Origin: a virus
Virus record (IMG/VR): IMGVR_UViG_3300006051_000001
Location: 22,982 to 86,981 of that record
Strand: one strand, 5' to 3'
DNA length: 64,000 nt
Shown here: in pieces, positions 1 through 64,000 of the stretch
Layout of the letters: every line of letters begins with the position of its first letter
Numbering within the stretch: position 1 is the first letter of the stretch
Program-made: the position numbers and the translations under genes
The notes under the pieces: generated by a model
What the model saw: only the letters and a program-made list of their open reading frames with translations
What the model was told of the DNA's origin: nothing
The model's database searches: none

Positions 1-1080
1 GTTTGGGGTGCTTTCCTTCCAATCGCTATAAAGGAAGAAGGGCCGAAGAAGAAGGAGTACGTTGCGTACAAGCTTCTGGATACCTGCCTGCTTAAGGAGT
101 GTCCTGCATTCGATCGTCTGGAAACTTACGTTCGGGCAAACACTACCGAGATGGAACACGAGATGGCTATCATCTTCGAGTTCCTGTCATCTGAGGAGAT
201 CCCTGTCTTCTTGATGGCATTGGCATTGATCCGTAAGGTTTCGATTGCACCGTTGTCCGCTGAGACGGATAAGGATCACTTGATGAAGGTGGTCTTCAAC
301 TACGTCTGCGGTAACAACAACAGACTTCCAGCGGCATTCGGCGGTAACATCCGTTCGAAGATCGATGTGGAAGCAGCAACAGACGACAATAGTTCGGTCT
401 GGTGCTACTACAAAATGAAGGAGCAGATCAGTACTGGCGACCTCTGCATCTTCCAGCTGTACATCACCGATTATCTTGAAGCGGCTCGCGCCATTGATCA
501 AGAGATCACCGACGAACAAACCGAGATGTGCGTAGCACGCGCGCAGAAGCTGGCACGGTTTGATCCGAATGACGCACAGATCGCTCTCTGCATCTGGGTA
601 ATGTCTACAGTGGTAGCAGGTTGTGCGATCGAGATGTTCGACCGTAACACTCTGTTCACGGCCATGGGTATCTCCCAGACCGTACTGTGGAAGTGGGGTT
701 TCCATCAATTGGCAATCCTGCAAACAGCAGCTCCCGTCCAGATGGCTGACGACGAGATGATGACCCCGGTTCCTAGAACCAAGATCAGCGACGAGAACAT
801 GAAACAACTGGAATACATCTATCCTTACACAATGCCGGAGAGCAAGAAGGATAGTGGTCAATCACCAAACGTTGGGGTACGTGGGGTAGAAGACGCGGCA
901 AATGTATTCTTCAAGAACGAATGGGAACCTCAGTGCCCGCGCCAATTGGCAGCGAAGTTCGAAAGGTCAGACGTTACCCGGCGTCTCCAGGTTTCCAGTG
1001 ACTTCCGCGATGAGCTGGCTGAGTTGTTTATCAAGCTGGACGGTTACGTACGTCACATCCCTATCCCGGTAATGGACTGA
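1..1080 (+). CDS. 5'-partial conserved jumbo-phage protein (phiKZ gp67 position; recalled as import cofactor Imp6)
   Basis: Frame is open from base 1 (VWGAFLPIAIKEEG...) through the track ATG at 151. Assignment is by synteny only, directly upstream of the gp68-like gene. Confidence 0.45.
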   Translation, partial: VWGAFLPIAIKEEGPKKKEYVAYKLLDTCLLKECPAFDRLETYVRANTTEMEHEMAIIFEFLSSEEIPVFLMALALIRKVSIAPLSAETDKDHLMKVVFNYVCGNNNRLPAAFGGNIRSKIDVEAATDDNSSVWCYYKMKEQISTGDLCIFQLYITDYLEAARAIDQEITDEQTEMCVARAQKLARFDPNDAQIALCIWVMSTVVAGCAIEMFDRNTLFTAMGISQTVLWKWGFHQLAILQTAAPVQMADDEMMTPVPRTKISDENMKQLEYIYPYTMPESKKDSGQSPNVGVRGVEDAANVFFKNEWEPQCPRQLAAKFERSDVTRRLQVSSDFRDELAELFIKLDGYVRHIPIPVMD

Positions 1081-1120
1081 AAAGTTCAATCCCCTAGAGT
1101 ATTAAGCACAGGAGTAATTC

Positions 1121-2710
1121 ATGGAACTTGTTAAACTTATCTTCGTGGAAACTGAAGGCAGCGACACTCCAGTCATTCGCCCTTACGAAACCTCGTTGAA
1201 GAAAGACGACCTCGATCTGTTTGCAAAGGCAACCGATGATGGTGCGAACCTCAGCACTATCCGGCTGGCCAAGGTTGTAGCTCCACTCCTCGGTCCATCG
1301 AACCGCCGGCAGCACAAGTCCCACATCGCCAACGGCTGGTCCGAATCCCGGATCATGTTCGGCATGGTTGTTAAGGTGATGAACCGTGACAACGCCAGCA
1401 CCTACGAGTATATCGTGGGCTATACCGACAACAGCGAACACGCCCGTCGTGGCGACACCGCGAAGTTCGATGCTGGCATGAAAATGTACTTCAATAACAT
1501 TACGAGGGTTCACATGCAGGAATCCCGTCACCGTAATGATAACATCTGGGTGCCGAAGATTCAGGCGCATGACCAGATCCTCCTGCGTTCCAGCCTGACC
1601 GGTTCTGATCGTGGCACTACCCGTGGCGGCGATCGTCCAGTTACTCTGCGTCCTACCGACTTGTTCAAGCGCGGTGGTGCAGATGCGGCATTCGGGTCGT
1701 TCATGCGTGATAACGATTCGAACGTAAACAATACCGTTGGTTCGTTCAGCTCGGCTATCCGTGCATCGAACGTTGTCAACAACAGCCAGACCGCATACGC
1801 GGCCCGTAACCTGAATGCGTGGATGCAGGCGAGTAATTCGCCTAACGATGCGTACGTTGGTGACGGTAATGATGAAGACACCATCCAGGCAGCTTCTGAT
1901 CGTTTGGCAGAGAACTCTCTGGAACTCGATCCGTATCTGGAGCGTATCAAGCGTGATACCAATATTCTCCGTGAAGGTTGCATTACTTTCGGCGAACTGA
2001 TGGACATGAACGAAGACTTCGATGAAGATCGTCAGTTGATGTTCGTTCCGTTGGACAAGCGTAAGCGCGGTGGTTTCATCAACAACTCCGCATGGGGTGA
2101 AGATACCAACGAGGCAATCGCTGCGACCATCATCGCAAACTCCCTGCCCGGCATTCTGATCAACTCGATGTATTCGTCGGTATCTGGTCTGGTGCTGAAC
2201 AGCCGTGCGCGCTTCGGCGAGTACAAAGTGGTCTGCTCTGAGCCAACTCCGTTTGCTCCAGGCATGTCGGTTAAGGCGAACTGGCCATACTTCGAAAGTC
2301 AGATCGAACACGTTCTGATGGAAGAAGTTGGTTGCGGTGGTGCGTTTGAGTTTGAAGCGTACATCGACGCGAACATCGACCAGTACATCAAGATCCGTAT
2401 CCGGATGGATGGTGGTGAAGAAGCATCGTTCAACTTCCCAGCTTACGCGTCCAGTCTTCTGGCGCCTACGCAGGATAAAGACTTCAAGTCGCTGGACAAA
2501 ATGTCGAAAGGCGTTATCGATCTGGCTTCCGGTCTGTCGAACATGCGGATGTCTCGCGCAGGCATCGGGTCTCAAGAAGATGGTCTCAACACTGGCAGCG
2601 AAAGCCGCATCAAGTTGGGCGCCAGCAAAGAGCCTCGTTCTCGTGACAATGATTACAGAGCCGCTCCAGCAGCAGCCTCTGGCGATAAGAAAGGTGGTAA
2701 GGGCTGGTAA
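1121..2710 (+). CDS. Non-virion RNA polymerase sigma-like specificity subunit (phiKZ gp68-like)
   Basis: AGGAG SD; 529 aa; N-terminus MELVKLIFVETEG resembles the gp68 family; lies two genes upstream of the nvRNAP beta/beta-prime pair. Confidence 0.8.
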   Translation: MELVKLIFVETEGSDTPVIRPYETSLKKDDLDLFAKATDDGANLSTIRLAKVVAPLLGPSNRRQHKSHIANGWSESRIMFGMVVKVMNRDNASTYEYIVGYTDNSEHARRGDTAKFDAGMKMYFNNITRVHMQESRHRNDNIWVPKIQAHDQILLRSSLTGSDRGTTRGGDRPVTLRPTDLFKRGGADAAFGSFMRDNDSNVNNTVGSFSSAIRASNVVNNSQTAYAARNLNAWMQASNSPNDAYVGDGNDEDTIQAASDRLAENSLELDPYLERIKRDTNILREGCITFGELMDMNEDFDEDRQLMFVPLDKRKRGGFINNSAWGEDTNEAIAATIIANSLPGILINSMYSSVSGLVLNSRARFGEYKVVCSEPTPFAPGMSVKANWPYFESQIEHVLMEEVGCGGAFEFEAYIDANIDQYIKIRIRMDGGEEASFNFPAYASSLLAPTQDKDFKSLDKMSKGVIDLASGLSNMRMSRAGIGSQEDGLNTGSESRIKLGASKEPRSRDNDYRAAPAAASGDKKGGKGW

Positions 2711-2750
2711 AGCCCTTTTCACAAAACCCTATTAATGACCACGGGAATCA

Positions 2751-4028
2751 GTGATGAGTGTAAGTAAGCTCGATCGAATGAATGCCTTCAATCGGAAGAT
2801 CCTACTCGAAGTAGGCGTTTTCGAAGAAGAAGTTGATGATGGGCATCTGTCCTATCTGAAGGACGGTAAGCCGTCTCCAGTAACCTTGAACAAGACGCGC
2901 CTGTGCATTACTGTACAGCGTATCCTGAAAGAAGGTCTGGGTGAAGAACGTACCGGGTTCCAGCCTCTTGCTGAGCAGATCACCGAAGGTCCAAGTCCTG
3001 TACTGAACGCCTTCAAGAACTACATCGGTGAGCGCATCAAGGCAACGGTTCGCCATATCGGCCTGTCGTTGATGGAACTGGCATCCGACTCCAAGCGGCA
3101 TAAAGGCATGTCTGCCAAGGCTTCCAAGTATCTGACCGCTCTGGCAGGTATTGGTGAAGTCGATGAAAAGACTGTCGATACCATGCGCAAGGTGTTCGAT
3201 GCGGTAAGTCAGGTTCCTGAGAAGCACCTGATCTCCATTATCCTGAAGGCTAAGACCGACGACGGTAGTCTGCGTCAATCGTTCGTATCCTTTCCGATCA
3301 TGGATGAAGCCGATAGCGAAGAGACCGAAACCTTCTTTGGCGTGAAGATGCCACGGAAGACCAAGGACAAAGCGCTGATTGTATCGGTTCTCGAATACAT
3401 CCTGGGCGACGAGCCAGCTCGCAAGATGTACACCTCCGGCAGTAAGAACGGCAACTCGCCGTACTTCCACAGCCTGTTGTTGTCCTTCCACAAGCTGGCA
3501 ACTCGGTTGAACGACATCCTCAACGTGCATTCGGCCAAGTGCCCATCGTTCGAAGAGCTGAAGTTCAATCTGGACTGGACCGACGAACTCGATAACTTCG
3601 ACGACTTCGCGAAGGTTTGCAGCCGAGCAGTTCCTGCTCTGCCGGGTAACACCGGTAAGGAAATCGACGAAGAACGTTCTGCGTTCGAAGCAAGTGCAAG
3701 TGATGTTGGTGCCGATGATGATCTGCCGTGGAATGAACCTAAAGCCAAACTCAGCATCGGTAGCGATGACGAGAAGCGTCCGGCCGCTGGTTCGAGTTTC
3801 CGCGACACTGTTAACAGCTCTCGTTCGAGCCGTGATCGTGATGATGATCGCTCGGATAGCCGTTCGAATCATGGAAGCTTCCGTGACCTGATGGGTGGCA
3901 AGAGCCGTGACCGCGATCGTGATGATCGTGACAGCCGTCGTGAAAGCCCGAGCTGGCGCTCAGGCCGTGACCGTGACGACCGTGACCGTGATAGCGGCCG
4001 TGGTGGACGCGGTGGCCGTGGCTGGTAA
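2751..4028 (+). CDS. picA: Probable phage-nucleus protein import factor PicA/Imp1 (phiKZ gp69-like)
   Basis: Directly after the gp68-like gene and before the small reverse gene and nvRNAP beta, as gp69 is in phiKZ. 425 aa with an RD/RS/RGG-rich tail. Called on synteny. Confidence 0.65.
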   Translation: MMSVSKLDRMNAFNRKILLEVGVFEEEVDDGHLSYLKDGKPSPVTLNKTRLCITVQRILKEGLGEERTGFQPLAEQITEGPSPVLNAFKNYIGERIKATVRHIGLSLMELASDSKRHKGMSAKASKYLTALAGIGEVDEKTVDTMRKVFDAVSQVPEKHLISIILKAKTDDGSLRQSFVSFPIMDEADSEETETFFGVKMPRKTKDKALIVSVLEYILGDEPARKMYTSGSKNGNSPYFHSLLLSFHKLATRLNDILNVHSAKCPSFEELKFNLDWTDELDNFDDFAKVCSRAVPALPGNTGKEIDEERSAFEASASDVGADDDLPWNEPKAKLSIGSDDEKRPAAGSSFRDTVNSSRSSRDRDDDRSDSRSNHGSFRDLMGGKSRDRDRDDRDSRRESPSWRSGRDRDDRDRDSGRGGRGGRGW

Positions 4029-4035
4029 TTAGCAG

Positions 4036-4079
4036 CATAGAGAGGCGGGGACTTCCCCGCCTATTCTACTTTTCTTTTT
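4036..4079 (+). terminator. Intrinsic terminator between convergent genes
   Basis: AGGCGGGG-ACTT-CCCCGCCT stem followed by TTTTCTTTTT. Confidence 0.85.
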
Positions 4080-4084
4080 GTCCC

Positions 4085-4426
4085 CTAACTAGCGTTCAGG
4101 CTAGTACGGTAGATTTGTTTAAACCGCGCAACCAAGGCCATGTCAGGCACGAGGATGTGGTTGATCGTTTCATCAATCTGGTGGATAGAGGTAAACCCGT
4201 TAACTCGCATCACCAGATAATGATCCTCAAGTGGTACGCTGTTCGCTAAAAGGAACTGCGTTAGGTCGAACCTGTAGAGATATCCAGTCTCAGGAGCTAC
4301 CGGTACTTGACGGGTGGAATCCGATTCTCTGAAGTACATGATCAGAGAGTCTACGTACGTCCGATATTCTTGAGTGAGTGTGAAGCTTGAGGGAGACGCT
4401 ACGATCCACTTGGAGATGCCAGTCAT
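4085..4426 (-). CDS. Small conserved protein (phiKZ gp70 position), possibly LysM/T4 gp53-like baseplate protein
   Basis: 113 aa; YRFDL...HYLVMRVNG...ILVPD pattern recalls LysM-type wedge proteins (inference). Confidence 0.45.
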   Translation of the reverse strand: MTGISKWIVASPSSFTLTQEYRTYVDSLIMYFRESDSTRQVPVAPETGYLYRFDLTQFLLANSVPLEDHYLVMRVNGFTSIHQIDETINHILVPDMALVARFKQIYRTSLNAS

Positions 4427-4452
4427 GTGCTTACCTATAAAAGTCTTGAGTT

Positions 4453-4465
4453 ATACATTACCGAA
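4453..4465 (+). promoter_or_regulatory. Putative early (virion RNAP) promoter core ATACATTACCGAA
   Basis: Identical 13-mer at 49587-49599; A(T/C)ACATTAC also at 47635, 56652 and 63229, all intergenic upstream of + genes; resembles the phiKZ early TATTAC element. Confidence 0.65.
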
Positions 4466-4503
4466 ATAGAATCTCAGCCCAAAGTAATAAGGAGACCGAT
4501 TGA

Positions 4504-6684
4504 ATGAATCCATTTGATCCAACCGATCATTTACCTCAAGAGCGCTACACCATTCCGCCGGAGATGGTTCCGATCAGTGGTTTGAACTCTCAATTCAAAT
4601 GTGTCTCTGGTGCCCGTCAGGCAATGTTCACCGGTAACCTGTCCCAAGTATTGATCGTGGATGGCCGTACCCGTAAACGCCAGCAGACTGGGTTGGAACG
4701 TGAGATTGCCAAAGCTACATTTAACCATCAGTTTCCTCGTGAAGCTGTGGTACTGGCAATCATCCCCCGCTTTACATCCCGTAACTTCGGCGATAAGTTC
4801 CAGATCAACCCGTTCGATCTGGTGATCTACGAGGATTGGGAAACGAAAGAACTGGACGTGGTTGAACTCAGCAAGTTTCACGTAATGCACCAGCATTACG
4901 GGTTTGAGTTCGAGTACGATCAGGACGTCTACGACGCCATCACCAAAGGTAAGCGCTTCAAGGCAGGTACTGTAATTGCTCGTTCTCCGGCTGTAACGGA
5001 TGATGGCGACTACATGTACGGTCTGGAAACCAACGTCTGCATGATCTCTGATCCGGCAGGTACTGAAGACGGTGTAAAGATCAGTCAGAGTTATGCCAAG
5101 CGTATTCGCTCGACAGGCTTTGAAAGTCGGATTGCTCGCTTCGGCGGCAGCCATTACCCGATTAACTGGAACGGTAACCTGGAAGAGTACAAACCTATTC
5201 CAGACATCGGTGATTTCATCCAGTCAAACGGTCTGATCTGCGCTTCACGGCCTTTCGATCCAAAGTACGATCCAGTCTACATGACTCGTACTAAGCTGCT
5301 TAAACCGCAGTATGGGTTGGATACACCGCTGTACGGCGTACCTAACGCTCAGGTCGTAGACATCCGAGTCCTTCATAACGATAGGCTGTCTTCCCCGAAA
5401 CTACCTAAGGAAATGACTAAACAGTTCCTGAAGTACTACGAGGCTGACCAAGAGTTCTACACCAAGATCGTTAAGACGTGCCTCTGCCGGAAAGGTAACT
5501 TCCTGGCTGACGACGTTGCAATGTCTCCACGTCTGCGCATCCTCCTGTACGAAGCAATCGCACGTAGCGGTGAGCGTCTGCTGGAAGAAGGCATCTGGCC
5601 GAAGAGCAAAGCCGACCAACTGCGTGTTCGCACGAAGTATCGCGGTGAGATCTTGGATGAGTTCCGTGTGGAAATCATCTATCAGTACAAGACCTCTGTG
5701 GGCGAAGGCCCTAAGGTTACTGACCAATCTGGTGGTAAAGGCGTTACTTCGGCGGTTGCTCCAGACGAAGACATGCCTACTGACGAGAACGGCGTACGCG
5801 CCGACGTAGTGATCTTCTCGAACTCTACGGTAAACCGCCTGAACAACGGTCGTCAGCATACTCAGGTTATCGGCGCTGCTGGTCGTGACATCATCAAACG
5901 TGTACGTAAGTCCTACGGTCTGCCACCTGTTGGCGCGATCGACAAGGCTGAAGTCAAGCGTGTGGTGACGTCTCAGAACAACGTGGCTGTGACCATGAAG
6001 AACTTTGCGTACATCATCGGCTTCTATAAGCTGGTGGCTCCGGCGATGTACGAACGTCTTACTCGCAACGATATCATTCCGCAAGGTATTCACTTGCAGC
6101 ATGTAATCGAAGTGATCATGGACGGTGAAGTTGACCACGGTCTGTTCCTGCAACTCGCTTCCAGTGATGAGGTCTACATGGACCAAGTCATCCGGGAGAT
6201 CGAGGCTGGTCCGTACATGCCAGACTTGACTCCGGTTAAGTATCGGAATCTGGCTGGTGAGATGGTAACTACCAAGACCAAGATCCTGATCGGTCCTGAC
6301 TACTACCTGCCTTTGGAGAAGACGGCTACCGACGGTTCCGGTGTATCGTCCTCCAAGACAAACCACTTCGGCGTTACTGCCCGTCTGACGAATGCTGACA
6401 AGTATTCCAGCCCTGGCCGTGAAACCGTAACCAAATCTACCGGTGAGTCCGAAGCGCGTAACCACGCTCACGCCTACGGTGCTGAGCCCCTTGCTCACAT
6501 CATGGACTTGAACTACAACCCGGTGGTTCACAAAGAAGCCTGTATGACGATCCTCACTCACGAGACACCGACCAACATCGAATGTCTTGTTGACCGTGAG
6601 AAGTTTAAGCTTGGTGGACATCGTCCGCTGGCTTACGTTCGCCACATGATGGCCGTATCTGGTAAGAATATCTCCAGGGAGTAA
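4504..6684 (+). CDS. Non-virion RNA polymerase beta subunit part (phiKZ gp71-73-like), uninterrupted
   Basis: 726 aa; beta motifs SGARQAMFTGNLSQ, EDGVKISQS, KVTDQSGGKGV, RADVVIFSNSTVNRLN and GESEARN. Confidence 0.93.
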   Translation: MNPFDPTDHLPQERYTIPPEMVPISGLNSQFKCVSGARQAMFTGNLSQVLIVDGRTRKRQQTGLEREIAKATFNHQFPREAVVLAIIPRFTSRNFGDKFQINPFDLVIYEDWETKELDVVELSKFHVMHQHYGFEFEYDQDVYDAITKGKRFKAGTVIARSPAVTDDGDYMYGLETNVCMISDPAGTEDGVKISQSYAKRIRSTGFESRIARFGGSHYPINWNGNLEEYKPIPDIGDFIQSNGLICASRPFDPKYDPVYMTRTKLLKPQYGLDTPLYGVPNAQVVDIRVLHNDRLSSPKLPKEMTKQFLKYYEADQEFYTKIVKTCLCRKGNFLADDVAMSPRLRILLYEAIARSGERLLEEGIWPKSKADQLRVRTKYRGEILDEFRVEIIYQYKTSVGEGPKVTDQSGGKGVTSAVAPDEDMPTDENGVRADVVIFSNSTVNRLNNGRQHTQVIGAAGRDIIKRVRKSYGLPPVGAIDKAEVKRVVTSQNNVAVTMKNFAYIIGFYKLVAPAMYERLTRNDIIPQGIHLQHVIEVIMDGEVDHGLFLQLASSDEVYMDQVIREIEAGPYMPDLTPVKYRNLAGEMVTTKTKILIGPDYYLPLEKTATDGSGVSSSKTNHFGVTARLTNADKYSSPGRETVTKSTGESEARNHAHAYGAEPLAHIMDLNYNPVVHKEACMTILTHETPTNIECLVDREKFKLGGHRPLAYVRHMMAVSGKNISRE

Positions 6685-6691
6685 TCCCTGG
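6674..6691 (+). other. GNRA-loop hairpin over the beta stop codon
   Basis: CCAGGGA-GTAA-TCCCTGG with the TAA stop in the loop; no U-tract. Confidence 0.7.
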
Positions 6692-6715
6692 CGGTACAAC
6701 GTAGGAGCGTGTTAA

Positions 6716-8695
6716 TTGGCAAGTCACCGTCGATTCAGAGCCCGTGATCTGTTCGAACAAATGGTACATCTTTGGCCGTGTAAAGAATACGAGGAGTTCA
6801 TCCTCGAGTTTGATGACGGCGATACGATGACCACCACAACAATCAATACCCAGATCTCCCGCAAGCTCTGGTTGCCACACGAGGTGTACAACAAACTCGG
6901 CATCTATAAACGTCACCACATCGGTAACGGTTCGATGTCCAATGAACGCATCCATGAAGTACAGGCTGCGATCACTGAAGACATGTACAACACGTACGGT
7001 GAGAAAGGCTTTAACCGTGAAGAGTTGTGGCGACACAACTATTACGGCACCAACCGTCTGTACAACGAATCGATCATCGAGTATGCGGCGTATGTTCGCG
7101 GCAGTAACTCGTTCGACTTCAGCCATCTGTACGAGTATCCGCCAATCCACAAGATCCGGACCGAATGTAAGCCTAACAAGCTATCAATCGAGAAGGCTTA
7201 CGATGCGGCGAAGTTGGTTCTGGAACGTGACCCTGCATTGGCACGTAACGTAATCATCTCTGACCTGCGGGCTGGTCTGCTCAAGATGGAGCAGTTGCTT
7301 CAGATCCTCATCGTGCGTGGCTACAACACCGACATCGATGGGCACGTATACAGCAAACCAATCATGGGCAACTACTTCGCAGGGATTCATGATCCAGCTG
7401 AAGCCATGATGGAATCCACACTGGCCGCTAAGGCTATCATCTTTACTGGTGCGCCGCTCGAACAAACCGAGTATGCAAACCGGAAGATGCAGTTCACTAC
7501 CCAGCAGGTTGACTTGCTGGTAATGGCTGACTGTGGATCGACTGAGTACGGAGAGATTGAGATCACCAAGTTCAGGTTCAAAGCCATGGACGGTCTCAAC
7601 TATCTCGATCCTGATACCAACAAGCTGAAACCCCTGCGGATGGCTGACACTCACCTGATCGGTGAGACACGCAAGTTCCGTCTGGCGTTCAACTGTAAGT
7701 ACCGGCATCACAACAACGTCTGCAAGATGTGCTACGGCTTGCTGGCGTATAACGTGCCGTTCGGTGCTAACATCGGCCACATCGCATCTACAATGACCCA
7801 ATCGGAAGTATCTCAGGCAGTGTTGAAGGTTAAGCACTCTGAGGCGTCTGCTTCTTCTGATCCGATCATCATTCAAGATGAAGAAAGACCGTACATCCTC
7901 CCAGCATCTGAAGGTCACCAGATTCGTCTGAACCCAAGGCTGGGCGTTAAGGGTATTCCGCTGATGCTTCGCGGTGGTTACTCTCAGGGTGTTCACAACG
8001 CATCGAAGCTGCCTGTACTGAAACGTAACGATCTGCGTGCTGGCGTAAACATCGCCAAGTTCAGTCAGTTCCGTGAAGTCAGCTTTGAGCTGCCTAGCGA
8101 GAACAAGCAGTCGAACCGGGTACACGTCACGGTATCCCGTGGCGCTCGCATGTCGAACCTGACTCGTGAGTTCCTGGACTACTTCCTGAAGAAAGGCTTC
8201 CGAATCGATGATGATGGTTATTATCGGATTGATCTGAAGGATTGGAACTTCGACCTGCCAGCCTTTGAAATGCCAAACCGTCACGGTAGCATGAAGGATC
8301 ACGCAGCAGTAGTGGAAGTAATGATCCGCTCTACTCGTGACTCTAACCAGCGTCACCTCGGCCGGTTGAAGCAACTCAAGGACTATGCTAACCCAACTGA
8401 AGCAATGTTGGATACGCATGAACTGATCGCGCTGAAGGTTCCTGTTCACTTCACCCACGTCGCTATTGTGTTGCTGTCTATGATGGTATCCAGTACGAAG
8501 TCCGGTGATTACAGGATTCCACCTCTGGGCGAACCTACACGGTTTGCTAAATACGATCACGTAATCAGTGGTCGTTCCATGGGTGCGTTCTTCGCCTATC
8601 AGGGTGGTCGTAACCTGCTAGATACACTTGAGCAGTACATGATGAACGAACGGGAACAACATCTGCTTGATCCACTGCTGATGCCCGGCTGGTAA
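6716..8695 (+). CDS. Non-virion RNA polymerase beta-prime C-terminal subunit (phiKZ gp74-like)
   Basis: TTG start with AGGAG SD; bridge-helix region KAIIFTGAPLEQTEYANRKM followed by DCGS; Zn site C...VCKMCYG; NIGHIASTMTQSEVSQAVLKVKH trigger-loop region. Confidence 0.93.
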   Translation: MASHRRFRARDLFEQMVHLWPCKEYEEFILEFDDGDTMTTTTINTQISRKLWLPHEVYNKLGIYKRHHIGNGSMSNERIHEVQAAITEDMYNTYGEKGFNREELWRHNYYGTNRLYNESIIEYAAYVRGSNSFDFSHLYEYPPIHKIRTECKPNKLSIEKAYDAAKLVLERDPALARNVIISDLRAGLLKMEQLLQILIVRGYNTDIDGHVYSKPIMGNYFAGIHDPAEAMMESTLAAKAIIFTGAPLEQTEYANRKMQFTTQQVDLLVMADCGSTEYGEIEITKFRFKAMDGLNYLDPDTNKLKPLRMADTHLIGETRKFRLAFNCKYRHHNNVCKMCYGLLAYNVPFGANIGHIASTMTQSEVSQAVLKVKHSEASASSDPIIIQDEERPYILPASEGHQIRLNPRLGVKGIPLMLRGGYSQGVHNASKLPVLKRNDLRAGVNIAKFSQFREVSFELPSENKQSNRVHVTVSRGARMSNLTREFLDYFLKKGFRIDDDGYYRIDLKDWNFDLPAFEMPNRHGSMKDHAAVVEVMIRSTRDSNQRHLGRLKQLKDYANPTEAMLDTHELIALKVPVHFTHVAIVLLSMMVSSTKSGDYRIPPLGEPTRFAKYDHVISGRSMGAFFAYQGGRNLLDTLEQYMMNEREQHLLDPLLMPGW

Positions 8696-8703
8696 TTGAC
8701 AAA

Positions 8704-8733
8704 CATATCGGCGGGGTAATCCCCGCCTTTATG
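8704..8733 (+). terminator. Hairpin of the CATA...TATG family
   Basis: CATA-TC-GGCGGGG-TAAT-CCCCGCC-TTTATG. Confidence 0.7.
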
Positions 8734-8757
8734 CTCCAATTTATAAGAGAGGTTGTA

Positions 8758-9174
8758 ATGGCTAAGCAACAATTTGTATCTGTAAGGTTTGAAGGGGATA
8801 GCGCCTCGACTCTCTTCAGCGGAGTCGTTTATAAGAAGCTACCCGTTAAAGACGATGCGTTACGTTTCCTACATATCGAACGTAAAGGCAACACTAACTT
8901 CATCTTCGATGCTACCCGCGCCGTAGACGAGCTTCCAGACTCTCTGGCGATAACTTGGGAACGTGAAGGTGCCGGCGCAACATTCACACTGGCCGAGCGT
9001 AAGTACGCGGTCAGCATCTATACGGTAATTGATGTTGAGCGTGACAGCCCGTTCTACTTCCTTGACGAACTTCCTGACGGCACATGGCGTCTATGCCACA
9101 GCAAGTTCTTTATCCCATGGCATCATGATTGCGTAGAAACAATCACAATCCAGAAGGTCCAATACACTGACTGA
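8758..9174 (+). CDS. Hypothetical protein inserted between beta-prime and helicase
   Basis: GAGAGG SD before ATG 8758 (track start 8731); 138 aa; a hairpin on each side. Confidence 0.7.
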   Translation: MAKQQFVSVRFEGDSASTLFSGVVYKKLPVKDDALRFLHIERKGNTNFIFDATRAVDELPDSLAITWEREGAGATFTLAERKYAVSIYTVIDVERDSPFYFLDELPDGTWRLCHSKFFIPWHHDCVETITIQKVQYTD

Positions 9175-9202
9175 GTTGTCCAAGGAAGTCCAGTAGTGTC
9201 CG

Positions 9203-9222
9203 AGGCGGAGTGATCTCCGCCT
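9203..9222 (+). terminator. GC hairpin, putative terminator
   Basis: AGGCGGAG-TGAT-CTCCGCCT with a T-rich stretch about 10 nt downstream. Confidence 0.6.
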
Positions 9223-9325
9223 TAACTCTGGGTTTTCTTTTGTGGTAAGAACTAACTAGAGACGTATATCTATTATAGGCGAAGTGTGCCGTAAACGCAC
9301 TAGGTAGATATTTGGGGAGAACGTC

Positions 9326-10846
9326 TTGAAGATCGACGTCTATAGCCATTCGTTCATGGTCAGTGATTTGAACGAGCGACAGAAGAAAGCCGTCGAACAG
9401 TTCTGCAAAACACTCATCCAGCATGAGATGGTTATTGAAGACGGCCGTAAGGAAATGGTGGCTGCACGGGTGTTCGCATCCTCTACAGCTGCCAGACAGT
9501 ACTACCGTTTCCACATCAACATGAAGGTAGAATTCTTCCAGACCCTGAACTACAACTTCATTAAGTCTGATGAATTCACAATCGTTAAGCACGATAACAC
9601 TCCAACGGATCGCTTCAAGGTTGAACATGAAGTAATCCACTTGTGGCCACCCCGTCATCCTCAACCGGCTATCATTAACCACGTTGTGAATGAGGAGGGT
9701 AGTAACAAGGTCGTAACCCTCCAGACTGGTAAGGGTAAGACGGAGCTGACGAAGCACTGCATGCACCAACTGGGGCTACGCACTGCTATCTTCATGAAGG
9801 GTGGTTATCTAGACCGTTGGGTGCCTGACCTTGAGTCATCATTCAAACTGAAGCGCGGTCAACTCCTTGTTGTCCGAGGAAGTCCAGCGCTGAAGGGTCT
9901 GATGGAAATGGTGCTGGAGAAGCGTGACATCGGTAAGGTCATCCTTATCTCCACAAACACCTACGTCAACTACATCAAGGAATTCGAAGCGGAAGGGTAC
10001 GATTCAGGTTTCCCTATCGCTCCTATCGACTTCTTTGAGATGTGCGGTATCGGTTTCGGTGTACTCGATGAGGGTCACCAATATCCACACGCCATCATGA
10101 AATTCTTCGCGTACATGAACATCCACAAGTTCCTGACCTTGTCTGCAACACTCGACACCAAAGACAAGTTCATGAACAAAATGTACGAGATCATGTACCC
10201 AAGGCCTGCTCGATATAACGGGGATTATTACGATGCGTTCATTGACGTGTCGGCAATCATCTACCAGTTGAGTAACGCCAAAGCGATTCGATGTAAGGGG
10301 TTCGGTGGAGCGTACAGCCACACGGCTTTCGAAGCGTCACTGATGTTGGCAAAGAACAAGAAGCTTCTTGAGAAGTATCTTGAGATGATTGCGTACTACC
10401 TCCAGACGGACTTCGTCGATGTAATGGAGAAAGGACAAAAGTCAATCGTATTCTGCGCTACCATCAAACTCTGTACGATACTGACTAAGTTCTTGCAAAA
10501 GAAGTTCCCGAAGCTGCTCGTAGCTCGCTACGTGTCCGGGGACAAGATGTCTGTGTTGGAGCGCTCAGACATCGGCGTTAGTACAGTACTATCGGCAGGT
10601 ACTGCGGTAGACATCAAGAACCTCCGCTATAACCTGATGACAACTGCAATCGATTCGCAGCAATCGAACGAACAAACCTTGGGACGTACACGTCTGCTGA
10701 AAGACTGGCCTGACATTACTCCACGGTTCCGTTACTTCGTTTGCAGCAGCATTGAGAAGCACATGCTCTACCATCGCAACAAGCTTGACTACTTTAAAGG
10801 GAAGGTTAAGTCCCACGGTCAAGAGCAATCACCTTTCTACATTTAA
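9326..10846 (+). CDS. SF2 DExH helicase (UvsW-like; phiKZ gp75-like)
   Basis: Walker A LQTGKGKT, Walker B LDEGH, motif III LSAT, motif VI EQTLGRTR. Confidence 0.92.
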   Translation: MKIDVYSHSFMVSDLNERQKKAVEQFCKTLIQHEMVIEDGRKEMVAARVFASSTAARQYYRFHINMKVEFFQTLNYNFIKSDEFTIVKHDNTPTDRFKVEHEVIHLWPPRHPQPAIINHVVNEEGSNKVVTLQTGKGKTELTKHCMHQLGLRTAIFMKGGYLDRWVPDLESSFKLKRGQLLVVRGSPALKGLMEMVLEKRDIGKVILISTNTYVNYIKEFEAEGYDSGFPIAPIDFFEMCGIGFGVLDEGHQYPHAIMKFFAYMNIHKFLTLSATLDTKDKFMNKMYEIMYPRPARYNGDYYDAFIDVSAIIYQLSNAKAIRCKGFGGAYSHTAFEASLMLAKNKKLLEKYLEMIAYYLQTDFVDVMEKGQKSIVFCATIKLCTILTKFLQKKFPKLLVARYVSGDKMSVLERSDIGVSTVLSAGTAVDIKNLRYNLMTTAIDSQQSNEQTLGRTRLLKDWPDITPRFRYFVCSSIEKHMLYHRNKLDYFKGKVKSHGQEQSPFYI

Positions 10847-10849
10847 GAA

Positions 10850-10874
10850 GCGGGGAGAAATCCCCGCCTTTATG
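10850..10874 (+). terminator. Hairpin of the TATG family
   Basis: GCGGGGA-GAAA-TCCCCGC-CTTTATG. Confidence 0.7.
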
Positions 10875-10892
10875 TCCCCTTAGGAGGAAAAG

Positions 10893-11096
10893 ATGTCTCT
10901 GAATCAACTCACCATGAAAGCTGAATACGTATTCAGTTCTATCGATCCTAATCGTGTACTGAGCGATGAATCAAAGCTTTACATGATTCACCGTCGAGCG
11001 CTTGTTCGTGGTGACGCTAAGGCTTGGGAGATCGATAACGAGGTTATCGCCAAGCGCACTACTCTGGCCGAACACTATTCGCTGGAGGATTACTGA
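10893..11096 (+). CDS. Hypothetical protein
   Basis: AGGAGG SD; 67 aa; stop/start coupled to the next ORF. Confidence 0.7.
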   Translation: MSLNQLTMKAEYVFSSIDPNRVLSDESKLYMIHRRALVRGDAKAWEIDNEVIAKRTTLAEHYSLEDY

Positions 11097-11479
11097 TGGC
11101 AGTGCTACTGACCAATTCTACCGTAGTTGGGTTAGATGACATCCCAGAAGAGCTTTATCCCGGAGGTCCTGAATTCAAGGTCCACGTAGCCTTCTATCTG
11201 TCGAGTGTAACCATCACACTTGTTAACCCGATGAATGGGATCATGCTCCGAGATAAGTTCACCGAGACGCGTACGAAGCTGTTGCGTGACCATCTCCACC
11301 CACTGCGTGAGAACGCCTTACTCACTAAGGCTCAGTTCATGTGTGAAGTGGAACGTATGACAGAAGTATTCTTCTGTCGTCTGCGGGAATACAAAGGGTT
11401 CATCGGTATCAACAGAACCGGAATGCATGATACAAACACCTACGACGAAGAATCTGAAACAAACGGGGAACGTGTATGA
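11096..11479 (+). CDS. Hypothetical protein
   Basis: 127 aa; overlaps both neighbours. Confidence 0.7.
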   Translation: MAVLLTNSTVVGLDDIPEELYPGGPEFKVHVAFYLSSVTITLVNPMNGIMLRDKFTETRTKLLRDHLHPLRENALLTKAQFMCEVERMTEVFFCRLREYKGFIGINRTGMHDTNTYDEESETNGERV

Positions 11480-11736
11480 AGAATGAAATGGTTACAATCG
11501 AAGTACCTGAACTGAATGAGTATCGTCAGATCGGTGAAATTATCTCAAGGGTGATTGGTGTAGAGATCGACGAGGGGAAGATGCTTGAGCTGATGACTAC
11601 CCTCAACTACCACAAGTACAACATCCTCAAGATGACTCAGACCCCTGAGCAGGTTGCTGAGATGGCTAAGTACTTGCTGGCTAAAGGTGGTGCGCAAGAT
11701 CGACCGGTCGATTGGCCGAAGTTTGTAAGAGAATAG
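11476..11736 (+). CDS. Hypothetical protein
   Basis: 86 aa; ATGA overlap; ends just before a terminator. Confidence 0.7.
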   Translation: MKNEMVTIEVPELNEYRQIGEIISRVIGVEIDEGKMLELMTTLNYHKYNILKMTQTPEQVAEMAKYLLAKGGAQDRPVDWPKFVRE

Positions 11737-11743
11737 TAAACAG

Positions 11744-11789
11744 CATAAAGCCCGGCATTGAGCCGGGCTTTATGTCACTCTTTTTTTTT
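11744..11789. terminator. Bidirectional terminator
   Basis: 13-bp stem CATAAAGCCCGGC-ATTGA-GCCGGGCTTTATG plus T-tract, between convergent genes. Confidence 0.9.
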
Positions 11790-11795
11790 GCCGTA

Positions 11796-13502
11796 TTACT
11801 GAGCGTCAGCGTAGTACAGGATCACGTTCTGACGTTCTTCTTCGTTCGGCACGTAGCGCAGGATCTGGTCGAGCTTGTAGATCTTGGCTTCACGCTGACG
11901 GGTGCCTGGAGCGCGGGTGGTGATCAGCAACGATACCAGGTCTTCGAAGGTCAGTGCAGCAGACTTCGAAATACCCAGCTGGTTGTAACCACGGCGTGCA
12001 ATTTCCGGCAGGAACAGCAGGGTGTAGTTGGTGTTGATGAAGTCCAGCAGGATGTTCCAGCCTTCTGTGAAGCCGACGCTGTCACGAGCCATCACTTGAC
12101 GGATAGCTTTGTACAGCATGACTTGCGCTTTGCCGGCGGTATCGTCGGACAGGTTCTTGCCGTACTTGGACATTACGTCCTTGTATTCGTCAAGCTTGGA
12201 TTTCAGCAGGATGTTGTCCATGGATGCTTCCGTTGGAGTTTCAGCGAGGGTTTCGAGAATGCGTTGACCGCTGAACTCGTTGGACAGACCCAGACGAGCC
12301 TTCAGGCTGTCGACCAGATCTTCTTTCGGGAGATCAGTTTCGATCTGACCCAGCAGAGCCGAACGCAGTTCGAGGTGAGTCCACTGGGAAGCGGTCTTAC
12401 GCTCGCGCATGCGGTCTTCGATCAGAACGCCATGTTCGGTAACGGCTGGTTGCTCGCCGCTCTGTACGAACGCCTTGACGGCTTCGTGAGTCCAGTTGTT
12501 CGGCAGGCGATAGCGTTTGTAGAGCTCATCGTAGATCAGCTCTTCGTCCATGCCCTTTGGAGTCAGGATCAGACCATCGACCCAGTCGGCCAGTTCGCCG
12601 CCAGTCCAGTTGATCATGGATTGACCACGACGCAAGTCGATAGGCCAGCTACCACGAGCAGTCTTGGTTGGTTGAGCTTTGGTTTCGACGTAGGTCAGCA
12701 GGGTGTCGCGATCCCAGGCAGCCAGAGCATCAGCAGGCAGAACGCCGGTCAGAGTTGCACGCAGGCCTTCCAGAGAGGTAGGTTCGGCAGGAGTCGGATC
12801 TTCTTCTTCGTCAGGCTGCGCTTCGTCTTCTTCATCGACCTTGGCGTCTTCTTCGTCTTCAGCTTCCGGCGGAGGCTCGACAGGATCGACTTCGTCCACC
12901 GAAGAATCGGATTCGACCGCGACTTCTTCAGCTGGTTCAACGATTTCGGCTGGTTCTTCAACCACATCACCAGCGGCCAGTTGCGCAGCAGCGGCAGCAG
13001 CTTCTTCGTCGAGAGCAGTGGTGAGGTCTTTGGCAGCGTCTTCGATGCTGACTTTCTCAGCCGCCGGGTCCATCTGTTCGATGTAACCGACCTTGGAAGC
13101 ATCGATAGCCGCTTGCTCGTCTTCAACCGATTCTTCGGCAGGCTTGACTTCTTCTTCGTCAGCCATCAGTAGGCGAACCATTTCAACGGTGTTGGCTTCG
13201 CCTGCTTCGTCGAAGAAGTATTCCTTGAACAGACTGGTCACGTCAGCATCGAAGTGGTCAGTACCCAGGGAATCCTGATCAGCAACTGCCGCCAACTGGT
13301 CTTCGACAGCGCGTTTCAGGAACGCAGCGTCGGTGCCATTGGTATCCGCCGGCTCATCGCCCTCAGCTACGTCTACCGGCTCTTCAGAGCCTTCCTGTGC
13401 AACGATCGGAGCTACTTGCTCCGGTTGTGCCTGTTCTTGCTGCTGATCGACTACAGGAGTCTCAGGAGCGTTCTGATCAACAGCGTCGTTGTTCTGTTCC
13501 AT
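11796..13502 (-). CDS. Conserved protein with long acidic low-complexity N-terminus and internal repeat, probably virion-associated
   Basis: 568 aa; E/D/A/P-rich first ~235 aa; two W-x3-L...P..T..G..I.D..R...W...EL repeats; downstream of the vRNAP gene on the same strand. Confidence 0.7.
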   Translation of the reverse strand: MEQNNDAVDQNAPETPVVDQQQEQAQPEQVAPIVAQEGSEEPVDVAEGDEPADTNGTDAAFLKRAVEDQLAAVADQDSLGTDHFDADVTSLFKEYFFDEAGEANTVEMVRLLMADEEEVKPAEESVEDEQAAIDASKVGYIEQMDPAAEKVSIEDAAKDLTTALDEEAAAAAAQLAAGDVVEEPAEIVEPAEEVAVESDSSVDEVDPVEPPPEAEDEEDAKVDEEDEAQPDEEEDPTPAEPTSLEGLRATLTGVLPADALAAWDRDTLLTYVETKAQPTKTARGSWPIDLRRGQSMINWTGGELADWVDGLILTPKGMDEELIYDELYKRYRLPNNWTHEAVKAFVQSGEQPAVTEHGVLIEDRMRERKTASQWTHLELRSALLGQIETDLPKEDLVDSLKARLGLSNEFSGQRILETLAETPTEASMDNILLKSKLDEYKDVMSKYGKNLSDDTAGKAQVMLYKAIRQVMARDSVGFTEGWNILLDFINTNYTLLFLPEIARRGYNQLGISKSAALTFEDLVSLLITTRAPGTRQREAKIYKLDQILRYVPNEEERQNVILYYADAQ

Positions 13503-13507
13503 GGGGA

Positions 13508-14794
13508 TTAGTTCCTAAGGAATGTCTCTAAGAAGAGAGGAGTTGTTTTGAGTTCTTTAGCGTGAGCAGAACCCATCATTACGGCCATCATCGTGGAAGG
13601 GATCTCACCTACCATCGAACCGATGGAATCAGGATAAGCGGAGAGCTTATCACCGAAGCACACCTCACAGCAGTCTGTGCGTGGAGTGATGCAGAACGCC
13701 GGACTGAACATAGGGTAGACTTTACCCAAGTACTGACCGATGTTTTCGGCAGACAGCTTAACCGATTCCTTGCCGTCAACAATGGTGCGGCCAATGAGGT
13801 CTTCACTGACCTTAATGTCAAGCTGATCGGTAGTACCGCAGAAGCCCTTAACTACACGGGCGTTCTGGAAGATACGACCCATCAAGTCCACGTCCTCACC
13901 GGCGAGTGCAGTCATCGCACCCCGGAAGTAAGAACCAGCACGCAACGAGTTCACCATGTGAGGGAACTTGGTTACGTCCAGACCTTCTTGAAGAGAAGTA
14001 GTAACGAGCGTTGCACGCCCACCTTCTTCGAAGCCGGCTTCAGGACCGTGAATCTGGAACATTCGTTTCAAAGCAGTGTTCAAGGATTTACGTTTGTACA
14101 GGAAGCCCTCAGACGGATCACCTTTAAGGTTGTCCGAATAGTCCTTAACCAACGCATCCTGAATACGTGCCTGAATAACTGGGTCGTCCAGCTGATCCTT
14201 ATACAGCTCCAGCATTTCCTTCAGGATCTTATCCCGATTAGGAGACGGCTGAAGAGCATGCTCAGTAACGGATGGAACAAACATCTCGTAACCGGCCAAG
14301 TCAGATACAGCCTTACCGAAGCGCAGATAATGGCGGACGTAGATCACACCCGGCTTCTCTGGGACTTCGTTGTCAATCATCGCACCGATGATGAACCGCT
14401 CCAGACCACCGAGGTTGATTGGACCTTCGGCGTATTCAAACAGATCACCACCAGCGTAAACCAGAACACGGCTATTGAATAGCAGGTCACCCCAAGTACC
14501 GTCGGGAAGATCCTTGGTCAGGTTCTCCACATCGCCAGCCTTGATAGGCCCGCAGGAGTCGTGATAGATGTAAGGGATCTCGTAAGGCTTAGCACCCTCC
14601 AGAACCGTCCAGCCCCACTTACCGTCACCATCAGGTACGTATACCTGAACGTTCTCCTTGGTGTGCTTCAAGCCCCACTGGAGGTCACCGTTCTTAACGT
14701 CGTCGATAACGACGGAGAAGGCACGTAAGATCCACGCACGATTGTAGTGGACCTTTGCCTTCATCGATTGGATGAAGAAATCATACTTCCGCAT
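13508..14794 (-). CDS. Virion RNA polymerase beta-prime subunit part (phiKZ gp80-like)
   Basis: SLQEGL...LRAGSYFRGAMTALAG (F-loop/bridge helix), FCGT, Zn motif FSPAFC...CCEVCFG, terminal MMGSAH trigger-loop region. Confidence 0.88.
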   Translation of the reverse strand: MRKYDFFIQSMKAKVHYNRAWILRAFSVVIDDVKNGDLQWGLKHTKENVQVYVPDGDGKWGWTVLEGAKPYEIPYIYHDSCGPIKAGDVENLTKDLPDGTWGDLLFNSRVLVYAGGDLFEYAEGPINLGGLERFIIGAMIDNEVPEKPGVIYVRHYLRFGKAVSDLAGYEMFVPSVTEHALQPSPNRDKILKEMLELYKDQLDDPVIQARIQDALVKDYSDNLKGDPSEGFLYKRKSLNTALKRMFQIHGPEAGFEEGGRATLVTTSLQEGLDVTKFPHMVNSLRAGSYFRGAMTALAGEDVDLMGRIFQNARVVKGFCGTTDQLDIKVSEDLIGRTIVDGKESVKLSAENIGQYLGKVYPMFSPAFCITPRTDCCEVCFGDKLSAYPDSIGSMVGEIPSTMMAVMMGSAHAKELKTTPLFLETFLRN

Positions 14795-15677
14795 GTCCAG
14801 CTCCGAAGATGGGTTGGTATACGTCGAACAGTTTAAGCTTCACCTGTTCAGCACGGCGGCGATCGTCCATCTCGTAGAACAGATCGTCGAGACAGTTACC
14901 GATAGAGACCTTGGCATCCTCGAAGCTCTCGTTAGAGATCACTGCGAGCGAGAAGATGTCGTTGATAGCCTCTTCCATTGGCTTCTCGATCAAACGCCCC
15001 ACAGCCAAGCCGTAGAGTGCTTCCATCGATACACCCAGACCCTCATCGTTGCTGCCCATCTCTGCGCCGATCGAGTCTTTGTTAGTTTTCACCAAACGGG
15101 ACAATCGTTTGAGTAACTCACCATCGCGAGTCATTGTAATCTCATTGACGTTGTCAGCTACAACCGCGGCTTTACAAACACGACGCACGTTCTTAGTGAA
15201 GTTGTCGTGGATCTCGAGGATCTGCTCTTGCAGCAGGTCTTCGGAGTAAGTACCCAATTGTGCCACAAGCTTGACGAACGCTTCATCGACGTCTTCAGCG
15301 GAATCAAGAAGGTCGACAAGGATCGTGGGCGTATCCGTTGGGTCGAAGTTTACGATGATCTCGTAGATCTCCGCCAACATGGCGATAGGGATGTCAGGTG
15401 ACAGTTCCACACCGCAAATATTCAGGGATGTTTCAGCTGCAATACGCAGCACTTCATCGAGACTGGAGACGATCTCCGTCGGATCGATGTTCTGATCATT
15501 CAACTTAGAGAACAGAAGATCCATCTCATCGAGATGGCTGGTCGTGTTGGATTTGATCAGCGACTTGTTCAGGTTAACGTAGATCTCTTCAAGCTCTGGA
15601 GAGCAGCGATCCCGAGCGAGTGTCCGCACTGATAGTTCTGTGACGAAATCATCGTCGGCCTGCATTGGCTTGTCCAT
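14781..15677 (-). CDS. Hypothetical acidic helical protein
   Basis: GGGAGG SD before ATG 15677; overlaps the vRNAP start. Confidence 0.75.
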   Translation of the reverse strand: MDKPMQADDDFVTELSVRTLARDRCSPELEEIYVNLNKSLIKSNTTSHLDEMDLLFSKLNDQNIDPTEIVSSLDEVLRIAAETSLNICGVELSPDIPIAMLAEIYEIIVNFDPTDTPTILVDLLDSAEDVDEAFVKLVAQLGTYSEDLLQEQILEIHDNFTKNVRRVCKAAVVADNVNEITMTRDGELLKRLSRLVKTNKDSIGAEMGSNDEGLGVSMEALYGLAVGRLIEKPMEEAINDIFSLAVISNESFEDAKVSIGNCLDDLFYEMDDRRRAEQVKLKLFDVYQPIFGAGHAEV

Positions 15678-15765
15678 CAAAGCCCTCCCGGTTAAACCGT
15701 ACATTAATAGATATAGCTACCCTATATATGGGTTCGCTTAAAGCTTCATACTAGAGAGGTTCAGT

Positions 15766-16245
15766 ATGCGTAATAATAATTCCGAGCGATTCGTTGCTCA
15801 CGGAAACTCGATCGAAGCTACTAATGCTGAAGTTGAGAAAGAAGTTCAGGGTTATCAGGATACTTTGGCCGTCAGTCTGAATGCTGCGATTCAGCCAGTA
15901 AAAGACCTCGCCGAGTCCATCAACGTATTGCATGCCGAAGGTCGTCAAGAGGACGTGCCTAAATTGACCGGCCTGGTGAAGATGCTCGCTCGTGACGCTG
16001 ACGTCTTGATTGCCGAGAAGAAAGTGGTTGATGAGGAACTGGCCAAGCTTCAGGCTAATCCACCAACCAAGAAGCGCCATCTGTCGAACCACCACGCCGG
16101 CCTGATGGCTGCTGGTGCTAAGTACCTCGGTCTGTCCCAGCGTGCGACGAACACCGTAGGTAACATCCTCGGCGATTACATGGATTTGATCGATCCGCTC
16201 AAATCTAAACCTGAAACCGCAGAACAAAGTGAGGCTGTATCGTGA
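15766..16245 (+). CDS. Hypothetical protein (coiled-coil)
   Basis: GAGAGG SD; 159 aa; GTGA overlap with the next ORF. Confidence 0.75.
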   Translation: MRNNNSERFVAHGNSIEATNAEVEKEVQGYQDTLAVSLNAAIQPVKDLAESINVLHAEGRQEDVPKLTGLVKMLARDADVLIAEKKVVDEELAKLQANPPTKKRHLSNHHAGLMAAGAKYLGLSQRATNTVGNILGDYMDLIDPLKSKPETAEQSEAVS

Positions 16246-18086
16246 GTGACGAACAGATCGTAGATCAACCTGAAGAAGAACGCCCGGTCGTATTGGAAGA
16301 GCAGATCTCCAAACCGGCTGAGTTCACTCCGACTCCTGCTGAAGAGCCTGTAGATCTCAGCGAGCCTCAGTGGCAAGCGATCGATGAACTACCATCGGGC
16401 TTCGCTCACGAGCCAGCACATGAGCATCCAGCGCAAGAAGCTGAAGCTCTGGGTGACCTGATGGCCGCGCTTCCTGTCAGTGAGCAGATCGTCGATCTGT
16501 CCGTACCGACTCCGGAAGCTGACCCTACGCCAACTCGCGAAATGATCGGCGACTACACGCCGAACATGAACGTCAATGACGATCAGGGTATCTTGACCGT
16601 ATTGACCGACGAACAACTGGCGAAGTTCTCTCGCGACAATCCGTCCGTTCTGCTGTCCAACTTCTCGGCTTCCGAACTGGACGTCATGTACGACCAGATC
16701 GAGCGTCAAGTAGCAGCCGCTCAAGCATCTCGTGAAGAACTCGTGAAGAACGGCGGTGGTGCCGGTCTCTACGCTGGCCGTACTGACGATGGCGAAGTGA
16801 TCTACATCACCGTCAACGAAGGTAAGGCGATGGGTGCGATTGACGACTATCGCAAAACCACCGCCCCATACCGCGACAACGATGATCTCTTCGGCGACGA
16901 CAGCGAATGGACCAACCTGCCTAAGGTCGGTGATACTCCGATTGCTCCTGGCCGTCTGGACCACGAGAAGTCGAAAGACCCGGTCATGCGTATCCGTGGT
17001 CGTCTGGGTATGGCTGTTGAATACACCAACCCGTTCTGGGCGTCAGGCCTACACATGGTTATCGAAGGCGCTGGTGCGCTGGAAGAACTCTCTCTGGATC
17101 AGAAGATCCTGACTGAGAAAGCCGAGATGGGTCGTGACAGCAGCGGTTATGTCTACAGTGCTTCGGCTCTGTACCTGAACCGTCCTGTGGTTGACTTCGC
17201 TCTGAGTCAAGTGCGTAGCACCACCATCGGTACTACTGATCCGCAAGTGCTGAAGAGCCTCCTGCTGATTACTGATATCGATCCGCTGGCGCTGGCCATG
17301 GCTTCTGCCAACATGCCTAACGGCTTCCTGCTGGAACGTCCTTGCCTGGAACAGATCGGCGGTTGCGGTTACGTTACCAAGCGTCAGGTGAACCTGCGCC
17401 GTATGCTGATGGTTCGTCGTTCGAAGTTGTCGGATGACCAAGCTCAGTTCATGAGCAAGCGTGCTGGTACTGTTGACATCAAGACTGTTCTCGGCTACCA
17501 AGCCAAGATGCGTCCTGAGATCAGCCGTATCGTCCAACTGAAAGGCGGCATGATCCTGCGCTTCAAGGTTCCTACCATCGCTGAATACGAGCGTATCGCT
17601 TCGGCATGGCTGGACTACATGGATCAGCAGTCCCGTAAGGTTGCTGCCAGCAATGCTAACCAGCAAGAGCGTGAAGCGTTCCTGTTGAAGGCATCTCGTG
17701 TCTCCGTTCTGATGGCCTACGGTCACTGGATCGAAGCTATCCTCGAAACCAACCCTGACGATCTGGCTGCTGAGCCTAAAGTAATGATCGAACGCGTTGG
17801 CGAAGAAGGTAGTCCTGAGCAGTACCAGTCTGACGTTCAAATGCAGCGTCTGTTGGTATCTCTGGCTGTCGATCAGGATCTGAGCGATCAGATCATCGAA
17901 GAGCTCAGCGAGTTCATCAACCAGATGACCATGTCTACACCGGTTATCCCGAAGATGAAGTGCCCGAACTGCGGTAAACAGATGCACGGCGACGATGCTT
18001 CGAAGCATCCACACCTTGTAAACCTGAACGCCGTAGAAGTTTTTTTTACCCTACTCCGCCTCAGAATGCAAAAGCTGTCAAGCTAA
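16242..18086 (+). CDS. Putative tail/baseplate assembly chaperone (G-like / T4 gp26-like), acidic N-terminus, C-terminal CxxC
   Basis: 614 aa; LRFKVPTIAEY and KCPNCGK recall baseplate-hub assembly proteins (inference); slippery T-run near the 3' end. Confidence 0.55.
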   Translation: MSDEQIVDQPEEERPVVLEEQISKPAEFTPTPAEEPVDLSEPQWQAIDELPSGFAHEPAHEHPAQEAEALGDLMAALPVSEQIVDLSVPTPEADPTPTREMIGDYTPNMNVNDDQGILTVLTDEQLAKFSRDNPSVLLSNFSASELDVMYDQIERQVAAAQASREELVKNGGGAGLYAGRTDDGEVIYITVNEGKAMGAIDDYRKTTAPYRDNDDLFGDDSEWTNLPKVGDTPIAPGRLDHEKSKDPVMRIRGRLGMAVEYTNPFWASGLHMVIEGAGALEELSLDQKILTEKAEMGRDSSGYVYSASALYLNRPVVDFALSQVRSTTIGTTDPQVLKSLLLITDIDPLALAMASANMPNGFLLERPCLEQIGGCGYVTKRQVNLRRMLMVRRSKLSDDQAQFMSKRAGTVDIKTVLGYQAKMRPEISRIVQLKGGMILRFKVPTIAEYERIASAWLDYMDQQSRKVAASNANQQEREAFLLKASRVSVLMAYGHWIEAILETNPDDLAAEPKVMIERVGEEGSPEQYQSDVQMQRLLVSLAVDQDLSDQIIEELSEFINQMTMSTPVIPKMKCPNCGKQMHGDDASKHPHLVNLNAVEVFFTLLRLRMQKLSS

Positions 18087-18565
18087 CTCCCAACGGCGAA
18101 GTGTATCACCACATCGGCCTCCACGATTTCGGCAGAGAGATCACTCCGTTCACGGAAGGTACTCCTCTGTACAACTTAATCATGGGTAAGACCGTGAAGG
18201 ACGACTTCACTTCGCAGTTGATGTTCCTTGAAGCTTACGACGAAACCTTCGGTATCTTCGACCACGCCACATTCGACCACAACGACCCAATGTCTATCAT
18301 CGCGATGCATCCATCCGAAGATATGATCACTGGGTCACGGTTGGTGTCGTACTCGAGGGAACTGATGGCCTGTCGTATTCCTGAGCTGACCAATAAGCCT
18401 ATCGATGAACTGATGAGATTACCCAAGTGGTATTTGGATGATCTTCTGAAGGATGGGCGTAAGGCACGGACTCGGGAAGATGCTGAAGTGGAGAAGATGC
18501 AGAACGATCTCAAGGCTAGTGCCGAAGCTGCGGCTGAACGTTCGCAGAACGGTGAGAAACCGTAG
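18041..18565 (+). CDS. -1 frame extension (GT-like) of 16242-18086; track ORF 18101-18565
   Basis: The -1 frame is open from 17978 to 18565; T TTT TTT at 18041-18047; GTG 18101 has no SD. Confidence 0.65.
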   Translation, partial: FFYPTPPQNAKAVKLTPNGEVYHHIGLHDFGREITPFTEGTPLYNLIMGKTVKDDFTSQLMFLEAYDETFGIFDHATFDHNDPMSIIAMHPSEDMITGSRLVSYSRELMACRIPELTNKPIDELMRLPKWYLDDLLKDGRKARTREDAEVEKMQNDLKASAEAAAERSQNGEKP

Positions 18566-18568
18566 ACA

Positions 18569-18602
18569 GCATAAAGGGCGGGGTAATCCCCGCCCTTTAT
18601 GC
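18569..18602. terminator. Bidirectional terminator
   Basis: Perfect 15-bp stem GCATAAAGGGCGGGG-TAAT-CCCCGCCCTTTATGC between convergent genes. Confidence 0.9.
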
Positions 18603-18606
18603 CCTA

Positions 18607-19941
18607 TCAGTCTTTCAGTACCGATGCAACGTCTTTGCGGTGAACCGAGATCGCAGTGTTCTCGATCAGGGTCAGCTTCGACTTGTTATCGATAGCAAAG
18701 CCATCGATCTTCTTCACGACCACGAGGGTAGCCTTACAGAGATCGTACGAAACCTTGTTACGGGTATCGGTCAAGAAGCCCATGCACTGACTGATCGACG
18801 TGAAGCCGGTCAATACAGAGGACAGCGACTTGAGGAACGGTACGAGCTTGTTGGCGTAGACTTGTTCCAACCCAGGCTTGAGACCTTTGTTGTTGAAGCC
18901 CTTAACCTTAGCCAACACTGGATCGGTACGCCCACGAGCCCAGCTGATCGTGCCGCTGATCTCTTCCGCCCACTTGGTAGGCTTGTAGTCGATGATGAGC
19001 TTCTTGAAGTCATCTTCTTTGATCTGCGTGCGTTCGTTCATCTGGCTGCGGTAAGCGCCCTTAACGTAACTGGCGATCGACTCGAACGAAGTCAACTTAC
19101 CGTTGACGTTCATCTGCTTGACGTTATAGCCGTAGCTAAGCGCCAGCTTGAACATGGCCGCGTTGGTCATGTCGAACAGTTCCATCTTGGCGATGGCCAC
19201 GTCAACGTCAGCTTCGGTCTCAGCCTTAGCCAGACCGATCAGGAAGTCTTCAACAGCTTCGGCGAATGGAGGAAGCTTGGTCTTGATGACACCACAGAGG
19301 AGTACCATCTCTTCAAGCTGCTTCTCAGGAGCCAGCAGTTGGCGATCCTTGAAGCTGTTCCACTTACCGTTGATGTTGCGCATCTCGCTGGCGATAGTAC
19401 CGTCACGAACACGACGAGCCATCTGAGAGACGGCTGAGTTGTTCGACAGGATCTTGTCGACTTCGATGATGTACTTCTGGAGGGAACCGAGCTTCTGCTC
19501 AAGATCGTCCACCGCCGCAGTCGCTTGACCAGCCTGACTCAACCAGTTCCAAAGCTTATTGCAAGCTTCGATGATGTAAGCCAGCACGCTGCCCAGCGCA
19601 TTCACTACCGCCTCGTAGGCGGTCTTAACGAAGCTCTCAGTGGATACTTCGTAGTTGGTGCGACTAGGCTCCTGCGTGAAGCTGTTGATCGGGTAACGAT
19701 CGATCAACTTGCCAAGCACTGGGTAAGTACCAGTCAGTGCTTTGATGTTCTCCATGTCGCTACGGCAAACGTATTTACGCTTGACGATTGTTTCGTACGT
19801 TTCGAAGACCAGCATCATGTCGTCGAATTCTTTCGCGTGGACGGGGTTAGGCGTCTCATCGATGATCGCAACAGGGGTGTCGTCGTTCTCAATCTCGGCG
19901 GATTCAACCGAGAGGTCGGCTAATGTGATACTGGCATTCAT
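18607..19941 (-). CDS. Internal head protein with probable prohead-protease cleavage sites
   Basis: S-x-E motifs (SVES, STES) followed by an amphipathic helix ...KLWNWL, as in the other head paralogs. Confidence 0.6.
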   Translation of the reverse strand: MNASITLADLSVESAEIENDDTPVAIIDETPNPVHAKEFDDMMLVFETYETIVKRKYVCRSDMENIKALTGTYPVLGKLIDRYPINSFTQEPSRTNYEVSTESFVKTAYEAVVNALGSVLAYIIEACNKLWNWLSQAGQATAAVDDLEQKLGSLQKYIIEVDKILSNNSAVSQMARRVRDGTIASEMRNINGKWNSFKDRQLLAPEKQLEEMVLLCGVIKTKLPPFAEAVEDFLIGLAKAETEADVDVAIAKMELFDMTNAAMFKLALSYGYNVKQMNVNGKLTSFESIASYVKGAYRSQMNERTQIKEDDFKKLIIDYKPTKWAEEISGTISWARGRTDPVLAKVKGFNNKGLKPGLEQVYANKLVPFLKSLSSVLTGFTSISQCMGFLTDTRNKVSYDLCKATLVVVKKIDGFAIDNKSKLTLIENTAISVHRKDVASVLKD

Positions 19942-19978
19942 GTTCTCGTCCCTCAGGTCATGCAGATGAAAGGTGTAA

Positions 19979-20413
19979 TCAGGCAGCAGCTTCAGCGTCT
20001 GCTTTCAAGATGTTCACCGCTTGGGTGATCTTGTACTTGTTAACGCCGCTGGAGGCGTACTCAGGCATTACCTTAATCAGGGTAGCCGCGAATGGAGCTT
20101 CACCGACCAGCTCATCGATGCAGCAGCCGTATACCAGCTGGTAACGACGCGACCACAGCTGGAAGCCGTACTCGACAGCGCGATCAACGTCGAACGGAGC
20201 GACTTCGTTGATCTGGTACATGGTGCTACGAACTTCGCCGACGTTCTGGGTGTAGTAGTCACGAACAGCACTGTCTTGCAGTGGAGCGCCTGGCAGGGTA
20301 ACCAGAGTTGCAGCCGCGCAGCCCAGAACCGAAGCCAGCAGGTAACGACGGTTTTCGATCTCGGTGCCTTCAGTGAGAGTGGCAACGAGGGCATTAACTT
20401 TAAGTGGGTTCAT
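19979..20413 (-). CDS. Putative virion structural protein
   Basis: 144 aa; coupled to 20410-21726 in a reverse structural operon. Confidence 0.6.
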   Translation of the reverse strand: MNPLKVNALVATLTEGTEIENRRYLLASVLGCAAATLVTLPGAPLQDSAVRDYYTQNVGEVRSTMYQINEVAPFDVDRAVEYGFQLWSRRYQLVYGCCIDELVGEAPFAATLIKVMPEYASSGVNKYKITQAVNILKADAEAAA

Positions 20414-21726
20414 TGGTTCAATCCTTTCAGGGAAGCGGACAGTTCGTACAAACGATTGTTAGCGAGGTCTTCCTTCAGATCGTTGGAAGCATGATCTTGA
20501 CGAATACCGCGAATCATCTCATAGGTAAAAGCGCCGATCTTCCGAATCACATCGCCGAAGCCATGGATCTTAGAAATCTCATCGTCGATTACCGCGAGGT
20601 CTTCAAGAGCCGCATTACGCGTCTTCTTATCAAGCTTTGGATCTTTGAGCAGGGTTACCAGCTCACGGCGAATCATAGCGATCCGTTGCTCCGGTTGTGG
20701 ATACGAAGCACCGTCCAACATCCCGAGACCAGACGTGAAGATCACGTTGATGGAGAAGGTCTTGGCAACGCTCCAGATGGACGCAAGTGCAAAGGCCGCA
20801 CGTCCGGCTTCCGACAGCGCCTTAAATGGCAGGCCGACGATCTGAAGGCCGTTAGACAGAAGACCTACCCACTTGGCGTCAAAGCCTGAGCGAGCAAAGA
20901 CACCTTTGGCACGTTCACGCTTGGCAATGGCACGTACCAGCGCAGCACCCAGCATCCAGCGAGCAGAGAATTGATCCGCTACTGTTTCGGCAAGACGCTT
21001 ATCGTACCAGCGAGTACCAGCCTTCTCTTGCATACGAACAACCTGACCTTGCAATACAAGAGCAGTGATCTCAGCAGGAGAGGCATCATCAGGCAGAACC
21101 TTGGGGTCCATTGCCGACAGCTTCATGGCAGCCTTACCGATGAGGATACGCTTCTCAAGAGGTACGTCTGGATTGATGGCGCCAACAACCTCAGCAAGGA
21201 TGATGTTGGTACGCAGCGTTTCACACATGAACTCGTAGTTAGTCCAAGCGTGGCCGACCTCATGGAAGTAGAGAGCTGTCAGTTCGTCAGGTTCAAACAA
21301 ACCCTCGAACATAGACTTACTCATCTCCATGTCGTTACGCAGCTTCGTGAAGAAACCTGTAACACGACCTTTCTTGAGATCGATCGTACCCGTTACCAAC
21401 TGAGCGCCGGTCAGGTTGTTGAAGTCGTACTTCTCGATACGCTTGAGCGCATCAAGGTTGATCGGGTTGATAGCGTTCAGGTTTGGGAGGTGACACTCGA
21501 CACGATACGATTCGAGGAAGTTCAACTCTTCAACGTAGACCGCTTCCATCCAGACGCCAGTAGCGTCTTTGGTCAACATGGTGATCTCAGCCAAGTACTG
21601 ACGCACCGCATGGGGGTCGTCGAGATTATCCTGAACTTGAGCAAACAGCTTGGTGATTTGTTTCGGCAACTCGGAGTTCGTTTGGAATGCAATAGCCTCC
21701 AACGACTCGTCAATCTTACTGGACAT
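20410..21726 (-). CDS. Putative virion zinc metallopeptidase-like protein
   Basis: FHEVGH (HExxH), downstream ETVADQF (ExxAD), hydrophobic C-terminal segments, N-terminal SLE motif. Confidence 0.6.
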   Translation of the reverse strand: MSSKIDESLEAIAFQTNSELPKQITKLFAQVQDNLDDPHAVRQYLAEITMLTKDATGVWMEAVYVEELNFLESYRVECHLPNLNAINPINLDALKRIEKYDFNNLTGAQLVTGTIDLKKGRVTGFFTKLRNDMEMSKSMFEGLFEPDELTALYFHEVGHAWTNYEFMCETLRTNIILAEVVGAINPDVPLEKRILIGKAAMKLSAMDPKVLPDDASPAEITALVLQGQVVRMQEKAGTRWYDKRLAETVADQFSARWMLGAALVRAIAKRERAKGVFARSGFDAKWVGLLSNGLQIVGLPFKALSEAGRAAFALASIWSVAKTFSINVIFTSGLGMLDGASYPQPEQRIAMIRRELVTLLKDPKLDKKTRNAALEDLAVIDDEISKIHGFGDVIRKIGAFTYEMIRGIRQDHASNDLKEDLANNRLYELSASLKGLNQ

Positions 21727-21834
21727 AAATCGACTCCTGCCCCAGTGGGTATCATAGCAATTAGAGGAACTGTTAATCGTACAAATTTAATCGCGTGACC
21801 AATGCTTTACAGGAACGTAGATTCGAGGTTAGCA

Positions 21835-23655
21835 ATGAAGAAGTTTCTCACACCAGCAGAGATCGATGTACATCTCGCACACATTCCAAAAGATCAAATT
21901 GTATCCCGTGAGTGCAAGCATGCCACTTACGTTCGTCACCGTGGTGGCGATCAGCAAGACTGTCTGGTGATCAAAGAGTGGGTCACCCTTAAAGACGGTT
22001 CACGGTTCCCACGCGTCAGGATGGTTGAGAACTACAAGCGTCCGTACTGGGTAACGAAAGAACCATTCCGTACTCACCCTGACAAGATTCAGTTCGAAGA
22101 GCTGAAGCGTCTGGACATGTTCCGTGTACCGCAGTGCAAACTGCGTCAAGACATCTGCTTCCGCATTCGTGGGCTGCAACCAAACAACCCAATGAAGGTG
22201 TTGGCTCGCAGTCCTTACTTGTACGGGCTCGACACTGGCCCTGAAGTCTTCATGAAGCAGAGCTACGCCGACAAGTGGCCCAATGCCTTCCAGCCGAACA
22301 GAGTGTCCGTAATCGACGCCGAGACCGACGTGAACGGTCTGCTGCACTCTAAGCTACAGTTGCCGATTCTTTGGTCATTGGTTAGCGATGATGAGATCGT
22401 CCTCTACGTGAACGATACGTGGGCGTTTGACATCGACAACTACGAAGAGCAGATCCACAAAGAATACCAATCGGTAATCGGACAGTGGGCTGCGGCCATC
22501 CGTAAGAAGATGACCAACAAGAAGACTGGCGAGTGTCCTGATTGGGTGGACATGATCGAGAAGATCCCAGTCCGCGTCGAGCGTCTGAAGAATGACTTCG
22601 ACATCACTAAGGGGATGGTCGATCGTCTGCATGAAACACAACCGGATCTGGTAACAGGCTGGAACGTATTCTTCGATGCTAAATGTATCGAGAACTCCGT
22701 AACCAACGCTGGCTACGATTTGGCTGACGTCATGTCTGATCCTCGTGTTCCTTACGAGTGGCGCGGTGCGTTGCTGACTGAAGGTCAGGCTGTTAAACGT
22801 ACGTCGTCTGGACGTGAGATGCGTCTTGATCCGCAAGAACGTTGGAACAAGGTACTCAACACAGCCTCATGGCGCATGCAGGACATGATGCAGCTGTATT
22901 GGCAGTTGCGTAAGGCCAAGGGTAAGGAATCTGGTGGTTACGGCTTAGACGCTGTTCTAGACCGTCAGTTGTCTGTGGGTAAGCTCAAGTACGATACCGA
23001 AGATACTTCGGTGCCGCCTGGGACACTTCACTGGCACATGGACATGCAGCGGAACTACAAGGTTCGCTACGGCGTGTACAACATCATCGACTCCTTGGCA
23101 GTTTGGGCGCTCGATAAGAAGAACCAAGACTTGAGTTCTCAGATCTCATCTCTTGCAGGTCCACTGGATTACTCCAACTTCAACTCGCAGCCGAAGATCA
23201 ACGTCACTGACATGCTCTTCAGCACGATCAAGAAGCTGGGCAAAGTAATCTGCTCCACATCTGATCAAATGGCCGATGAGAACGATGCGCTGCTCTCCGG
23301 TAAGGATGGGTGGATCGTAACCTTCCCAAGCCACATTGTTGCGGATACGGGACTGTTCTTATTTGAGGACATGCCTGAGATCCGATCAATGATCCACATG
23401 TTCAACGCGGATGCTGACGTGGAAACTACGTATCCGATTTCTGAGATCATTCAGAACCTCTCCAGTGAGACGACAATTGCAGAACCTTGTCGTGTGATGG
23501 GTGTAGGGCGTGAAGCACTGCGTCTTGCAAGTATCAACCTTACTGGTGGTCGTGTGAACTCGGTCGAGATTGTGGAATCCATCTGTAAGATGCCGATGTT
23601 CGATGAATGGCTGGAACAAGCTACCATTGACATCGAAGAGATCAAAGCAGCATAA
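21835..23655 (+). CDS. Split family-B DNA polymerase N-terminal subunit: 3'-5' exonuclease plus palm motif A (phiKZ gp82-like)
   Basis: ExoI IDAET, ExoII GWNVFFD, ExoIII YNIID, motif A DVETTYP..I..NLSSET; no motif B or C. GAGG SD favours ATG 21835 over 21802. Confidence 0.85.
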   Translation: MKKFLTPAEIDVHLAHIPKDQIVSRECKHATYVRHRGGDQQDCLVIKEWVTLKDGSRFPRVRMVENYKRPYWVTKEPFRTHPDKIQFEELKRLDMFRVPQCKLRQDICFRIRGLQPNNPMKVLARSPYLYGLDTGPEVFMKQSYADKWPNAFQPNRVSVIDAETDVNGLLHSKLQLPILWSLVSDDEIVLYVNDTWAFDIDNYEEQIHKEYQSVIGQWAAAIRKKMTNKKTGECPDWVDMIEKIPVRVERLKNDFDITKGMVDRLHETQPDLVTGWNVFFDAKCIENSVTNAGYDLADVMSDPRVPYEWRGALLTEGQAVKRTSSGREMRLDPQERWNKVLNTASWRMQDMMQLYWQLRKAKGKESGGYGLDAVLDRQLSVGKLKYDTEDTSVPPGTLHWHMDMQRNYKVRYGVYNIIDSLAVWALDKKNQDLSSQISSLAGPLDYSNFNSQPKINVTDMLFSTIKKLGKVICSTSDQMADENDALLSGKDGWIVTFPSHIVADTGLFLFEDMPEIRSMIHMFNADADVETTYPISEIIQNLSSETTIAEPCRVMGVGREALRLASINLTGGRVNSVEIVESICKMPMFDEWLEQATIDIEEIKAA

Positions 23656-23659
23656 GGAA

Positions 23660-23693
23660 CCAGCACACTACAGAGTGATCTGTAGTGTGCTGG
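23660..23693. terminator. Bidirectional terminator
   Basis: 15-bp stem CCAGCACACTACAGA-GTGA-TCTGTAGTGTGCTGG between convergent genes. Confidence 0.88.
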
Positions 23694-23696
23694 GGT

Positions 23697-26639
23697 TTAT
23701 GCCTGCATTGGCTGGTGAAGCTTGAAGTTCACTTCGATAGCGTCAACAACCGAGTACGTGCCATCGGCCTGAGATTCCAGAGCCTTAGCAATACACAGAC
23801 GAGACGAAGCATCCATCAAGGTGATCACGTCGTAGTCTTTATCAGCACCACCCAACCCAGTGAGACTAGCGCCGATAACGTCGTTAGCACCAAGGTTGTT
23901 GTAGATGTCGGTTTCGATCACGTTACGAGATACACGCTGGTTATCAAGACCTGCCACCACACGAGCAATCGTAGTGACTTCCATCGCGTCCCGAAGGTCA
24001 GTATTACCGTACACCTCTTTGCTGACCCAGAGGGTCACTGTCAGAGACTGAGACGTGTGCAGGGTTACCAGCTCACTGTCTTGTACAGTTGCTTCCACGA
24101 ACTTCAGAGTGTTGCGAGGCTGGAAGAACAAGTCGGTACGTTCGAACAGTTCTTGACGAACCGGAGCAAGCACTTCGTTGATCCACTCATTGAGGATCTG
24201 AGGTACTTCCTTCACGTAAGTCAGATCACCACCTTTGGTAGCGTAGCGATACACGCCATCGAACAAGCAGACATCCCACCAGTGGATAACGTTACGTTCC
24301 GATTCGTAGATCGGGTTACCGTTCTCGTCGAGGACTGCGTCGTTGATGTAGTGCAGGACTGTCTTGTTGCCGTCGGCATTAAGAACGAAGTCGCCTTTCC
24401 TGTGCTTGATCTTGAGTTGCTTGATACCATCAACCACTTCAAAGACCGGCTGCTTGTCAGCATCGAACTCGTAGTAGTTCTTATCCCACGTCTGATACAC
24501 AACTGCATCGTAGGTCTGAACTTTACGCAGGCCTGCCAAGTCACGGCAAAGCGCCCACAGACCAGTCAGCTCATCGCCCAGCTTGATCGTCAGCTCTTCG
24601 TGGTAAATACCAGTCGAACCATCAGGTAAGAGGAAGTCACCCAACACCTGATCCACTTCAGTAGTCTTCGCATCTTCAACAGCGTAATCGGACACCGACC
24701 AGATCAGCGAGAACTGGTTGGTCAGGTAAGTAGACAGATTACGTGCTTCAGGTTCGTACATGCTGAAGTTAGACAACGTCAGCTCATGGTCACCGTTGAT
24801 GTCCCAGTTACTGTCGAGACGGAACGTGTAGATACGCTCACCGTTCTTAGCGATCTGCACACCGTTAACGTAAGCGTAGTCACTCTCACCAACAGGTTTG
24901 AATGCAAGCTGTACGTGAACCTGATCATCTCTCAGCGCTTGCCACGCATCGTTAGACGAGCTGCGAACTGTCAGCAGATAACCAGCATCATCGCGAACGA
25001 CAGACATGGTGTTGCTGGAGCTTACAGTCAAGCCCAAGGTATCGTTACTGGCGAGGAACGACTTGACGTCGATCTCTGGAGCGTTCAAGTAGTACGGCCG
25101 TACTTCGAAGTTGAAGTTGGCAGTGTCGAGAACGTAGTGCAGTGGAGTCCAGAGGTAAGTGCCATCGGAGACCTTGTTGATCAGTGGATCACCTTTCAAC
25201 AGATCGATCGCTTTACGATCAGCATCCTTAACGATAGTCAACACGCCATCGATGTACCGATACAGAGTCTTCGGAGTCACCGTGAAACGCTGACCATTGT
25301 CGACGACCGTTTCGTATTGCAGCAGATCAGCGATAGCGAACTTGGCCGTGATAACAGCGGAGTCGATACCTGTGGTCGCTACACCTGCTTCGTTCACCGG
25401 CATGGCGCGAGTGGCGAGGAAGGTACGTTCGGTAACCACGTCTGTAGGCTTCATCGAGTCGAAACCCAATTCGTCCAGAGTGGTCTTCATCTGCAAGTCA
25501 CTGACCGGGATAACCGCATCACCAACTGCGTTGTTGAGAACACGACTACGACGCTGTTCAAACGTCGGAGCATCAGCACCACCACTGATCAGATCGGTGG
25601 AAACAATGCTGATTGTGTTCATCGTAGACAACGGAGCCTTATAGACACCAGCATCATCGTTATCAAGGTCGCTGTAAGTCGCTACGAACGCTTCCGGCGG
25701 CAGACCTGACAAAGACATCGTCATCTGGCCTTTCGTCGTGTATACGTCAACACGGATGTCTTTCGTGGTGAGGTTGGTTGCGAAGTAAACGTACGGCAGC
25801 TCAATCGTCAGCTCGTTGTTCACCAACTTGTACAGCAGAGTCGGGTCAGTCGGGTCGAACGATTGGATGCTGTTGGTCGTCTTGATCTCATCCCACCCTT
25901 TGGTGGCAGTGTTACGAGAGAACGCCCGAACGTAGTAGAACTTATCAGTCAGGGTCAGAACCTTCTTCAGGGACTTGGCGCCAGACAGACTGTAGGTGTA
26001 CGACGTCAGCAACATCTGCTTGATCGGCACATCCACACGAAGCATCTCAACGACACCGCCGTTGTTTGGATCAACGAGAGTCCTGACAGGTTGTGTCTTG
26101 ACCTTGTTACCCGAAAGCTTCTGAAGAGGCGATGGGCGACTGCCATCGTAAACCACATCGATACCACCGTTACGCTTCACGATGAAGTTGATAGCGTATT
26201 GGAAAGTGAACGCGACGTTGTTCACGACAATCCGAGTGTGCTTCGGAATGGTCAGGCGCTTAGTGCCGGTATTGCCGACAGGTACAGCGCTAGCGATGAT
26301 CTCATCGACCGAGAAGAACCAACTGAAGGTTCCGTCAGCAGGAGTATCGAACATCCCCTCGAAGTCTTTGTCGGACAGGTGATAGAACAGAGTCTCATCG
26401 TCCACAGCCTGAATCGGATACTGGCGTGTGTTGAGAACCTGGTCTTCCTGAATGCCAGCCAACCCTAGGACGACAGACATTTCCATCAAGTGAGGAAACG
26501 GCGCGGATGGGTTGGTTACAATCGTTGCACCGTCGAACGCTTCCTCGGTCATTCCCATCAGTAGAGGAATGATTCGAGTTGGTTCGTACTGCATCTCCGC
26601 CATCTCATCGAGAATGGTGGTGTGATCAATTGTAGTCAT
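23697..26639 (-). CDS. Baseplate wedge protein (P2 gpJ/T4 gp6-like; phiKZ gp87-like)
   Basis: 980 aa; baseplate-J motif SGGADAPTFEQRRSRV. Confidence 0.7.
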   Translation of the reverse strand: MTTIDHTTILDEMAEMQYEPTRIIPLLMGMTEEAFDGATIVTNPSAPFPHLMEMSVVLGLAGIQEDQVLNTRQYPIQAVDDETLFYHLSDKDFEGMFDTPADGTFSWFFSVDEIIASAVPVGNTGTKRLTIPKHTRIVVNNVAFTFQYAINFIVKRNGGIDVVYDGSRPSPLQKLSGNKVKTQPVRTLVDPNNGGVVEMLRVDVPIKQMLLTSYTYSLSGAKSLKKVLTLTDKFYYVRAFSRNTATKGWDEIKTTNSIQSFDPTDPTLLYKLVNNELTIELPYVYFATNLTTKDIRVDVYTTKGQMTMSLSGLPPEAFVATYSDLDNDDAGVYKAPLSTMNTISIVSTDLISGGADAPTFEQRRSRVLNNAVGDAVIPVSDLQMKTTLDELGFDSMKPTDVVTERTFLATRAMPVNEAGVATTGIDSAVITAKFAIADLLQYETVVDNGQRFTVTPKTLYRYIDGVLTIVKDADRKAIDLLKGDPLINKVSDGTYLWTPLHYVLDTANFNFEVRPYYLNAPEIDVKSFLASNDTLGLTVSSSNTMSVVRDDAGYLLTVRSSSNDAWQALRDDQVHVQLAFKPVGESDYAYVNGVQIAKNGERIYTFRLDSNWDINGDHELTLSNFSMYEPEARNLSTYLTNQFSLIWSVSDYAVEDAKTTEVDQVLGDFLLPDGSTGIYHEELTIKLGDELTGLWALCRDLAGLRKVQTYDAVVYQTWDKNYYEFDADKQPVFEVVDGIKQLKIKHRKGDFVLNADGNKTVLHYINDAVLDENGNPIYESERNVIHWWDVCLFDGVYRYATKGGDLTYVKEVPQILNEWINEVLAPVRQELFERTDLFFQPRNTLKFVEATVQDSELVTLHTSQSLTVTLWVSKEVYGNTDLRDAMEVTTIARVVAGLDNQRVSRNVIETDIYNNLGANDVIGASLTGLGGADKDYDVITLMDASSRLCIAKALESQADGTYSVVDAIEVNFKLHQPMQA

Positions 26640-26641
26640 GA

Positions 26642-27712
26642 TTAGAGACCCTTCGTCAGAGCTTTGTACTGTTCGTTTTCAATCCACCACTGGAGTTCGT
26701 TCGTTTCCAGATCGATCCATGGATAGCCGTTGTAGTTTGTCGCAGCGTAGAAGGCATAAGGCACTTTGGTGTATTTCTGAGTGCGGGTGGAATCTTGCAT
26801 GCCTTTGTTAGTGCGAGCAATCCGGTAGTTGAATTCAAGCAACTGGATCGGATCGTTGTACACAGCGCCAACCGAGGTGAAGGTTACGGAGAGTTGCTTG
26901 TTCTCAAACTCAGCCGCTTCCTCACGGTTAAAGCCGAAGCCTGCACCGATGGAAAGGTTGGTCGGTACGGAAGCACCGGTGTGGAACCACTGAACGATCT
27001 TCTGCCCATTCGTATCCAACTTGAAGCGTTCAATACGAGTGAAGTAATCCATCTCGTTCTGAACACGTTGAGCTGGATGGGGGATGATCGGACCAATCCG
27101 AAGATAGGTCATGTACAACAACCAAGTGTGGAACAATGCGAGAACCGCGTTGCCCTTAAAGTTGTTGAACGTACAGGTCAAGTCAAACCGACCATTATAC
27201 TCAGCGATCGAGTCGTTCATAATCCAGGTCTCTTTAGCGATACCTTCAGGACTACTATAGATGTTGACGCCGATGTCAGGCGGTGAGCTCATGGTCATGA
27301 TGCTGTTTGTCAGCAACGTGATGTAAGGATTCAGGTTATCCACGAGGGCCGATTGTTTGGCCGTCTTGTATGTTGTGGGGTCCAACATCATCCTTACAGC
27401 GTATTGATATGACAGAGGGTCTTGCGTCATAAGCGCAGCGAGTTGTCGGACGGGCGATATGTTATCGTACGACAGGTTGAGGTTTGGGCGTGTAAACAAC
27501 ACCAAGCCTTGCAACTCTCTATGAAGCGGTAAAGGCGCTAAGTTGGGCAGTCGGTTGAGTCCGAAGAACATGTCGCTATAGCGGCTGAACTCGGCACCGG
27601 CACCCATAGTCCTGGAGATGCTATCAAGTAATGCGTAAGAGTTGTCGAGTCCGCCAGCGTCAGCAACGGACTTCATAATCGTGTTATAGAGAAAATCATC
27701 TGCTGTGGACAT
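26642..27712 (-). CDS. Tail-tube-fold baseplate protein (T4 gp48/gp54-like; phiKZ gp88-like)
   Basis: LTCTF...LFHTW...DY..RIERFKLD..G...F...VPT...VTF pattern of tube-fold proteins. Confidence 0.6.
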   Translation of the reverse strand: MSTADDFLYNTIMKSVADAGGLDNSYALLDSISRTMGAGAEFSRYSDMFFGLNRLPNLAPLPLHRELQGLVLFTRPNLNLSYDNISPVRQLAALMTQDPLSYQYAVRMMLDPTTYKTAKQSALVDNLNPYITLLTNSIMTMSSPPDIGVNIYSSPEGIAKETWIMNDSIAEYNGRFDLTCTFNNFKGNAVLALFHTWLLYMTYLRIGPIIPHPAQRVQNEMDYFTRIERFKLDTNGQKIVQWFHTGASVPTNLSIGAGFGFNREEAAEFENKQLSVTFTSVGAVYNDPIQLLEFNYRIARTNKGMQDSTRTQKYTKVPYAFYAATNYNGYPWIDLETNELQWWIENEQYKALTKGL

Positions 27713-27847
27713 GGGAAACCTCAGTCTTTCGTTTATTCCTAGAAATACAAAGAGAAGGGATGCGCCCCTTCACTGAAAACCATCACCATCCCCATCTATG
27801 CAGGCGGTTTATCCATCGGCGATAATTGCCTTAGGAGTAAAATAAAG

Positions 27848-29056
27848 ATGATTGCTGAAATCCTCAAAGCTGCGGGTGCTGTTGCCGGAGGTGCGATCCT
27901 TCATGCAACTGCAAAGGCTATTGGCGAGAACGTAGCCACCAAAGTCGTTGACACCTCGCTCAATAAAATGGTCGATGTCTTGACTGGCCAATGGGCCGGC
28001 GGCGCTGGTCAGAACTACATCTCCAAAACCCAATCCGTGCGTATCGAACCGTTCACTCTGATCGATTCGCGTGCAGTGCGTTTGCCGTACATGAAGGACG
28101 TGATGAACGTCGCTCAGCGGCTGTTCACTTCGTACTATCTGTTGTCGGTTGCTTCTGACAACAAGGTTGGCGGCGTGCGCGTTGCGAAGTACCTCGACAA
28201 ATTTGCACCTGATCGTGACTTGCACGAAGCGACGAAAGAGTTTCTTTCGATGGAGTCATATCAATTCGGCCTGCCTTTCGTTGGCGAAGCCGCTGGCCTG
28301 AACCGCTATTCGGACTACACCACCGAAGCGTTCGATCCAACCAAAGGCCCAGGCGCGCCAGCCCAAGGTAATGGCGCTACCTACGCTGCTGGCACCGCTA
28401 GCACCCTGAAAGACGTCGGTAACCTGGCTGTTGGTCAGATCGTTGACGTGAAGATTCAGGACGGTCAGAACTCCGCCACCATCCCAGTCTCCATTCGCAT
28501 GCGCACCATCGGCATGGAACCGGTTACTCTGGTTGAACTGCTATCTCTGGTCGGCGCTGATCAAAGCACCTCCACCCGGTGGCGTAAGTTCAAGGTCGGC
28601 GAACTGACCTTGTGGAAAGACCTGGTTATGGCTCAAGACCGTATCGACGATTATCGCCGTGCAGTTGTGAACGACAAGTCGGGCTACTTCCGCAAAGCTC
28701 ACAAGCGCCAGAACCGCGGCATCGTCGCCAACCTGCTGACTTCCCGCCCATCGATCGGCGACGCCACTTCGGTCTGCATCATCACCAAAGATACACAGCG
28801 TGAAGTTGAAGGCAAGATGAACGGTCGCTTCTCTGACTTCGCTACACGTCAGCAGATGTTCGAAGGCGGTCTGATGATGCTCCTGTTCGTTATCGACCCG
28901 GACATGGAAACTCTGACCATCTACACCCGCGACATCGAAGACTACGGTGTTTACACTATGTCCGATATCAAGTCGGCTGGTCCTTCGAGCGGCAACACCG
29001 ATCTGTCCGAGATCATGCGTTCCTATCTGGAAGGCAAAGTCCCAGGCCGTCTGTAA
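27848..29056 (+). CDS. Internal head/inner-body protein (phiKZ gp89-like)
   Basis: 402 aa; LSMES cleavage motif; synteny after the baseplate genes. Confidence 0.65.
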   Translation: MIAEILKAAGAVAGGAILHATAKAIGENVATKVVDTSLNKMVDVLTGQWAGGAGQNYISKTQSVRIEPFTLIDSRAVRLPYMKDVMNVAQRLFTSYYLLSVASDNKVGGVRVAKYLDKFAPDRDLHEATKEFLSMESYQFGLPFVGEAAGLNRYSDYTTEAFDPTKGPGAPAQGNGATYAAGTASTLKDVGNLAVGQIVDVKIQDGQNSATIPVSIRMRTIGMEPVTLVELLSLVGADQSTSTRWRKFKVGELTLWKDLVMAQDRIDDYRRAVVNDKSGYFRKAHKRQNRGIVANLLTSRPSIGDATSVCIITKDTQREVEGKMNGRFSDFATRQQMFEGGLMMLLFVIDPDMETLTIYTRDIEDYGVYTMSDIKSAGPSSGNTDLSEIMRSYLEGKVPGRL

Positions 29057-29082
29057 TCATCACGAAATAAGAGAAGAGTCCA

Positions 29083-29985
29083 ATGGATATCTTAAGCTGG
29101 GTTAGTTCCATCCTCCCGACCTTCGGGAAGAAAGACGTGCGTGAGAAGTTGCGCACCATCTCGAAGAAACTGACGGACATCGTCAAGCCTTCGGTTGAGC
29201 TGTTTCGTGAAGAGATCAAGGAACGCCAACTGAAGTCTGCTTACGGTAAGTCCTTCTTCAAGGACATCGTGGGCGTTCTTCCGTCGCGTCTCCAAGGCGG
29301 CGATAGCCCGTTCAGCTTCGTGCTGACCATGGCGATCGACAACGCGGTCAAGCTGCTCGACCAGCTCGAGCAGTACGTTACCAAGAACATGGGTGAGACC
29401 ATCCATATCGAAGGTATCACGTACCAGAAGGCGTCGGTGATTCGTCTCATCGAGATGATCGACTTCTTCGCGGATTACTCCAACCGGAACCTGTCCTACC
29501 TTGTTGCGTCTGAGACCAACATCGAAGCGTTCGACAAGCCCGACGGTAATCCGTTTACGCCTTTCGCCTTGAAGTATCTTCAGAACAACAAGCTGCCCTA
29601 CATTCAAATGTTGGGCCTATTGCTGAATGACCCGAAGAAGATCATGGGCGACATCAACGGCATCCCGGAAGTCGTAATGACTGACGCCGGTGTCGGTGAA
29701 GTGCCTGCTCTGGCAGGCGGTGCTGCTGACCCTCTTCGTCTGGGCGCGTTCCCGATCGTTACCAGTGTGTTCCACTGGGTTGGCCTGCGTAACGTCGATT
29801 ACGATATCGAGCGCTACGAGTTGGCCAAGAAAGAACGCCGTGACATCGAGATGCGTCTCGAGACTCTGCGTCAGCGTCGCTCGGGCAACCAAGACGCTCA
29901 GGCCGAAGTCATCATCGGCAACTACGAGCGTGAGCTGACTCTGGCCCGTGCCAAGGTCACCACGATGGAGGAGAAGCTGCGATGA
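29083..29985 (+). CDS. Internal head/inner-body protein (phiKZ gp90-like)
   Basis: 300 aa; C-terminal coiled coil; synteny. Confidence 0.6.
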   Translation: MDILSWVSSILPTFGKKDVREKLRTISKKLTDIVKPSVELFREEIKERQLKSAYGKSFFKDIVGVLPSRLQGGDSPFSFVLTMAIDNAVKLLDQLEQYVTKNMGETIHIEGITYQKASVIRLIEMIDFFADYSNRNLSYLVASETNIEAFDKPDGNPFTPFALKYLQNNKLPYIQMLGLLLNDPKKIMGDINGIPEVVMTDAGVGEVPALAGGAADPLRLGAFPIVTSVFHWVGLRNVDYDIERYELAKKERRDIEMRLETLRQRRSGNQDAQAEVIIGNYERELTLARAKVTTMEEKLR

Positions 29986-30497
29986 GCAACCTCGTATATA
30001 CACACCGTGGCTTCCCATGCGTGATGGATATCGAGATTTCCCAAGGGGCTGTTTACGAAGCCCCTGAGGTCAGCACGATCTATCGTGAACGCATGCAGCA
30101 AACTCGCCCTGGGTTTGAAGTCGAACTCGATCAGGTTGAAATGCTATTAGGTGAGTGGACTCGTACTGGTGGCTTCTTCACCCCGAGTCTGCACCCGTCG
30201 GTACGTCTGAGCGGCTCTGTGCAGTCGTTCATTGCCGAGACAGCGCTCTTCCTGACCAAGCGTATCACTCGCCGTCGCGTCAGCTTCCAAGACCGCGGTA
30301 TGCTGATGAAGCAAGACATCGCTGTGGCCACACGTCTCCCAACCTTCACTGATGACGAGCGTGCGGCATTGACTGAACTCTCTGGTATGAAACCAGAAGT
30401 TCTGATCCAGTTCTGGATCACCCGGCTGGGCCTGGACGATCTGTCTTGCTCCATGCAGTTGTATGTAGGTGACCGTTCCAATTCGGACATGATGTAA
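29982..30497 (+). CDS. Conserved hypothetical or virion protein
   Basis: 171 aa; ATGA overlap. Confidence 0.6.
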   Translation: MSNLVYTHRGFPCVMDIEISQGAVYEAPEVSTIYRERMQQTRPGFEVELDQVEMLLGEWTRTGGFFTPSLHPSVRLSGSVQSFIAETALFLTKRITRRRVSFQDRGMLMKQDIAVATRLPTFTDDERAALTELSGMKPEVLIQFWITRLGLDDLSCSMQLYVGDRSNSDMM

Positions 30498-30513
30498 TAA
30501 TGTGCGTATACGC

Positions 30514-30532
30514 CGTCGGTTGCGCACCGACG
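30514..30532 (+). other. Hairpin in the leader of a head protein gene
   Basis: CGTCGGT-TGCGC-ACCGACG upstream of the AGGAG SD. Confidence 0.55.
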
Positions 30533-30555
30533 ATTAATATCCCTAGGAGTTTCAC

Positions 30556-31893
30556 ATGAGCAAATCTCTGCACGCAGCCCTTCTTCAATACGGCGTCGAA
30601 TCCGGCGAGATCGAGCCAGAAGAAGTGATCTACCCGGCCGGTGAAGAAGAAATCACCGTCATCACCGACGAAACCATGTCGGACCTGGAAGAAGCCGTTG
30701 CCGAACTGGCCGACGACGTCGAAAAGGTTGAAGACCACGAAAACGGCGCCGAAAAGGTGATCGAGGCTGTTGAATCCCTGGAAGCCTACGTTGTTCAGTT
30801 CGAACGTCTGGGCGAAGCCGGCATCAGCATCAACACCACCGCGGCCAACTTCGCGCTGCAAGGCATCGTCGCTTCCCTGGAAGGCCGCAACATTCCTGCC
30901 GCCGTCTACAGCACCGAAGCCTTCGCGCTGCAAGAGTCGTTCGAAGCTGACGACAAAGAAGCCGACAAAGGTCCTGGCCTGCTGGGCAAGGGTAAAGCCC
31001 TGCTGACCAAGCTGTGGAACATGTTGAAAGCCGCTGCTGGCGCTGTGAAGCAAGCCATCATCGACTTCTTCGCCACCATGGGCAAATCCGCTGCCGCCAT
31101 CAAGGCCGGCGGTGAGAAGCTGAAGCGTGTTGGCGCATCGATCAAAGACAGCAAAACTGTCTCCCTGAAAGGTGGCTCGTATAGCGCTCTGACCGTTGGC
31201 GGTTCGGTTGATCCGATCAAGGCAATGGGTGACGTTAATAGCGGCTACAAGACCGCTGTTGTTGACAACATCACCAAGCTGCGCATCGTGGTTAACCCAC
31301 TGGTGAAAGCTCTGCGCAACCCAACTCCAGGCGGCGTCAAGTCGGCTGCTGAAGGTATCGACGTCAAGTCGCTGGCTTCCGCAAGCGCTTCCCTGCCAGG
31401 CGGCTTCGTTGCTCACTTCACCGTTGGTTCGGGTGAAGGCGTTGCAGCTCTGACCGGCACTACCTTCAAGATCGAGAAGACCAAAGGCGGCGAAGCTGCT
31501 AAGGACTTCAACGCTCTGTCCGGTGGTGACATCGTCAAGCTGGGTACTGCTGTTGTTGCCACTGCTGACCTGATGGTCAAAGCCAAGTCCGACGCTGACG
31601 CCATCATCAAGTCGAACGACGAGCTGCTGTCGGCCGCTACCACCGCGATCAACGCTGCCAAGGACGACGAAGCTCAGGGCGCTGCTCGCGAGCTGCTGAA
31701 GACCGCTACCAAGCTGATGTCCGTTACCAAGGGCTTCGTACCTACCTACGTTCGCTACATGGCTACCACTGCCAAGGTTGCGTACAAAGCTGGTATGGCC
31801 TCGGCTTCGGCTCACGGCAAGAAAGACAAAGCTGAAGACGGCGCGGCTGATAAGCCAGCTGACCCAAAGCTGCTGAAAAACGAGGACAAGTAA
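30556..31893 (+). CDS. Internal head protein paralog with acidic propeptide
   Basis: Acidic N-terminus, SLE/STE/SFE motifs, then KLWNMLK helix; strong codon bias. Confidence 0.75.
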   Translation: MSKSLHAALLQYGVESGEIEPEEVIYPAGEEEITVITDETMSDLEEAVAELADDVEKVEDHENGAEKVIEAVESLEAYVVQFERLGEAGISINTTAANFALQGIVASLEGRNIPAAVYSTEAFALQESFEADDKEADKGPGLLGKGKALLTKLWNMLKAAAGAVKQAIIDFFATMGKSAAAIKAGGEKLKRVGASIKDSKTVSLKGGSYSALTVGGSVDPIKAMGDVNSGYKTAVVDNITKLRIVVNPLVKALRNPTPGGVKSAAEGIDVKSLASASASLPGGFVAHFTVGSGEGVAALTGTTFKIEKTKGGEAAKDFNALSGGDIVKLGTAVVATADLMVKAKSDADAIIKSNDELLSAATTAINAAKDDEAQGAARELLKTATKLMSVTKGFVPTYVRYMATTAKVAYKAGMASASAHGKKDKAEDGAADKPADPKLLKNEDK

Positions 31894-32231
31894 AATCCGC
31901 CGAGGACGCTCCGGCGTCCGTCACCTCGAACGTTGAAAAGTTCGTTAAAGAAGGTGACTTGGACCACATTCGTACAGCTCTACGTTTGGAGCTGAACAAT
32001 GCGAAGTTGTCCTCGAAGGATTTCGTTGAGATGGTTAAGTGGGTGAAGGCCAACGTCAAAGGGTTGTTCGTACCTTACGATGAAGGTTCCTTCGCCAGGG
32101 AGATGAAAGAGAGTAAGTCGGATTGGGACGAGGACTACTTCCATATGCAAGTAGTCTACCTGAAAACCAACTTCTCTGAAAAGCGTCTCCAACACCTCAT
32201 CCGTGTTAACGAGCACTTGTCGAAGAAGTGA
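31863..32231 (+). CDS. -1 frameshift extension of 30556-31893 (track ORF 31959-32231)
   Basis: The -1 frame opens at 31863, the first base of in-frame C CCA AAG; 31894-31958 reads as normal coding sequence. Confidence 0.65.
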   Translation, partial: PKAAEKRGQVKSAEDAPASVTSNVEKFVKEGDLDHIRTALRLELNNAKLSSKDFVEMVKWVKANVKGLFVPYDEGSFAREMKESKSDWDEDYFHMQVVYLKTNFSEKRLQHLIRVNEHLSKK

Positions 32232-32251
32232 TCTAATCGCTTCTAGTATAG

Positions 32252-32279
32252 CGGGGGTGGAAACACCCCCGTTCTATGC
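32252..32279 (+). terminator. Hairpin of the TATG family
   Basis: CGGGGGTG-GAAA-CACCCCCG-TTCTATG. Confidence 0.75.
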
Positions 32280-32339
32280 CGCGTTTATGATATAGCTTCC
32301 GCTATCAACACCATCCTACTTGTGCAACGGGTGATAACA

Positions 32340-33647
32340 ATGACACGGTTCTCCGACGAATTCAAACAGTCGATGCTTGGCGACGGTTCTTTCGAATCCG
32401 CCATCGTCGATGAAAGCGCTTACCAAGAAACAGGCATCACTCCTGAGCTGGTTATCCAGACTCAAGAAGAACGTGCAGAGCTCGCTGATGCTCTGGATCA
32501 GGTTGATGAAATCGGTGATGACCGTAAAGACATCGACGCTGCCGCTGCTGTAACTGACGCTGTTGTATCGGCAGTAAGCGCTGCTGAAACCATGCCCGCT
32601 GCTGCATCGGAAACCTTCGCTGAGATTGCGAACGTAACCATCGCTTCGGCTGCTCAAGTGCTGGACATGGAAATGCCTCGTCTCGAGACTGATCCACACA
32701 CCGGCGCTATCACCGAAGCATCCATGGAAAGCTTCAGCAGCTGGTTCTCCGGCGCTGCCAAGTCCTTCATGGAAGCCAGTGCGAACTTCTTTGCTCGTAT
32801 CGGTCTGGGTATCTCCCGTCTGAACGACAGCTCCCAAGGTCTGACTAAGCGCTGCATGCGCGTTCGTACCGTGATGGGTGATCGTAAAGGCAACGGCGGT
32901 AAGCCAATCAAGCTGAGCTCCGGCGTGCAGCGCCATCTGGTGCTGGGTGATGGTTATGCCTCCAGTCCTATCGAAGCTCTCACCGAGTTCTCGGTTACCA
33001 ACATCAGCGTTACTCGTGTAATCAACGAGTACCACAAGCGTCTGGGTGATCTGATCAAGGATCGTATCTTCGCAGCTGTTGCGTCTGGTCAGAAGAACGA
33101 CATCTTCGTTGACCTGAAGAGTTCCGACCTGCTGGAAGATCTCGAGAAGATCCTCGGCCGTCAGCCGAAGAACCTGATGGGTAACCAGATCTACGGGTTC
33201 AACGATCGCCCTGTCAACAAGGTGCTGACCGTAACCCTGCAATCGGGCATGCCTAACGCCATCGACCTGATCCGTCACCTCGATGCTCCGAACTCTCTGA
33301 GCAACGAACAGATCAGCGCGATGCTGGGTTCTCTGGAAGGTTTGATCGCTGAGCAACTGATTGCTCTCGAGAAGATCACCAGTCAGTCCAAGGCTTCGTT
33401 CAAGTCCCTGCAAGACGTGATCAAGAAGTTCAACGGCATGGCTGAAGAAGCTGAGATCGCTCAGCTCAAAGCCGGCGGCGCTGAAGCACCTGTTGCCATC
33501 AACTCGATGGAACTGCTGCGCGTCGAGAACCAACTGGTTTCCGAACTCGGCCGCGTCTGCGACCGTCTGGTTGATTACCAGCGTGACATGATCGACCGTA
33601 TCGACTCGTTGTTGACTTTGGTCGAAGAGTCGGTCTTCCAAGACTGA
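32340..33647 (+). CDS. Internal head protein paralog
   Basis: Acidic propeptide, SFES and ASMES motifs, then FSSWF helix. Confidence 0.72.
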   Translation: MTRFSDEFKQSMLGDGSFESAIVDESAYQETGITPELVIQTQEERAELADALDQVDEIGDDRKDIDAAAAVTDAVVSAVSAAETMPAAASETFAEIANVTIASAAQVLDMEMPRLETDPHTGAITEASMESFSSWFSGAAKSFMEASANFFARIGLGISRLNDSSQGLTKRCMRVRTVMGDRKGNGGKPIKLSSGVQRHLVLGDGYASSPIEALTEFSVTNISVTRVINEYHKRLGDLIKDRIFAAVASGQKNDIFVDLKSSDLLEDLEKILGRQPKNLMGNQIYGFNDRPVNKVLTVTLQSGMPNAIDLIRHLDAPNSLSNEQISAMLGSLEGLIAEQLIALEKITSQSKASFKSLQDVIKKFNGMAEEAEIAQLKAGGAEAPVAINSMELLRVENQLVSELGRVCDRLVDYQRDMIDRIDSLLTLVEESVFQD

Positions 33648-33664
33648 TCTCACTGACCTGCGTG

Positions 33665-33692
33665 GGGAGGGGTCAGCCCCTCCCTTCGTATG
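33665..33692 (+). terminator. Hairpin of the TATG family
   Basis: GGGAGGGG-TCAG-CCCCTCCC-TTCGTATG. Confidence 0.7.
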
Positions 33693-33715
33693 CCGCTTAT
33701 TCAAGGTGCTAGACC

Positions 33716-35479
33716 ATGCCTAAAATCACAGTGGAGCTGGCTTCTAACTACGAGAACATCACACGCCCTGTTGCGATGTCGATCGCTCGTGACGTGATGA
33801 AGCTTTGCAACATCGATCCTAATACTCCTCTGTACATGCCGGGTGAGTTCGACCAGATTAATCAGGCTGGTACTACTCTAGACGGTGAAGCCCCGATGTC
33901 TTTTGGTGGTAACCAGAAGATCAAGGTGGTCGTCGAAGAAACCCTTCGTAATGAATCGGTCATGCAGCAGGTCATTAAGCAAAATGAAATGCCTGCAATG
34001 TTTGAAGACAGGAGGTTGGGTATCAGTATCCGTCCTGTCTACATGCAGTCTGACCTGACTCTTACTTTCCAGTACACTTGCGCTAGCCGTCAGCAAGCCA
34101 AGAAGTGGCAGGATGGGTTTGCAGCTCGACGTGCAGAGAACCGTACTTCGACCTCTCATCAGATCGAATACGAGATCCCAATTCAAGAAGGTGTGTTAGC
34201 GTTGCTTGCGCACTTGCATTCGTTGAGGGAGAAGATTGCCGGATATGGCGAGACAGTAGCTGAGTGGTTCAAGTCGTGTCAAAGACGACCGTTCCAATTA
34301 CTCGCTACTCAAGACAAGGACATGAAGAAGTCCATGGTGTCTGTTCCTGAGACTCAGGTTCAGATTACGGGGTGGTGGGATTTCACTGACATTCCGAAGG
34401 AGCAGAAGAACGGTGACACCAGTACGTGGAACATTGAGTTCTCGTATCGCGTCATGTATCACCGCTGCACTCATCTGTACCTTGTCTATCCACTGGTAGT
34501 TCACCAGTCGCACATCTCTCGGAACTACTTCGATTCTAAGCCTCGGTTCAGTCTTGAAGATCTCCCCAAGGAAAGTGCTATCGGTATCCGTGCGCTGGAC
34601 TACATGGATCATTACGTCGATTCGTTCCCACAACCGGCGGATGGTCTGCGTTACCCGACGTACGATGAATGGATTCCGGGAAAGGCTCAGCAGCCTCCGA
34701 AGAGTATTCCCGCTGCAAGTTGGATGCTCTCGCTTGATCCGAAAGATCCTCAGAAGATCGGCAACCTTACTCAACTACCCGATATCCGTTTCACTAAAGA
34801 GATGGATACGTACATGCGTGCAAACTACGCAGGTCTGGGTAAGCGGGGACAGGCAACGGTTCTGTTCACGATCTATCAAGACGACACGCCAATGGGTGAG
34901 TCGTGGATCGAGATCGATAAGGATCTGAACATCAGAGCGACCGACGTTCTGGATCTGCGTAAGCAGTACCACTTGCGGATGTCTTTCCCGACGTACTATC
35001 CGAAGTTCACCAAAGACGCTGTAAGGCAGATGCAGCTCAACAGCATGGCCACACTGCAAGTCTTCCAGTCAATCCTCCCACGATTGAACGTGGAGTACGC
35101 CAAGGCCATCTTCCTTGATGACCAGTATCTCCCGATCGATTACATCGTCTGGTTCTACAAGTACCTGCAAGATCACGGCCTCGGTTACAACAACGACGGT
35201 GGTGGCAATCAGGATAACGGTGGGGCTTCTGGTGGCGGACACGTCAATACCGGCACTGGTGTTCCGGGTTACGTGGGTGGTCCTGGTGGTAATCACAACG
35301 GTGATGGATCTAACGGTTCTGGCAGTAACGGTCACACCGGCGGTAACATCGGCAATGGTGGTGATCGTGATCCGGGGGTTCCTTATCCTGACGATTGGAC
35401 CAACGGTGGCGTCTGGACTAAACGCAGCATGAGTGGTGCGCGTTACGTGCAGTTCCTGTACATCGTCCATAAGAAGTAA
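33716..35479 (+). CDS. Virion structural protein with Gly/Asn-rich segment near the C-terminus
   Basis: 587 aa in the structural operon (phiKZ gp98 region by synteny). Confidence 0.6.
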   Translation: MPKITVELASNYENITRPVAMSIARDVMKLCNIDPNTPLYMPGEFDQINQAGTTLDGEAPMSFGGNQKIKVVVEETLRNESVMQQVIKQNEMPAMFEDRRLGISIRPVYMQSDLTLTFQYTCASRQQAKKWQDGFAARRAENRTSTSHQIEYEIPIQEGVLALLAHLHSLREKIAGYGETVAEWFKSCQRRPFQLLATQDKDMKKSMVSVPETQVQITGWWDFTDIPKEQKNGDTSTWNIEFSYRVMYHRCTHLYLVYPLVVHQSHISRNYFDSKPRFSLEDLPKESAIGIRALDYMDHYVDSFPQPADGLRYPTYDEWIPGKAQQPPKSIPAASWMLSLDPKDPQKIGNLTQLPDIRFTKEMDTYMRANYAGLGKRGQATVLFTIYQDDTPMGESWIEIDKDLNIRATDVLDLRKQYHLRMSFPTYYPKFTKDAVRQMQLNSMATLQVFQSILPRLNVEYAKAIFLDDQYLPIDYIVWFYKYLQDHGLGYNNDGGGNQDNGGASGGGHVNTGTGVPGYVGGPGGNHNGDGSNGSGSNGHTGGNIGNGGDRDPGVPYPDDWTNGGVWTKRSMSGARYVQFLYIVHKK

Positions 35480-35488
35480 TCGGTTATG

Positions 35489-35520
35489 GAGAGTGGGGTA
35501 ATCCCACTCTCTTTTATTTT
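35489..35520 (+). terminator. Intrinsic terminator
   Basis: GAGAGTGGG-GTAAT-CCCACTCTC followed by a T-tract. Confidence 0.85.
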
Positions 35521-35534
35521 GTTGGAGGACCATC

Positions 35535-36893
35535 ATGTCGTTTATTGAAATCCCGGACGAAGTTCCGGTAGTGAAACCGAATCTTAAGATCGCTGATTCT
35601 ACTTATCACGGTCAAGTCGTAGAAACCCGTAAACAGGACTTCTTCTCGCTGGCCACTTTTGGCTCTGGCATGAAGATGGCTTGCGACTATTACTCGCAGG
35701 TTGCAGGTAAGGATAACGCAGCGGCATCTTACCAAGATGACCTACCGCCAGTCTTTGGCCAATACCACCTCGTCCGCGGCTTTGAGCTGATCATCACCAC
35801 GCCTCTGTCTCACCAACAGAACAACGATGGCGCAGGGGAATGGGTATCGACTGGCTCCGGTACTGTCTACAGCTGTATCACGCCACAGAACGGCGAGATG
35901 TTCATTGCCGACATCGGTAACGGACAGGAAGCATTCTTCCAAGTCAACAACCCGCGTCGTCAGGGCATCTATCCTGAATCCCCAACCGAGATCGATTTCA
36001 AGATCACGTTCCCTGCAACCAAGGAGCTGATCGAGCGTCTCAATAAGTACCGCGTAGTTGAGACCTTCTACTTCCATCGTGAGAACTATCGCAATGGCGT
36101 GAAGTGTCTGCTGCGTCGTGAAGAGGTAGATATCAACCGCCGTCTGGTTGATGCGTTCCGTCGGATGGTTCCTCTGTACTTCCGTGACTTCTTCGCCGAT
36201 CGCTTCAACACCTTCTTGGTGCCGGGTCAGCTCACCAGCACTTACGATCCGAACGTCGTCAAGTTCCTGAAGTCGATCCTCGGGACTGAGCATCATCACC
36301 TGATGAACACGCTCACAGAACTCGGCGTAGCACATGACGTATATTCTAACCAGATTACGTTATTTGATGTAATTGCTAAGCGTGACTACAACCTCCTGTA
36401 CAGCGCCTCACGCCATCTTCAGGTCGCACACGTTGAACGCATGCGCCAACACGCTCTCATGCGCTCTATCGTCTTCAGCGGCGTTAAACAGATGCTTATC
36501 GCGGTTGATGTCGCTAATAGCAACAACAATCCGATCTGCCCACCGGGCGCGTGGGGTCAATTGCAGGACGGTGGTGTACGTCAGCCAAACATGCGCTCGA
36601 TTCTTCCTAACTTGGATCTGACTGATCCTGCCCCAGCTGGTCCGCCAGTAACTGAATTGGTCAAGCCTATCTTGGTTGACGACTTCTACGTTCTGAGCCA
36701 GCAGTTCTACGACGATGTTCCTGGGCAGAGCAAGTTGGAAGTTCTGGTTGGACAGACCCTGCGTGGTCAGGCAATCGATCTGGAAGTGTTGGCCGACGTG
36801 GCTGATGCATCCATCAAGTTCGATAACCTCGAGCGGTTCTATTACACGCCGATCATTCTGGCTCTCATCAAGATGGCCTCAGGTGTACTCTAA
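35535..36893 (+). CDS. Virion structural protein (phiKZ gp99 region)
   Basis: GGAGG SD; 452 aa; synteny. Confidence 0.6.
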   Translation: MSFIEIPDEVPVVKPNLKIADSTYHGQVVETRKQDFFSLATFGSGMKMACDYYSQVAGKDNAAASYQDDLPPVFGQYHLVRGFELIITTPLSHQQNNDGAGEWVSTGSGTVYSCITPQNGEMFIADIGNGQEAFFQVNNPRRQGIYPESPTEIDFKITFPATKELIERLNKYRVVETFYFHRENYRNGVKCLLRREEVDINRRLVDAFRRMVPLYFRDFFADRFNTFLVPGQLTSTYDPNVVKFLKSILGTEHHHLMNTLTELGVAHDVYSNQITLFDVIAKRDYNLLYSASRHLQVAHVERMRQHALMRSIVFSGVKQMLIAVDVANSNNNPICPPGAWGQLQDGGVRQPNMRSILPNLDLTDPAPAGPPVTELVKPILVDDFYVLSQQFYDDVPGQSKLEVLVGQTLRGQAIDLEVLADVADASIKFDNLERFYYTPIILALIKMASGVL

Positions 36894-37516
36894 TGAGATC
36901 ACAACCGATTTCCAAGTCTGCGAACTTCAGGTTCTCAGCGGATACCGTGCATGATACCGACGATACGTCGTTCCTGATCTTCAACAAGCAGGCGCTTCAT
37001 CTGTACGAGATCGACTACAGTCACTTCAAGGCCATGAACGGAATCCTGAACCAACCTATCGTTGGCCGGTATACCGAACGTGAGATGGATAACCTGACGA
37101 AGGAGATGGTTCCTACGGCGAGTTGTATCTGGGATATGGTTAAGCAGTTTCTGGACGGAGCCCACATTCGGATTCCCTGCCCAAAGACAGCTGCGCTTAT
37201 CTACAAGACGATTGCTCGTCACGTTGAGGCTCACCTACTGGCTATGCGAACTATCAAGATGTACGAGGCTCCAGATCCTGAGGACTTCCGTGCATTGACA
37301 GAGTTCGCTGTCGGCATTCGCACCAACGCCATGCGTAGCGATCTTGACATCGACGGCAAGCAGGCTCAAGGCATCAACCGTACTCAGCTCCCAGTCCGTG
37401 CGTCGTTCAGTCGTCAAACGGTTACTGAGGACCTTGAGAAGAAGCCTGACATTCCAAGAGTGATGCAGAAGATGGACTGCATCGATCGGTATCTGGAGTC
37501 GATAGGTGGCCGTTGA
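36893..37516 (+). CDS. Conserved hypothetical or virion protein (gp100 region)
   Basis: 207 aa; TAATG coupling. Confidence 0.6.
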   Translation: MRSQPISKSANFRFSADTVHDTDDTSFLIFNKQALHLYEIDYSHFKAMNGILNQPIVGRYTEREMDNLTKEMVPTASCIWDMVKQFLDGAHIRIPCPKTAALIYKTIARHVEAHLLAMRTIKMYEAPDPEDFRALTEFAVGIRTNAMRSDLDIDGKQAQGINRTQLPVRASFSRQTVTEDLEKKPDIPRVMQKMDCIDRYLESIGGR

Positions 37517-38921
37517 ATTAGATTCCTCGCCGATTGCCCAAGAGCTCGCCCTCATCGTTAAGGAAGGTGGTAGTCCTTACTTCTTGTTCGCAGTGACCAT
37601 CCACTGTGGCGGTAAAGACATTGCCCCTCACCAAGTGTTGAGGTTCGACGTTGGGCGCAACTACCGTGGCGCTTACACGGATGACCTATCTATCGTGCTG
37701 GCGCTTGGCGCCGGTACATTGATGAACGACATTGGTCCGTATCAAGACGACATCAAGATCACCATCAACATCTCCAATGCTGATACAACCGGTACGCAGA
37801 AGACCGATCAAGCGGTGATGTCCAGAACGTACGTCGCGTATCTGGGTGATGAGATCCCACGTCCATCCGATACAGCGTATAACCCATCGTTGCAGGATAC
37901 CGAGACAGCTAACCGCAGCTCTATCAAGAACACGACGTTTGTGTTGGAGATGGCAGCCGTTAGTCAGTTGAGGAAGCAAAGCCTCGGAACGATCGGTAAA
38001 GCATGCCCTCCTTACGAGCTCATGCGTACGCTGATGACGAAAGCGTGTCAAGCGTTGAAGTTGGGTAAGGATGAAGTCATCGACAAGTTCGATATGACCG
38101 AGGCCAACAACCAGACTCCTCGTGACCACGTCATCGTTCCGGATAACACGCCTGTCTTGGAGATCCCTGATTACATCCAGAACAAGTCTGGTGGGATTTA
38201 CTCGACAGGTCTTGGGTTCTATATCCAAGGACAATGTCTGTTCACTTGGCCGATGTACGATACCACCCGTCAAGACTCCGCTAAGCGAGTGTTGCAGGTT
38301 GTGATGGCTCCTAGTCGTCACTCTGCTGTTCTCGATAAAACGTGGCGTGACGGTGGGCGGATGATCAGCATTTACTCGGCTGGTGTTTCTAAGATCCTCG
38401 ACGATTCATTGGGTCAGCTGAACATCGGGGGTAACGCCGTTCGTTACACCAACGCTAACCAGTTGGTAGACGGTGGTCCTGTAGTTGCCGGTAACAAGAT
38501 GACAGCCAGTCGTACAACCAACAACCAAGAGTTCTCGACAACGGTTGTGGGTAACGGTCAGAACCTCGCTAAAGCCGCTGGATCGAAAGTAACCGATAAC
38601 GTGTACTTGGAGGCCAGCAAGCTGGCGAAACGTTCAGGTGCGATGATGGTGATCCCTTGGAAGCGAAGTAATCCAGAGCTCATCACTCCGGGTATGGCTA
38701 CCGAGATCAATTACGATCATGATGGCATTATCCGGACGATCGAAGGTACTGTGGTTTCATGCTACAGCTCTTACGAGTTGGAAGGTCAAGGCATGAACGC
38801 TGGTCGGTGGTACGCTGCATCTGTAGTAACGGTCTTCATCGATCGGAATGATCCTGACTATATCGCTTACCTACAAGGTGGCGGTACGATCAGTGCTGTT
38901 CCAGAGATGGGTGAGATCTAA
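37506..38921 (+). CDS. Baseplate hub (T4 gp27/VgrG-N-like; phiKZ gp101-like)
   Basis: 471 aa; IPDYIQNKSGGIYSTGLGFYIQ hub-like segment; C-terminal ITPGM beta-barrel pattern. Confidence 0.55.
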   Translation: MAVELDSSPIAQELALIVKEGGSPYFLFAVTIHCGGKDIAPHQVLRFDVGRNYRGAYTDDLSIVLALGAGTLMNDIGPYQDDIKITINISNADTTGTQKTDQAVMSRTYVAYLGDEIPRPSDTAYNPSLQDTETANRSSIKNTTFVLEMAAVSQLRKQSLGTIGKACPPYELMRTLMTKACQALKLGKDEVIDKFDMTEANNQTPRDHVIVPDNTPVLEIPDYIQNKSGGIYSTGLGFYIQGQCLFTWPMYDTTRQDSAKRVLQVVMAPSRHSAVLDKTWRDGGRMISIYSAGVSKILDDSLGQLNIGGNAVRYTNANQLVDGGPVVAGNKMTASRTTNNQEFSTTVVGNGQNLAKAAGSKVTDNVYLEASKLAKRSGAMMVIPWKRSNPELITPGMATEINYDHDGIIRTIEGTVVSCYSSYELEGQGMNAGRWYAASVVTVFIDRNDPDYIAYLQGGGTISAVPEMGEI

Positions 38922-38961
38922 CAATCGCTGAGTCACACATTACCGACGTAGAATCTAATCA

Positions 38962-38989
38962 CCGGGGGAGTAATTCCCCGGCCTTTTTC
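38962..38989 (+). terminator. Intrinsic terminator
   Basis: CCGGGGGA-GTAA-TTCCCCGG followed by CCTTTTT. Confidence 0.8.
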
Positions 38990-39044
38990 TGCATCGGTAA
39001 GAAGGAACCATTTTGAATGCATTCTAATTTCAAGGAACTTAACC

Positions 39045-39800
39045 ATGAACACTACTCTGTCCCCAGACAGACCTGTAGTTGAGAGGAATACAATACTCAA
39101 CTTAATTGTCAGAACCGACAACGGCAAACAAGAGTACGGACTCTTCCTCGTCCTCGAAAGCTTTGATTATAACGACGCAATGGCAGAAGTTCGTATCGAC
39201 GGCGCTGTGAAGTCCGAAGATGTATTCTCCAAGCTCACACGGCAGCTTGTGGAACGCAAAACGATCATGCCTGTTGAATCGTACACTTTGGATTTAGGAG
39301 AGCGTGGGCGAGCTTGTGGAGCCTTGAAGGATAGCTACCATCATCAGCTCAACGACTGGTCTAGCATGGCCAAGGTGTTGATGACTGAAGTTGAGAAACA
39401 TCACTTCGACTTCATGGGTCCTGAAGGACTCCTCCATCTACTCAAGGTCAATAACGGCCCGACGCTTGGACAGGTCTTCATCGAAATCAAAACGGGGAAC
39501 TACGAATACACAACGCTGGACATCATCGGACCTGAAGGGGCTGACTACCCTGAAGACTTCAAAGGCATGATTCAGCGGGAGATCACACGTTTCCTCAGAG
39601 ACAAGTACAGCGACGTTCCATTCGAGCTCATGGTTAGTATCCGCCAGTCGGATCTGTCCAAAGCTATCGAGGTGTTACATGTCGTCAAGTCAAGCTCTAA
39701 TCACAGACATTTTCAAATCGGAGTTACTAAACGATTTAGACGGCCCGATGCTGGTGTCGTTGGCAATACAAGCGTGGCTCACCAATCACTTACTGGATGA
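39045..39800 (+). CDS. Hypothetical protein
   Basis: 251 aa; AAGGA SD. Confidence 0.7.
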   Translation: MNTTLSPDRPVVERNTILNLIVRTDNGKQEYGLFLVLESFDYNDAMAEVRIDGAVKSEDVFSKLTRQLVERKTIMPVESYTLDLGERGRACGALKDSYHHQLNDWSSMAKVLMTEVEKHHFDFMGPEGLLHLLKVNNGPTLGQVFIEIKTGNYEYTTLDIIGPEGADYPEDFKGMIQREITRFLRDKYSDVPFELMVSIRQSDLSKAIEVLHVVKSSSNHRHFQIGVTKRFRRPDAGVVGNTSVAHQSLTG

Positions 39801-39922
39801 CTTGCTTTACTCGTTTCAACTGAACAACATCACCTTCATTCAAACAGACCAATTCCTTCACTTATACGTTCGAGGACAAAGATTGAAAGTCCCACTCATC
39901 AACTTCATTACAGGAGAACGCT

Positions 39923-40399
39923 ATGGCCAAGCGGAGAACACCGGACGAGATCAGTAAAGCCAAGGATGACATCATCACTACGCTTTCCATCGCGGCTCTC
40001 TCAGGGGCTGATAACGCCAAGATCCAACAGATCGCTTACTCGCTAATCGACAGAGCGCCAGGCGCTATGAAGAAAAGCTTCCTCCTTCCGTTGGCTCAGA
40101 GTGAAGAAGCTCTGGACATCGTGTTGGAAGAGATGTGCTTCCCTCAGACAGAGAAGTGGATCGGCACTGCCCGCATTAACGATTACGAATATGACATCAC
40201 CTTGAAGTGGACTGACACTTTGACGTATGTCCAATCCGAAGTCGTCGAACTCATCGCATCACAATTCCTTCAACGTGGTTTCACATCGGGTCGCCTTTAC
40301 CTTCGCTTCACCCATCCTCAATACCGCTTCGAAGATAGCACCAGCGTCGACATGCAAACCTTCTGTGACCAAACACAGATGGGCTTGAAAGTTGCCTGA
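39923..40399 (+). CDS. Hypothetical protein
   Basis: 158 aa; AGGAG SD. Confidence 0.7.
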   Translation: MAKRRTPDEISKAKDDIITTLSIAALSGADNAKIQQIAYSLIDRAPGAMKKSFLLPLAQSEEALDIVLEEMCFPQTEKWIGTARINDYEYDITLKWTDTLTYVQSEVVELIASQFLQRGFTSGRLYLRFTHPQYRFEDSTSVDMQTFCDQTQMGLKVA

Positions 40400-40404
40400 C
40401 ACGA

Positions 40405-40450
40405 CATAAAGCCCGGCATTGCGCCGGGCTTTATGCTCACTCTTTTTTTT
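40405..40450. terminator. Bidirectional terminator, near-copy of 11744-11789
   Basis: CATAAAGCCCGGC-ATTGC-GCCGGGCTTTATG-CTCACTC followed by a T-tract. Confidence 0.9.
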
Positions 40451-40452
40451 GC

Positions 40453-41643
40453 TTACTCTGGGTCTTTGTCGCTGTACTGACGAAGACTTGCGTTGGCGTG
40501 CAGATACGCCGACTGAGCAATGCCACCCAGAACCGGGAGGATGGTGCGAGGACCAGTACCGATACGCCCCATGATCTTCGATACGATTGCCGGACCTTGC
40601 TTAACCCGGTTCTTGTCGATGCCGCCGCTCATGGACTTCAGGTCGCTGATAGCGATACGCAGATCACGCTTGATGTCGCCCATCAGCTTACCAACGTTAC
40701 CGAGACCACGGCAGATGTCACGGATCTCGCCGAAACCGCAGACGAAGGTGCCTTCATTGATCTTGGTGGACGAGCGGGTAACTTTGATAGCGGCGTTCAG
40801 CACGTTGATATCGTTGTCACCAGCGGATACGGCCACGTCATTCAGACCTGGGTACTCGTAGAACTCGTTGGTGCCGTTCGGAGTGCCTTGCGGCAGATCG
40901 GCTTCAGCGACTTCCTGACCACCCTTCAACTTGTCAGTGACAGTCTTGGAGAGCTTGGAGTACATCTTGATCCAGTCTTCAGTCAGGGTCTTACTGAAGT
41001 TGCAGGCGGTGTCCAAAGACTGAGCTGGTGTCAGGGTCTTCGAACTGGTCTGCAAGTAAGCAGCCCACTTAGGCGCGCCGTCGAACTTGTCTTTCTTCAG
41101 AGTGCCAGCGGCCTGGTTCTGACGAGAGATCAAGTTGTCGCGCATCTTGTAGACAGCGCTTTCGGTCTTGCCGTAGTTGTTCATCAGACCGGTCAGCATC
41201 TCGGCCAGCTTAGCGCAAGCGGCTTTGAAAGCTTCCCACATGCGAGCGATCAGGCCTTTCGATTTGCCTTCAGTTTCCTGACGGTTCTCGAAGCTGGTCT
41301 GATGTACGCCGATGGATTCGAACGACGCAGAGAACACCGCATCAGGAACTGGCAGGTCAGCGGCACGCAGGATGTTACCCACACCCAGTTGGTATTGACG
41401 TGCAGTCTTCGAGTTCCAGTTATCAGCCGGTACGCGTTCCATGAAGCTCGAAACGAACGACTCCAGGGATACGGTTACTTCAGCGATGCTTTCAACGTTG
41501 CGGCTACCTTCAGCGATTTCAACGTCGCTAGCAACAGCGTCGGATACGCAATCAGCCATCTCGTTGATGACCACGTCAGTTGGGTTCTCTTCCAACATCA
41601 TGGCGTCAGCGGCTTGCTGTAGTGGATCATCGTGTACAATCAT
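40453..41643 (-). CDS. Internal head protein paralog 4 of tandem array
   Basis: GAGGT SD; ASFES/TSFE then GLIARMWEAF. Confidence 0.72.
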   Translation of the reverse strand: MIVHDDPLQQAADAMMLEENPTDVVINEMADCVSDAVASDVEIAEGSRNVESIAEVTVSLESFVSSFMERVPADNWNSKTARQYQLGVGNILRAADLPVPDAVFSASFESIGVHQTSFENRQETEGKSKGLIARMWEAFKAACAKLAEMLTGLMNNYGKTESAVYKMRDNLISRQNQAAGTLKKDKFDGAPKWAAYLQTSSKTLTPAQSLDTACNFSKTLTEDWIKMYSKLSKTVTDKLKGGQEVAEADLPQGTPNGTNEFYEYPGLNDVAVSAGDNDINVLNAAIKVTRSSTKINEGTFVCGFGEIRDICRGLGNVGKLMGDIKRDLRIAISDLKSMSGGIDKNRVKQGPAIVSKIMGRIGTGPRTILPVLGGIAQSAYLHANASLRQYSDKDPE

Positions 41644-41653
41644 GGAAAAGACC

Positions 41654-42883
41654 TCAGTTGTAAGCGTTGGCACATTCGTCAATGTAACGAATGCTTGCCT
41701 TGATGGTTTTGAGGAAGTACGGGGTGGAGTTAATCCAGCCCTGTGCTGCCAAGCTACATGCTTTGTTCAGGGTGCCGAGTGCAGTCCGGAGTACTGCCAC
41801 ATCAGTCTTCTCGTTGTGCTCTGTAACGCTCTTCGAGAGTTTGCCGACCTTATCGGTAATGGCTGTGAAAGCACTCATCTCACGCTTGAGCTGATGGAGG
41901 ACATTGAGCCCATCATTGCAAACGGAGACACCTGTCTTCAGTTCAGCTACAGAAAGCAGATCAGCTTTCGTGTTGTTGACCATGGCAGCTTGATGGATCT
42001 TGATCTTAGTCCCCATGATCGGGTTATCGCCAGCACCCGGAGTAAGCTCCAGATAGTGGTTCGGCGTAACGTCGAGCTTGATCGCCTTAACGGAGACAGA
42101 CTTCTTCGCAAACTCGGTAATACTCTTACCGATCTGATCAGCCTTTACTCCAGCGATATTGGTTGGCAGCGGGAACTCAACCAAACTCTTCCAGCCATTA
42201 CGCCATTCAACCGCGAAGTCTTCGAAGACAGCAACCGTCTGAACAACGTGACGGCTAGGCGGTTCGATACGAGAGTGTTTGTCCGTAAGATAGGCAGCAG
42301 CCTTACCCACGTTAACATCCTCGACCGTAGCCTTAGCGTCAGCCTTGATTGAGGAGACCTTCTCCTTAACCTTCTCGAGATAGTTCTCGACAGACTTGCC
42401 GCTGTCAGTCAGGTTCTCCCAGAAGGACACAAACGCATCAGCCACAGCTTTCATCGCCGTGTGCAGCCACGTCAGAATACGACGGAGGATACCTTCCTTC
42501 TTCTCAGCCACTTCAGTGCTGTAGTTGCGGTTACCTGCTTCGAACGAAGGTACGATCATTGTCACGGGGATGTAGATATCTGCGTTAACGAGAATGGCTT
42601 CAACCGACAGACGTAGAAGATCTGCGTCGCCTTCATCGAGTCCATCCGCGCCGCATGCAGCGATACTCTTGTCCACCAATTCAGTCAGGTTATCAGCCAC
42701 ACCAGCAGCAGTGGAGATCTCATCGGAATGACCCTCCACTACAGCCGCAATATGAGACAGCTTCTCGATATTGCCGTCCGCATCACCCGAAGCCGCGATA
42801 ATGGAATCCTCGAGGCTCAGGTGAATGATCGGACGTGGGGTCGACGCCGACTGTGCGAGTCTTTGAAGAATGCTAGCAGTCAT
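41654..42883 (-). CDS. Internal head protein paralog 3 of tandem array
   Basis: LSVEAIL...IPV..IVPSFE...YSTEVAEKKEGILRRILTW. Confidence 0.75.
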   Translation of the reverse strand: MTASILQRLAQSASTPRPIIHLSLEDSIIAASGDADGNIEKLSHIAAVVEGHSDEISTAAGVADNLTELVDKSIAACGADGLDEGDADLLRLSVEAILVNADIYIPVTMIVPSFEAGNRNYSTEVAEKKEGILRRILTWLHTAMKAVADAFVSFWENLTDSGKSVENYLEKVKEKVSSIKADAKATVEDVNVGKAAAYLTDKHSRIEPPSRHVVQTVAVFEDFAVEWRNGWKSLVEFPLPTNIAGVKADQIGKSITEFAKKSVSVKAIKLDVTPNHYLELTPGAGDNPIMGTKIKIHQAAMVNNTKADLLSVAELKTGVSVCNDGLNVLHQLKREMSAFTAITDKVGKLSKSVTEHNEKTDVAVLRTALGTLNKACSLAAQGWINSTPYFLKTIKASIRYIDECANAYN

Positions 42884-42896
42884 TGTCGGTCACCGG

Positions 42897-44327
42897 TTAC
42901 TTGGCGTGGTCGTAGGTATTGCCCTGGTTGTTGCCAGCAGCATTCGCACGATAGCGCTCAGGACGAACCACTTCAGGTTCATCATTCTTGGTATCGCTAC
43001 CACCAGCGCCACCTTTGATCTTGCTGGCCGACAGGTCGCAATAGCGCATGTTGGCTTTGAGCATCATCAGGAAGTCAGGGACGGCTTTGGTCCAGCCCTG
43101 AGACATGCAGCGGCAACCGCCGAGGATACCGTTGACCCACTGGCGCAGCTCAGGATCGATCTTCGCACCGGCCATGGATTCAGCCATCTTCAGACGGCTC
43201 AACAGAGTGTTGCAGGTCTTGACGACCGCATCAGCGCTCTTGGTCCATGCCGATACATCTTTCTCGATGACCTTCATGATGTCGAGGGCTTTCAGAGCCA
43301 GCGTGCAACCGCTCAGCATTTCAGCGTGCTTCAGCACCTTACCGGTGTGAGCAGCCTTTTCCTTGATGACAGCGCGATGCAACTCAACCTTGGCGCCGTT
43401 GAGAGGCCACTTGCTATCTTCGCCCGGAGTCAGCTTGATGCTGCTGGTTTCGGAGATCTTGATGTCCTTCAGCTTGGACATGTCGTTCTTCATCGAACGG
43501 GTCAGCTCAGCTGCCGCAAGGTTCAGGAACTCCATGATCGGGCCAACATCGTTCATGTTGCTTGGCGGCTTGATGTCGATCAGATCTTCGAACGCGCCAT
43601 GCCAGGCCGAGGTGAAGTTCTTGAACAGACCCATGTTGGTCTGAACGATCGAAGCAGGTGGCTTAACCTGACCAGAGCCGTTGGAGCAGTACGCGCCAAT
43701 GCTTGCACCGAGGTTGATGGTGCCTTCTTCGGTTTCGCCTTTGTTCTTGTTGATCTTCGCCAGTACGCCTTCGCCGTACTTGCCGATCGACTTGCTGTTG
43801 TTGAACAGGCGATGCCAGAACTTGGCAACCATGTCCATCAAGCTCTTGAACGCTTCAGCTACCCAGGCGAGGATACGGCCGATAACGCCCTTCTTCTTTT
43901 CTTCAGCTTCAGTCGAGTAGTCCGCACGGCTAGCGCAGGATTCGAAAGAAGGAACCACGACGCCGACTGGGATACCCAGACCGGAGACCTTCAGGACAGC
44001 TTCCACCGACAGGGTCATCAGTGCAGCACCTTCTTCGGTGATGCCGCTGTCGCCGTAAGTTTCGATGGTCTGATCAACGATCGACTCGATGGAGCCTGCC
44101 GCAGCTTCAGCTTTATCGATGGAGGCGTTTTGCCCACTGATGTCTTCAGCGATCGCATTGATCTCGCCGACTTCGGCCATGATGTCTTGCGACAGCTGTT
44201 CGAGGTCATCGCCTTCGACCGGTGGTGCTGGTGGTTCCTCGAAAGGAAGGTTGGCGAGGTCCGGCGCAGCTGGAAGCTCGGACGATTCAACGCCATAGTT
44301 GGCAAGTTGCTGCAAGATAGATCGCAT
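42897..44327 (-). CDS. Internal head protein paralog 2 of tandem array
   Basis: Start MRSILQQLA with AAGGA SD; VVPSFES...YSTEAEEKKKGVIGRILAW. Confidence 0.75.
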   Translation of the reverse strand: MRSILQQLANYGVESSELPAAPDLANLPFEEPPAPPVEGDDLEQLSQDIMAEVGEINAIAEDISGQNASIDKAEAAAGSIESIVDQTIETYGDSGITEEGAALMTLSVEAVLKVSGLGIPVGVVVPSFESCASRADYSTEAEEKKKGVIGRILAWVAEAFKSLMDMVAKFWHRLFNNSKSIGKYGEGVLAKINKNKGETEEGTINLGASIGAYCSNGSGQVKPPASIVQTNMGLFKNFTSAWHGAFEDLIDIKPPSNMNDVGPIMEFLNLAAAELTRSMKNDMSKLKDIKISETSSIKLTPGEDSKWPLNGAKVELHRAVIKEKAAHTGKVLKHAEMLSGCTLALKALDIMKVIEKDVSAWTKSADAVVKTCNTLLSRLKMAESMAGAKIDPELRQWVNGILGGCRCMSQGWTKAVPDFLMMLKANMRYCDLSASKIKGGAGGSDTKNDEPEVVRPERYRANAAGNNQGNTYDHAK

Positions 44328-44364
44328 GGCTATGTCCTTGGTAATGTTGAACGTGGAACGATGA

Positions 44365-45726
44365 TTAAGCGGCTTTGGAGTACGCCGATGCACTGGCGCT
44401 GACGTAGCCATCGAGTGCTGACTTAACAGCCCAGATAGTTTTGATCAACTTAGGAGGAAGCAACCCAAGATCGTAGACGATGTCAACGGCCAATTTGTAG
44501 GCGTCGCACGCTTCTTTGATCGAGGTGGTATCTTCGTTGGCCGCTTTCTTCTTGGTGTACAGCGAGTTAAGCTGGGCACTCATGTCGTAAAGCTTGGTAG
44601 CCAGACCGTCGATTTCTTCAGCAGCATCCTGAAGAGGTTTGATGAAGTCACCAACATGGTCGGTCCACGCCGGAACTGCATCGGTGTAGTCTTCCATATC
44701 CTGAGCGCTGAGAGCTGGATATTCACCACCCTCGGCTTCTTTGTGAACGACCATAGCGCTGGTCAAGTTCATGGTGTTGCCTTTCTTCTCGCCAGTCAGG
44801 ACGATGTCGATGTTCTGGCAGATGTTGAACTCGACTTCCTTGTTCTGCGAAAGGCCGACCGCATTAACCAGAGCAGTGAACACACGAGGGAGTTCGCTTT
44901 CCTTGGTAGGTTGTACGCCATTTACGATCTGACTTACCTTCCGAACGATCTCCAGAACGCGGGAAGCGGATTCCTTGCCGAAACCTTTGAGATTCTTGAG
45001 GGTCTCAGTAGGCTTCTTAGCCCGGCCGTCTTGTCCGATGATGAACTTCGGATCTTTGACAGTGACCTTAGTAGAACTGGAAGGCGCAGCAGGCTTCGGA
45101 GTTTCCTTTACCGGCTCTGGTTTCTTCTCAGGTTCTTTCTTCGATGCAGGAGAGACTGGTTTCTCAGCCGGCTTCTCAACAGGCTTCTCCGGTTCCTTTT
45201 CCTCTGTAGGTTCAGGTTCCGACTTACCGTTAACGGCGTCATCAACCTTCTTCTTCAGAGCTTCGTTCTTTGCCTGGTCGTTCTTCTTGAACAGACCGAG
45301 CTTTTGGAAGAAGGCTTTCAACATCCCCATCAGAGTAGTGAAGGTACGCTTGATCCATGCCCAGATCTTGCCGATGAACCCCTCACTCTTCTCCTCAGCT
45401 TCCGTGGAGTAGTTCTCCTCGTTACTGGATTCAAAGGACGGTGCAATCATCGTGACTGGAAGATCGAGATCCGACGCCATCAACACCGACTCCATGCAGA
45501 CACGATAAAGCGCAGCACGCTCTACGTCCATGGATGGCTTATCTTTGAGGAAAGCATCGCGAATGTTCGTCACCGAAGCGAGTGCTGTACGAGCGCGAAC
45601 AATCTGGTTTTGAAGCGCATCGATCTCACGGAACTCCGATTGGAGATCCACGCTTTCGAAGCTATAAGTAGCCTCTACTCGTTCGATGTTATTAGTAGCA
45701 AGTTGTTTCAAAATGCTCGCGGTCAT
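44365..45726 (-). CDS. Internal head protein paralog 1 of tandem array, with P/E/K linker
   Basis: MTASILKQLA; IAPSFES...YSTEAEEKSEGFIGKIWAW. Confidence 0.75.
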   Translation of the reverse strand: MTASILKQLATNNIERVEATYSFESVDLQSEFREIDALQNQIVRARTALASVTNIRDAFLKDKPSMDVERAALYRVCMESVLMASDLDLPVTMIAPSFESSNEENYSTEAEEKSEGFIGKIWAWIKRTFTTLMGMLKAFFQKLGLFKKNDQAKNEALKKKVDDAVNGKSEPEPTEEKEPEKPVEKPAEKPVSPASKKEPEKKPEPVKETPKPAAPSSSTKVTVKDPKFIIGQDGRAKKPTETLKNLKGFGKESASRVLEIVRKVSQIVNGVQPTKESELPRVFTALVNAVGLSQNKEVEFNICQNIDIVLTGEKKGNTMNLTSAMVVHKEAEGGEYPALSAQDMEDYTDAVPAWTDHVGDFIKPLQDAAEEIDGLATKLYDMSAQLNSLYTKKKAANEDTTSIKEACDAYKLAVDIVYDLGLLPPKLIKTIWAVKSALDGYVSASASAYSKAA

Positions 45727-45819
45727 TTTACACACTCGACTAGAGTATTATGCAAAGATCGAGAAGACCTCGCTCGGCGGATTATTACTTACATAAGATC
45801 TCCCTAAAGGAACGATTAA

Positions 45820-46167
45820 ATGCATATTGGATCGGTCCACGATGTTGAGTTTGAGACGACTCCACACGGCAATGTAATCCCTGTTCTGAAGATTCATTCT
45901 GGAAGAACAAAGGTCGACTGGGTGTTACCGAATATCCATGTCCTTCAAGAAATGAAGTTGTGGATGGCTGACATCGTCTGCATGACTGAGAAAGCCGGTA
46001 AGACTAGCATTGAGGTTCTTCATGAGAATCGCCCTATAGATGCTAGTCCAGTAGAGTTACCACACGTCTGCCAATCGTGTGGAGAAGAACTCCACATCTA
46101 TCTAGAACGGCGACTGATCGTCAAGTGCGTTAATCAGTCTGGTTGTAAGGCTCAGAATGTAGGATGA
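45820..46167 (+). CDS. Stand-alone OB-fold plus Cys4 zinc finger derived from NAD+-dependent DNA ligase
   Basis: VHDVEF...G.VIPV, RP.D...V.LP..CQSCG and KC...C.AQ align with the recalled LigA VRDVEF...GAITPV, RPED...FPTHCPVCG and RC...CGAQ. Confidence 0.75.
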   Translation: MHIGSVHDVEFETTPHGNVIPVLKIHSGRTKVDWVLPNIHVLQEMKLWMADIVCMTEKAGKTSIEVLHENRPIDASPVELPHVCQSCGEELHIYLERRLIVKCVNQSGCKAQNVG

Positions 46168-46171
46168 CGCT

Positions 46172-46624
46172 ATGCTACTGGATGTCAAAGGAGACATGCT
46201 CAAGCGCGCTCCGAAAGGATCGCTAATAGGCATACCCGTTAACACCGTCGGCGTTGGTGGAAAGGGTCTGGCACGCTTAATGAAGATACGTTGGCCAGAA
46301 GCGTACAAGAAGTACTGCAAAGATTGTAGACGCGGCAGGATCGCATCAGGAGAGCTCTGTGTGTATGACGTAGGTGAGTATCGTCTCGCCATGCTGCCCA
46401 CTAAGTACTACTGGGGTAATCCTTCCGATAAAGGCCTGATCACAATCACGGCTAAGAGACTCCTTGCCTACATGGAAGGGAACTTCGAGTCTGATTGCTA
46501 CATCCCTCAGATCGGGTGTGGTGAAAGGACTGGAACGCTGGACTACGAAGTTGATGTTCGTCCTATCCTCGAGGAAGTGTTTGGGGAGTCTGACGAAACC
46601 ATTCACGTATTCGATTGGAGCTGA
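46172..46624 (+). CDS. DarG-like macrodomain ADP-ribose glycohydrolase
   Basis: VNTVGVGGKGLA, CRRG...G...VYD, LPTK..W..PS (catalytic Lys retained), PQIGCG..G.L. Confidence 0.85.
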   Translation: MLLDVKGDMLKRAPKGSLIGIPVNTVGVGGKGLARLMKIRWPEAYKKYCKDCRRGRIASGELCVYDVGEYRLAMLPTKYYWGNPSDKGLITITAKRLLAYMEGNFESDCYIPQIGCGERTGTLDYEVDVRPILEEVFGESDETIHVFDWS

Positions 46625-46627
46625 CGA

Positions 46628-46882
46628 ATGTTCAAAGAACTAGATGCGAAGATACAGCAAGATCTGATCTCACTCGGTAAGGAAGTTTGGGCTGATCTCA
46701 ATACAGATAAAGCCGTTCCTAAAGAAGTGTATATAGCGAGAGTTGATGAATTCCTCAGCCGTCTACATGCGCGCACTGCTCCAGAGTTCGAAGCAGTCAT
46801 GAATCCAGACGGATCATTCACCGCCTACATCCCTAGGAGCAAACCCCTATGTCAACTGACAATAGTAGCAACACGCAAGTAA
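46628..46882 (+). CDS. Hypothetical protein
   Basis: 84 aa; GGAG SD. Confidence 0.65.
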   Translation: MFKELDAKIQQDLISLGKEVWADLNTDKAVPKEVYIARVDEFLSRLHARTAPEFEAVMNPDGSFTAYIPRSKPLCQLTIVATRK

Positions 46883-46887
46883 AGACC

Positions 46888-47244
46888 ATGGCCTTTGAGA
46901 GCGCTCAGATTGAACGTATCGAAGCATGGCTGATTGAAGAAGGTTGGACGGTTAATCGTTTCGATTACTCCCTAACCCCTTCTTGCGCTGAAGTTAACTA
47001 CCGTGCCAAGACATTCCGTTCCAACATCAGCAGCGCCTACTACTGTGCTCAGGTGTTTGAACGGGTTGAGAACAACCTCAAGACAAAAGGAGTAACGACC
47101 GTTGGAGGATACATGTACGTCTTCAGTGGCGGAGAAACGCACAGGCGGCACGATGGTGGCGATCTTTACCAACACAAAGCGCTATCTATCCACCCGGTGG
47201 AGTTACCGCGTTCGCAACCTAAGGCTATTGATGAGCTGATCTGA
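46888..47244 (+). CDS. Hypothetical protein
   Basis: 118 aa; ends before a hairpin. Confidence 0.65.
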   Translation: MAFESAQIERIEAWLIEEGWTVNRFDYSLTPSCAEVNYRAKTFRSNISSAYYCAQVFERVENNLKTKGVTTVGGYMYVFSGGETHRRHDGGDLYQHKALSIHPVELPRSQPKAIDELI

Positions 47245-47251
47245 CAGCAGA

Positions 47252-47281
47252 CATAAGGCCCGGCTCAGGCCGGGCTTTGTG
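47252..47281 (+). terminator. Hairpin of the CATA...TGTG family
   Basis: CATAAGGCCCGGC-TCAG-GCCGGGCTTTGTG. Confidence 0.8.
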
Positions 47282-47302
47282 CTGTAATCGTAATCAAAGA
47301 AT

Positions 47303-47322
47303 TTACAGTCACATATAGTCAA
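47303..47322 (+). promoter_or_regulatory. Conserved motif TTACAGTCA.A.ATAGTCA, putative promoter
   Basis: Near-identical copy at 60565-60584; each copy follows a terminator. Confidence 0.6.
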
Positions 47323-47352
47323 CACGAATCTATACCTTAAAGGAGAAACACC

Positions 47353-47448
47353 ATGGCAAACTTTGCCCGCGCTGTAGCTGTAGGTGTCACTGTCGTAGTG
47401 GTATCGCAGATCATCCTGAAACAACTTAGCAAACGCGGCTACATTTAA
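47353..47448 (+). CDS. 31-aa single-pass membrane microprotein
   Basis: AAGGAG SD; MANFARAVAVGVTVVVVSQIILKQLSKRGYI; absent from the ORF track. Confidence 0.7.
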   Translation: MANFARAVAVGVTVVVVSQIILKQLSKRGYI

Positions 47449-47479
47449 CTCACCCCTAACGACCGAGGAGGTCTGTAAC

Positions 47480-47608
47480 ATGAAACAAGTTAAACTGGTA
47501 CTCGTTGGCATGATCCTGAGCATTGGCGTATCGACTGCATACTCGACCGGTATCTTCGACGAAGCTGGGCAATACAAGGCACAGCACGCAGCATTCGCAG
47601 CGCAGTAA
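47480..47608 (+). CDS. 42-aa signal-anchor microprotein
   Basis: GAGGAGG SD; MKQVKLVLVGMILSIGVSTAYSTGIFDEAGQYKAQHAAFAAQ; absent from the ORF track. Confidence 0.7.
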   Translation: MKQVKLVLVGMILSIGVSTAYSTGIFDEAGQYKAQHAAFAAQ

Positions 47609-47695
47609 TTATTGCAATCTAAAAATATTCATGCATACATTACTAACGTAGTCATGCGCTGACTTTTGATACCCACTGTCCGTGGAGGACGCCCC

Positions 47696-48022
47696 ATGAA
47701 TTTCCAAACCGTAGCAGACATCATCATCTGCCTACTCTTCATCTACTTCGCTACAGTACGTACCCGCGTAGTCTGGAAGCATTTGAAGGATAACGGCGCA
47801 GTAACAGTCACCCGCATCTACGGCTGCTGCTGCGTCACTATCGGTTGGAATGGGAAGATAGCCCGATACGTTAAAGTGACTCTGCCGATACTCGCAGTGC
47901 TGCTTTACGGATCGTGGTCTTTCCACTTGATCGGCACTCTTAGCTTCTTAGCTATTGAGCAAGCCATCGCACTCGTTGTAGCTTTATCGCTGTACCTTGC
48001 TGCGCGCTTTGTAACTCGTTGA
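47696..48022 (+). CDS. Small multi-pass membrane protein
   Basis: GGAGG SD; three hydrophobic segments; ATACATTAC motif upstream at 47635. Confidence 0.7.
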   Translation: MNFQTVADIIICLLFIYFATVRTRVVWKHLKDNGAVTVTRIYGCCCVTIGWNGKIARYVKVTLPILAVLLYGSWSFHLIGTLSFLAIEQAIALVVALSLYLAARFVTR

Positions 48023-48077
48023 ACCCAAACCCCTATCGTAATACCCTTTGTAATTAACGTCCGTGGAGGACAAACAA

Positions 48078-48428
48078 ATGCTCGATATCATCTTCACTAT
48101 CCCAGCTGTAATCATGTTCATGATCATCACCATGGTGGCCGGCTACATCATCGGTAAACTGAAACCAGAAGAACGCTGGGAAGAAGTTGCCATGGCTTTC
48201 TTCACTCTCGGTGACTGGGGCTTCAAGACCACCTTCGCTCGCCGCATGATGCTTCTGTTAAACATCGTAATCGCAGCCGTCTGGATCTACTACATCGACA
48301 CTCCAGTCTTCGTAGCTTTCTGCATGAGTATCATCATCGGTTCCTACATCGGCGCCTACATCTTGAACACCCGTTGCGACATCCCATACCCAGACCGTGA
48401 CGCTCTGAAAATGATGTTCGTCAAGTAA
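48078..48428 (+). CDS. Small multi-pass membrane protein
   Basis: GGAGG SD; three hydrophobic segments. Confidence 0.7.
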   Translation: MLDIIFTIPAVIMFMIITMVAGYIIGKLKPEERWEEVAMAFFTLGDWGFKTTFARRMMLLLNIVIAAVWIYYIDTPVFVAFCMSIIIGSYIGAYILNTRCDIPYPDRDALKMMFVK

Positions 48429-48441
48429 ATGTAACGATATG

Positions 48442-48482
48442 TGAGGGTGGCCTAGCCACCCTCATTGTTAATCTTTTTTTTT
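48442..48482 (+). terminator. Intrinsic terminator
   Basis: TGAGGGTGGC-CTA-GCCACCCTCA followed by a T-tract. Confidence 0.8.
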
Positions 48483-48496
48483 GGTCGAGGTGTGGG

Positions 48497-49537
48497 ATGC
48501 CTAGTAATAGTAAGAAGCAATATGATCTCATGAAGATCGCTTCGTATAACAAAGAGTTTGCAGAGAAACGCCACATCGATCAGGATGCTGCTCGGGAATG
48601 GCACAAGGCCGACAAGGAGATGGAGAAGAAGAATAAAGACTTCTACAAGAATCTCCCTGACCACGCCGAAGATTCGAAGAAGAAACCGAAGAAGAAGCGT
48701 ACCAGCCAACGTCGTAAACGTGAGAAGGGCGAAGCTCACGAGAAGGCTAGCGATGCTTCGATGGAAGGCGTTGTATCGTCTATCTTGGATCTGTTCAAGT
48801 CCAGTAAGACTATCGACGACATTCCAGACAACGTCAGCGACGCTATGATCGAGAAGCTGTCTAACGATCCTAATGCATTGGCCGGTATGGAACTGCGTGA
48901 AGGTCCGATCGACGTGCGTGGCGCCAACACCCACTTCTATCTGAAGCATTGGTCGAACAACTGGCTGTCTGATGTCGAGACCCATGCCAAGCAGATCGAA
49001 GCCTTCTACAAGAAGTTCATCCCTGCGCGTGTAGCGTATGGCAATGCGCTTGAGAAGATCTATAAGCAATGCGAGAAGATGTCTCCTAAAGAAGCACTGG
49101 AGTACGCCAAGCCTCGCGTTGACATGGAGAAGATCAAGCTCGGCCGTATTGAGCTGCCTGACTTCCGTAACCTGGCTGTCGATGTCCGTTACTCTGGTCA
49201 TGGCGCTAAGCTGTCCCTCGGTAGCCCAGGCAAAGGTCCTGAAACCATGGGCGCTCTCAGCGAAGGCGCTATCCGTAAGATCGTTTCCATCCTGAGTATC
49301 CTTGTCCGTAGCCACGACTACGAAGAAGACGACTACGGCTGGAACCTCGACGATACGGATGAAGCGAAGTTCTGGATGCATCACTTCCCTGATGACGATC
49401 GTACTTGGGGTCAGATGCTTGGCCTGTTCCCATGCGCTGGTGACTGGTACGAGTTCTCGTACGATGACGTTCTGAACATGGTTGTCAACAAGATGTACCT
49501 CGGCTTGAAAGGCTTGGTCGTTAAGTCCGTCAAGTAA
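48497..49537 (+). CDS. Putative head protein with basic propeptide
   Basis: K/R-rich N-terminal ~90 aa ending in ASME-GVVSSILDLF (S-x-E site followed by an amphipathic helix). Confidence 0.55.
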   Translation: MPSNSKKQYDLMKIASYNKEFAEKRHIDQDAAREWHKADKEMEKKNKDFYKNLPDHAEDSKKKPKKKRTSQRRKREKGEAHEKASDASMEGVVSSILDLFKSSKTIDDIPDNVSDAMIEKLSNDPNALAGMELREGPIDVRGANTHFYLKHWSNNWLSDVETHAKQIEAFYKKFIPARVAYGNALEKIYKQCEKMSPKEALEYAKPRVDMEKIKLGRIELPDFRNLAVDVRYSGHGAKLSLGSPGKGPETMGALSEGAIRKIVSILSILVRSHDYEEDDYGWNLDDTDEAKFWMHHFPDDDRTWGQMLGLFPCAGDWYEFSYDDVLNMVVNKMYLGLKGLVVKSVK

Positions 49538-49566
49538 CATAAGCCCGGCTTCGGCCGGGCTCTATG
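49538..49566 (+). terminator. Hairpin of the CATA...TATG family
   Basis: CATAAGCCCGGC-TTCG-GCCGGGCTCTATG. Confidence 0.8.
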
Positions 49567-49636
49567 CCGTCAACTTATTTACAAGCATACATTACCGAAT
49601 TGTCACTTAACCATTAATCTAGATCGGAGTTACAGT

Positions 49637-50029
49637 ATGAAACCATTGAAACAAGCAACCTACTCTTCGCGTTCGGCTGATAAGTTCGTAGTTCGTCTTC
49701 CAGACGGCATGCGCGAAACTATCGCTGAGGTTGCAAGGGGTCACCACCGCAGCATGAACTCGGAAATCATTGCACGACTCCAGAAGTCGTTGATGGACGA
49801 AGGCATCGTACCTGTGGAAGAGGGTGAGTTGGAAGCATTGCCGCCTGAAGGTTGGATGCCGGGTACTGGTCAATTTGTTTATAAGATCGCTGGTGGTAAG
49901 AAGATCTACGGAACCATCAAGTCTATTTATATTAACGAGATGGGTGAGATGACAGCTAAGGTCACTAACGACCTGCTGGGTAACTTCACCGAATCGTTGA
50001 AGAAGCTACGTCCAGTCATCATGAAGTAA
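49637..50029 (+). CDS. amrZ: AmrZ/AlgZ-like Arc-family ribbon-helix-helix regulator with a non-host C-terminal domain
   Basis: [52 protein letters not shown] closely matches the recalled Pseudomonas AmrZ N-terminus. Confidence 0.9.
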
Positions 50030-50082
50030 TTCGTTACCGAGTGATCTCATGGTTTGTATTCCCCTATTAAGAGAATCGAACC

Positions 50083-50394
50083 ATGAGTCTTAAAGTCCGC
50101 GATTTCTTCACAACGAGTTGGATGTACCCGATCCCTGGCGTCAGCATCTGTTTCAAGGAACCCGAAGACCAGGTCGGTGAAGGTGAGTTGATTCCTACCC
50201 ACAAGGTTCATGTTTCTGTCAAGACGGCGGGAATGGCGGTCGACCTGGTAGGTAACGTTTACGTGGATTGGTCTGAAGAGCAATTCGCTCAGCGTGACGA
50301 CACTGCGTTCAAGGCTGTCGTTAAGCAGGTCATCACCAGCAAACTGGTTCCTTACGTTCAACTCACCGCTGATCCAGTCGTGGTGAAGATCTAA
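50083..50394 (+). CDS. Hypothetical protein
   Basis: 103 aa; followed by a hairpin at 50411-50428. Confidence 0.65.
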   Translation: MSLKVRDFFTTSWMYPIPGVSICFKEPEDQVGEGELIPTHKVHVSVKTAGMAVDLVGNVYVDWSEEQFAQRDDTAFKAVVKQVITSKLVPYVQLTADPVVVKI

Positions 50395-50410
50395 CAGCTG
50401 TAAACATGAC

Positions 50411-50446
50411 GCCCCACTTCGGTGGGGCTTTGTGTCCTTTCTTTTT
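50411..50446 (+). terminator. Intrinsic terminator
   Basis: GCCCCAC-TTCG-GTGGGGC followed by a T-rich tail. Confidence 0.85.
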
Positions 50447-50461
50447 ATTGAGGGTGGGGTT

Positions 50462-50917
50462 ATGTCAATCATCAATGTCCATGACGTCATGGAAACCAAA
50501 GACGGTGGAGTGATTCACCACGCAAGTTTTGTTATTGAATCGTCGGGTGGTCTTAATGAAGTCAGTATCCTCCCTGGGTTAACATTGACTCTCGATTCTC
50601 CGAACGATTCGCTTGATGGCGCTACTGTTTGCGGATGGGTCGTTGTCCAACTGAGTAAAGATTCTGTCTCTACGAAGATGGCGCGGGTCTACTTCATGCT
50701 GACGTCCCATTTCTACACCTGTTCCGAAACACGTTCGTTACTGAACGGGCCGTTCCTCGGCAAACTCATCGCCAACTATATCCAGAAGACCTACGGCGTA
50801 CAAGTCGGTCTTACTTACCTTACGGAAGACTGGAAGGTTGGTGGCCACATCTCAGCGCGCGGTGATTCCAATGGCCGTGGCGAATACCTTTACTACATTA
50901 GCAATCGTTGCAAATAG
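50462..50917 (+). CDS. Hypothetical protein
   Basis: GAGG SD; 151 aa. Confidence 0.7.
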   Translation: MSIINVHDVMETKDGGVIHHASFVIESSGGLNEVSILPGLTLTLDSPNDSLDGATVCGWVVVQLSKDSVSTKMARVYFMLTSHFYTCSETRSLLNGPFLGKLIANYIQKTYGVQVGLTYLTEDWKVGGHISARGDSNGRGEYLYYISNRCK

Positions 50918-50926
50918 GAGCTGTAC

Positions 50927-52579
50927 ATGTCTTTGAATGAAGTAGATCGTATCCAACACAACCTCTATCAAACACTGATGGAATCCGGTTACCTTAAAGG
51001 CGACCGTACTGGCGTGGGCACTCTCATGCTGCCTGGCCTTGTAATGGACTACGACATCAGCGACAAGAAGATCCCGCTGCCGTCGACCAAAGAAGTCTTC
51101 AACAAGTCGTGGGGCTGGGAGAACCTGATGTTCATCTCGGGTTCCAGCAACCTGAAGCTTCTGAAAGACAACAACGTCTCAATCTGGGACAACTGGTTCA
51201 TTCCGGGCACTGCCGTCTACGACGAACCGAAGCGTGTTGTGTATTCGCTCGATGAGCGTATTCAGGTGGCTGTTGATGCCGGTCATCGCGACATCATCAT
51301 CCAACACATCCTCGAGTACAAGAAGTTCAACGGCAGCATCGGCAGTTACGCGGTTGTTGTGCAGGATGCCGATGGCAATCTGGTCGAATACTTCAACCGC
51401 CCTAAAGCGTATCTCGATGCACTGTGGACCTTCCTCGGTAATCTCGGTATTCCTGAGTACAACGAGAACGGTGGTGGTAAGCCTGTCGGTATCCAGACTC
51501 GACTGAAGCGTGTTGCGAAGAACATGACCCTCTGCTGGCACGAGATCAACAAGATCGTCTTCAACTTCGGTGATGTAGTCGCCCTAGGTGATAAGCCGTA
51601 CAAGGTCGTCGTCTTCCACAAAGGTAAGTTTGTTGACGTCGAGATCAGTTCGACTAAAGTCACCGCTATCAACAAGATCATGGACAACTTCGATATTCCG
51701 AAGTACCCACTTCTGGAAGCTGATATCGGTCAAGGCAGCTACGGCGTGCAATGGCGCCGTTGGCAGGATACTCAGATCGTCAGCAGCGATCAGATCGACG
51801 AGTACGTCGCGCAAGGTTACGAGATCGCCGGTAACCTGACCTCTGATAGTGCGTGGGGTCGTGGGATGCCAGGACCTGTCAAGATGTATCACGTCATGCA
51901 CCGCGAGATCGACCAGTTGCAGAACTGCATCGACATGCTGCGCAAGAACCCTGACGATCGCCGTATGATCGTTAACGCATGGAACCCAGGTCGTACATGG
52001 CAAGCTGCTTTACCTCCATGCCATCTGTACTTCCAGTTCATCAGCTATCCGAAGAAAGCTGGCCAGATCCTCGATGACCTCGAGAAAGCTGGCATGCTGC
52101 AAAGTCTACGCCAAGCAATCAGCGAAGACTACGGCACTCACGTAATCGAGACTGTTCAGTCCTTCGAGAAGAAGTACGAAGAAGATGAAGAGTTCTACGG
52201 TTATGTGAAGCGTTTCTGCGAACACGCTGTAGTTGGCGTTAATCCACGCCTTATCTCGACGCTGATGGTAATGCGCAGCAACGACTACGCTTTGGGTATG
52301 CCGTTCAACGTAGCGCAGTATGCGGCCTTGACGCACATGGTTGCACACGTCACCGGCCATGACACTGACCGTCTGATCATTGTAGGTGGTGATTGCCACC
52401 TGTACGTGAATCAGCTGGAAGGTATCACCAAGCAGTTGGCTCGTGAGTCCAGCGAAGATAGTGATCCTCGGTTCATTATCAAACGCAAGATTGCCGAGAT
52501 TGATGACTTCACTTTCGAGGACTTCAAGATCGAGGGCTACAAACCTCAGCCAAACATCCCAATGCCTGTTGCGGTGTAA
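50927..52579 (+). CDS. thyA: Thymidylate synthase with large insertions
   Basis: DRTGVGT, YGVQWRRW, ALPPCHLYFQF, MRSND, PFN and GDCHLY motifs. Confidence 0.95.
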   Translation: MSLNEVDRIQHNLYQTLMESGYLKGDRTGVGTLMLPGLVMDYDISDKKIPLPSTKEVFNKSWGWENLMFISGSSNLKLLKDNNVSIWDNWFIPGTAVYDEPKRVVYSLDERIQVAVDAGHRDIIIQHILEYKKFNGSIGSYAVVVQDADGNLVEYFNRPKAYLDALWTFLGNLGIPEYNENGGGKPVGIQTRLKRVAKNMTLCWHEINKIVFNFGDVVALGDKPYKVVVFHKGKFVDVEISSTKVTAINKIMDNFDIPKYPLLEADIGQGSYGVQWRRWQDTQIVSSDQIDEYVAQGYEIAGNLTSDSAWGRGMPGPVKMYHVMHREIDQLQNCIDMLRKNPDDRRMIVNAWNPGRTWQAALPPCHLYFQFISYPKKAGQILDDLEKAGMLQSLRQAISEDYGTHVIETVQSFEKKYEEDEEFYGYVKRFCEHAVVGVNPRLISTLMVMRSNDYALGMPFNVAQYAALTHMVAHVTGHDTDRLIIVGGDCHLYVNQLEGITKQLARESSEDSDPRFIIKRKIAEIDDFTFEDFKIEGYKPQPNIPMPVAV

Positions 52580-52584
52580 CGGCC

Positions 52585-52962
52585 ATGATCCATTATCGTG
52601 AGTATTGGCCAGCGTTTATAGATATCGCTAGAGCGCCCATTGAGGGAGATGTTGAAACTCTCGATGACGTACTGGACATTGCTTTCATCAGGGAACGTAC
52701 GGTACGGGGTGAGGTCACCTGTAAGTACGCCTTGAGTCCACACGGCACTCATGGGCATTTGTTGCGCGAGTACAACAAGGATGAGTGGTGGGTATGCGCC
52801 ACTCTCTCGTCTGATGTAGATCTCGTTCCAACTGACAAGATCCCGCTCTGGGTAGCTCCTCCCAAGGTAACTATCCCGATCGAACCACCTAAGGAACTAG
52901 GACCTCCTGTTCCTCTGGATGATCTCTTCGCAAGCGGTGTCGTTAAACGGACCGTTCGTTGA
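52585..52962 (+). CDS. Hypothetical protein with Pro-rich C-terminus
   Basis: 125 aa. Confidence 0.65.
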   Translation: MIHYREYWPAFIDIARAPIEGDVETLDDVLDIAFIRERTVRGEVTCKYALSPHGTHGHLLREYNKDEWWVCATLSSDVDLVPTDKIPLWVAPPKVTIPIEPPKELGPPVPLDDLFASGVVKRTVR

Positions 52963-53153
52963 GCGGTAAGGCGCCGCATCCAATCGATGACCCTGAGATA
53001 AGGTTTAAAGCCAAACTCTTAGGGTTCACCGATGAAGCTCTCGAATCCATACGCGACTCACAACTGAAAGCCTGTCTAGCGTGCCAGTTAGTCGGGAAGA
53101 AGAAGTGTGTTCGCGTATGTCAAGCGATGCGGAATAGGAATGAACTCGAATGA
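52959..53153 (+). CDS. Small Cys-rich hypothetical protein
   Basis: CLAC...CVRVC; overlaps both neighbours. Confidence 0.55.
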   Translation: MSGKAPHPIDDPEIRFKAKLLGFTDEALESIRDSQLKACLACQLVGKKKCVRVCQAMRNRNELE

Positions 53154-53989
53154 ACCAACAACCGTTTACCCTTGACGGAATGGCTTTCTATAAACTCTGG
53201 AGAGAGAAACGCGATCAAGGCGCTCCATCGTACACACTCGACTCTATCACTAACTTCGCCCAACCAGGTAAGGTTGAGTATAAGCTAGACTACGAGAACC
53301 TAGAGAAACATAAAGCTGACTACAGCGCCTACCATGAAGCAGATGCTGAAATAACTGAACGTGCTGCTAGGTTCCGTGAAACAAACCCCAACGCAACATT
53401 CATCGAAGCACTCACCCATTTACTACCCGGAGTAAGATTCATGACCAAAGAAACATTTCAATCACCAAAACCAAAAGACATCATCGACCTGTCGGACGAG
53501 TTCCGGATGACCCTGATCCCAAACTCGGATGAAATCCCGGTGGCTCACGTAGCCACCATCACCACCATCGAAGAACTGTGCGAAGATCGTACAGATGTCC
53601 TGAACGTCTTCCCAGTTCAGGCTGCCTTCACTATCGACAAACGCCTTGACGGCGAGTGGGTTCAGTTGCAAGAAGCTGACTTCACGGAAACCATGTACGG
53701 CACCCTGAAACCGTTGATCGAAGCTGAGCATCGCCGTGGCTGTGAAGCTCACGGCACTGCGTTCGATCAGCGCATGACCCCTGAATACGTCCACGTCCCA
53801 ATCATCGGCCACCGCAAACATGCGGCTGAACTGATGGCGAGTCTGTCCAACAACCGTGGCAATGTCGGCGGTCACCTCAGCGTGCAGCTCGATCCAAACG
53901 ATCCAGATCCACTGATGTCCAAGAAGGCTCAGATCTTCACTGACGCGCCAATTGAACAAACCGAATACCCGGCGAAGCCAGCCGAGTAA
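53150..53989 (+). CDS. Chimeric protein: PolB exonuclease fragment, unknown domain, RNAP bridge-helix peptide
   Basis: Matches to 22882-23091 and 7430-7474 within this window; internal GGAG SD with in-frame ATG at 53441. Confidence 0.7.
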   Translation: MNQQPFTLDGMAFYKLWREKRDQGAPSYTLDSITNFAQPGKVEYKLDYENLEKHKADYSAYHEADAEITERAARFRETNPNATFIEALTHLLPGVRFMTKETFQSPKPKDIIDLSDEFRMTLIPNSDEIPVAHVATITTIEELCEDRTDVLNVFPVQAAFTIDKRLDGEWVQLQEADFTETMYGTLKPLIEAEHRRGCEAHGTAFDQRMTPEYVHVPIIGHRKHAAELMASLSNNRGNVGGHLSVQLDPNDPDPLMSKKAQIFTDAPIEQTEYPAKPAE

Positions 53990-54001
53990 TCACATCGAGT
54001 G

Positions 54002-54021
54002 CGCCGGGGAATTCCCCGGCG
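54002..54021 (+). terminator. GC hairpin
   Basis: CGCCGGGG-AATT-CCCCGGCG with a T-tract about 12 nt downstream. Confidence 0.65.
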
Positions 54022-54075
54022 TAACTATCAACCTTTTTTGCTTACCCTATAGAACCAATTTCTTATCGGAGCTTC

Positions 54076-54288
54076 ATGATGTTGCGAGCATTTCTCTTTG
54101 TTGTAATCGGCGCTGCTGCTGGAAGTGCCATTCAAGCCTCTATCCACAAACCTACTGTCCAACTTAATGACGCTGCCAAACGAATGGCTGACTGTGTTGA
54201 GAAGGACAGCGTCGGCGTTATCGGCCCTGCTGAACTGAACAACGTTTATAAGCTCTGCTGGAACCACGCCACAATAACCAAGCGATAA
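54076..54288 (+). CDS. Small exported or membrane-anchored protein
   Basis: N-terminal hydrophobic signal; two Cys. Confidence 0.65.
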   Translation: MMLRAFLFVVIGAAAGSAIQASIHKPTVQLNDAAKRMADCVEKDSVGVIGPAELNNVYKLCWNHATITKR

Positions 54289-54297
54289 GGATAACCC

Positions 54298-54909
54298 ATG
54301 CGTTACGGACAAGAACCACAAGTAATCGGCGAATTCCCTATCGACTTGGTTAAGGCTAAGGTCGAGATGTGTTTCGTGCAATATCTCCCGATTTTCATGC
54401 CGGGTATGGATCGCGTGTTCATCCCAAAGAACCTGAACTGGATTCGCCCACTGGTACGTCAGATTCCATGGGAAGAAGAGACGTCGTATGTCTACGTCTC
54501 AGTGAAACACCTGTTCGTTACTCCTGACAACATGGGTAACCGCCCAGGCTGGCATTCGGATGGCTTCGGCACAGATGACCTCAACTACATCTGGACTGAC
54601 CACTTCCCAACCGAGTTCTCCATTCAGGACTTCGAGCTGAGCGAAGATCACCACCTGTCTCTGATCGAACTGGAGCAGCAAGTTAAGCCTGAGAGTATCC
54701 GCACTTACGGCGAGAACAAGCTGGTGCGTCTGGATAAGTACAACATCCACCGCCCGCCGGTTCAGGACAAGTCTGGCTTCCGTACTTTCGTGAAGATCTC
54801 GGTCTCCAAAGAACGATACAACCTGCAAGGTAATGCTCACAACGACCTGATCGATTATGATTGGGAGATGAAGCCTCGTGACGCTATCCGCAATCCTACG
54901 TCGGCATGA
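54298..54909 (+). CDS. 2OG-Fe(II) dioxygenase-fold protein
   Basis: RPGWHSD (HxD), distal IHRPP His, RTFVKIS Arg. Confidence 0.7.
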   Translation: MRYGQEPQVIGEFPIDLVKAKVEMCFVQYLPIFMPGMDRVFIPKNLNWIRPLVRQIPWEEETSYVYVSVKHLFVTPDNMGNRPGWHSDGFGTDDLNYIWTDHFPTEFSIQDFELSEDHHLSLIELEQQVKPESIRTYGENKLVRLDKYNIHRPPVQDKSGFRTFVKISVSKERYNLQGNAHNDLIDYDWEMKPRDAIRNPTSA

Positions 54910-55136
54910 GTAAGACAGCTCAACGCAACCGCCAACTTTACCAGTACGGTTATAAGGTCGGACTCGGTAAAGAGAAGTTCAACTGGACTAGACGTTCCCG
55001 TAACGATGGGTGGGAAGCATTCGACCGCGGTAAGGCTGCTGGTAAGGCTGAGAGGCTACGTCGGCAGTTACTCAATGCTAATCCATGGCTTGACTTCAAG
55101 CGGTGGTTTAAGCGCATCCTACGTAAACTGTTTTAA
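54906..55136 (+). CDS. Small basic protein with C-terminal amphipathic helix
   Basis: Ends PWLDFKRWFKRILRKLF. Confidence 0.65.
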   Translation: MSKTAQRNRQLYQYGYKVGLGKEKFNWTRRSRNDGWEAFDRGKAAGKAERLRRQLLNANPWLDFKRWFKRILRKLF

Positions 55137-55139
55137 CAG

Positions 55140-55170
55140 CATACAGCCGGGGTCAATCCCCGGCTTTGTG
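55140..55170 (+). terminator. Hairpin of the CATA...TGTG family
   Basis: CATAC-AGCCGGGG-TCAAT-CCCCGGCT-TTGTG. Confidence 0.75.
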
Positions 55171-55184
55171 TCAGGAGAGTTCGC

Positions 55185-55295
55185 ATGAATAAGCTACAGA
55201 TCGTTCTGGCTGTTCCAGTCGGTATCGCAGTAGTGATGGGTATTGGTCACGCTGCAATCTGGGTACATGAAATGATCAGGGCGGGTTGGCTATGA
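55185..55295 (+). CDS. 36-aa membrane microprotein
   Basis: AGGAG SD; MNKLQIVLAVPVGIAVVMGIGHAAIWVHEMIRAGWL; ATGA-coupled to the next gene; absent from the ORF track. Confidence 0.7.
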   Translation: MNKLQIVLAVPVGIAVVMGIGHAAIWVHEMIRAGWL

Positions 55296-55567
55296 CCGCC
55301 GCTACAGAAGTCTGGACTAAACCAGAAGACCTCACTGACGCACAGAAGGCTATTAAAGTAGTCATGCGTTGGCGTTGTCTTGAGGTGCTTCCAGATGGAT
55401 GCATGAAGACTGTCGATGAGATCACCGGCGTCCTGTCTAACTTCACTCCTGCGATCATTACACTGCAAGGGTTGGAGATTGGTGATTCCGTAGAAGTACG
55501 GGAAGGTGCTACCCGTGACCTCGATGTGGTTATTCTTTACAAAAGCGGAGTGAAGTATGAGTCTTGA
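55292..55567 (+). CDS. Hypothetical protein
   Basis: 91 aa. Confidence 0.65.
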   Translation: MTAATEVWTKPEDLTDAQKAIKVVMRWRCLEVLPDGCMKTVDEITGVLSNFTPAIITLQGLEIGDSVEVREGATRDLDVVILYKSGVKYES

Positions 55568-55826
55568 CCTAGCGATCTATGACGGCAACGGTCTGGAAGA
55601 AGCCTGTTTCATCAATTTCACGAACGATGGGTTCCGAGAATTAATTACTCTCGGTCTTGGGCAGGTTCCTCACTGCATCACTAACGACGGCAGTCGTGCC
55701 ATAGACCTCCAGATCTTCCGCCCTAAGGTCGTGAGTATTCTGGAGCAGCGTAAGATCCAGCATCCACAAACCCGTGAAATGCTCCGGGCTATTGAGCAGT
55801 ATCGTTATCTGGCTATTAACCCGTAG
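55557..55826 (+). CDS. Hypothetical protein
   Basis: 89 aa; GGAG SD. Confidence 0.65.
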   Translation: MSLDLAIYDGNGLEEACFINFTNDGFRELITLGLGQVPHCITNDGSRAIDLQIFRPKVVSILEQRKIQHPQTREMLRAIEQYRYLAINP

Positions 55827-55836
55827 GAGGCTGTAA

Positions 55837-56634
55837 ATGCCGATCATAAAGAAACACGTAATTATCTTCGGCGATCTGGAAGAGTACATCAAGCACATCA
55901 ACCGGCCGATCGAAGAACATCTCGTACTCACGCCGTTGATTGATGCGGTGAAGAAGACTCACCCTCAGGTCGTTGAACGCTCGGCTGACCTCCTGGATTT
56001 CTTCAACACTATCGAAGAACCTGTCAGCATTACTCTTCTTGAGTTCTTCAAGGATAAGGCTGAGCTGATCCGGTCGATGGAGACTCGTGACGACTCTATC
56101 TTCGAAGACGATGAAGAGATGGAGAACCATTGGTTCGTCTACTCCATCGCTAAGCAGTTCTTCACCGTGGCTTATGACTCCAGCTCGCTGAACGACGTAC
56201 TCCGCTTCAAGCAGAGTCGTTTCCCAGCTACATGGGAGAGTGCTACTGTACCATTGCTGTTGAAGGATGGCTCTGTCGAAGAGATGTCGGAAGGCTTCGC
56301 AAACATGCTGGACATGCGGGCGTTGAGTTACAACATGTACCGTGAGGTCGACAAGCTCGCTGATACTGACGGTCGTGTCGAACTGCCGTACAAGTCGATC
56401 TTCGACATGCAGTGCATTAACGATGAGGCTCTCCACGCCGATCCAAACGTGAAGTTCACCATCATGGTCAATCCTAATTGGGTAGATCCGGTAAAGAAGC
56501 ATCGTGAGGAGCAAGAGAAGGAAGAGCTCCAACCGGTAGCACTTAGCGTTGACCGCGTTGATCAATACCTCGATGAGCTCAGCGATGCCCTAAGAGGCAT
56601 GGACCCAAAGACCACTACGGTCATTAAGTTCTAA
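55837..56634 (+). CDS. Hypothetical acidic protein
   Basis: 265 aa; AGGAGG SD. Confidence 0.75.
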   Translation: MPIIKKHVIIFGDLEEYIKHINRPIEEHLVLTPLIDAVKKTHPQVVERSADLLDFFNTIEEPVSITLLEFFKDKAELIRSMETRDDSIFEDDEEMENHWFVYSIAKQFFTVAYDSSSLNDVLRFKQSRFPATWESATVPLLLKDGSVEEMSEGFANMLDMRALSYNMYREVDKLADTDGRVELPYKSIFDMQCINDEALHADPNVKFTIMVNPNWVDPVKKHREEQEKEELQPVALSVDRVDQYLDELSDALRGMDPKTTTVIKF

Positions 56635-56703
56635 GTAAAAGAAACATAGGCACACATTACAAAAGAGACCAAGCACTTAACGCTGTTCATGGGGAAATCC
56701 ATC

Positions 56704-57129
56704 ATGAGTACATTGATTCCGGAGCGTTTCTACACGCACCGAACTCTGGGCAAGATGTCGCTGTTCATCATGACCAAGTACGACGGGAAGAACGCAGACA
56801 AGATCGAAGCTATGCTTACGAACCTGTGCCCTCAGTACTCGGGTAATATCAAGAGCGGTTTCAATCTGCCTGATCGTCGCCTGTTCCTACACACCGGTGA
56901 TTATCTGACATTCTCGTACGCGACTGGATTCCAGGTGTTCAGCGAGAAAGAAATCGAACGTAACTTCAATAAAGAACCGATCCTTACTCGGCGAGCGACC
57001 TTCTGGTTGGCTGGGTTCGTAGTCGTGCTTGCTATCGTCGGAGCTGTTATCTGGCAGATGCACGACTACGGTATTGGTTGTCCAACTCCTGCCGACACTG
57101 GTCAGCAGGTAGGGTCTATCTTCAAATGA
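56704..57129 (+). CDS. Membrane-anchored protein (C-terminal TM)
   Basis: FWLAGFVVVLAIVGAVIW TM; ACACATTAC motif at 56652. Confidence 0.7.
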   Translation: MSTLIPERFYTHRTLGKMSLFIMTKYDGKNADKIEAMLTNLCPQYSGNIKSGFNLPDRRLFLHTGDYLTFSYATGFQVFSEKEIERNFNKEPILTRRATFWLAGFVVVLAIVGAVIWQMHDYGIGCPTPADTGQQVGSIFK

Positions 57130-57203
57130 TCGCAATCTTCTAAACACAGCGCTCATCGACGGAAACGTCGGTGGGCGTTCTTTACTGCCATACGGGAGGA
57201 TTT

Positions 57204-57575
57204 ATGCCTTACGACATAGTCAGGAAAAACCTGACGAGGTTGGGCACGTTGACCGGGGGTAAGTTAGGCGCCATCGACGTTATACGTGAACTGAAACAAG
57301 GTGGTCTGAGCATCTGGCTTTCTGAAGATGCGCTTAACTACACGCGTCACACGCTGCACGAGTACAAGTATGCTGAACAGGTAACTGATGAACGAATCAT
57401 TGTGTCTTGGTTGGATCTTCCCCCACACCAGATTGGTATTCGTAGTCACTTCTACCTGCAATCAGCTGCTGGCTTATTGATGTCCGCAATGAATGATTGG
57501 CCCATGGGCTTTCGTGCTTTAATGATTCGCCGAGCTGAACAATCCCTACAACTTTACGACAACATCGACTATTAG
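57204..57575 (+). CDS. Hypothetical protein
   Basis: GGAGG SD; 123 aa. Confidence 0.7.
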   Translation: MPYDIVRKNLTRLGTLTGGKLGAIDVIRELKQGGLSIWLSEDALNYTRHTLHEYKYAEQVTDERIIVSWLDLPPHQIGIRSHFYLQSAAGLLMSAMNDWPMGFRALMIRRAEQSLQLYDNIDY

Positions 57576-57586
57576 GAAAACATCGC

Positions 57587-58657
57587 ATGCCACGCACTAC
57601 CCCTACCACTTCTAAATCTGAAGTTAAGAAACCAGCCGCAGCTAAAGCTACTGTAAAGCCAGCTGTTAAACCCGCCGTTAAGCCTGCTGGCGCTAAACCT
57701 GGTCCTAAACCCGGCGCGAAGGCAGCAGCAGCTAAACCTGCCGTCAAAGAGCCTGTCCAGAAACCAACCCGCAACATCGGCGAAGTTGAAGTGGGTCTGA
57801 AGACCGAACTCGGCGCTCTACCGAAAGGTCTGACTGATGTCCTGCCGGAAGCCATGCTGGAAATCCTCGACAGCGTCAAGGGTGATGACAAGGTCGTCAA
57901 CTTCGGTGTCGGCACTCTGCCGAATGACCTCGGCTTTGTCCGCGTTTACGCCGAAGACAAACTGGTGACGATTACCGATCCAGAACATCTGCCGCGCGGG
58001 TGGGTCACTCTGGAATCGAACAAGACCCTCGGGTCGAAAGTGTTCTACATTCACACGACAAAACTGCCAGGTCACCCGCAAGAAGGCGAATACACCACAG
58101 CCCTGCGCAATGCGTACGACGTGGCAATCAGCGAAGCTCTGCGTGATGGTGGTTACAGCGATTACATCCCAGCCGCTGTTGCAACCATCGGTACTGTGGA
58201 AGAGTTCAATCCGATGCTGACTTCGATGGAACCTATGCATCGTCGCATGCGTCGTCTTGGCCCACCGCCACAGCAATATCTCGCTCGACCTATCGGCGAA
58301 CACTACAATCGTAACACCATGTCGGTATTGACCCGCAATGGTGAGACCGACTACATGTTCGTTCTCGACAACCTGATGGAAGTCAACACTTCCCGCGCCG
58401 CAGTCAATCAGGCAATCGAACGAGGCCATCAACTGGTGATCGTAACCATCGGTGAACGCAGTTTCACTGCCGCTGTGACTTTGGAAAGCTATCCAATCGC
58501 ACTCAGCACGTTGAACCAGACCCTGCTGCTCGAGTACCTCAACGATGCAGTACGTGCATTGTTGGTAACAGCGTGGTTTGACAAGATGATTACCGACGTG
58601 GTTGTCACCGAGTTCAATACCAAGTTCGCCTACGTCACAACCGCACCAACCGCTTAA
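57587..58657 (+). CDS. Protein with histone H1/AlgP-like KPAA-rich N-terminus
   Basis: KKPAAAKATVKPAVKPAVKPAGAKPGPKPGAKAAAAKPAVK followed by a globular region. Confidence 0.7.
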   Translation: MPRTTPTTSKSEVKKPAAAKATVKPAVKPAVKPAGAKPGPKPGAKAAAAKPAVKEPVQKPTRNIGEVEVGLKTELGALPKGLTDVLPEAMLEILDSVKGDDKVVNFGVGTLPNDLGFVRVYAEDKLVTITDPEHLPRGWVTLESNKTLGSKVFYIHTTKLPGHPQEGEYTTALRNAYDVAISEALRDGGYSDYIPAAVATIGTVEEFNPMLTSMEPMHRRMRRLGPPPQQYLARPIGEHYNRNTMSVLTRNGETDYMFVLDNLMEVNTSRAAVNQAIERGHQLVIVTIGERSFTAAVTLESYPIALSTLNQTLLLEYLNDAVRALLVTAWFDKMITDVVVTEFNTKFAYVTTAPTA

Positions 58658-58665
58658 CCGGTATA

Positions 58666-58692
58666 CCCCACGCCAGCAGTTAGGGCGTGGGG
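58666..58692 (+). terminator. GC hairpin
   Basis: CCCCACGCC / GGCGTGGGG stem, then an AT-rich intergenic stretch. Confidence 0.65.
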
Positions 58693-58749
58693 CTACATCT
58701 ACATTTTAATTTTTGTTTGCAGTAACTTTTATTAAGGGGAGTTTAATTA

Positions 58750-59556
58750 ATGGATACTCGAGTTCGCCACCGGCCTCAACTTGTCCACATCGTCAAGTAC
58801 AAGAAGACTGGCCATTACTTCATCGTTATCAGCGCCACTCAAACACTCAACCTCGACTCCATCATTAAGCGTGTCCACGATGCTGAAGCGATGGGGCCTA
58901 AACGAAGCGTCATCAACTGGCCGTTGAAAGACTTCGCCGATACTCACGCACCTGTTGTTCCTGCTGACTTTGAAGTCACCACAATGAACGGGACGTTTGA
59001 TACCAGTAAGGAAGCCGCTAAAGTCGCTACAGCGCTCGCGCAACTTGAACTCGGTACAAAGCTTCTGCTCAGCACTCAAGTCGTTGACAGGTCTGAATGG
59101 GAAGCTTATGCGCCGGCTAAAGAACGGGTGATTCGTCGTCAGTTCGAAAGAGCCAACATCGATAACCTCTCAGCACCAACGGCTGCCCTTACATGGTTCG
59201 GTGAGTTCAAGCGCTCTAATGTAGAGACAGGTATCGTCGTCTGCAAGAAAGGCGTAGAAGGTAGTCTCGTGATGTGGGCGGCTAACAGCTCATTCACGCT
59301 TCTGACGCCGGACGTTATCGAACAGTCGAATAAGTGCATTGCTGTCGAGAAGATCGTAATGATCTCCGTCTACCTCGATCTGGTATTCAAAGACACTCGC
59401 CGCTTCCATTCCGGTAACGTCATTAAGCCGATCAAGTTCGCTCACTTCGCACCTGATCTCGTTACAGCAATGTCTGAGCTTAAAGAGTATATCGCCGATG
59501 TCCGGAGAAGTCATACCGGCGATAGCGAATACCCGTCGTACAAGCATTGGGGCTAA
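58750..59556 (+). CDS. Hypothetical protein with possible degenerate GIY-YIG-like N-terminal domain
   Basis: VHIVKYKKTGHYFIVIS ... DFEVTT pattern; catalytic residues not evident. Confidence 0.45.
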   Translation: MDTRVRHRPQLVHIVKYKKTGHYFIVISATQTLNLDSIIKRVHDAEAMGPKRSVINWPLKDFADTHAPVVPADFEVTTMNGTFDTSKEAAKVATALAQLELGTKLLLSTQVVDRSEWEAYAPAKERVIRRQFERANIDNLSAPTAALTWFGEFKRSNVETGIVVCKKGVEGSLVMWAANSSFTLLTPDVIEQSNKCIAVEKIVMISVYLDLVFKDTRRFHSGNVIKPIKFAHFAPDLVTAMSELKEYIADVRRSHTGDSEYPSYKHWG

Positions 59557-59561
59557 GTGTC

Positions 59562-59843
59562 ATGGTTAGCCTCTCGCTGCAACTGTTCCGCGCAAGACAT
59601 TATTTCAAGATGCATGGCTTCCACGCTACATCCGAAGGACTACACGCCAAGATCGCTAGCAATGGCGTAAGGCAACGTGAGGTCAGTTTGTATACGTCTG
59701 AGTTCAAGACGTTGGCCTCTGAGAACTTCCAGCTGCGCAACTACGCCGAGGCGCTGGATGGGTTGAAACAATACGGCGTTACAATCGAACCCTGCCCAGA
59801 GCGGGGACTAAAAGCAATAACTGCACAGGGGACAGTAGAATGA
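59562..59843 (+). CDS. Hypothetical protein
   Basis: About 93 aa; start uncertain (59547 or 59562). Confidence 0.6.
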   Translation: MVSLSLQLFRARHYFKMHGFHATSEGLHAKIASNGVRQREVSLYTSEFKTLASENFQLRNYAEALDGLKQYGVTIEPCPERGLKAITAQGTVE

Positions 59844-60286
59844 GTAAGGTAAGCTTCCTTCCGCAACAAGTTGCATCTGGAATGTCGGTTCCGGTAAACA
59901 TGATCTCGCTGAACAGCCCGAACGATTTCACTCGGTTCTCTGTTGAGCACAAGCGTCTTCTGACGCTGAGTTTCTACCCGAACGACTATCAGGACATGGG
60001 TGATAAAGGCCCGACTGAAGCAACCGCCAAAGCGATCGTCGACTTCATCGATAGCTGTAATGGTGAAGACATCGTGGTTCATTGTGGTGAAGGTCGTATC
60101 CGTTCTGCTGCGGTGGCGAAGTTCATCTACCGATACTTCGATTACGATATGGACTGGGATGCTCCAGGATCTATCGGCACCACCGTCAACATGTCCAAAC
60201 ACCTCTACCGACTACTCGGTCGTTACTACGAGCCGATCAAGAAGGAACGTGAGGCAGCAGAACTGGCTAAGGAAGCTTCTGAATGA
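59840..60286 (+). CDS. CX5R (dual-specificity/PTP-like) phosphatase
   Basis: IVVHCGEGRIRSAAVA P-loop signature. Confidence 0.85.
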   Translation: MSKVSFLPQQVASGMSVPVNMISLNSPNDFTRFSVEHKRLLTLSFYPNDYQDMGDKGPTEATAKAIVDFIDSCNGEDIVVHCGEGRIRSAAVAKFIYRYFDYDMDWDAPGSIGTTVNMSKHLYRLLGRYYEPIKKEREAAELAKEASE

Positions 60287-60507
60287 TCATGTACTGGGTA
60301 GTAGCTGCAATCACGGGCGTTCTCTGCGCGCTGATCTACTGGACTGTCCACTGGTACTCCCATCGGGGTAAGCTGGGTAACTGGCGTACCTACGTGGGGT
60401 TCAAGGGTTGGTTGCGCTGGGGGTGGAAAGCTCGTTGGAACATGGTCGTACTGTTACTCGCTGTAGCTGTGTTGCACTGGGTGACGATGCCGAAAGATTT
60501 GATTTGA
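60283..60507 (+). CDS. Small membrane protein
   Basis: Two hydrophobic segments; Trp-rich. Confidence 0.7.
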   Translation: MIMYWVVAAITGVLCALIYWTVHWYSHRGKLGNWRTYVGFKGWLRWGWKARWNMVVLLLAVAVLHWVTMPKDLI

Positions 60508-60510
60508 CGG

Positions 60511-60547
60511 CATAGCGGCAGGGGGTGATTCCCCTGCCTTTTTTTTG
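60511..60547 (+). terminator. Intrinsic terminator
   Basis: CATAGC-GGCAGGGG-GTGATT-CCCCTGCC followed by T9. Confidence 0.88.
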
Positions 60548-60564
60548 TTAGTGTAGTTAACTTT

Positions 60565-60584
60565 ATTACAGTCATACATAGTCA
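60565..60584 (+). promoter_or_regulatory. Second copy of the TTACAGTCA.A.ATAGTCA motif
   Basis: Matches 47303-47322. Confidence 0.6.
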
Positions 60585-60625
60585 GCTTACATAAACTGTA
60601 TCATCAACGACCGTGGAGGTCTGTA

Positions 60626-61006
60626 ATGAGTATTGAATCCGCATTCAAAATTGGCCTCGGTGTAATCGGCCTTGGCATCGCTGCCGTAGGTTGTTATAAA
60701 TCGTACCAATCGTATCAGGAACAGAAGGACAAGACTGACCGCTCTCTCAAGGACTCTGATGAAAAGATCAAAGCAGCTCAAGCCAGAACTGAGCGGGCAC
60801 GTAAAGATGCTGAGGAAAGTATTCGCCGTACCGGTGAGTGGCGCAAAGCTGATCAAGCTCGTCACGAAGAAGTGATGGCTGGTTACCGTAAAGACCAAGA
60901 GGAGTTGGATCGCTACAACGCGTTCTACAGTGACCTGCTTACCGAACTGGAAGCTGGTCGCGTTACTCCAGACGAAATGATGAACCGCATTAAGAACTTT
61001 AAATAA
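60626..61006 (+). CDS. Signal-anchored coiled-coil protein
   Basis: N-terminal TM IGLGVIGLGIAAVG followed by a charged helix. Confidence 0.75.
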   Translation: MSIESAFKIGLGVIGLGIAAVGCYKSYQSYQEQKDKTDRSLKDSDEKIKAAQARTERARKDAEESIRRTGEWRKADQARHEEVMAGYRKDQEELDRYNAFYSDLLTELEAGRVTPDEMMNRIKNFK

Positions 61007-61033
61007 TAGCAATCGGCCGGGGAGGCCTTTTAC

Positions 61034-61717
61034 GTGAAAAAGAACGAACTGAAGAAACTATATAACGATTACTTGGTGCGTGAGAATCTGCAAGCCCAAG
61101 ATGCCGTTGTGGGTTTTGGTGGGGCTTTGGTAATGATGGGTCTTCGTAAGGAGACCAGTGATATCGATCTTGACGTGACTCCGTACTTCTACGAAGTCAA
61201 TCGTCGTCGTGGATATCCAACTCACGAAGGGATGTTCGGGAAATGCATTGATGTTAATGCGTACATCTCGCTTCACGCTGGCGTTACGTTTAAGCCTGTG
61301 TGTATCGATGGGGTTTACTGCCATGCTCCTGAAGCCCTCTTGGCTCTCAAGCGCAGGCTGACAATATACGTGGGTCGGTCACCTGAGAAGTTCGCCCAAG
61401 ACTTGGAGGATATCAAAGCCCTGGAGAAGCACATGGGAATTGGTCATCCTCAAATGGAGCGTCCTGTTCCGGGTAGTTCAGCTGATCTCCTGATGGGTAT
61501 GCAACTTAACCATCTGGAAGAACTTTACTACGAGCGTCTTCTGCGCCACCATTGGAACTTCCGCTCCGGTATGAAGTACCAACAAGATCTGAAGACCGAT
61601 CGACTGCTATCGGAAGATGCGGCTAAGTGGAAAGGTAATTACCTCGTCCTACTGAACCGCTTCCGTTACCGTCATCGTAAGGAACAAGCAAAGCTGCAAC
61701 TGCAACAATCCGCTTGA
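61034..61717 (+). CDS. Pol-beta-superfamily nucleotidyltransferase
   Basis: GFGGALVMMGLRKETSDIDLDV (GG...DxD); LKRR...R..EK...DLEDI C-terminal helix. Confidence 0.75.
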   Translation: MKKNELKKLYNDYLVRENLQAQDAVVGFGGALVMMGLRKETSDIDLDVTPYFYEVNRRRGYPTHEGMFGKCIDVNAYISLHAGVTFKPVCIDGVYCHAPEALLALKRRLTIYVGRSPEKFAQDLEDIKALEKHMGIGHPQMERPVPGSSADLLMGMQLNHLEELYYERLLRHHWNFRSGMKYQQDLKTDRLLSEDAAKWKGNYLVLLNRFRYRHRKEQAKLQLQQSA

Positions 61718-61723
61718 GTGATC

Positions 61724-61745
61724 GGGGAGCTTCGGCTCCCCTTTG
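61724..61745 (+). terminator. Intrinsic terminator
   Basis: GGGGAGC-TTCG-GCTCCCC-TTT. Confidence 0.85.
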
Positions 61746-61782
61746 ACTTACCTTTTCTTTTGCCTAAATAAGAAGCCAACGT

Positions 61783-62334
61783 ATGTCTAAGAAAGCACGC
61801 ATCGCCATGATTCTGGCCTCCACGATCAATGGTGAGATCGGTTACAAGAACACCATCCCGTGGAAGCTGAAAGGCGATCTCCCGCGCTTCAAGGATCTAA
61901 CCACTGGTAACGTCCTGATCATGGGGCGCAGTAGCTACGAATCGCTTCCAGGTCCTCTGAAGGATCGGATCGTTATCGTCCTCACTCGTGATCCGGCATT
62001 CGCATCTGAAGTCCATGATCCAGAGAACAAGGTCTACAGCGCCAGCAGCCTTCCTGAGGCTATCGAGAACGCACGTTCGTTTAAGACCCCGATCATCTTC
62101 CTCGCTGGTGGCGCTTCGATCTACGAAGAAGGCATGGGGCTTGCAGACTACGTTTACCTGACGTTGGTTCACAAGTCCGCGCCGAAGTACGACACCCGCG
62201 TTAAGAACATGCGCTTCCCTGAAGACGTCTGGACGCAGGTCGAGTTCAAGCACGTATTCGAACCAGATGCTGAGTTCCCTGAACTCCGCGTCCCATCACA
62301 CACCTACCACACCTTTGAACGTATCGAGAAATAA
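61783..62334 (+). CDS. folA: Dihydrofolate reductase
   Basis: IGYKNTIPWKLKGDLPRFK, LIMGRSSYESL, R..IVLT, GGASIY and YLT motifs. Confidence 0.95.
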   Translation: MSKKARIAMILASTINGEIGYKNTIPWKLKGDLPRFKDLTTGNVLIMGRSSYESLPGPLKDRIVIVLTRDPAFASEVHDPENKVYSASSLPEAIENARSFKTPIIFLAGGASIYEEGMGLADYVYLTLVHKSAPKYDTRVKNMRFPEDVWTQVEFKHVFEPDAEFPELRVPSHTYHTFERIEK

Positions 62335-62343
62335 GGACATCCA

Positions 62344-63165
62344 ATGCTTAACATCCCTAGCTACCTGATTGACACCTGCTTTGCCTTTACCGGTAAAGGC
62401 TGGTATCCGCTCCACATGCTGGCCATGGAAACCAGTCCTAACCGTATCAACGTCATCGTTACGGTTGCTAACGTGAAGATGATGCCTCACAGCTTCCCGT
62501 TTGAGGTCATGACTTCTCAGGAGCTGAAGAAGCGCACTTTGTGGGAGCGCGTTAAACAGTTCTTCCTGAAGTTGGTCGGTAAGACGGATATCGAAACCCG
62601 TCCTGTTGATCCGGCCAAGCCTGAGTTCACCGTTGAATTCATGCCGCTCGAAGATCTGCTCGATGATCTGGCCAACAGTAAGGCTCGCGCCGCTGAGATC
62701 GCCAGCTACGCCGACGTGTCCAGCCAACTCTGGATGGGTAGTCCGTTTGAAGACGATCCTCGGTTTGCTCAGATGTACGAAGGTTTCCACAACCAACTGA
62801 TGGCTGCCGCTGCACTGGGCGTCAACTGGGTCGTGGTTGAAAGCGAGTACATCAATCAGGCGTTCTACCATCGGGACAACTTCCGTAAGCACGTCGAAGC
62901 TGTGGTGCGTTCCCGCTACGCCTTCTTCTGCAAGTCGGTCTGCTTTGACCTGACCCACGCTATCAGTTATCTGCCAGCGAATATTCAACCAACCGCCAGA
63001 GCGGTATTGGGGTATGAGCTTTACTCCCGCGCTGATGAAGCGAACCTGTTGGCGTACTGCAACCGCGTGACTGAGAATGGTCCTAAGGATCAGCATCTCT
63101 TCACCGAGGGCGTTACGAAGGTGTTCTGGGATATGTTGAATGAGTATCGGCTGCTCGTGAAGTAA
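62344..63165 (+). CDS. Hypothetical protein with internal amphipathic helix
   Basis: 273 aa; KKRTLWERVKQFFLKLVG. Confidence 0.72.
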   Translation: MLNIPSYLIDTCFAFTGKGWYPLHMLAMETSPNRINVIVTVANVKMMPHSFPFEVMTSQELKKRTLWERVKQFFLKLVGKTDIETRPVDPAKPEFTVEFMPLEDLLDDLANSKARAAEIASYADVSSQLWMGSPFEDDPRFAQMYEGFHNQLMAAAALGVNWVVVESEYINQAFYHRDNFRKHVEAVVRSRYAFFCKSVCFDLTHAISYLPANIQPTARAVLGYELYSRADEANLLAYCNRVTENGPKDQHLFTEGVTKVFWDMLNEYRLLVK

Positions 63166-63172
63166 CTGACGG

Positions 63173-63203
63173 CATACAGAGGCGGGGATTCCCGCCTCTT
63201 ATG
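63173..63203 (+). terminator. Hairpin of the CATA...TATG family
   Basis: CATAC-AGAGGCGGG-GATT-CCCGCCTCT-TATG. Confidence 0.8.
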
Positions 63204-63277
63204 TCATGCGCTATAAATAAATTCAGTAACACATTACACACTTGAATCCACAACAACATTAGGAGTCCTCAGCAATA

Positions 63278-63385
63278 ATGGATAAGCTACAAAGCTTTGC
63301 AAAGGTTGCAGTTACCGTACTAGGCTTGGCCGTCGCATTAGTGATGGTTAAGGTTGTAATCGAAATAGCACGCCACGGCGTTTAA
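63278..63385 (+). CDS. 35-aa membrane microprotein
   Basis: AGGAG SD; MDKLQSFAKVAVTVLGLAVALVMVKVVIEIARHGV; first gene after ACACATTAC at 63229; absent from the ORF track. Confidence 0.7.
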   Translation: MDKLQSFAKVAVTVLGLAVALVMVKVVIEIARHGV

Positions 63386-63407
63386 TATTGCAGATAGGAG
63401 TTAACAC

Positions 63408-63956
63408 ATGCTAAGTAAATCCCTTTACAACGAGGCTTGGGAACGAGTCTGTCGTGAACAAGTTGATCTTGTTCCAGTAGCTTTCTGTAATTACAAGGTC
63501 GCCATTGACGATGCGATGGTCATCGCCAAAGCAACTACCCATGCCGACGGCAAGCAGTTCATTGGACGTCGCTTGGCTGGCGAGTGGGAAGAAGGCCGTT
63601 ACATCCTGTTCCAAGGGAAGTACGGCACCATCGTGGTCTGCTGGAAGACTAACGATGACACTGGAGTCTGGTTGGTCAAGTCTCCGGAATACGAATTCAC
63701 CGGATTCGCTGACTATATTCAGCACGTCCGGGACCTTGAAGCTATGATTGTCGAAGCAGTAGCATTCGGCTTCAAGCTTGAAGGGGTAACATTCTGGTAC
63801 GACAGCACTTACCGCAAGATCACCAAACGGGAAACTCCGGGTAACTTCGATTCGCTGCGCGTTATGCAGCGGTTGATGGCAACGATTAAGCCCGGCCTCG
63901 ATGTACTCAAACGTCTACACCAACCTTTCGCTGAATCAGTAGGAGAAGCTGCATGA
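63408..63956 (+). CDS. Hypothetical protein
   Basis: AGGAG SD; 182 aa. Confidence 0.72.
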   Translation: MLSKSLYNEAWERVCREQVDLVPVAFCNYKVAIDDAMVIAKATTHADGKQFIGRRLAGEWEEGRYILFQGKYGTIVVCWKTNDDTGVWLVKSPEYEFTGFADYIQHVRDLEAMIVEAVAFGFKLEGVTFWYDSTYRKITKRETPGNFDSLRVMQRLMATIKPGLDVLKRLHQPFAESVGEAA

Positions 63957-64000
63957 GCATTGCACAACAAAACCACGAAGCGCTGGCTACCCTGAAGAAG
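63953..64000 (+). CDS. 3'-partial hypothetical protein
   Basis: ATGA overlap; AGGAG SD; MSIAQQNHEALATLKK... Confidence 0.6.
   Translation, partial: MSIAQQNHEALATLKK

What the first reader, a model, noticed from the sequence alone, without database searches (positions are those of the whole stretch)
31860..32231. Candidate -1 frameshift adding a 120-aa domain to an internal head protein
Seen: the last codons read GAC CCA AAG, a canonical X XXY YYZ heptamer (C CCA AAG, 31863-31869). The -1 frame begins exactly there, after TGA at 31860-31862. It continues the linker (AAEKRGQVKSAEDAPASVTSNVEKFVKEGD) in normal codon usage into LDHIRTAL...YLKTNFSEKRLQHL. The alternative TTG start has poor SD spacing. 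A GGACGC-TCCG-GCGTCC hairpin lies at 31904-31919, farther away than typical stimulators. Predicted products are 445 and ~558 aa. Known: T7 10A/10B-type capsid frameshifts. Inference: a minor isoform delivers an extra domain into the host.
Basis: partly seen in the sequence, partly recalled or inferred. Interest (0 to 1): 0.75.

Follow-up and report, generated by a model that had tools for sequence, protein, structure and literature searches.

The report
Frameshift adds cargo domain to head-protein
An uncultured giant (phiKZ-like) phage very probably lets a few ribosomes slip back one base near the end of an internal head protein gene, so that some copies carry an extra 100-residue domain, related to the membrane adaptor of a bacterial dynamin-HerA-nuclease gene cluster, which is probably packed into the capsid and injected with the DNA.

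Summary
C CCA AAG (31863-31869) is in X XXY YYZ register in a 445-aa PF12699 (phiKZ internal head protein) gene. The -1 frame opens exactly there and runs to 32231, which predicts a 558-aa product.

- **No independent start:** TTG 31959 is a conserved Leu codon inside the domain. Helix 1 lies upstream of it, and no start codon precedes it.
- **Same junction, other solutions:** other giant phages join the domain to their internal head protein by in-frame fusion, by -1 overlap (C CCA AAG, G GGA AAC, A AAA AAG, or A AAG next to the stop), or across one in-frame TGA.
- **Census:** in 15 internal head protein genes, the only in-register heptamers lie in the last 8 codons of extension-bearing genes.
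- **Natural controls:** close relatives (41-97% identical) lack both extension and heptamer.

Weak points are the absence of a clear stimulator in this window, no protein-level data, and an uncultured phage.

The domain has no known fold. Its bacterial homologues are the tail-anchored adaptor of WYL / two-dynamin / HerA / nuclease-toxin clusters, which hints at an injected decoy (speculative).

This scan already reported the same frameshift on other DNA (e1-5392760, e1-5352331). I found no paper describing it.

The parts
30556..31893 (+). Internal head protein gene, zero frame, 445 aa (P0001)
   Evidence: PF12699 phiKZ_IP at 65.7 bits against a cut-off of 27. phrog_2497 'internal head protein'. 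Conserved synteny with relatives.
31860..31862 (+). TGA that closes the -1 frame just upstream of the slip site
   Evidence: The -1 / zero frame overlap is only 31 nt.
31863..31869 (+). Slippery heptamer C CCA AAG in X XXY YYZ register
   Evidence: It is the only in-register heptamer in the gene. It is among the three most efficient motifs in E. coli (PMC4066793). The 96%-identical relative without the extension has T CCA AAG.
31875..31881 (+). Alternative, non-canonical site G AAA AAC inside the same overlap
   Evidence: Read directly. The P-site re-pairing is imperfect. It cannot be told apart from the main site without peptide data.
31869..32231 (+). -1 frame extension: 120 codons plus TGA. 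A linker of about 20 residues, then the domain.
   Evidence: There is no ATG, GTG or TTG between 31863 and 31958.
31929..32228 (+). Conserved helical domain (P0002 residues 23-122)
   Evidence: 232 homologues at E<=1e-3. AlphaFold model at pLDDT 88 with five helices, the first at residues 22-30. N23, K26, F27, V28, E30, G31 and D32 match the majority residue of 54-57 homologues.
31959..31961 (+). TTG: a conserved Leu codon of the domain, not a credible start
   Evidence: Leu in 68% of homologues. GAAGG lies only 4 nt upstream, whereas neighbouring genes have AGGAG-type sites at 6-8 nt. Gene callers chose 90 aa or 66 aa for the same DNA in different assemblies.
31881..31928 (+). Weak composite RNA structure: CGAGG 31881-85 pairs with CCUCG 31924-28, around the hairpin 31904-31919
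   Evidence: -16.9 kcal/mol, z -1.2, which is not significant. The spacer to the heptamer is 11 nt. The inner hairpin starts 34 nt after the heptamer.
32252..32271 (+). GC-rich hairpin with a GAAA loop after the extension, the likely end of the transcription unit
   Evidence: In relative L003 a comparable hairpin follows the internal head protein stop directly, and homology resumes at the shared TATGCCGCGTTTATGATATAGC. The consensus scan did not call it because it has no T run.

Best explanation
This is a programmed -1 ribosomal frameshift.

Most ribosomes translate the internal head protein gene to TAA 31891-31893 and make the 445-aa protein. A minority slip back one base, most likely with the tRNAs on CCA and AAG re-pairing on CCC and AAA at 31863-31869. 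They then read a linker of about 20 residues and a 100-residue five-helix domain, ending at 32231. The product is 558 aa.

Because its N-terminal 438 residues are the normal PF12699 protein, the long form should be taken into the prohead with the short form. It should end up inside the capsid at low stoichiometry and leave with the DNA at infection.

Shown here:
- the signal and its register;
- that the domain's coding sequence starts upstream of any start codon;
- that relatives join the same two parts by fusion, by other slip motifs, or across one stop codon.

Inferred:
- the efficiency, expected to be low because no clear stimulator is present;
- packaging and injection;
- what the domain does.
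For: 1. The heptamer is in register, the -1 frame opens at it, and the predicted product is 558 aa.

2. The domain begins upstream of TTG 31959.
- Homology to phage and bacterial proteins starts at P0002 residues 9-23.
- Helix 1 is residues 22-30, with block pLDDT 93.
- Seven residues between 23 and 32 are the majority residue in 53-75% of homologues.
- No start codon lies between 31863 and 31958.

3. In-frame fusions of PF12699 with this domain exist. Examples are P0042 (574 aa), P0044 (565 aa), P0119 (549 aa), P0043 = L016 (458 aa) and Edwardsiella phage pEt-SU (345 aa).

4. Other junctions put the domain in the -1 frame, again with no start before the conserved helix.

| Locus | Motif at the junction |
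|---|---|
| L022 | C CCA AAG |
| L004, L021 | G GGA AAC followed by TGA |
| L020 | A AAA AAG followed by TAA |
| L017, L060 | A AAG followed by TAA |
| L018, L019 | same frame across a single TGA, the only TGA-ending gene there |

5. Census of 15 internal head protein genes (about 6,350 codons) gave five in-register heptamers. All five lie in the last 8 codons of extension-bearing genes, and there are none in the 8 extension-less genes.

6. The L004/L021 pair gives three supporting points.
- The heptamer is conserved amid variable flanks.
- There are 5 synonymous and 4 non-synonymous changes upstream of any start. A synonymous TTG to CTA change removes the supposed start.
- An 18-bp stem-loop lies 7 nt downstream, with one compensatory pair.

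L022 has a hairpin 6 nt downstream, z -3.6.

7. The 96%-identical relative L003 lacks the extension, has T CCA AAG, and has a -1 frame TGA where the window has GAG.

8. In phiKZ, PF12699 proteins gp93, gp95 and gp97 are injected, and C-terminal fluorescent-protein fusions to them are packaged and injected (bioRxiv 10.1101/2024.03.24.586471).
Against: - No convincing stimulator lies at 5-9 nt in this window. The hairpin starts 34 nt downstream, the composite fold has z -1.2, and there is no Rfam match.
- In E. coli, heptamers without a stimulator gave only 2-10 times a background of about 0.055% (PMC4066793). The long form may therefore be very rare.
- All eight closer relatives lack the extension, so it is a dispensable accessory.
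- There is no peptide, ribosome-profiling or reporter evidence.
- The phage is an uncultured metagenomic record, 188 kb and about 75% complete, and its host is unknown.
- A second, imperfect site (G AAA AAC) lies in the same overlap.
Confidence: 0.82

Rival explanations
1. The downstream frame is a separate small gene. It would be translated from TTG 31959 (90 aa) or ATG 32031 (66 aa), perhaps by re-initiation after the stop at 31891.
For: An ORF with a TTG and a partial GAAGG lies there. Gene callers annotate it this way. Free-standing versions of the domain with their own ATG exist elsewhere, such as P0130, 109 aa.
Against: - TTG is the conserved Leu of the G-D-L motif.
- Such a product would lack helix 1 and seven majority-conserved residues that the DNA nevertheless encodes.
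- GAAGG is forced by the conserved Glu-Gly codons and lies only 4 nt from the TTG.
- The supposed starts are not conserved between L004 and L021.
- The genuine free-standing form P0130 starts before helix 1.
Confidence: 0.06
2. It is a decaying fusion: a once in-frame gene that suffered a frameshift mutation or assembly error, so the domain is no longer made.
For: In-frame fusions are the commonest phage arrangement. The window comes from a metagenome assembly.
Against: - The zero-frame C-terminus and its stop match the extension-less relative L003 codon for codon. Frame 0 is therefore authentic up to the TAA.
- The domain is intact and matches the family consensus.
- The same sequence occurs in several independent assemblies.
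- Six further junctions show the same -1 geometry with slip motifs.
Confidence: 0.05
3. The frame change is real but occurs elsewhere or by another route. Candidates are slippage at G AAA AAC (31875-31881), or RNA polymerase slippage on the A run.
For: G AAA AAC lies within the 31-nt overlap. The first-reader note e1-5392772 favoured it on look-alike DNA.
Against: - P-site re-pairing on GAA is imperfect, whereas C CCA AAG is canonical and among the best motifs.
- Five A's are short for transcriptional slippage (my own knowledge).
- L022 uses the same C CCA AAG.
Confidence: 0.07

Closest known systems
Phage T7/T3 gene 10 (capsid proteins 10A and 10B)
   Same: A -1 frameshift near the 3' end of a head gene yields a minor C-terminally extended isoform that is built into the same particle (references listed in PMC5009743).
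   Different: Gene 10 encodes the shell protein, not an internal or ejected protein, and it is not homologous. The 10B tail is short and is not a portable folded domain with bacterial relatives.
Lambda G/GT tail assembly chaperone frameshift
   Same: A low-level -1 slip at an X XXA AAG-type heptamer fixes the ratio of a short product to a fusion product (30:1). The device is conserved across phages despite low sequence similarity (PMC5009743).
   Different: G and GT are assembly factors absent from the virion. Here both products are expected to be virion cargo, and the extension is an optional accessory that most relatives lack.
phiKZ inner-body / internal head proteins gp93, gp95, gp97 (PF12699)
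   Same: The 445-aa protein scores 65.7 bits on PF12699. In phiKZ these proteins are processed, packaged at high copy and injected, and they carry C-terminal fusions into the cell.
   Different: No frameshift has been described for them in the papers I could search. phiKZ itself has no copy of this domain among GenBank phage records.
In-frame PF12699 + domain fusions (P0042, P0044, P0119, L016; pEt-SU pETSU_029)
   Same: Same two modules in the same order, with a similar total length of 549-574 aa against 558 aa.
   Different: They are made by ordinary translation, so every copy carries the domain.
Q-beta A1 (read-through of the coat protein UGA)
   Same: Loci L018 and L019 join the same domain to the upstream protein across one in-frame TGA. 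This is the same logic of a minor extended structural protein.
   Different: Read-through is not used in the window itself, and it is not shown experimentally in L018.
T4 internal proteins (IPI-III, Alt) with capsid targeting sequence
   Same: Cargo proteins are addressed to the prohead by an N-terminal part and injected with the DNA (PMC5694885). From my own knowledge, IPI* blocks a host restriction system.
   Different: They are unrelated in sequence, and each is a separate gene with no recoding.

Membership tests
-1 programmed ribosomal frameshift site (heptamer type) | X XXY YYZ heptamer in register with the zero frame | tested here: met
   C CCA AAG at 31863-31869, with codons CCA and AAG in frame.
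-1 programmed ribosomal frameshift site (heptamer type) | The -1 frame is open from the site and encodes conserved protein that has no initiation codon of its own | tested here: met
   Open from 31863 to 32231. No ATG, GTG or TTG before 31959. Conserved helix 1 lies upstream of that TTG.
-1 programmed ribosomal frameshift site (heptamer type) | Stimulator: a downstream structure about 5-9 nt away, or an upstream SD-like element | tested here: inconclusive
   In the window, the hairpin starts 34 nt away and the weak composite helix has an 11-nt spacer, z -1.2. Relatives L004/L021 (7 nt, one compensatory pair) and L022 (6 nt, z -3.6) do have one.
-1 programmed ribosomal frameshift site (heptamer type) | The slip motif is kept wherever the two-frame arrangement is kept | tested here: met
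   Five of seven -1 junctions have a canonical heptamer, and two have A AAG next to the stop. G GGA AAC is conserved between L004 and L021. No heptamer occurs in the 8 extension-less genes.
-1 programmed ribosomal frameshift site (heptamer type) | A trans-frame protein is detected | not testable with these tools
PF12699 phiKZ-like internal head proteins | Profile score above Pfam's gathering cut-off | tested here: met
   65.7 bits against 27, covering residues 45-409.
PF12699 phiKZ-like internal head proteins | Packaged in the head, trimmed by the prohead protease, injected | not testable with these tools
   Known for phiKZ gp93, gp95 and gp97. Only inferred here.
Adaptor domain of bacterial WYL / dynamin x2 / HerA / toxin clusters (unnamed, no Pfam) | Significant sequence similarity over the whole domain | tested here: met
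   E 1e-28 to 1e-34 and 43-56% identity to proteins of about 296 aa from Pseudomonas, Paraburkholderia and Halomonas.
Adaptor domain of bacterial WYL / dynamin x2 / HerA / toxin clusters (unnamed, no Pfam) | Two tandem copies plus a C-terminal membrane helix, encoded between the dynamin-like GTPases and the HerA-like ATPase | tested here: not met
   The phage has one copy, no membrane helix, and a head-gene context. The bacterial context is shown. The phage part is therefore a homologous domain, not a member of that system.
T7 gene 10A/10B | Homology to the T7 major capsid protein | tested here: not met
   The Pfam and PHROG hits are to internal head proteins only. The likeness is one of mechanism only.

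The most novel reading that the evidence does not exclude
The appended domain may be an injected decoy. It is a copy of the cytoplasmic adaptor domain of a widespread, undescribed bacterial cluster: a WYL regulator, two dynamin-like GTPases, a tail-anchored adaptor, a HerA-type ATPase, and a nuclease toxin with an immunity protein. Giant phages load it into the capsid on an internal head protein, so it arrives with the DNA and disarms or hijacks that membrane machine before any phage gene is expressed. Fusion, frameshift or stop read-through would then set the dose per virion. If true, this would also mark the bacterial cluster as an anti-phage system.
Probability: 0.2. Interest if true: 0.85.

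Novelty: new variant of a known kind. Interest (0 to 1): 0.62.

Why it matters
- **Recoding.** One protein junction is solved in at least four ways across related phages: in-frame fusion, three different heptamers, an A AAG 'shifty stop', and UGA read-through. This is an unusually clear natural series. It suggests that the amount of cargo per capsid is under selection, and it offers ready-made controls, since near-identical phages lack both the heptamer and the extension.
- **Giant-phage biology.** It adds a way of loading optional cargo onto injected inner-body proteins. It also shows that gene callers systematically mis-annotate this cargo as truncated orphan ORFs of 66-107 aa.
- **Bacterial conflict systems.** The cargo's only relatives are the adaptor of an undescribed dynamin-HerA-nuclease cluster. 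A phage copy delivered at the moment of infection is the kind of clue that has pointed to defence functions before.

Tried and rejected
- **Nucleotide and protein searches.** Megablast of the region and tblastn of the 445-aa protein against GenBank phages found nothing.
- **Family libraries.** Pfam, NCBIfam, PHROGs and PADLOC have no family for the domain.
- **Fold searches.**
  - Foldseek against PDB gave no hit at E<=0.001.
  - VIA-align wide gave a best Z of 5.6, within the noise for helical proteins.
  - The ESM Atlas returned only unnamed homologous clusters.
- **Complex prediction.** The phage domain with the 336-aa dynamin-like GTPase of P. fluorescens gave no answer (score 0.00). This is neither support nor evidence against binding.
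- **RNA and signal scans.** There was no Rfam match around the site, and the consensus scan found no + strand promoter or terminator between the two frames.
- **Domain tree.** The tree of 63 rows over 107 columns is largely unresolved. The window's domain sits among bacterial rows with weak support (81-85), while the L004/L017/L060 group sits with phage fusions. The number of acquisitions cannot be settled.
- **L018 carrier protein.** The upstream protein of L018 resembles internal head proteins only weakly (hhalign probability 29%), so its identity as one is open.
- **Technical failures.** Alignment A2 was too diverse to seed a genome scan. A degenerate DNA pattern for the junction found only L003's contig.
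- **Protease sites.** I considered prohead-protease sites in the linker (A-A-E and S-A-E) but dropped the idea. The motif is too short to mean anything without data.

Full report
**What is in the sequence**

The + strand ORF 30556-31893 encodes a 445-aa protein. It scores 65.7 bits on Pfam PF12699, 'phiKZ-like phage internal head proteins' (cut-off 27), and matches phrog_2497. The window is part of a 188-kb IMG/VR virus record, about 75% complete. The identical protein also sits on a 251-kb contig.

Near the 3' end the zero frame reads GAC CCA AAG CTG CTG AAA AAC GAG GAC AAG TAA. C CCA AAG (31863-31869) is therefore an X XXY YYZ heptamer in register, seven codons before the stop. The -1 frame is closed by TGA at 31860-31862 and is then open to TGA 32229-32231. 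A slip at the heptamer gives 438 + 120 = 558 aa. The only slip is calling these the 'last codons'.

**The downstream frame is not an independent gene**

- No ATG, GTG or TTG lies in the -1 frame between 31863 and TTG 31959.
- A search of 1.84 billion representatives found 232 homologues of the 122-residue translation. Alignments begin at residues 9-23, upstream of the TTG (residue 33).
- An AlphaFold model built on 57 homologues has pLDDT 88 and five helices. The first spans residues 22-30, in a block with pLDDT 93.
- Residues N23, K26, F27, V28, E30, G31 and D32 are each the majority residue in 53-75% of homologues. L33, the TTG itself, is Leu in 68%.
- The GAAGG before the TTG is simply the conserved Glu-Gly codons. 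It lies 4 nt from the TTG, whereas neighbouring genes have AGGAG-type sites 6-8 nt from an ATG.
- Gene callers gave the same DNA a 90-aa or a 66-aa product in different assemblies.

Ribosomes can therefore reach helix 1 only by entering the -1 frame within the 31-nt overlap 31863-31893.

**Relatives**

*(a) In-frame fusions.* Single-frame proteins of 458-574 aa carry PF12699 followed by this domain. They include P0042, P0044, P0119 and P0043 (= L016, in a 233-kb viral contig). Cultured Edwardsiella phage pEt-SU has it at the C-terminus of a 345-aa protein that scores 31 bits on PF12699. Kosakonia phage Kc263 has it on a 333-aa protein that stays below the PF12699 cut-off (17.7 bits).

*(b) Other two-frame junctions.* Each has the domain in the -1 frame and no start before helix 1.

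| Locus | Motif and position |
|---|---|
| L022 | C CCA AAG, one codon before TAA |
| L004 and its relative L021 | G GGA AAC directly before TGA |
| L020 | A AAA AAG directly before TAA, after a 558-aa PF12699 gene |
| L017 and L060 | GCA AAG TAA and GAA AAG TAA (Z ZZN tetramer A AAG next to the stop) |

In L060 the -1 frame opens only 10 nt before the end of the gene.

*(c) Same frame.* In L018 and L019, from two different samples, the domain follows the upstream protein in the same frame across a single TGA. That gene is the only one there ending in TGA, and the others use TAA or TAG. Reading TGA as sense changes little else; the only long new frame is this fusion.

*(d) Natural controls.* Eight orthologues that are 41-97% identical to the window's protein (L003, L005-L014) have no extension and go straight to the next gene after about 100 nt.

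The 96% relative L003 reads GAT CCA AAG ... AAC GAT GAC AAA TAA. It therefore lacks the heptamer by one synonymous base. It also has a -1 frame TGA where the window has GAG.

**Statistics**

Across 15 internal head protein genes (about 6,350 codons) there are five in-register X XXY YYZ heptamers. All five lie in the last 8 codons of extension-bearing genes, inside -1 overlaps that total about 96 codons.

By my rough arithmetic, the chance of that placement is about (96/6350)^5, or about 1e-9. Counting L004 and L021 as one event gives about 5e-8.

Between L004 and L021 the heptamer is conserved while the flanks vary. Of nine codon changes upstream of the first possible start, five are synonymous. 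The supposed TTG start of L004 is a synonymous CTA in L021.

**Stimulators**

- L004 and L021 share an 18-bp three-part stem-loop starting 7 nt after the heptamer. The z-scores are -2.2 and -3.7, with one compensatory CG/AU pair, though only two sequences are available.
- L022 has a strong hairpin 6 nt downstream, z -3.6.
- The window does not have one. The GGACGC/GCGUCC hairpin starts 34 nt downstream. An enclosing 5-bp helix (31881-85 / 31924-28) would give an 11-nt spacer, but the fold is not better than shuffles, z -1.2.
- There is no Rfam match.

In E. coli, C_CC.A_AA.G is one of the three most efficient motifs, reaching up to 54% with a strong pseudoknot. Without a stimulator, motifs reach only 2-10 times a background of about 0.055% (PMC4066793). 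I therefore expect a low-level shift here, which still means something for a protein packaged in many copies.

**Mechanism, shown and inferred**

Shown:
- the signal and its register;
- that translation must continue from the upstream gene;
- evolutionary interchange of fusion, frameshift and read-through at the same junction.

Inferred:
- that the long form is packaged and injected.

The inference rests on phiKZ. There the PF12699 paralogues gp93, gp95 and gp97 are proteolysed, packaged and injected, and C-terminal mNeonGreen or sfCherry2 fusions travel with them (bioRxiv 10.1101/2024.03.24.586471). It also rests on the capsid-targeting role proposed for the N-terminal propeptides of giant-phage head proteins (PMC5694885).

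**The domain**

The domain has no Pfam, NCBIfam, PHROG or PADLOC family, and no convincing PDB fold match.

Its bacterial homologues are proteins of about 296 aa with two tandem copies and a C-terminal membrane helix. In Pseudomonas, Paraburkholderia, Halomonas, Pseudidiomarina, Massilia and Planococcus they lie between two dynamin-like GTPases (about 335 and 751 aa, PF00350) and a HerA/FtsK-like ATPase of 1,030-1,230 aa.

Extending two loci showed more of the cluster:
- a WYL regulator in both;
- a Colicin-DNase/WHH nuclease followed by DUF6985 in Halomonas;
- a SUKH immunity protein in P. fluorescens.

Earlier notes of this scan describe the same kind of cluster as an undescribed 'dynamin-HerA machine with swappable toxin'. 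I confirmed only its gene content. A phage-delivered copy of its adaptor domain suggests a decoy or hijack, but nothing here tests that. The one complex prediction gave no answer.

A domain tree is too poorly resolved to count transfers between bacteria and phages.

**Known or new**

-1 frameshifts that extend phage structural or assembly proteins are classical, for example T7 10A/10B and lambda G/GT (PMC5009743). I found no paper linking frameshifting to phiKZ-type internal head proteins, within a library that lacks most subscription journals.

This scan itself has already reported the same event on look-alike DNA (e1-5392760) and a similar one (e1-5352331). These are not independent evidence.

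I rate it a new variant of a known kind.
- Confidence in the frameshift: about 0.8.
- Confidence in packaging and injection: lower, perhaps 0.6.
- Confidence in the decoy reading: about 0.2.

Noticed in passing
L024-L034, L051, L076, L077 (bacterial genomes): The bacterial homologues of the domain are tail-anchored tandem-domain proteins inside a conserved cluster. The cluster holds a WYL regulator, two dynamin-like GTPases, the adaptor, and a HerA/FtsK-like ATPase. These are followed by a Colicin-DNase/WHH nuclease plus DUF6985 (Halomonas) or a SUKH immunity protein (P. fluorescens). PADLOC gives only weak LeoBC and HerA/mad8 hits.
   Followed up: partly
L018 2426-2428; L019 890-892: In another phage lineage the same domain follows its carrier protein in the same frame across a single TGA. 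That gene is the only TGA-ending gene among nine, which makes it a candidate programmed stop read-through.
   Followed up: partly
L017 2441-2447; L060 1986-1992: Two related phages have no heptamer but share A AAG TAA G at the junction. In L060 the -1 frame opens only 10 nt before the end of the gene. This is a 'shifty stop' type of site.
   Followed up: partly
window 31959-32231 and 32031-32231: Public gene calls for this DNA disagree (90 aa from TTG, 66 aa from ATG). The short 'orphan' proteins P0105, P0111, P0123, P0136 and P0145 in the databases are likewise truncated calls of frameshift or read-through extensions.
   Followed up: yes
window 32322-33647: The next gene more likely starts at ATG 32341 (GGGTGA lies upstream) than at GTG 32322. 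It has no Pfam or PHROG family here, whereas the gene at the same position in L014 and L017 is a PF12699 paralogue.
   Followed up: no
window 17978-18565: An earlier first-reader note (e1-5349032) flags a second candidate -1 frameshift in this window, at a run of eight T's (18040-18047) between a 614-aa ORF and a 154-aa ORF. I did not examine it.
   Followed up: no
window 32252-32271; L003 about 4373-4392: A GC-rich hairpin follows the extension in the window, and one follows the internal head protein stop directly in the extension-less relative. The extension therefore sits between the gene and the likely end of its transcription unit.
   Followed up: partly

What the first reader, a model, noticed from the sequence alone, without database searches (positions are those of the whole stretch)
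53150..53440. Fragment of the phage's own PolB exonuclease fused to an accessory gene
Seen: DGMAFYKLWREKRDQGAPSYTLDSI aligns ungapped with DMMQLYWQLRKAKGKESGGYGLDAV (from 22882; 7/25 identical). GKVEY matches GKLKY and YSAYHEAD matches YGVYNIID (ExoIII Y and D kept); ExoI and ExoII are absent. The segment is A-richer and ends at an internal GGAG SD plus in-frame ATG 53441, suggesting a recent fusion or two start sites.
Basis: partly seen in the sequence, partly recalled or inferred. Interest (0 to 1): 0.65.

Follow-up and report, generated by a model that had tools for sequence, protein, structure and literature searches.

The report
Polymerase-like mini-gene fused to neighbour
In this uncultured soil giant phage, a small gene that probably descends from a piece of a DNA polymerase proofreading domain has become joined in frame to the next gene by a one-base change; this is a modest evolutionary curiosity, and no function has been shown.

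Summary

**The fusion idea holds.**
- In five related contigs (L001, L003, L011, L012, L015), residues 1-97 are a separate 127-aa ORF in another frame. It overlaps the downstream gene, which starts exactly at the window's internal ATG 53441.
- The window and contig L004 have a ribosome-binding-site-to-ATG spacer one base shorter, which puts the two in frame.
- The upstream piece is a real gene: dN/dS is 0.19-0.35 among the unfused lineages.

**The PolB idea holds only in part.**
- The literal 7/25 identity is at chance level, and BLASTP, Pfam and PDB searches find nothing.
- Profile tests recover the same alignment (residues 7-66 to PolB 359-431) at about P 1e-3.
- A PolB ExoIII-region HMM ranks this ORF second only to PolB among 1,056 window ORFs (E 0.001).
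- ESM features also point to PolB-exo clusters.
- The match is to a distant chimallivirus PolB clade, not the phage's own. There is no nucleotide similarity, so it is not a recent self-copy.
- ExoI and ExoII are absent, so it cannot be catalytic.

**The rest.** The C-part belongs to a small uncharacterised family of phiKZ-like phages (Noxifer homolog). Related notes of this scan concern this same window, none other DNA. Interest is moderate to low.

The parts
53150..53440 (+). N-part: residues 1-97 of the 279-aa ORF. In relatives it is a separate small gene. It is a putative non-catalytic relic of a family-B polymerase proofreading domain.
   Evidence: It is a separate 127-aa ORF in L001, L003, L011, L012 and L015. 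dN/dS is 0.19-0.35, with an excess of third-position changes, among the unfused lineages. A content is 33.3%.
53168..53347 (+). Residues 7-66: the stretch that aligns with PolB residues 359-431. It carries a (S/T)Lx2h-like TLDSI, a Kx2h KVEY and an ExoIII Y61..D65.
   Evidence: hhalign gives P 5.4e-4. 0 of 300 column shuffles reach the score. It is the best of 151 real 97-aa fragments. The reciprocal HMM gives E 0.0011 to 0.018 among 1,056 ORFs.
53429..53432 (+). GGAG ribosome-binding site of the downstream gene, lying inside the fused ORF.
   Evidence: It is invariant in all relatives (L015). The 8-nt spacing is within this phage's usual 6-10 nt.
53433..53440 (+). 8-nt spacer. Relatives have 9 nt here. 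This one-base difference puts the N-part in frame with the downstream gene.
   Evidence: The alignment shows GGAGTAA-GATTCATG in the window and L004 against GGAGTAACAATCCATG in L001, L002, L003 and L015.
53441..53989 (+). C-part: a 182-aa gene with its own start. It is a conserved small protein of phiKZ-like jumbo phages with a variable tail.
   Evidence: Homologs P0004 and P0005 start at this Met. Stand-alone ~130-aa homologs P0007-P0010 exist. AF2 pLDDT is about 90 for residues 10-125. Foldseek hits a Pseudomonas phage Noxifer protein, E 1.3e-7, TM 0.71.
52959..53153 (+). Upstream 64-aa ORF. Its stop overlaps the N-part's ATG (ATGA), so the two are probably translationally coupled.
   Evidence: Read from the sequence. 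It is 95-96% nt-identical to relatives. It shows no PolB similarity.

Best explanation
**Setting.** The locus is a two-gene cassette of a chimallivirus-like (phiKZ-like) soil jumbo phage.

**Gene 1, the N-part.**
- It encodes a small, mostly helical protein under purifying selection.
- It most likely descends from the C-terminal helical half of a family-B DNA polymerase 3'-5' exonuclease domain.
- It keeps counterparts of the ssDNA-ligand motif, the auxiliary lysine (Kx2h) and ExoIII (Yx3D), in the right order.
- It lacks ExoI and ExoII, so it holds one of the four catalytic carboxylates and cannot be a nuclease.
- It is an old, diverged fragment whose best match is a PolB clade other than the phage's own. 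It is not a recent self-copy.

**Gene 2, the C-part.** It is a member of an uncharacterised ~130-aa alpha/beta protein family of phiKZ-like phages and has its own GGAG and ATG.

**The fusion.**
- In most relatives, gene 1 reads on in another frame for about 29 codons into gene 2.
- In this lineage the GGAG-ATG spacer is one base shorter, so gene 1 runs in frame into gene 2 and a 279-aa ORF results.
- The internal start is intact, so both a 279-aa fusion and the 182-aa protein are probably made.

**What is shown and what is inferred.**
- Shown: the anatomy, the separate ORFs in relatives, the one-base frame change, selection on gene 1, and family membership of gene 2.
- Inferred: PolB ancestry (about 0.65), two products, and that gene 1 acts by binding (ssDNA ends or a protein partner) rather than by catalysis.
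For: **Fusion.**
- P0004 and P0005 begin at M98.
- Separate, overlapping ORFs are seen in L001, L011, L012 and L015.
- The one-base spacer difference is seen.
- The fused frame is also present in contig L004.

**Coding status.** dN/dS is 0.19-0.35 with an excess of third-position changes among unfused lineages.

**PolB ancestry.**
- 0 of 300 column shuffles reach that score.
- P is 5e-4 to 7e-4 against a distant PolB clade.
- None of 150 real 97-aa fragments of other window proteins reaches the score.
- An HMM of the PolB ExoIII region ranks this ORF second after PolB among 1,056 six-frame ORFs, at E 0.0011 (distant clade) and 0.018 (all sequences). 18 control HMMs of other PolB segments find nothing better than E 0.23.
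- A profile of the relatives alone, without the window, still hits the same region: P 0.009, 2 of 250 shuffles.
- The PolB-invariant residues M363, R370, Y380, L382, K394, Y423, Y426 and D430 all face identical residues of the window's N-part.
- ESM-feature neighbours with a family name are mostly PF03104, as leads only.
- The roles of Kx2hxA and ExoIII are described in PMC4974454.

**C-part.**
Against: **On PolB ancestry.**
- hhalign probability is only 12-33%. BLASTP, Pfam, a PDB hmmsearch and phmmer against 1.8 billion proteins give no polymerase hit.
- The signal rests largely on the window's own variant: 15-18 bits against 3-7 bits for relatives. Adding the L015 variant did not strengthen it. 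This is what selection of a lucky variant would look like.
- The relatives replace SYTL with MLTI or SFTF.
- The N-part lacks the WH..MQ segment that is invariant in chimallivirus PolBs.
- No confident structure model exists for residues 1-97 (pLDDT below 50).

**On the fusion.**
- The window and L004 are nearly identical, so nothing shows that the fused frame is kept by selection.
- The window lineage's N-part evolves faster (pairwise dN/dS 0.44-0.56).
- No expression data exist.
Confidence: 0.55

Rival explanations
1. Chance resemblance. The N-part is a lineage-specific small helical protein unrelated to polymerases, and the PolB-like motifs are coincidental. The fusion story is unchanged.
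For: - The pairwise identity is at chance level.
- There is no hit by BLASTP, Pfam, PDB or exhaustive phmmer.
- hhalign probability is at most 33%.
- Relatives score much lower than the window's variant.
- The finding was picked by eye from many windows, so a P of about 1e-3 can arise by selection.
Against: - Three methods converge on the same PolB stretch.
- This ORF is the only non-PolB hit among 1,056 ORFs, while 18 control HMMs find nothing.
- The relatives alone still hit the same region at P about 0.005-0.01.
- All eight aligned PolB-invariant positions match.
Confidence: 0.3
2. One reading: a recent partial duplication of the phage's own PolB (DNAP-N) exonuclease region, pasted in front of an accessory gene.
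For: The aligned region and motifs are those of the phage's PolB.
Against: - There is no nucleotide similarity.
- The score is insignificant against the phage's own PolB (P 0.15-0.23) and its own clade (P 0.07, HMM E 17), but better against a distant clade.
- The N-part exists in at least four diverged lineages at 54-69% identity, so it is old.
- The spacing from the lysine to ExoIII is 20 residues against 32 in the phage's own PolB.
Confidence: 0.03
3. The N-part (alone or fused) is a functional mimic or decoy of the polymerase proofreading domain. It would titrate a host sensor or a polymerase partner. In this lineage it is joined to a protein whose tail was reported to mimic the RNA polymerase bridge helix.
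For: - The N-part is under purifying selection.
- It retains surface and motif residues without any catalytic capacity.
- Hosts do sense phage DNA polymerases: Avs19 senses family-A polymerases (PMC13581612).
- Earlier notes e1-5349041 and e1-5349042 propose this idea.
Against: - There is no partner, no defence-gene context and no structure.
- The sensor known so far recognises family-A polymerases, not family B.
- In most relatives the two supposed mimic pieces sit on different proteins.
- PolB ancestry itself is only moderately supported.
Confidence: 0.1
4. The in-frame state is an assembly or sequencing error, and the true genome has the two-ORF arrangement of the relatives.
For: A single-base length difference decides the frame, and metagenome assemblies do carry indel errors.
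Against: - The site is not a homopolymer, and the flanking bases differ as well (GATTC against CAATCC).
- A separate JGI contig (L004) has the same junction.
- Logan contigs from other soil runs lie across 53407-53746 and 53323-53446 without gaps. These have short flanks, so they are weak support.
Confidence: 0.03

Closest known systems
Exonuclease domain of chimallivirus DNA polymerase subunit DNAP-N (phiKZ gp82; family B, DEDDy; PMC13648687)
   Same: Residues 7-66 align with the stretch from after ExoII to ExoIII. They match the PolB-invariant M, R, Y, L, K, Y, Y and D positions, including the auxiliary Lys and the ExoIII Tyr and Asp.
   Different: - Only about 60 of some 250 exonuclease-domain residues are present.
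- ExoI, ExoII, the beta-sheet core and the conserved WH..MQ loop are missing.
- It is not detectable by BLASTP or Pfam.
- It is a stand-alone 97- to 127-aa ORF far from polB, and cannot be catalytic.
phi29 DNA polymerase exonuclease motifs Kx2hxA and ExoIII (PMC4974454)
   Same: The order Lys..Tyr-x3-Asp is the same. The spacing is similar: K41 to D65 is 24 residues, against K143 to D169, 26 residues, in phi29.
   Different: In phi29 these residues work together with the ExoI and ExoII carboxylates on the same domain. Here those are absent.
Uncharacterised ~130-aa protein of Pseudomonas phage Noxifer (UniProt A0A1Y0T3F0) and metagenomic homologs P0007-P0010
   Same: The C-part core (residues ~106-232 of the ORF) is homologous by sequence (E 4e-6 to 3e-19) and by predicted fold (E 1.3e-7, TM 0.71).
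   Different: Those proteins stand alone and have no N-part gene upstream. The window's protein carries a 97-aa N-terminal extension and a longer variable tail.
Rosetta-stone type gene fusions and adjacent phage genes merged by a frame change
   Same: Two ORFs that are separate in relatives form one ORF here through a one-base length change. The internal start signals are retained.
   Different: In the unfused relatives the upstream ORF overlaps the downstream gene by 86-89 nt, an unusually long overlap. Nothing yet shows that the two products interact.

Membership tests
Family-B DNA polymerase 3'-5' exonuclease domain (DEDDy; Pfam PF03104) | ExoI motif (DxE, two catalytic carboxylates) | tested here: not met
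   The alignment begins at PolB residue 359, and there is no DxE in residues 1-97. The upstream ORFs (64 aa and 125 aa) give no significant PolB match.
Family-B DNA polymerase 3'-5' exonuclease domain (DEDDy; Pfam PF03104) | ExoII motif (N-x2-3-[FY]-D) | tested here: not met
   PolB N288/D292 has no counterpart. ExoII-region HMMs do not hit this locus.
Family-B DNA polymerase 3'-5' exonuclease domain (DEDDy; Pfam PF03104) | ExoIII motif (Y-x3-D) | tested here: met
   Y61 and D65 are invariant in all six N-part variants and align with PolB Y426 and D430.
Family-B DNA polymerase 3'-5' exonuclease domain (DEDDy; Pfam PF03104) | Kx2h(xA) auxiliary lysine, specific to family B | tested here: met
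   K41-V-E-Y44 is invariant for K and Y and aligns with K394..Y397. The motif is defined in PMC4974454. The trailing Ala is not present, nor is it in the phage's own PolB.
Family-B DNA polymerase 3'-5' exonuclease domain (DEDDy; Pfam PF03104) | Statistically significant profile match to the domain | tested here: inconclusive
   - hhalign gives P 5e-4 to 3e-3 but probability only 10-33%.
- The in-window HMM gives E 0.001-0.018.
- Pfam gives no hit, but PF03104 scores only 13.8 bits on the phage's real PolB.
Family-B DNA polymerase 3'-5' exonuclease domain (DEDDy; Pfam PF03104) | RNase H-like fold, or the helical sub-part of it | tested here: inconclusive
   The AF2 model of residues 1-97 has pLDDT below 50. 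Only its helical character (H10-22, H30-36, H48-78, H84-91) is compatible.
Recent paralog of the resident polB (DNAP-N) gene | Nucleotide similarity, and closest protein similarity to the phage's own PolB clade | tested here: not met
   blastn finds only chance 8-16-mers. The phage's own PolB gives P 0.15-0.23 and its own clade P 0.07 (HMM E 17), against a distant clade at P 5e-4 (HMM E 0.001).
Small alpha/beta protein family of phiKZ-like jumbo phages (Noxifer A0A1Y0T3F0-like), for the C-part | Sequence and fold homology over the ~120-aa core | tested here: met
   phmmer gives E 4e-6 to 3e-19 to P0007-P0010. The conserved W, D.T, L.PL and VH.P..GHRK positions are in the alignment. Foldseek against BFVD gives E 1.3e-7, TM 0.71.
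Gene fusion by frame change | Separate ORFs in relatives and one continuous ORF here, in more than one assembly | tested here: met
   Unfused in L001, L002, L003, L011, L012 and L015. Fused in the window and L004.
Gene fusion by frame change | The fused polypeptide is actually made | not testable with these tools
   No RNA or proteome data exist for this uncultured phage (one search lists no RNA holder).

The most novel reading that the evidence does not exclude
The N-part is an exapted splinter of a polymerase proofreading domain, kept because it mimics a surface of the phage replicase. It would act as a decoy for a host sensor or as a competitor for a replisome partner. In this lineage it has been welded onto a protein whose tail independently mimics the RNA polymerase bridge helix, giving a single polypeptide that carries two mimics of core enzymes.
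Probability: 0.08. Interest if true: 0.8.

Novelty: new variant of a known kind. Interest (0 to 1): 0.35.

Why it matters
- **If the ancestry is right,** this would be a case of a roughly 60-residue piece of a core replication enzyme surviving as an independent, selected small gene in giant phages. It would be raw material for the idea that phages recycle pieces of their own machinery as binding modules or decoys.
- **The locus is a clean natural example** of how one base in the spacer between ribosome-binding site and ATG toggles between two overlapping genes and a fusion protein. This is useful for annotating jumbo-phage ORFs. Gene callers here called either a 279-aa protein or only the downstream gene, and often missed the upstream ORF.
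- **If the resemblance is chance,** the finding reduces to an ordinary fusion of two hypothetical genes.

Tried and rejected
**Searches that found nothing**
- Pfam and PHROGs on the whole protein and on each half gave no family, apart from a PHROG of unknown function at E 0.07.
- blastn and tblastn against 50,697 phage records gave no match.
- A PDB hmmsearch with the N-part profile gave nothing at E up to 10.
- Rfam on 52400-54300 gave nothing.
- The promoter and terminator scan gave nothing beyond chance.
- The N-part HMM over the whole 188-kb record finds only itself.

**Structure and binding**
- AF2 of the whole 279-aa protein gave pLDDT 42 and was unusable.
- Complex prediction of the C-part core with the N-part gave no verdict (score 0.01), so it is evidence neither way.

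**Is the rest of the locus also PolB-derived?**
- C-part against PolB gave P 0.6.
- The 64-aa ORF gave P 0.5-0.8.
- The 125-aa ORF has a short YxxxWP.AF...D.ET look-alike of the pre-ExoI region at P 0.049, but ExoI HMMs do not find it. All were rejected as chance.

**A link to an intron or homing endonuclease**
- The two-piece tblastn match in phage 201phi2-1 polB turned out to be one continuous CDS with an insertion. The idea was dropped.

**Other contigs and runs**
- The 255-kb Logan contig carrying a 96%-identical PolB could not be searched, because the record is not held.
- No RNA holder was listed for the locus.
- Laid Logan contigs are short pieces. They are compatible with the fused junction in other soil runs but bridge it with fewer than 31 letters on one side.
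- One listed substitution (53303 G>T) would create a stop in one variant if the rest of the codon is unchanged. The table was truncated, so this was not interpreted.

**Null control**
- ORF 4504..6684 gave the highest null score against the PolB profile (27.0). It is an RNA polymerase beta piece, so it is a true null.

Full report
**What is there.** The window lies in a 188-kb IMG/VR virus record. The record's PolB-like gene, 21802..23655 (617 aa, phrog_3011), is 32-38% identical to the DNA polymerases of phiKZ-like phages (pPa_SNUABM_DT01, 201phi2-1, RP12, Erwinia phages). It ends shortly after polymerase motif A, so it corresponds to the DNAP-N subunit of the split chimallivirus polymerase (phiKZ gp82; PMC13648687).

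The finding concerns ORF 53150..53989 (+, 279 aa).
- Its ATG overlaps the stop of a 64-aa ORF (ATGA).
- An internal GGAG (53429-53432), an 8-nt spacer and the in-frame ATG 53441 precede residue 98.
- The segment is A-rich: 33.3%, the 99th percentile of 291-nt windows.

**The fusion.** Homolog searches split the protein exactly at Met98.
- P0004 (179 aa) and P0005 (156 aa) start there. Only P0003, from contig L004, is full length, and it is 94% identical.
- An exhaustive phmmer search found a separate 127-aa protein for residues 4-97 (P0006). It also found stand-alone ~130-aa proteins for residues ~106-232 (P0007-P0010).
- In contigs L001, L002, L003, L011, L012 and L015 the N-part is an ORF of its own. 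It reads in another frame 86-89 nt into the downstream gene.
- The junction is GGAGTAACAATCCATG in these contigs and GGAGTAAGATTCATG in the window and L004. One base fewer puts the two genes in frame.
- More distant loci that carry the C-part family (L006-L009) have no N-part upstream.

The independent start of the C-part is therefore ancestral. The N-part is a lineage-specific upstream gene. The in-frame state is confined to the window's lineage, against three diverged unfused lineages, so it is most simply derived. The internal start signals are untouched, so a 279-aa and a 182-aa product are both plausible. Nothing could be tested about expression.

**Is the N-part a gene?** Yes. Among the unfused lineages dN/dS is 0.19-0.35, and substitutions pile up at third codon positions (for example 5, 6 and 18). 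Comparisons that include the window give dN/dS 0.44-0.56 with near-equal changes at all three codon positions. The fused lineage's copy has therefore evolved faster at the protein level.

**Is it a PolB exonuclease fragment?** As a pairwise observation, no.
- A 7/25 identity is reached by 179 of 200 shuffles.
- BLASTP does not see it.
- Pfam, PHROGs, a PDB hmmsearch and phmmer over 1.8 billion proteins return no polymerase.

At profile level the picture changes.
- None of 300 column shuffles reaches that score: 29.8 against a mean of 14.1, sd 2.5, maximum 25.0.
- None of 150 real 97-aa fragments from the window's other proteins reaches it either. The margin is marginal against the whole PolB profile (27.2 against 27.0) but clear against the distant clade (31.7 against 22.5).
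- In the reverse direction, an HMM of PolB residues 352-441 was searched against all 1,056 six-frame ORFs of the window. It ranks this ORF directly after PolB, at E 0.0011 (distant-clade HMM) or 0.018 (all sequences), with the next ORF at E 2 or worse.
- Eighteen control HMMs made from other PolB segments find nothing better than E 0.23.
- A profile made from the relatives alone, without the window's sequence, still hits the same region: P 0.009, 2 of 250 shuffles.
- Eleven residues in that stretch are invariant across the PolB family. Three (H412, M415, Q416) lie in a loop that the N-part lacks. The other eight (M363, R370, Y380, L382, K394, Y423, Y426, D430) all face identical residues.
- These eight include the family-B-specific auxiliary lysine (Kx2h) and the ExoIII Tyr and Asp. 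Their roles are described for phi29 polymerase in PMC4974454.
- A language-model feature search of residues 1-97 gives PF03104 (PolB exonuclease) clusters as most of its named neighbours, at scores (0.75-0.83) that count only as leads.

Several points weigh against ancestry.
- The hhalign probabilities are low.
- The window's variant carries most of the signal, at 15-18 bits against 3-7 bits for relatives. The relatives have MLTI or SFTF where the window has SYTL.
- Adding the L015 variant did not raise the score.
- No confident structure could be obtained.

I put true descent from a PolB exonuclease domain at about 0.65.

**Not the phage's own PolB.**
- The score is insignificant against the resident PolB alone (P 0.15-0.23). 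It is weak against its clade (P 0.07; HMM E 17). It is best against a distant chimallivirus-type clade, P0077-P0087 (39% identity over 36 columns).
- There is no nucleotide similarity.
- The spacing from the lysine to ExoIII is 20 residues against 32.
- The fragment exists in at least four lineages that are only 54-69% identical to one another.

If it is PolB-derived, it is old or came from another polymerase. With ExoI and ExoII absent, and no PolB similarity in the neighbouring ORFs or in the C-part, it holds one of the four catalytic carboxylates and cannot be a nuclease.

**The C-part.**
- With ten sequences, AF2 gives a confident alpha/beta core (pLDDT about 90 for residues 10-125 of the C-part) followed by a disordered, indel-rich tail.
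- Its only clear structural relative is an uncharacterised 133-aa protein of the phiKZ-like Pseudomonas phage Noxifer (E 1.3e-7, TM 0.71).
- PDB and Atlas searches give no convincing fold.
- Its function remains unknown.
I did not test that.

**How it most likely works.**
- *Shown:* a translationally coupled chain (64-aa ORF, then the N-part, then the C-part), in which the N-part's 3' end holds the C-part's ribosome-binding site. A one-base spacer length decides whether the N-part ends in a ~29-residue out-of-frame tail or continues into the whole C-part. The N-part's C-terminal continuation differs completely between lineages while its core is conserved, so what follows residue ~95 seems not to matter much. 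This makes the fusion a tolerated, possibly neutral, variant.
- *Inferred:* the N-part acts as a non-catalytic binding module. A decoy or mimic role is conceivable, since host Avs19 senses phage family-A polymerases (PMC13581612), but it is unsupported here.

**Verdict.** The fusion reading is right. The PolB reading is plausible but unproven, and wrong about 'own'. This is a new variant of known phenomena (domain-fragment genes and frame-toggle fusions) and is of moderate to low interest unless the mimic idea is borne out.

Noticed in passing
window 52585-52962: The 125-aa ORF between thyA and the 64-aa ORF is absent from contig L004, where the thyA stop directly abuts the 64-aa ORF. L004 is otherwise 95-100% identical over 51200-53700. 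This is a presence/absence polymorphism of a small gene between near-identical phages. The gene is only 60-70% identical to its copies in L001, L011 and L012.
   Followed up: partly
window 52959-53153: The 64-aa ORF carries CxxC..CxxxC cysteines and is 95-96% nt-identical to relatives, while both neighbouring genes are 55-75% identical. It is chained to its neighbours by TTGA and ATGA overlaps. In L015 the TTG start reads CTG. It matches no family and no Rfam model.
   Followed up: partly
window 50927-52579: The thymidylate synthase is 550 aa. Its Pfam match is split in two stretches around an insert of about 250 aa. Parts of the insert (51300-51500 and about 51800) are the most variable stretches of the gene among relatives, at 54-67% identity against about 90% elsewhere.
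   Followed up: no
window 53840-53989: The C-part tail is indel-rich. A ~25-residue NNRGN...DPNDPDPL segment is present in the window, L004 and P0004, shorter in L012, and absent in L001, L011 and L015. The last ~15 residues (KIFTD.P.EQ.EY) are conserved.
   Followed up: no
L012 2501-3305: This is a mosaic locus. Its N-part is of the L011 type (2 amino-acid differences), while its C-part is closer to the window's. That implies recombination at or near the gene junction.
   Followed up: partly
window 54002-54039: A perfect 8-bp GC-rich hairpin (CGCCGGGG AATT CCCCGGCG) lies just after the stop of the C-part, followed 12 nt later by a run of six T. It is probably the terminator of this gene chain. 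The simple scan missed it because of the distance to the T run.
   Followed up: no
window 21802-23655: The PolB-like gene stops shortly after polymerase motif A (DVETTYP, about residues 539-545). It is therefore the DNAP-N half of a split chimallivirus-type polymerase. The DNAP-C half was not located in the window.
   Followed up: no

What the first reader, a model, noticed from the sequence alone, without database searches (positions are those of the whole stretch)
53924..53968. RNAP bridge-helix peptide copied onto the C-terminus of an accessory protein
Seen: KAQIFTDAPIEQTEY versus KAIIFTGAPLEQTEY in nvRNAP beta-prime (7430-7474), 12/15 aa and 34/45 nt identical. Four codons differ synonymously, which suggests selection on the peptide. 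Known: this region aligns with the beta-prime bridge helix. Inference: a mimic that binds RNAP assembly intermediates, or a decoy for a host sensor.
Basis: partly seen in the sequence, partly recalled or inferred. Interest (0 to 1): 0.8.

Follow-up and report, generated by a model that had tools for sequence, protein, structure and literature searches.

The report
Bridge-helix look-alike tail on phage protein
A small accessory protein of an uncultured soil giant phage ends in a flexible tail whose conserved 15-residue motif nearly repeats the central part of the bridge helix of the phage's own RNA polymerase; the resemblance is real and the motif is under selection, but whether it acts as a mimic is untested.

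Summary
Residues 259-273 of a 279-aa ORF (53150-53989) read KAQIFTDAPIEQTEY. Residues 239-253 of the phiKZ-gp74-type nvRNAP beta'C (6716-8695) read KAIIFTGAPLEQTEY: 12/15 aa, 34/45 nt. The beta'C segment is the centre of the bridge helix (phiKZ gp74 254-268 within L242-Y279).

In all-vs-all proteome shuffles the match is the best non-paralogue pair under PAM30 (0/50 shuffles reach it; fitted p about 1e-3). It is only borderline under BLOSUM62 (1/8 shuffles).

Six distinct homologues from soil and rhizosphere metagenomes keep K[AST][KQ]IFTD[AST]P[LI]EQ[TS]EY. The linker before it varies from 0 to 24 residues and the residues after it differ. Tails differ freely at synonymous sites (pS 0.3-0.8, pN 0.03-0.11). 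One close homologue has a different tail. Distant homologues are the about 130-aa core alone, and four complete related genomes lack the gene.

The tail is predicted disordered, so it is a lineage-specific short linear motif. Tail and bridge-helix DNA are saturated at synonymous sites, so copying cannot be told from convergence.

My leading reading is a tethered competitor for whatever binds the exposed bridge helix. A coincidental or merely historical resemblance remains a serious rival. No binding evidence was obtained.

The parts
53150..53440 (+). N-terminal region (residues 1-97) of the 279-aa ORF; low-confidence fold
   Evidence: In four relatives (L001, L004, L011, L015) this part is a separate ORF in another frame, because of a 1-nt difference just before the internal ATG. 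AF2 pLDDT is mostly below 50.
53441..53845 (+). Core domain (residues 98-232), beginning at an internal ATG preceded by GGAG
   Evidence: Confident AF2 model for residues 110-232. Conserved as a stand-alone protein of about 130 aa in distant metagenomic phages (P0005-P0008). Only structural relative: an uncharacterised 133-aa protein of Pseudomonas phage Noxifer (E 2e-7, TM 0.69 by target).
53846..53923 (+). Variable linker (residues 233-258), predicted disordered
   Evidence: About 24 residues in the window, P0001 and L014; about 10 in L011; 0 in L015 and P0003. pLDDT below 50. Soil contigs break or diverge here.
53924..53968 (+). Bridge-helix-like motif KAQIFTDAPIEQTEY (residues 259-273): the finding
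   Evidence: 12/15 identical to beta'C 239-253. Family pattern K[AST][KQ]IFTD[AST]P[LI]EQ[TS]EY in six homologues. pN 0.03-0.11 against pS 0.32-0.76.
53969..53989 (+). Last six residues PAKPAE plus stop codon
   Evidence: Variable among homologues: QAKPAE, QAKSAE or KQGDK.
54002..54021 (+). GC-rich hairpin (8-bp stem, 4-nt loop) 12 nt after the stop, then a conserved stretch ending in TTTTTT (54034-54039)
   Evidence: The stem is identical and the loop differs (AATT, CTTT, AAAG, GTTT) in the window, L015, L001 and L014. The simple terminator scan did not call it because the T run is 12 nt from the stem.
6716..8695 (+). nvRNAP beta'C subunit (phiKZ gp74 homologue), 659 aa
   Evidence: PDB 7ogp_D E 9e-74 over residues 5-656. 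phrog_3015 E 1.8e-151.
7394..7507 (+). Bridge helix of beta'C (residues 227-264, by transfer from gp74 L242-Y279)
   Evidence: Ungapped offset of +15 in the HMMER alignment. Helix limits from PMC8287921.
7430..7474 (+). Central 15 residues of the bridge helix, KAIIFTGAPLEQTEY, matched by the tail
   Evidence: Identical residues in relatives with beta'C down to about 63% identity. K239, P247 and E252 are invariant, and L248, T251 and Y253 nearly invariant, in 45 homologues.

Best explanation
The 15 residues are a short linear motif at the end of a disordered C-terminal tail. The tail was added, in one narrow lineage of soil and rhizosphere phiKZ-like jumbo phages, to a small accessory protein (a core of about 130 aa, unknown function).

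The motif reproduces the central segment of the bridge helix of the phage's own non-virion RNA polymerase beta'C subunit. It most likely derives from that helix or has converged on it.

Inferred mechanism (not shown): the folded core carries the peptide on a flexible leash. The peptide competes for a surface that normally holds the exposed bridge helix. The most likely target is the bridge-helix groove or trigger-helix face of nvRNAP sub-assemblies that do not yet contain, or have not yet locked in, beta'C. The accessory protein would thereby dock on, or modulate assembly or activity of, the phage polymerase.

Shown: the match, its position in the bridge helix, disorder of the tail, selection on the motif, and the lineage restriction. 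Inferred: common origin, and any binding.
For: - Match verified, and the best non-paralogue pair in the proteome under PAM30; 0/50 shuffles reach it.
- A profile of six tails hits only the bridge helix (E 2.9e-8, next hit E 1).
- The target segment is the centre of the bridge helix.
- The motif is an island of conservation. Ten of 15 positions are invariant in six homologues, while the linker varies from 0 to 24 residues and the post-motif residues differ.
- Protein-level selection: pS 0.32-0.76 against pN 0.03-0.11.
- The tail is predicted disordered, next to a confident core.
- The tail consensus KAKIFTDAPLEQTEY is 13/15 identical to the helix. It keeps every helix position that is invariant or nearly so in 45 beta'C homologues.
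- Both consistent replacements (I to K/Q, G to D) make the peptide more polar, as expected for a solvent-exposed copy of a buried helix (inference).
- Only two copies of the motif exist per genome, the helix and the tail.
- Precedent in this enzyme for a disordered segment entering the cleft: the gp68 linker of phiKZ nvRNAP (PMC7618050).
Against: - There is no evidence of binding of any kind.
- Under BLOSUM62 the match is only borderline (1 of 8 shuffles).
- Nucleotides give no sign of copying: codon identity P 0.09, and tail against helix pS 0.64-0.92.
- In the assembled enzyme the bridge helix is a buried 38-residue helix. A 15-residue peptide with a central proline is a weak candidate to displace or imitate it.
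- The bridge helix is invariant across a wide clade, yet the gene is missing from four complete related genomes. One close homologue has a different tail. The gene is split or frameshifted in several relatives. Any role at the polymerase is therefore dispensable.
Confidence: 0.38

Rival explanations
1. The tail is an unrelated docking motif. It is a functional short linear motif that binds some other partner, such as a nucleotide-metabolism or replication protein encoded nearby, or the protein's own oligomer. Its likeness to the bridge helix is either chance or only historical: a captured fragment that was later co-opted, and whose function does not depend on resembling the helix.
For: - BLOSUM62 shuffles reach the score in 1 of 8 proteomes.
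- No nucleotide trace of copying.
- The gene sits among thymidylate synthase, DHFR and small unknown genes, 46 kb from the polymerase genes.
- The gene is accessory and often broken or absent, while the polymerase is universal.
- Conservation of the tail shows only that it is functional, not what it binds.
Against: - PAM30 and identity statistics put chance near 1e-3 genome-wide.
- The tail profile finds nothing else in the proteome.
- The tail keeps all the most conserved helix positions.
Confidence: 0.33
2. The tail is a decoy for a third party. It imitates the bridge helix as it is exposed on newly made, unassembled beta'C in the cytoplasm. It titrates a host immune sensor, protease or other factor that recognises that peptide, and so protects the polymerase subunit or prevents abortive infection.
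For: - Patchy distribution, variable linker, tail swap in P0002 and split/fused gene forms fit an arms-race accessory gene.
- Short internal phage peptides can be what host systems sense, for example the T4 Gol peptide and the Lit protease (own knowledge).
- The mimicked epitope is invariant in the clade, so a decoy would stay conserved.
Against: - No defence system that senses a phage RNAP bridge helix is known to me.
- The host is unknown.
- There is no padloc or other defence-related signal.
- Nothing links the core domain to counter-defence.
Confidence: 0.17
3. The tail is a neutral relic. A few dozen bases from the beta'C gene were pasted at the 3' end of the gene during illegitimate recombination or repair, and persist as a functionless C-terminal extension.
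For: Short ectopic patches occur in phage genomes (own knowledge). One homologue has lost the motif.
Against: - Synonymous sites are saturated while the peptide is kept.
- The motif survives repeated linker insertions and deletions in six lineages.
- A neutral relic should have decayed like the linker.
Confidence: 0.04

Closest known systems
Bridge helix of multisubunit RNA polymerase beta' (phiKZ gp74 L242-Y279; PDB 7OGP/7OGR)
   Same: The central 15 residues are 12-13/15 identical to the tail, including all positions that are invariant in this clade of beta'C.
   Different: The tail has no other similarity to beta'. It covers 15 of about 38 helix residues. It is predicted disordered and solvent-exposed at a C-terminus, and carries two consistent polar replacements.
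Flexible C-terminal docking tails (E. coli SSB, T7 gp2.5): folded core, variable linker, conserved terminal peptide (own knowledge)
   Same: The same three-part architecture, and the same pattern of a conserved tip behind a length-variable disordered linker.
   Different: There is no sequence relation. Those tips are acidic-hydrophobic and bind replication partners. Here the tip copies part of the phage's own polymerase.
Phage proteins that reach into RNA polymerase with a C-terminal segment, such as HK022 Nun (own knowledge); the cleft-invading linker of phiKZ gp68 (PMC7618050)
   Same: An unstructured segment of a phage protein that could occupy the active-site cleft region.
   Different: Nun acts on the host enzyme and does not resemble a polymerase element. 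gp68 is an integral subunit. No binding is shown for the protein studied here.
Viral short-linear-motif mimicry, such as the histone-H3-like tail of influenza NS1 (own knowledge)
   Same: A short C-terminal peptide that imitates a segment of another protein in order to capture its partners.
   Different: The known cases imitate host proteins. This would be imitation of the virus's own enzyme, in a bacteriophage.
Uncharacterised 133-aa protein of Pseudomonas phage Noxifer (A0A1Y0T3F0) and metagenomic cores P0005-P0008
   Same: The same fold or sequence family as the core domain, residues 98-232.
   Different: They lack the N-terminal region, the linker and the bridge-helix-like tail.

Membership tests
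RNA polymerase beta' / phiKZ gp74 family | Homology to beta' beyond a single short segment | tested here: not met
   phmmer of beta'C against the proteome gives the 279-aa protein only E 0.02, from the 15-18-residue segment. No Pfam or PHROG family. No PDB sequence match at E up to 10.
RNA polymerase beta' / phiKZ gp74 family | A complete bridge helix (about 38 residues, continuous helix spanning the cleft) | tested here: not met
   Only the central 15 residues are matched and the flanks are unrelated. The AF2 model shows no helix there, with pLDDT below 50.
Short linear motif on a disordered tail | A short conserved island flanked by sequence that varies in length and composition | tested here: met
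   Ten of 15 positions are invariant in six homologues. The linker is 0, about 10 or about 24 residues, and the post-motif residues differ.
Short linear motif on a disordered tail | Location in an intrinsically disordered region | tested here: met
   Residues 234-246 and 257-279 have pLDDT below 50 with no secondary structure, beside a confident core. This is prediction only.
Short linear motif on a disordered tail | Purifying selection at the protein level | tested here: met
   Nei-Gojobori pS 0.32-0.76 against pN 0.03-0.11 among tails, similar to the folded core.
Short linear motif on a disordered tail | A defined binding partner | not testable with these tools
   No interaction data exist. 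The one complex prediction returned no verdict (listed under Tried and rejected).
Phage RNA-polymerase-binding regulators (Nun, T7 Gp2, and others) | Physical binding to an RNA polymerase | not testable with these tools
   Needs pull-down or reconstitution experiments.
Phage RNA-polymerase-binding regulators (Nun, T7 Gp2, and others) | Sequence or fold relationship to a known member | tested here: inconclusive
   T7 Gp2 appears at Z 3.5 among hundreds of equal or better unrelated rows. That is within noise.
Noxifer-like small jumbo-phage protein (core domain) | Shared fold or sequence over the core of about 130 residues | tested here: met
   BFVD A0A1Y0T3F0: E 2e-7, probability 1.00, TM 0.69 by target, 124 aligned columns. 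phmmer hits P0005-P0008 at E 3e-19 to 4e-6.

The most novel reading that the evidence does not exclude
The tail is a true functional self-mimic. A phage accessory protein carries a copy of its own RNA polymerase's bridge helix on a leash, and uses it to occupy the bridge-helix site of incomplete nvRNAP or to pair with the trigger helices. That would make it a new kind of polymerase assembly factor or inhibitor based on imitation of an active-site element.
Probability: 0.22. Interest if true: 0.8.

Novelty: new variant of a known kind. Interest (0 to 1): 0.55.

Why it matters
If the tail acts through its likeness to the bridge helix, it would be the first example I know of a virus imitating an internal catalytic element of its own polymerase with a short linear motif.

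It would also give a natural peptide probe for the assembly or catalytic cycle of the split, alpha-less RNA polymerases of nucleus-forming jumbo phages, whose assembly order is poorly understood.

If it is a decoy, it would point to a host factor that recognises unassembled phage polymerase.

Even on the modest reading, it documents that short-linear-motif evolution operates in phage accessory genes: gain of a motif on a disordered tail, linker length changes, and motif swap between near-identical genes.

Tried and rejected
- Pfam, PHROGs and PDB sequence searches of the 279-aa protein: no family.
- tblastn against 50,697 phage records with the whole protein and with the distant cores P0005 and P0008: no match.
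- ESM Atlas features: no usable hit.
- Foldseek PDB, AFDB clusters and VIA wide: nothing above Z 5.8; generic alpha/beta sandwiches only.
- The search for related loci in IMG/VR, with the protein and with the alignment: only one contig.
- Word-index search with the tail region alone: nothing.
- Complex prediction of beta'C with the C-part: no verdict, so no evidence either way.
- RNA evidence: no RNA holder listed among sequencing runs. The laid soil contigs were short fragments. They showed only that contigs diverge in the linker and realign over the motif.
- Co-variation of tail and bridge helix across phages: not informative, because the helix is invariant in all near relatives.
- Recent DNA copy: rejected as unsupported.
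- Frameshift as the cause of the divergent P0002 tail: rejected, because no frame of L004 encodes the motif.
- Second beta'-like helix as the model for the tail: the KALIMENKPLDESEY segment in G001 matches only 7/15.
- Pattern hits L013 and the Eubacterium MAGs L028-L030: short chance ORFs, unrelated.
- The sibling note that the N-terminal region is a PolB exonuclease fragment: no similarity above background in the all-vs-all comparison.

Full report
**What is there**

The window is part of a 188-kb fragment, about 75% complete, of an uncultured jumbo phage. The phage carries phiKZ-type split RNA polymerase genes.

ORF 6716-8695 (659 aa) is the homologue of phiKZ gp74, the beta'C subunit of the non-virion polymerase (PDB 7ogp_D, E 9e-74; phrog_3015). 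ORF 4504-6684 next to it is a beta-like subunit.

ORF 53150-53989 (279 aa) lies 46 kb downstream. It follows a long thymidylate synthase and two small ORFs, and has no Pfam, PHROG or PDB sequence match.

**Is it the bridge helix?**

Yes. The HMMER alignment to gp74 is ungapped through this region, with an offset of +15. Window residues 239-253 therefore correspond to gp74 254-268.

The phiKZ structure paper defines the bridge helix as L242-Y279 (PMC8287921). The AR9 homologue aligns with ...NSGYLTRK... at the same place, which I recognise from memory as the bacterial bridge-helix signature.

The tail therefore matches the centre of the helix, not merely its neighbourhood.

**Is it more than chance?**

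I compared all 231 non-overlapping ORFs of the genome (57.6 k residues) with each other without gaps, and repeated this on shuffled proteomes.

- BLOSUM62: the match scores 62, and one of eight shuffles reached 60 or more. That is borderline.
- PAM30, which suits short high-identity matches: it scores 80. It is second in the whole proteome, behind one paralogue pair. No shuffle out of 50 exceeded 71, and the Gumbel fit gives about 1e-3.
- A profile built from six homologous tails hits the bridge helix at E 2.9e-8. The next hit is at E 1, and nothing is found in the reversed proteome.

Because the scoring scheme was chosen after seeing the match, I put the fair genome-wide p between 1e-3 and 1e-1. 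I put the probability of pure coincidence at roughly 10-20%.

**Homologues**

Sequence searches and two degenerate DNA pattern scans recovered these tail-bearing relatives from soil and rhizosphere metagenomes: P0001/L003/L012, L014, L011, L015 and P0003/L001. L015 lies on a complete 254-kb IMG/VR genome, G001.

All of them carry K[AST][KQ]IFTD[AST]P[LI]EQ[TS]EY, with ten of 15 positions invariant. The linker between core and motif is about 24, about 10 or 0 residues. The residues after the motif are PAKPAE, QAK[PS]AE or KQGDK.

The consensus, KAKIFTDAPLEQTEY, is 13/15 identical to the helix.

Among tails, synonymous differences are frequent (pS 0.32-0.76) while replacements are few and conservative (pN 0.03-0.11). 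This is comparable to the folded core.

One close homologue (P0002/L004) keeps the linker but ends in a different sequence. No frame of its DNA encodes the motif.

More distant homologues (P0005-P0008) and a structural relative in Pseudomonas phage Noxifer are the core of about 130 residues alone.

Four complete genomes of related jumbo phages share the bridge-helix sequence but have no homologue of the gene. A positive control for that search worked.

Each genome that has the tail has exactly two copies of the motif, the helix and the tail.

**Anatomy**

- AlphaFold2 gives a confident alpha/beta core for residues 110-232. The N-terminal 100 residues, the linker and the tail are low-confidence and unstructured.
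- The internal ATG at 53441 is preceded by GGAG. In L001, L004, L011 and L015 a one-base difference puts the N-terminal part in another frame, so the C-part is a separate gene there.
- The gene is followed by a conserved GC hairpin with a variable loop.

The unit relevant to this finding is therefore: core, then variable leash, then conserved tip.

**Copy or convergence?**

Nucleotides do not decide this.

- Eight of 12 shared residues use the same codon, against 5.3 expected from the phage's codon usage (P 0.09).
- Synonymous divergence between any tail and the helix DNA is 0.64-0.92, which is saturated.
The conclusion it reached, selection on the peptide, is nevertheless borne out by the homologues.
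- Co-variation cannot be tested, because the helix is identical in all near relatives, including G001, whose beta'C is 97% identical.

**Mechanism**

What is shown is a lineage-specific, selected, disordered C-terminal motif that nearly repeats the central bridge helix.

My preferred inference is a tethered competitor for whatever holds the exposed helix. The first candidate is the polymerase itself before beta'C is locked in: the helix groove, or the trigger-helix face. [quoted passage not shown] The two consistent changes relative to the helix (I to K/Q, G to D) make the peptide more soluble, which fits an exposed imitation.

Against this reading:
- A 15-residue proline-containing peptide is a poor rival for a buried 38-residue helix.
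- The gene is dispensable, patchy and often split or broken.
- There are no binding data.

The patchiness fits a counter-defence decoy at least as well, but nothing else points that way. A functional motif with an unrelated partner, whose likeness to the helix is accidental or only ancestral, is the main rival. A neutral relic is unlikely given the selection pattern.

**Novelty**

I found no description of a bridge-helix-like peptide on a phage accessory protein in three literature searches, or in earlier notes of this scan on other genomes.

By architecture it belongs with conserved docking tips on flexible tails and with viral motif mimicry. Imitation of the virus's own polymerase active-site element would be a new variant of that kind.

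Noticed in passing
window 53395-53455; L001 9703-10086, L015 about 1400-1990, L011, L004: The 279-aa ORF is fused in the window, L003 and L014. In four relatives a 1-nt difference between GGAG and the internal ATG (GGAGTAAGATTCATG against GGAGTAACAATCCATG) splits it into an N-terminal ORF and a C-terminal ORF. The C-part probably has its own translation start in all of them.
   Followed up: partly
L010 3766-4288 (ENA NODE_6, 82.6 kb; the same protein on two larger contigs): The syntenic distant homologue, located after thymidylate synthase and a 124-aa gene, has a frameshift inside the core domain and a different short tail. The gene looks decayed or recoded in that lineage.
   Followed up: no
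L017 = G001:C1:105372-108659 (ORF from locus position 1294, 496 aa): An ORF in the complete relative G001 combines NADFDGN (like the beta' catalytic motif, with the last Asp replaced) and, about 60 residues further on (about 30 after an F-loop-like ...RGYATDINSD... segment), a bridge-helix-like segment KALIMENKPLDESEYFNRK. The rest of the ORF shows no polymerase similarity. It is possibly a compact virion-polymerase beta' piece. The region is missing from the window's 75%-complete genome.
   Followed up: no
window 52959-53153: The 64-aa ORF just upstream overlaps the start of the 279-aa ORF by 4 nt. It is nearly identical in all relatives (L001, L003, L011, L014, L015), whereas its neighbours are only about 70-90% identical. 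It has a CxxC-x7-CxxxC pattern, and a stretch KAKLLGFTDEALE that weakly recalls the tail motif (E 0.7). It may be a partner protein.
   Followed up: no
window 54002-54039: A hairpin with an invariant 8-bp GC stem and a variable 4-nt loop, followed by a conserved TAACTATCAACCTTTTTTGC, is kept in four relatives. It is a likely transcript end or processing signal with an unusual 12-nt spacer before the T run.
   Followed up: partly
window 50927-52579: The thymidylate synthase is 550 aa, about twice the usual length. The Pfam match is split into two stretches, which implies a large insertion. This is conserved in relatives (L001, L010).
   Followed up: no
L003 1337-1532 against window 52585-52962: The 125-aa ORF between thymidylate synthase and the 64-aa ORF is absent from the 94%-identical relative L003. 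This is another sign of rapid gene turnover in this block.
   Followed up: no
window 53150-53440: A sibling note proposed that this N-terminal region is a fragment of the phage PolB exonuclease. In the all-vs-all comparison it has no match to the polymerase region above background (best scores 30-34).
   Followed up: partly
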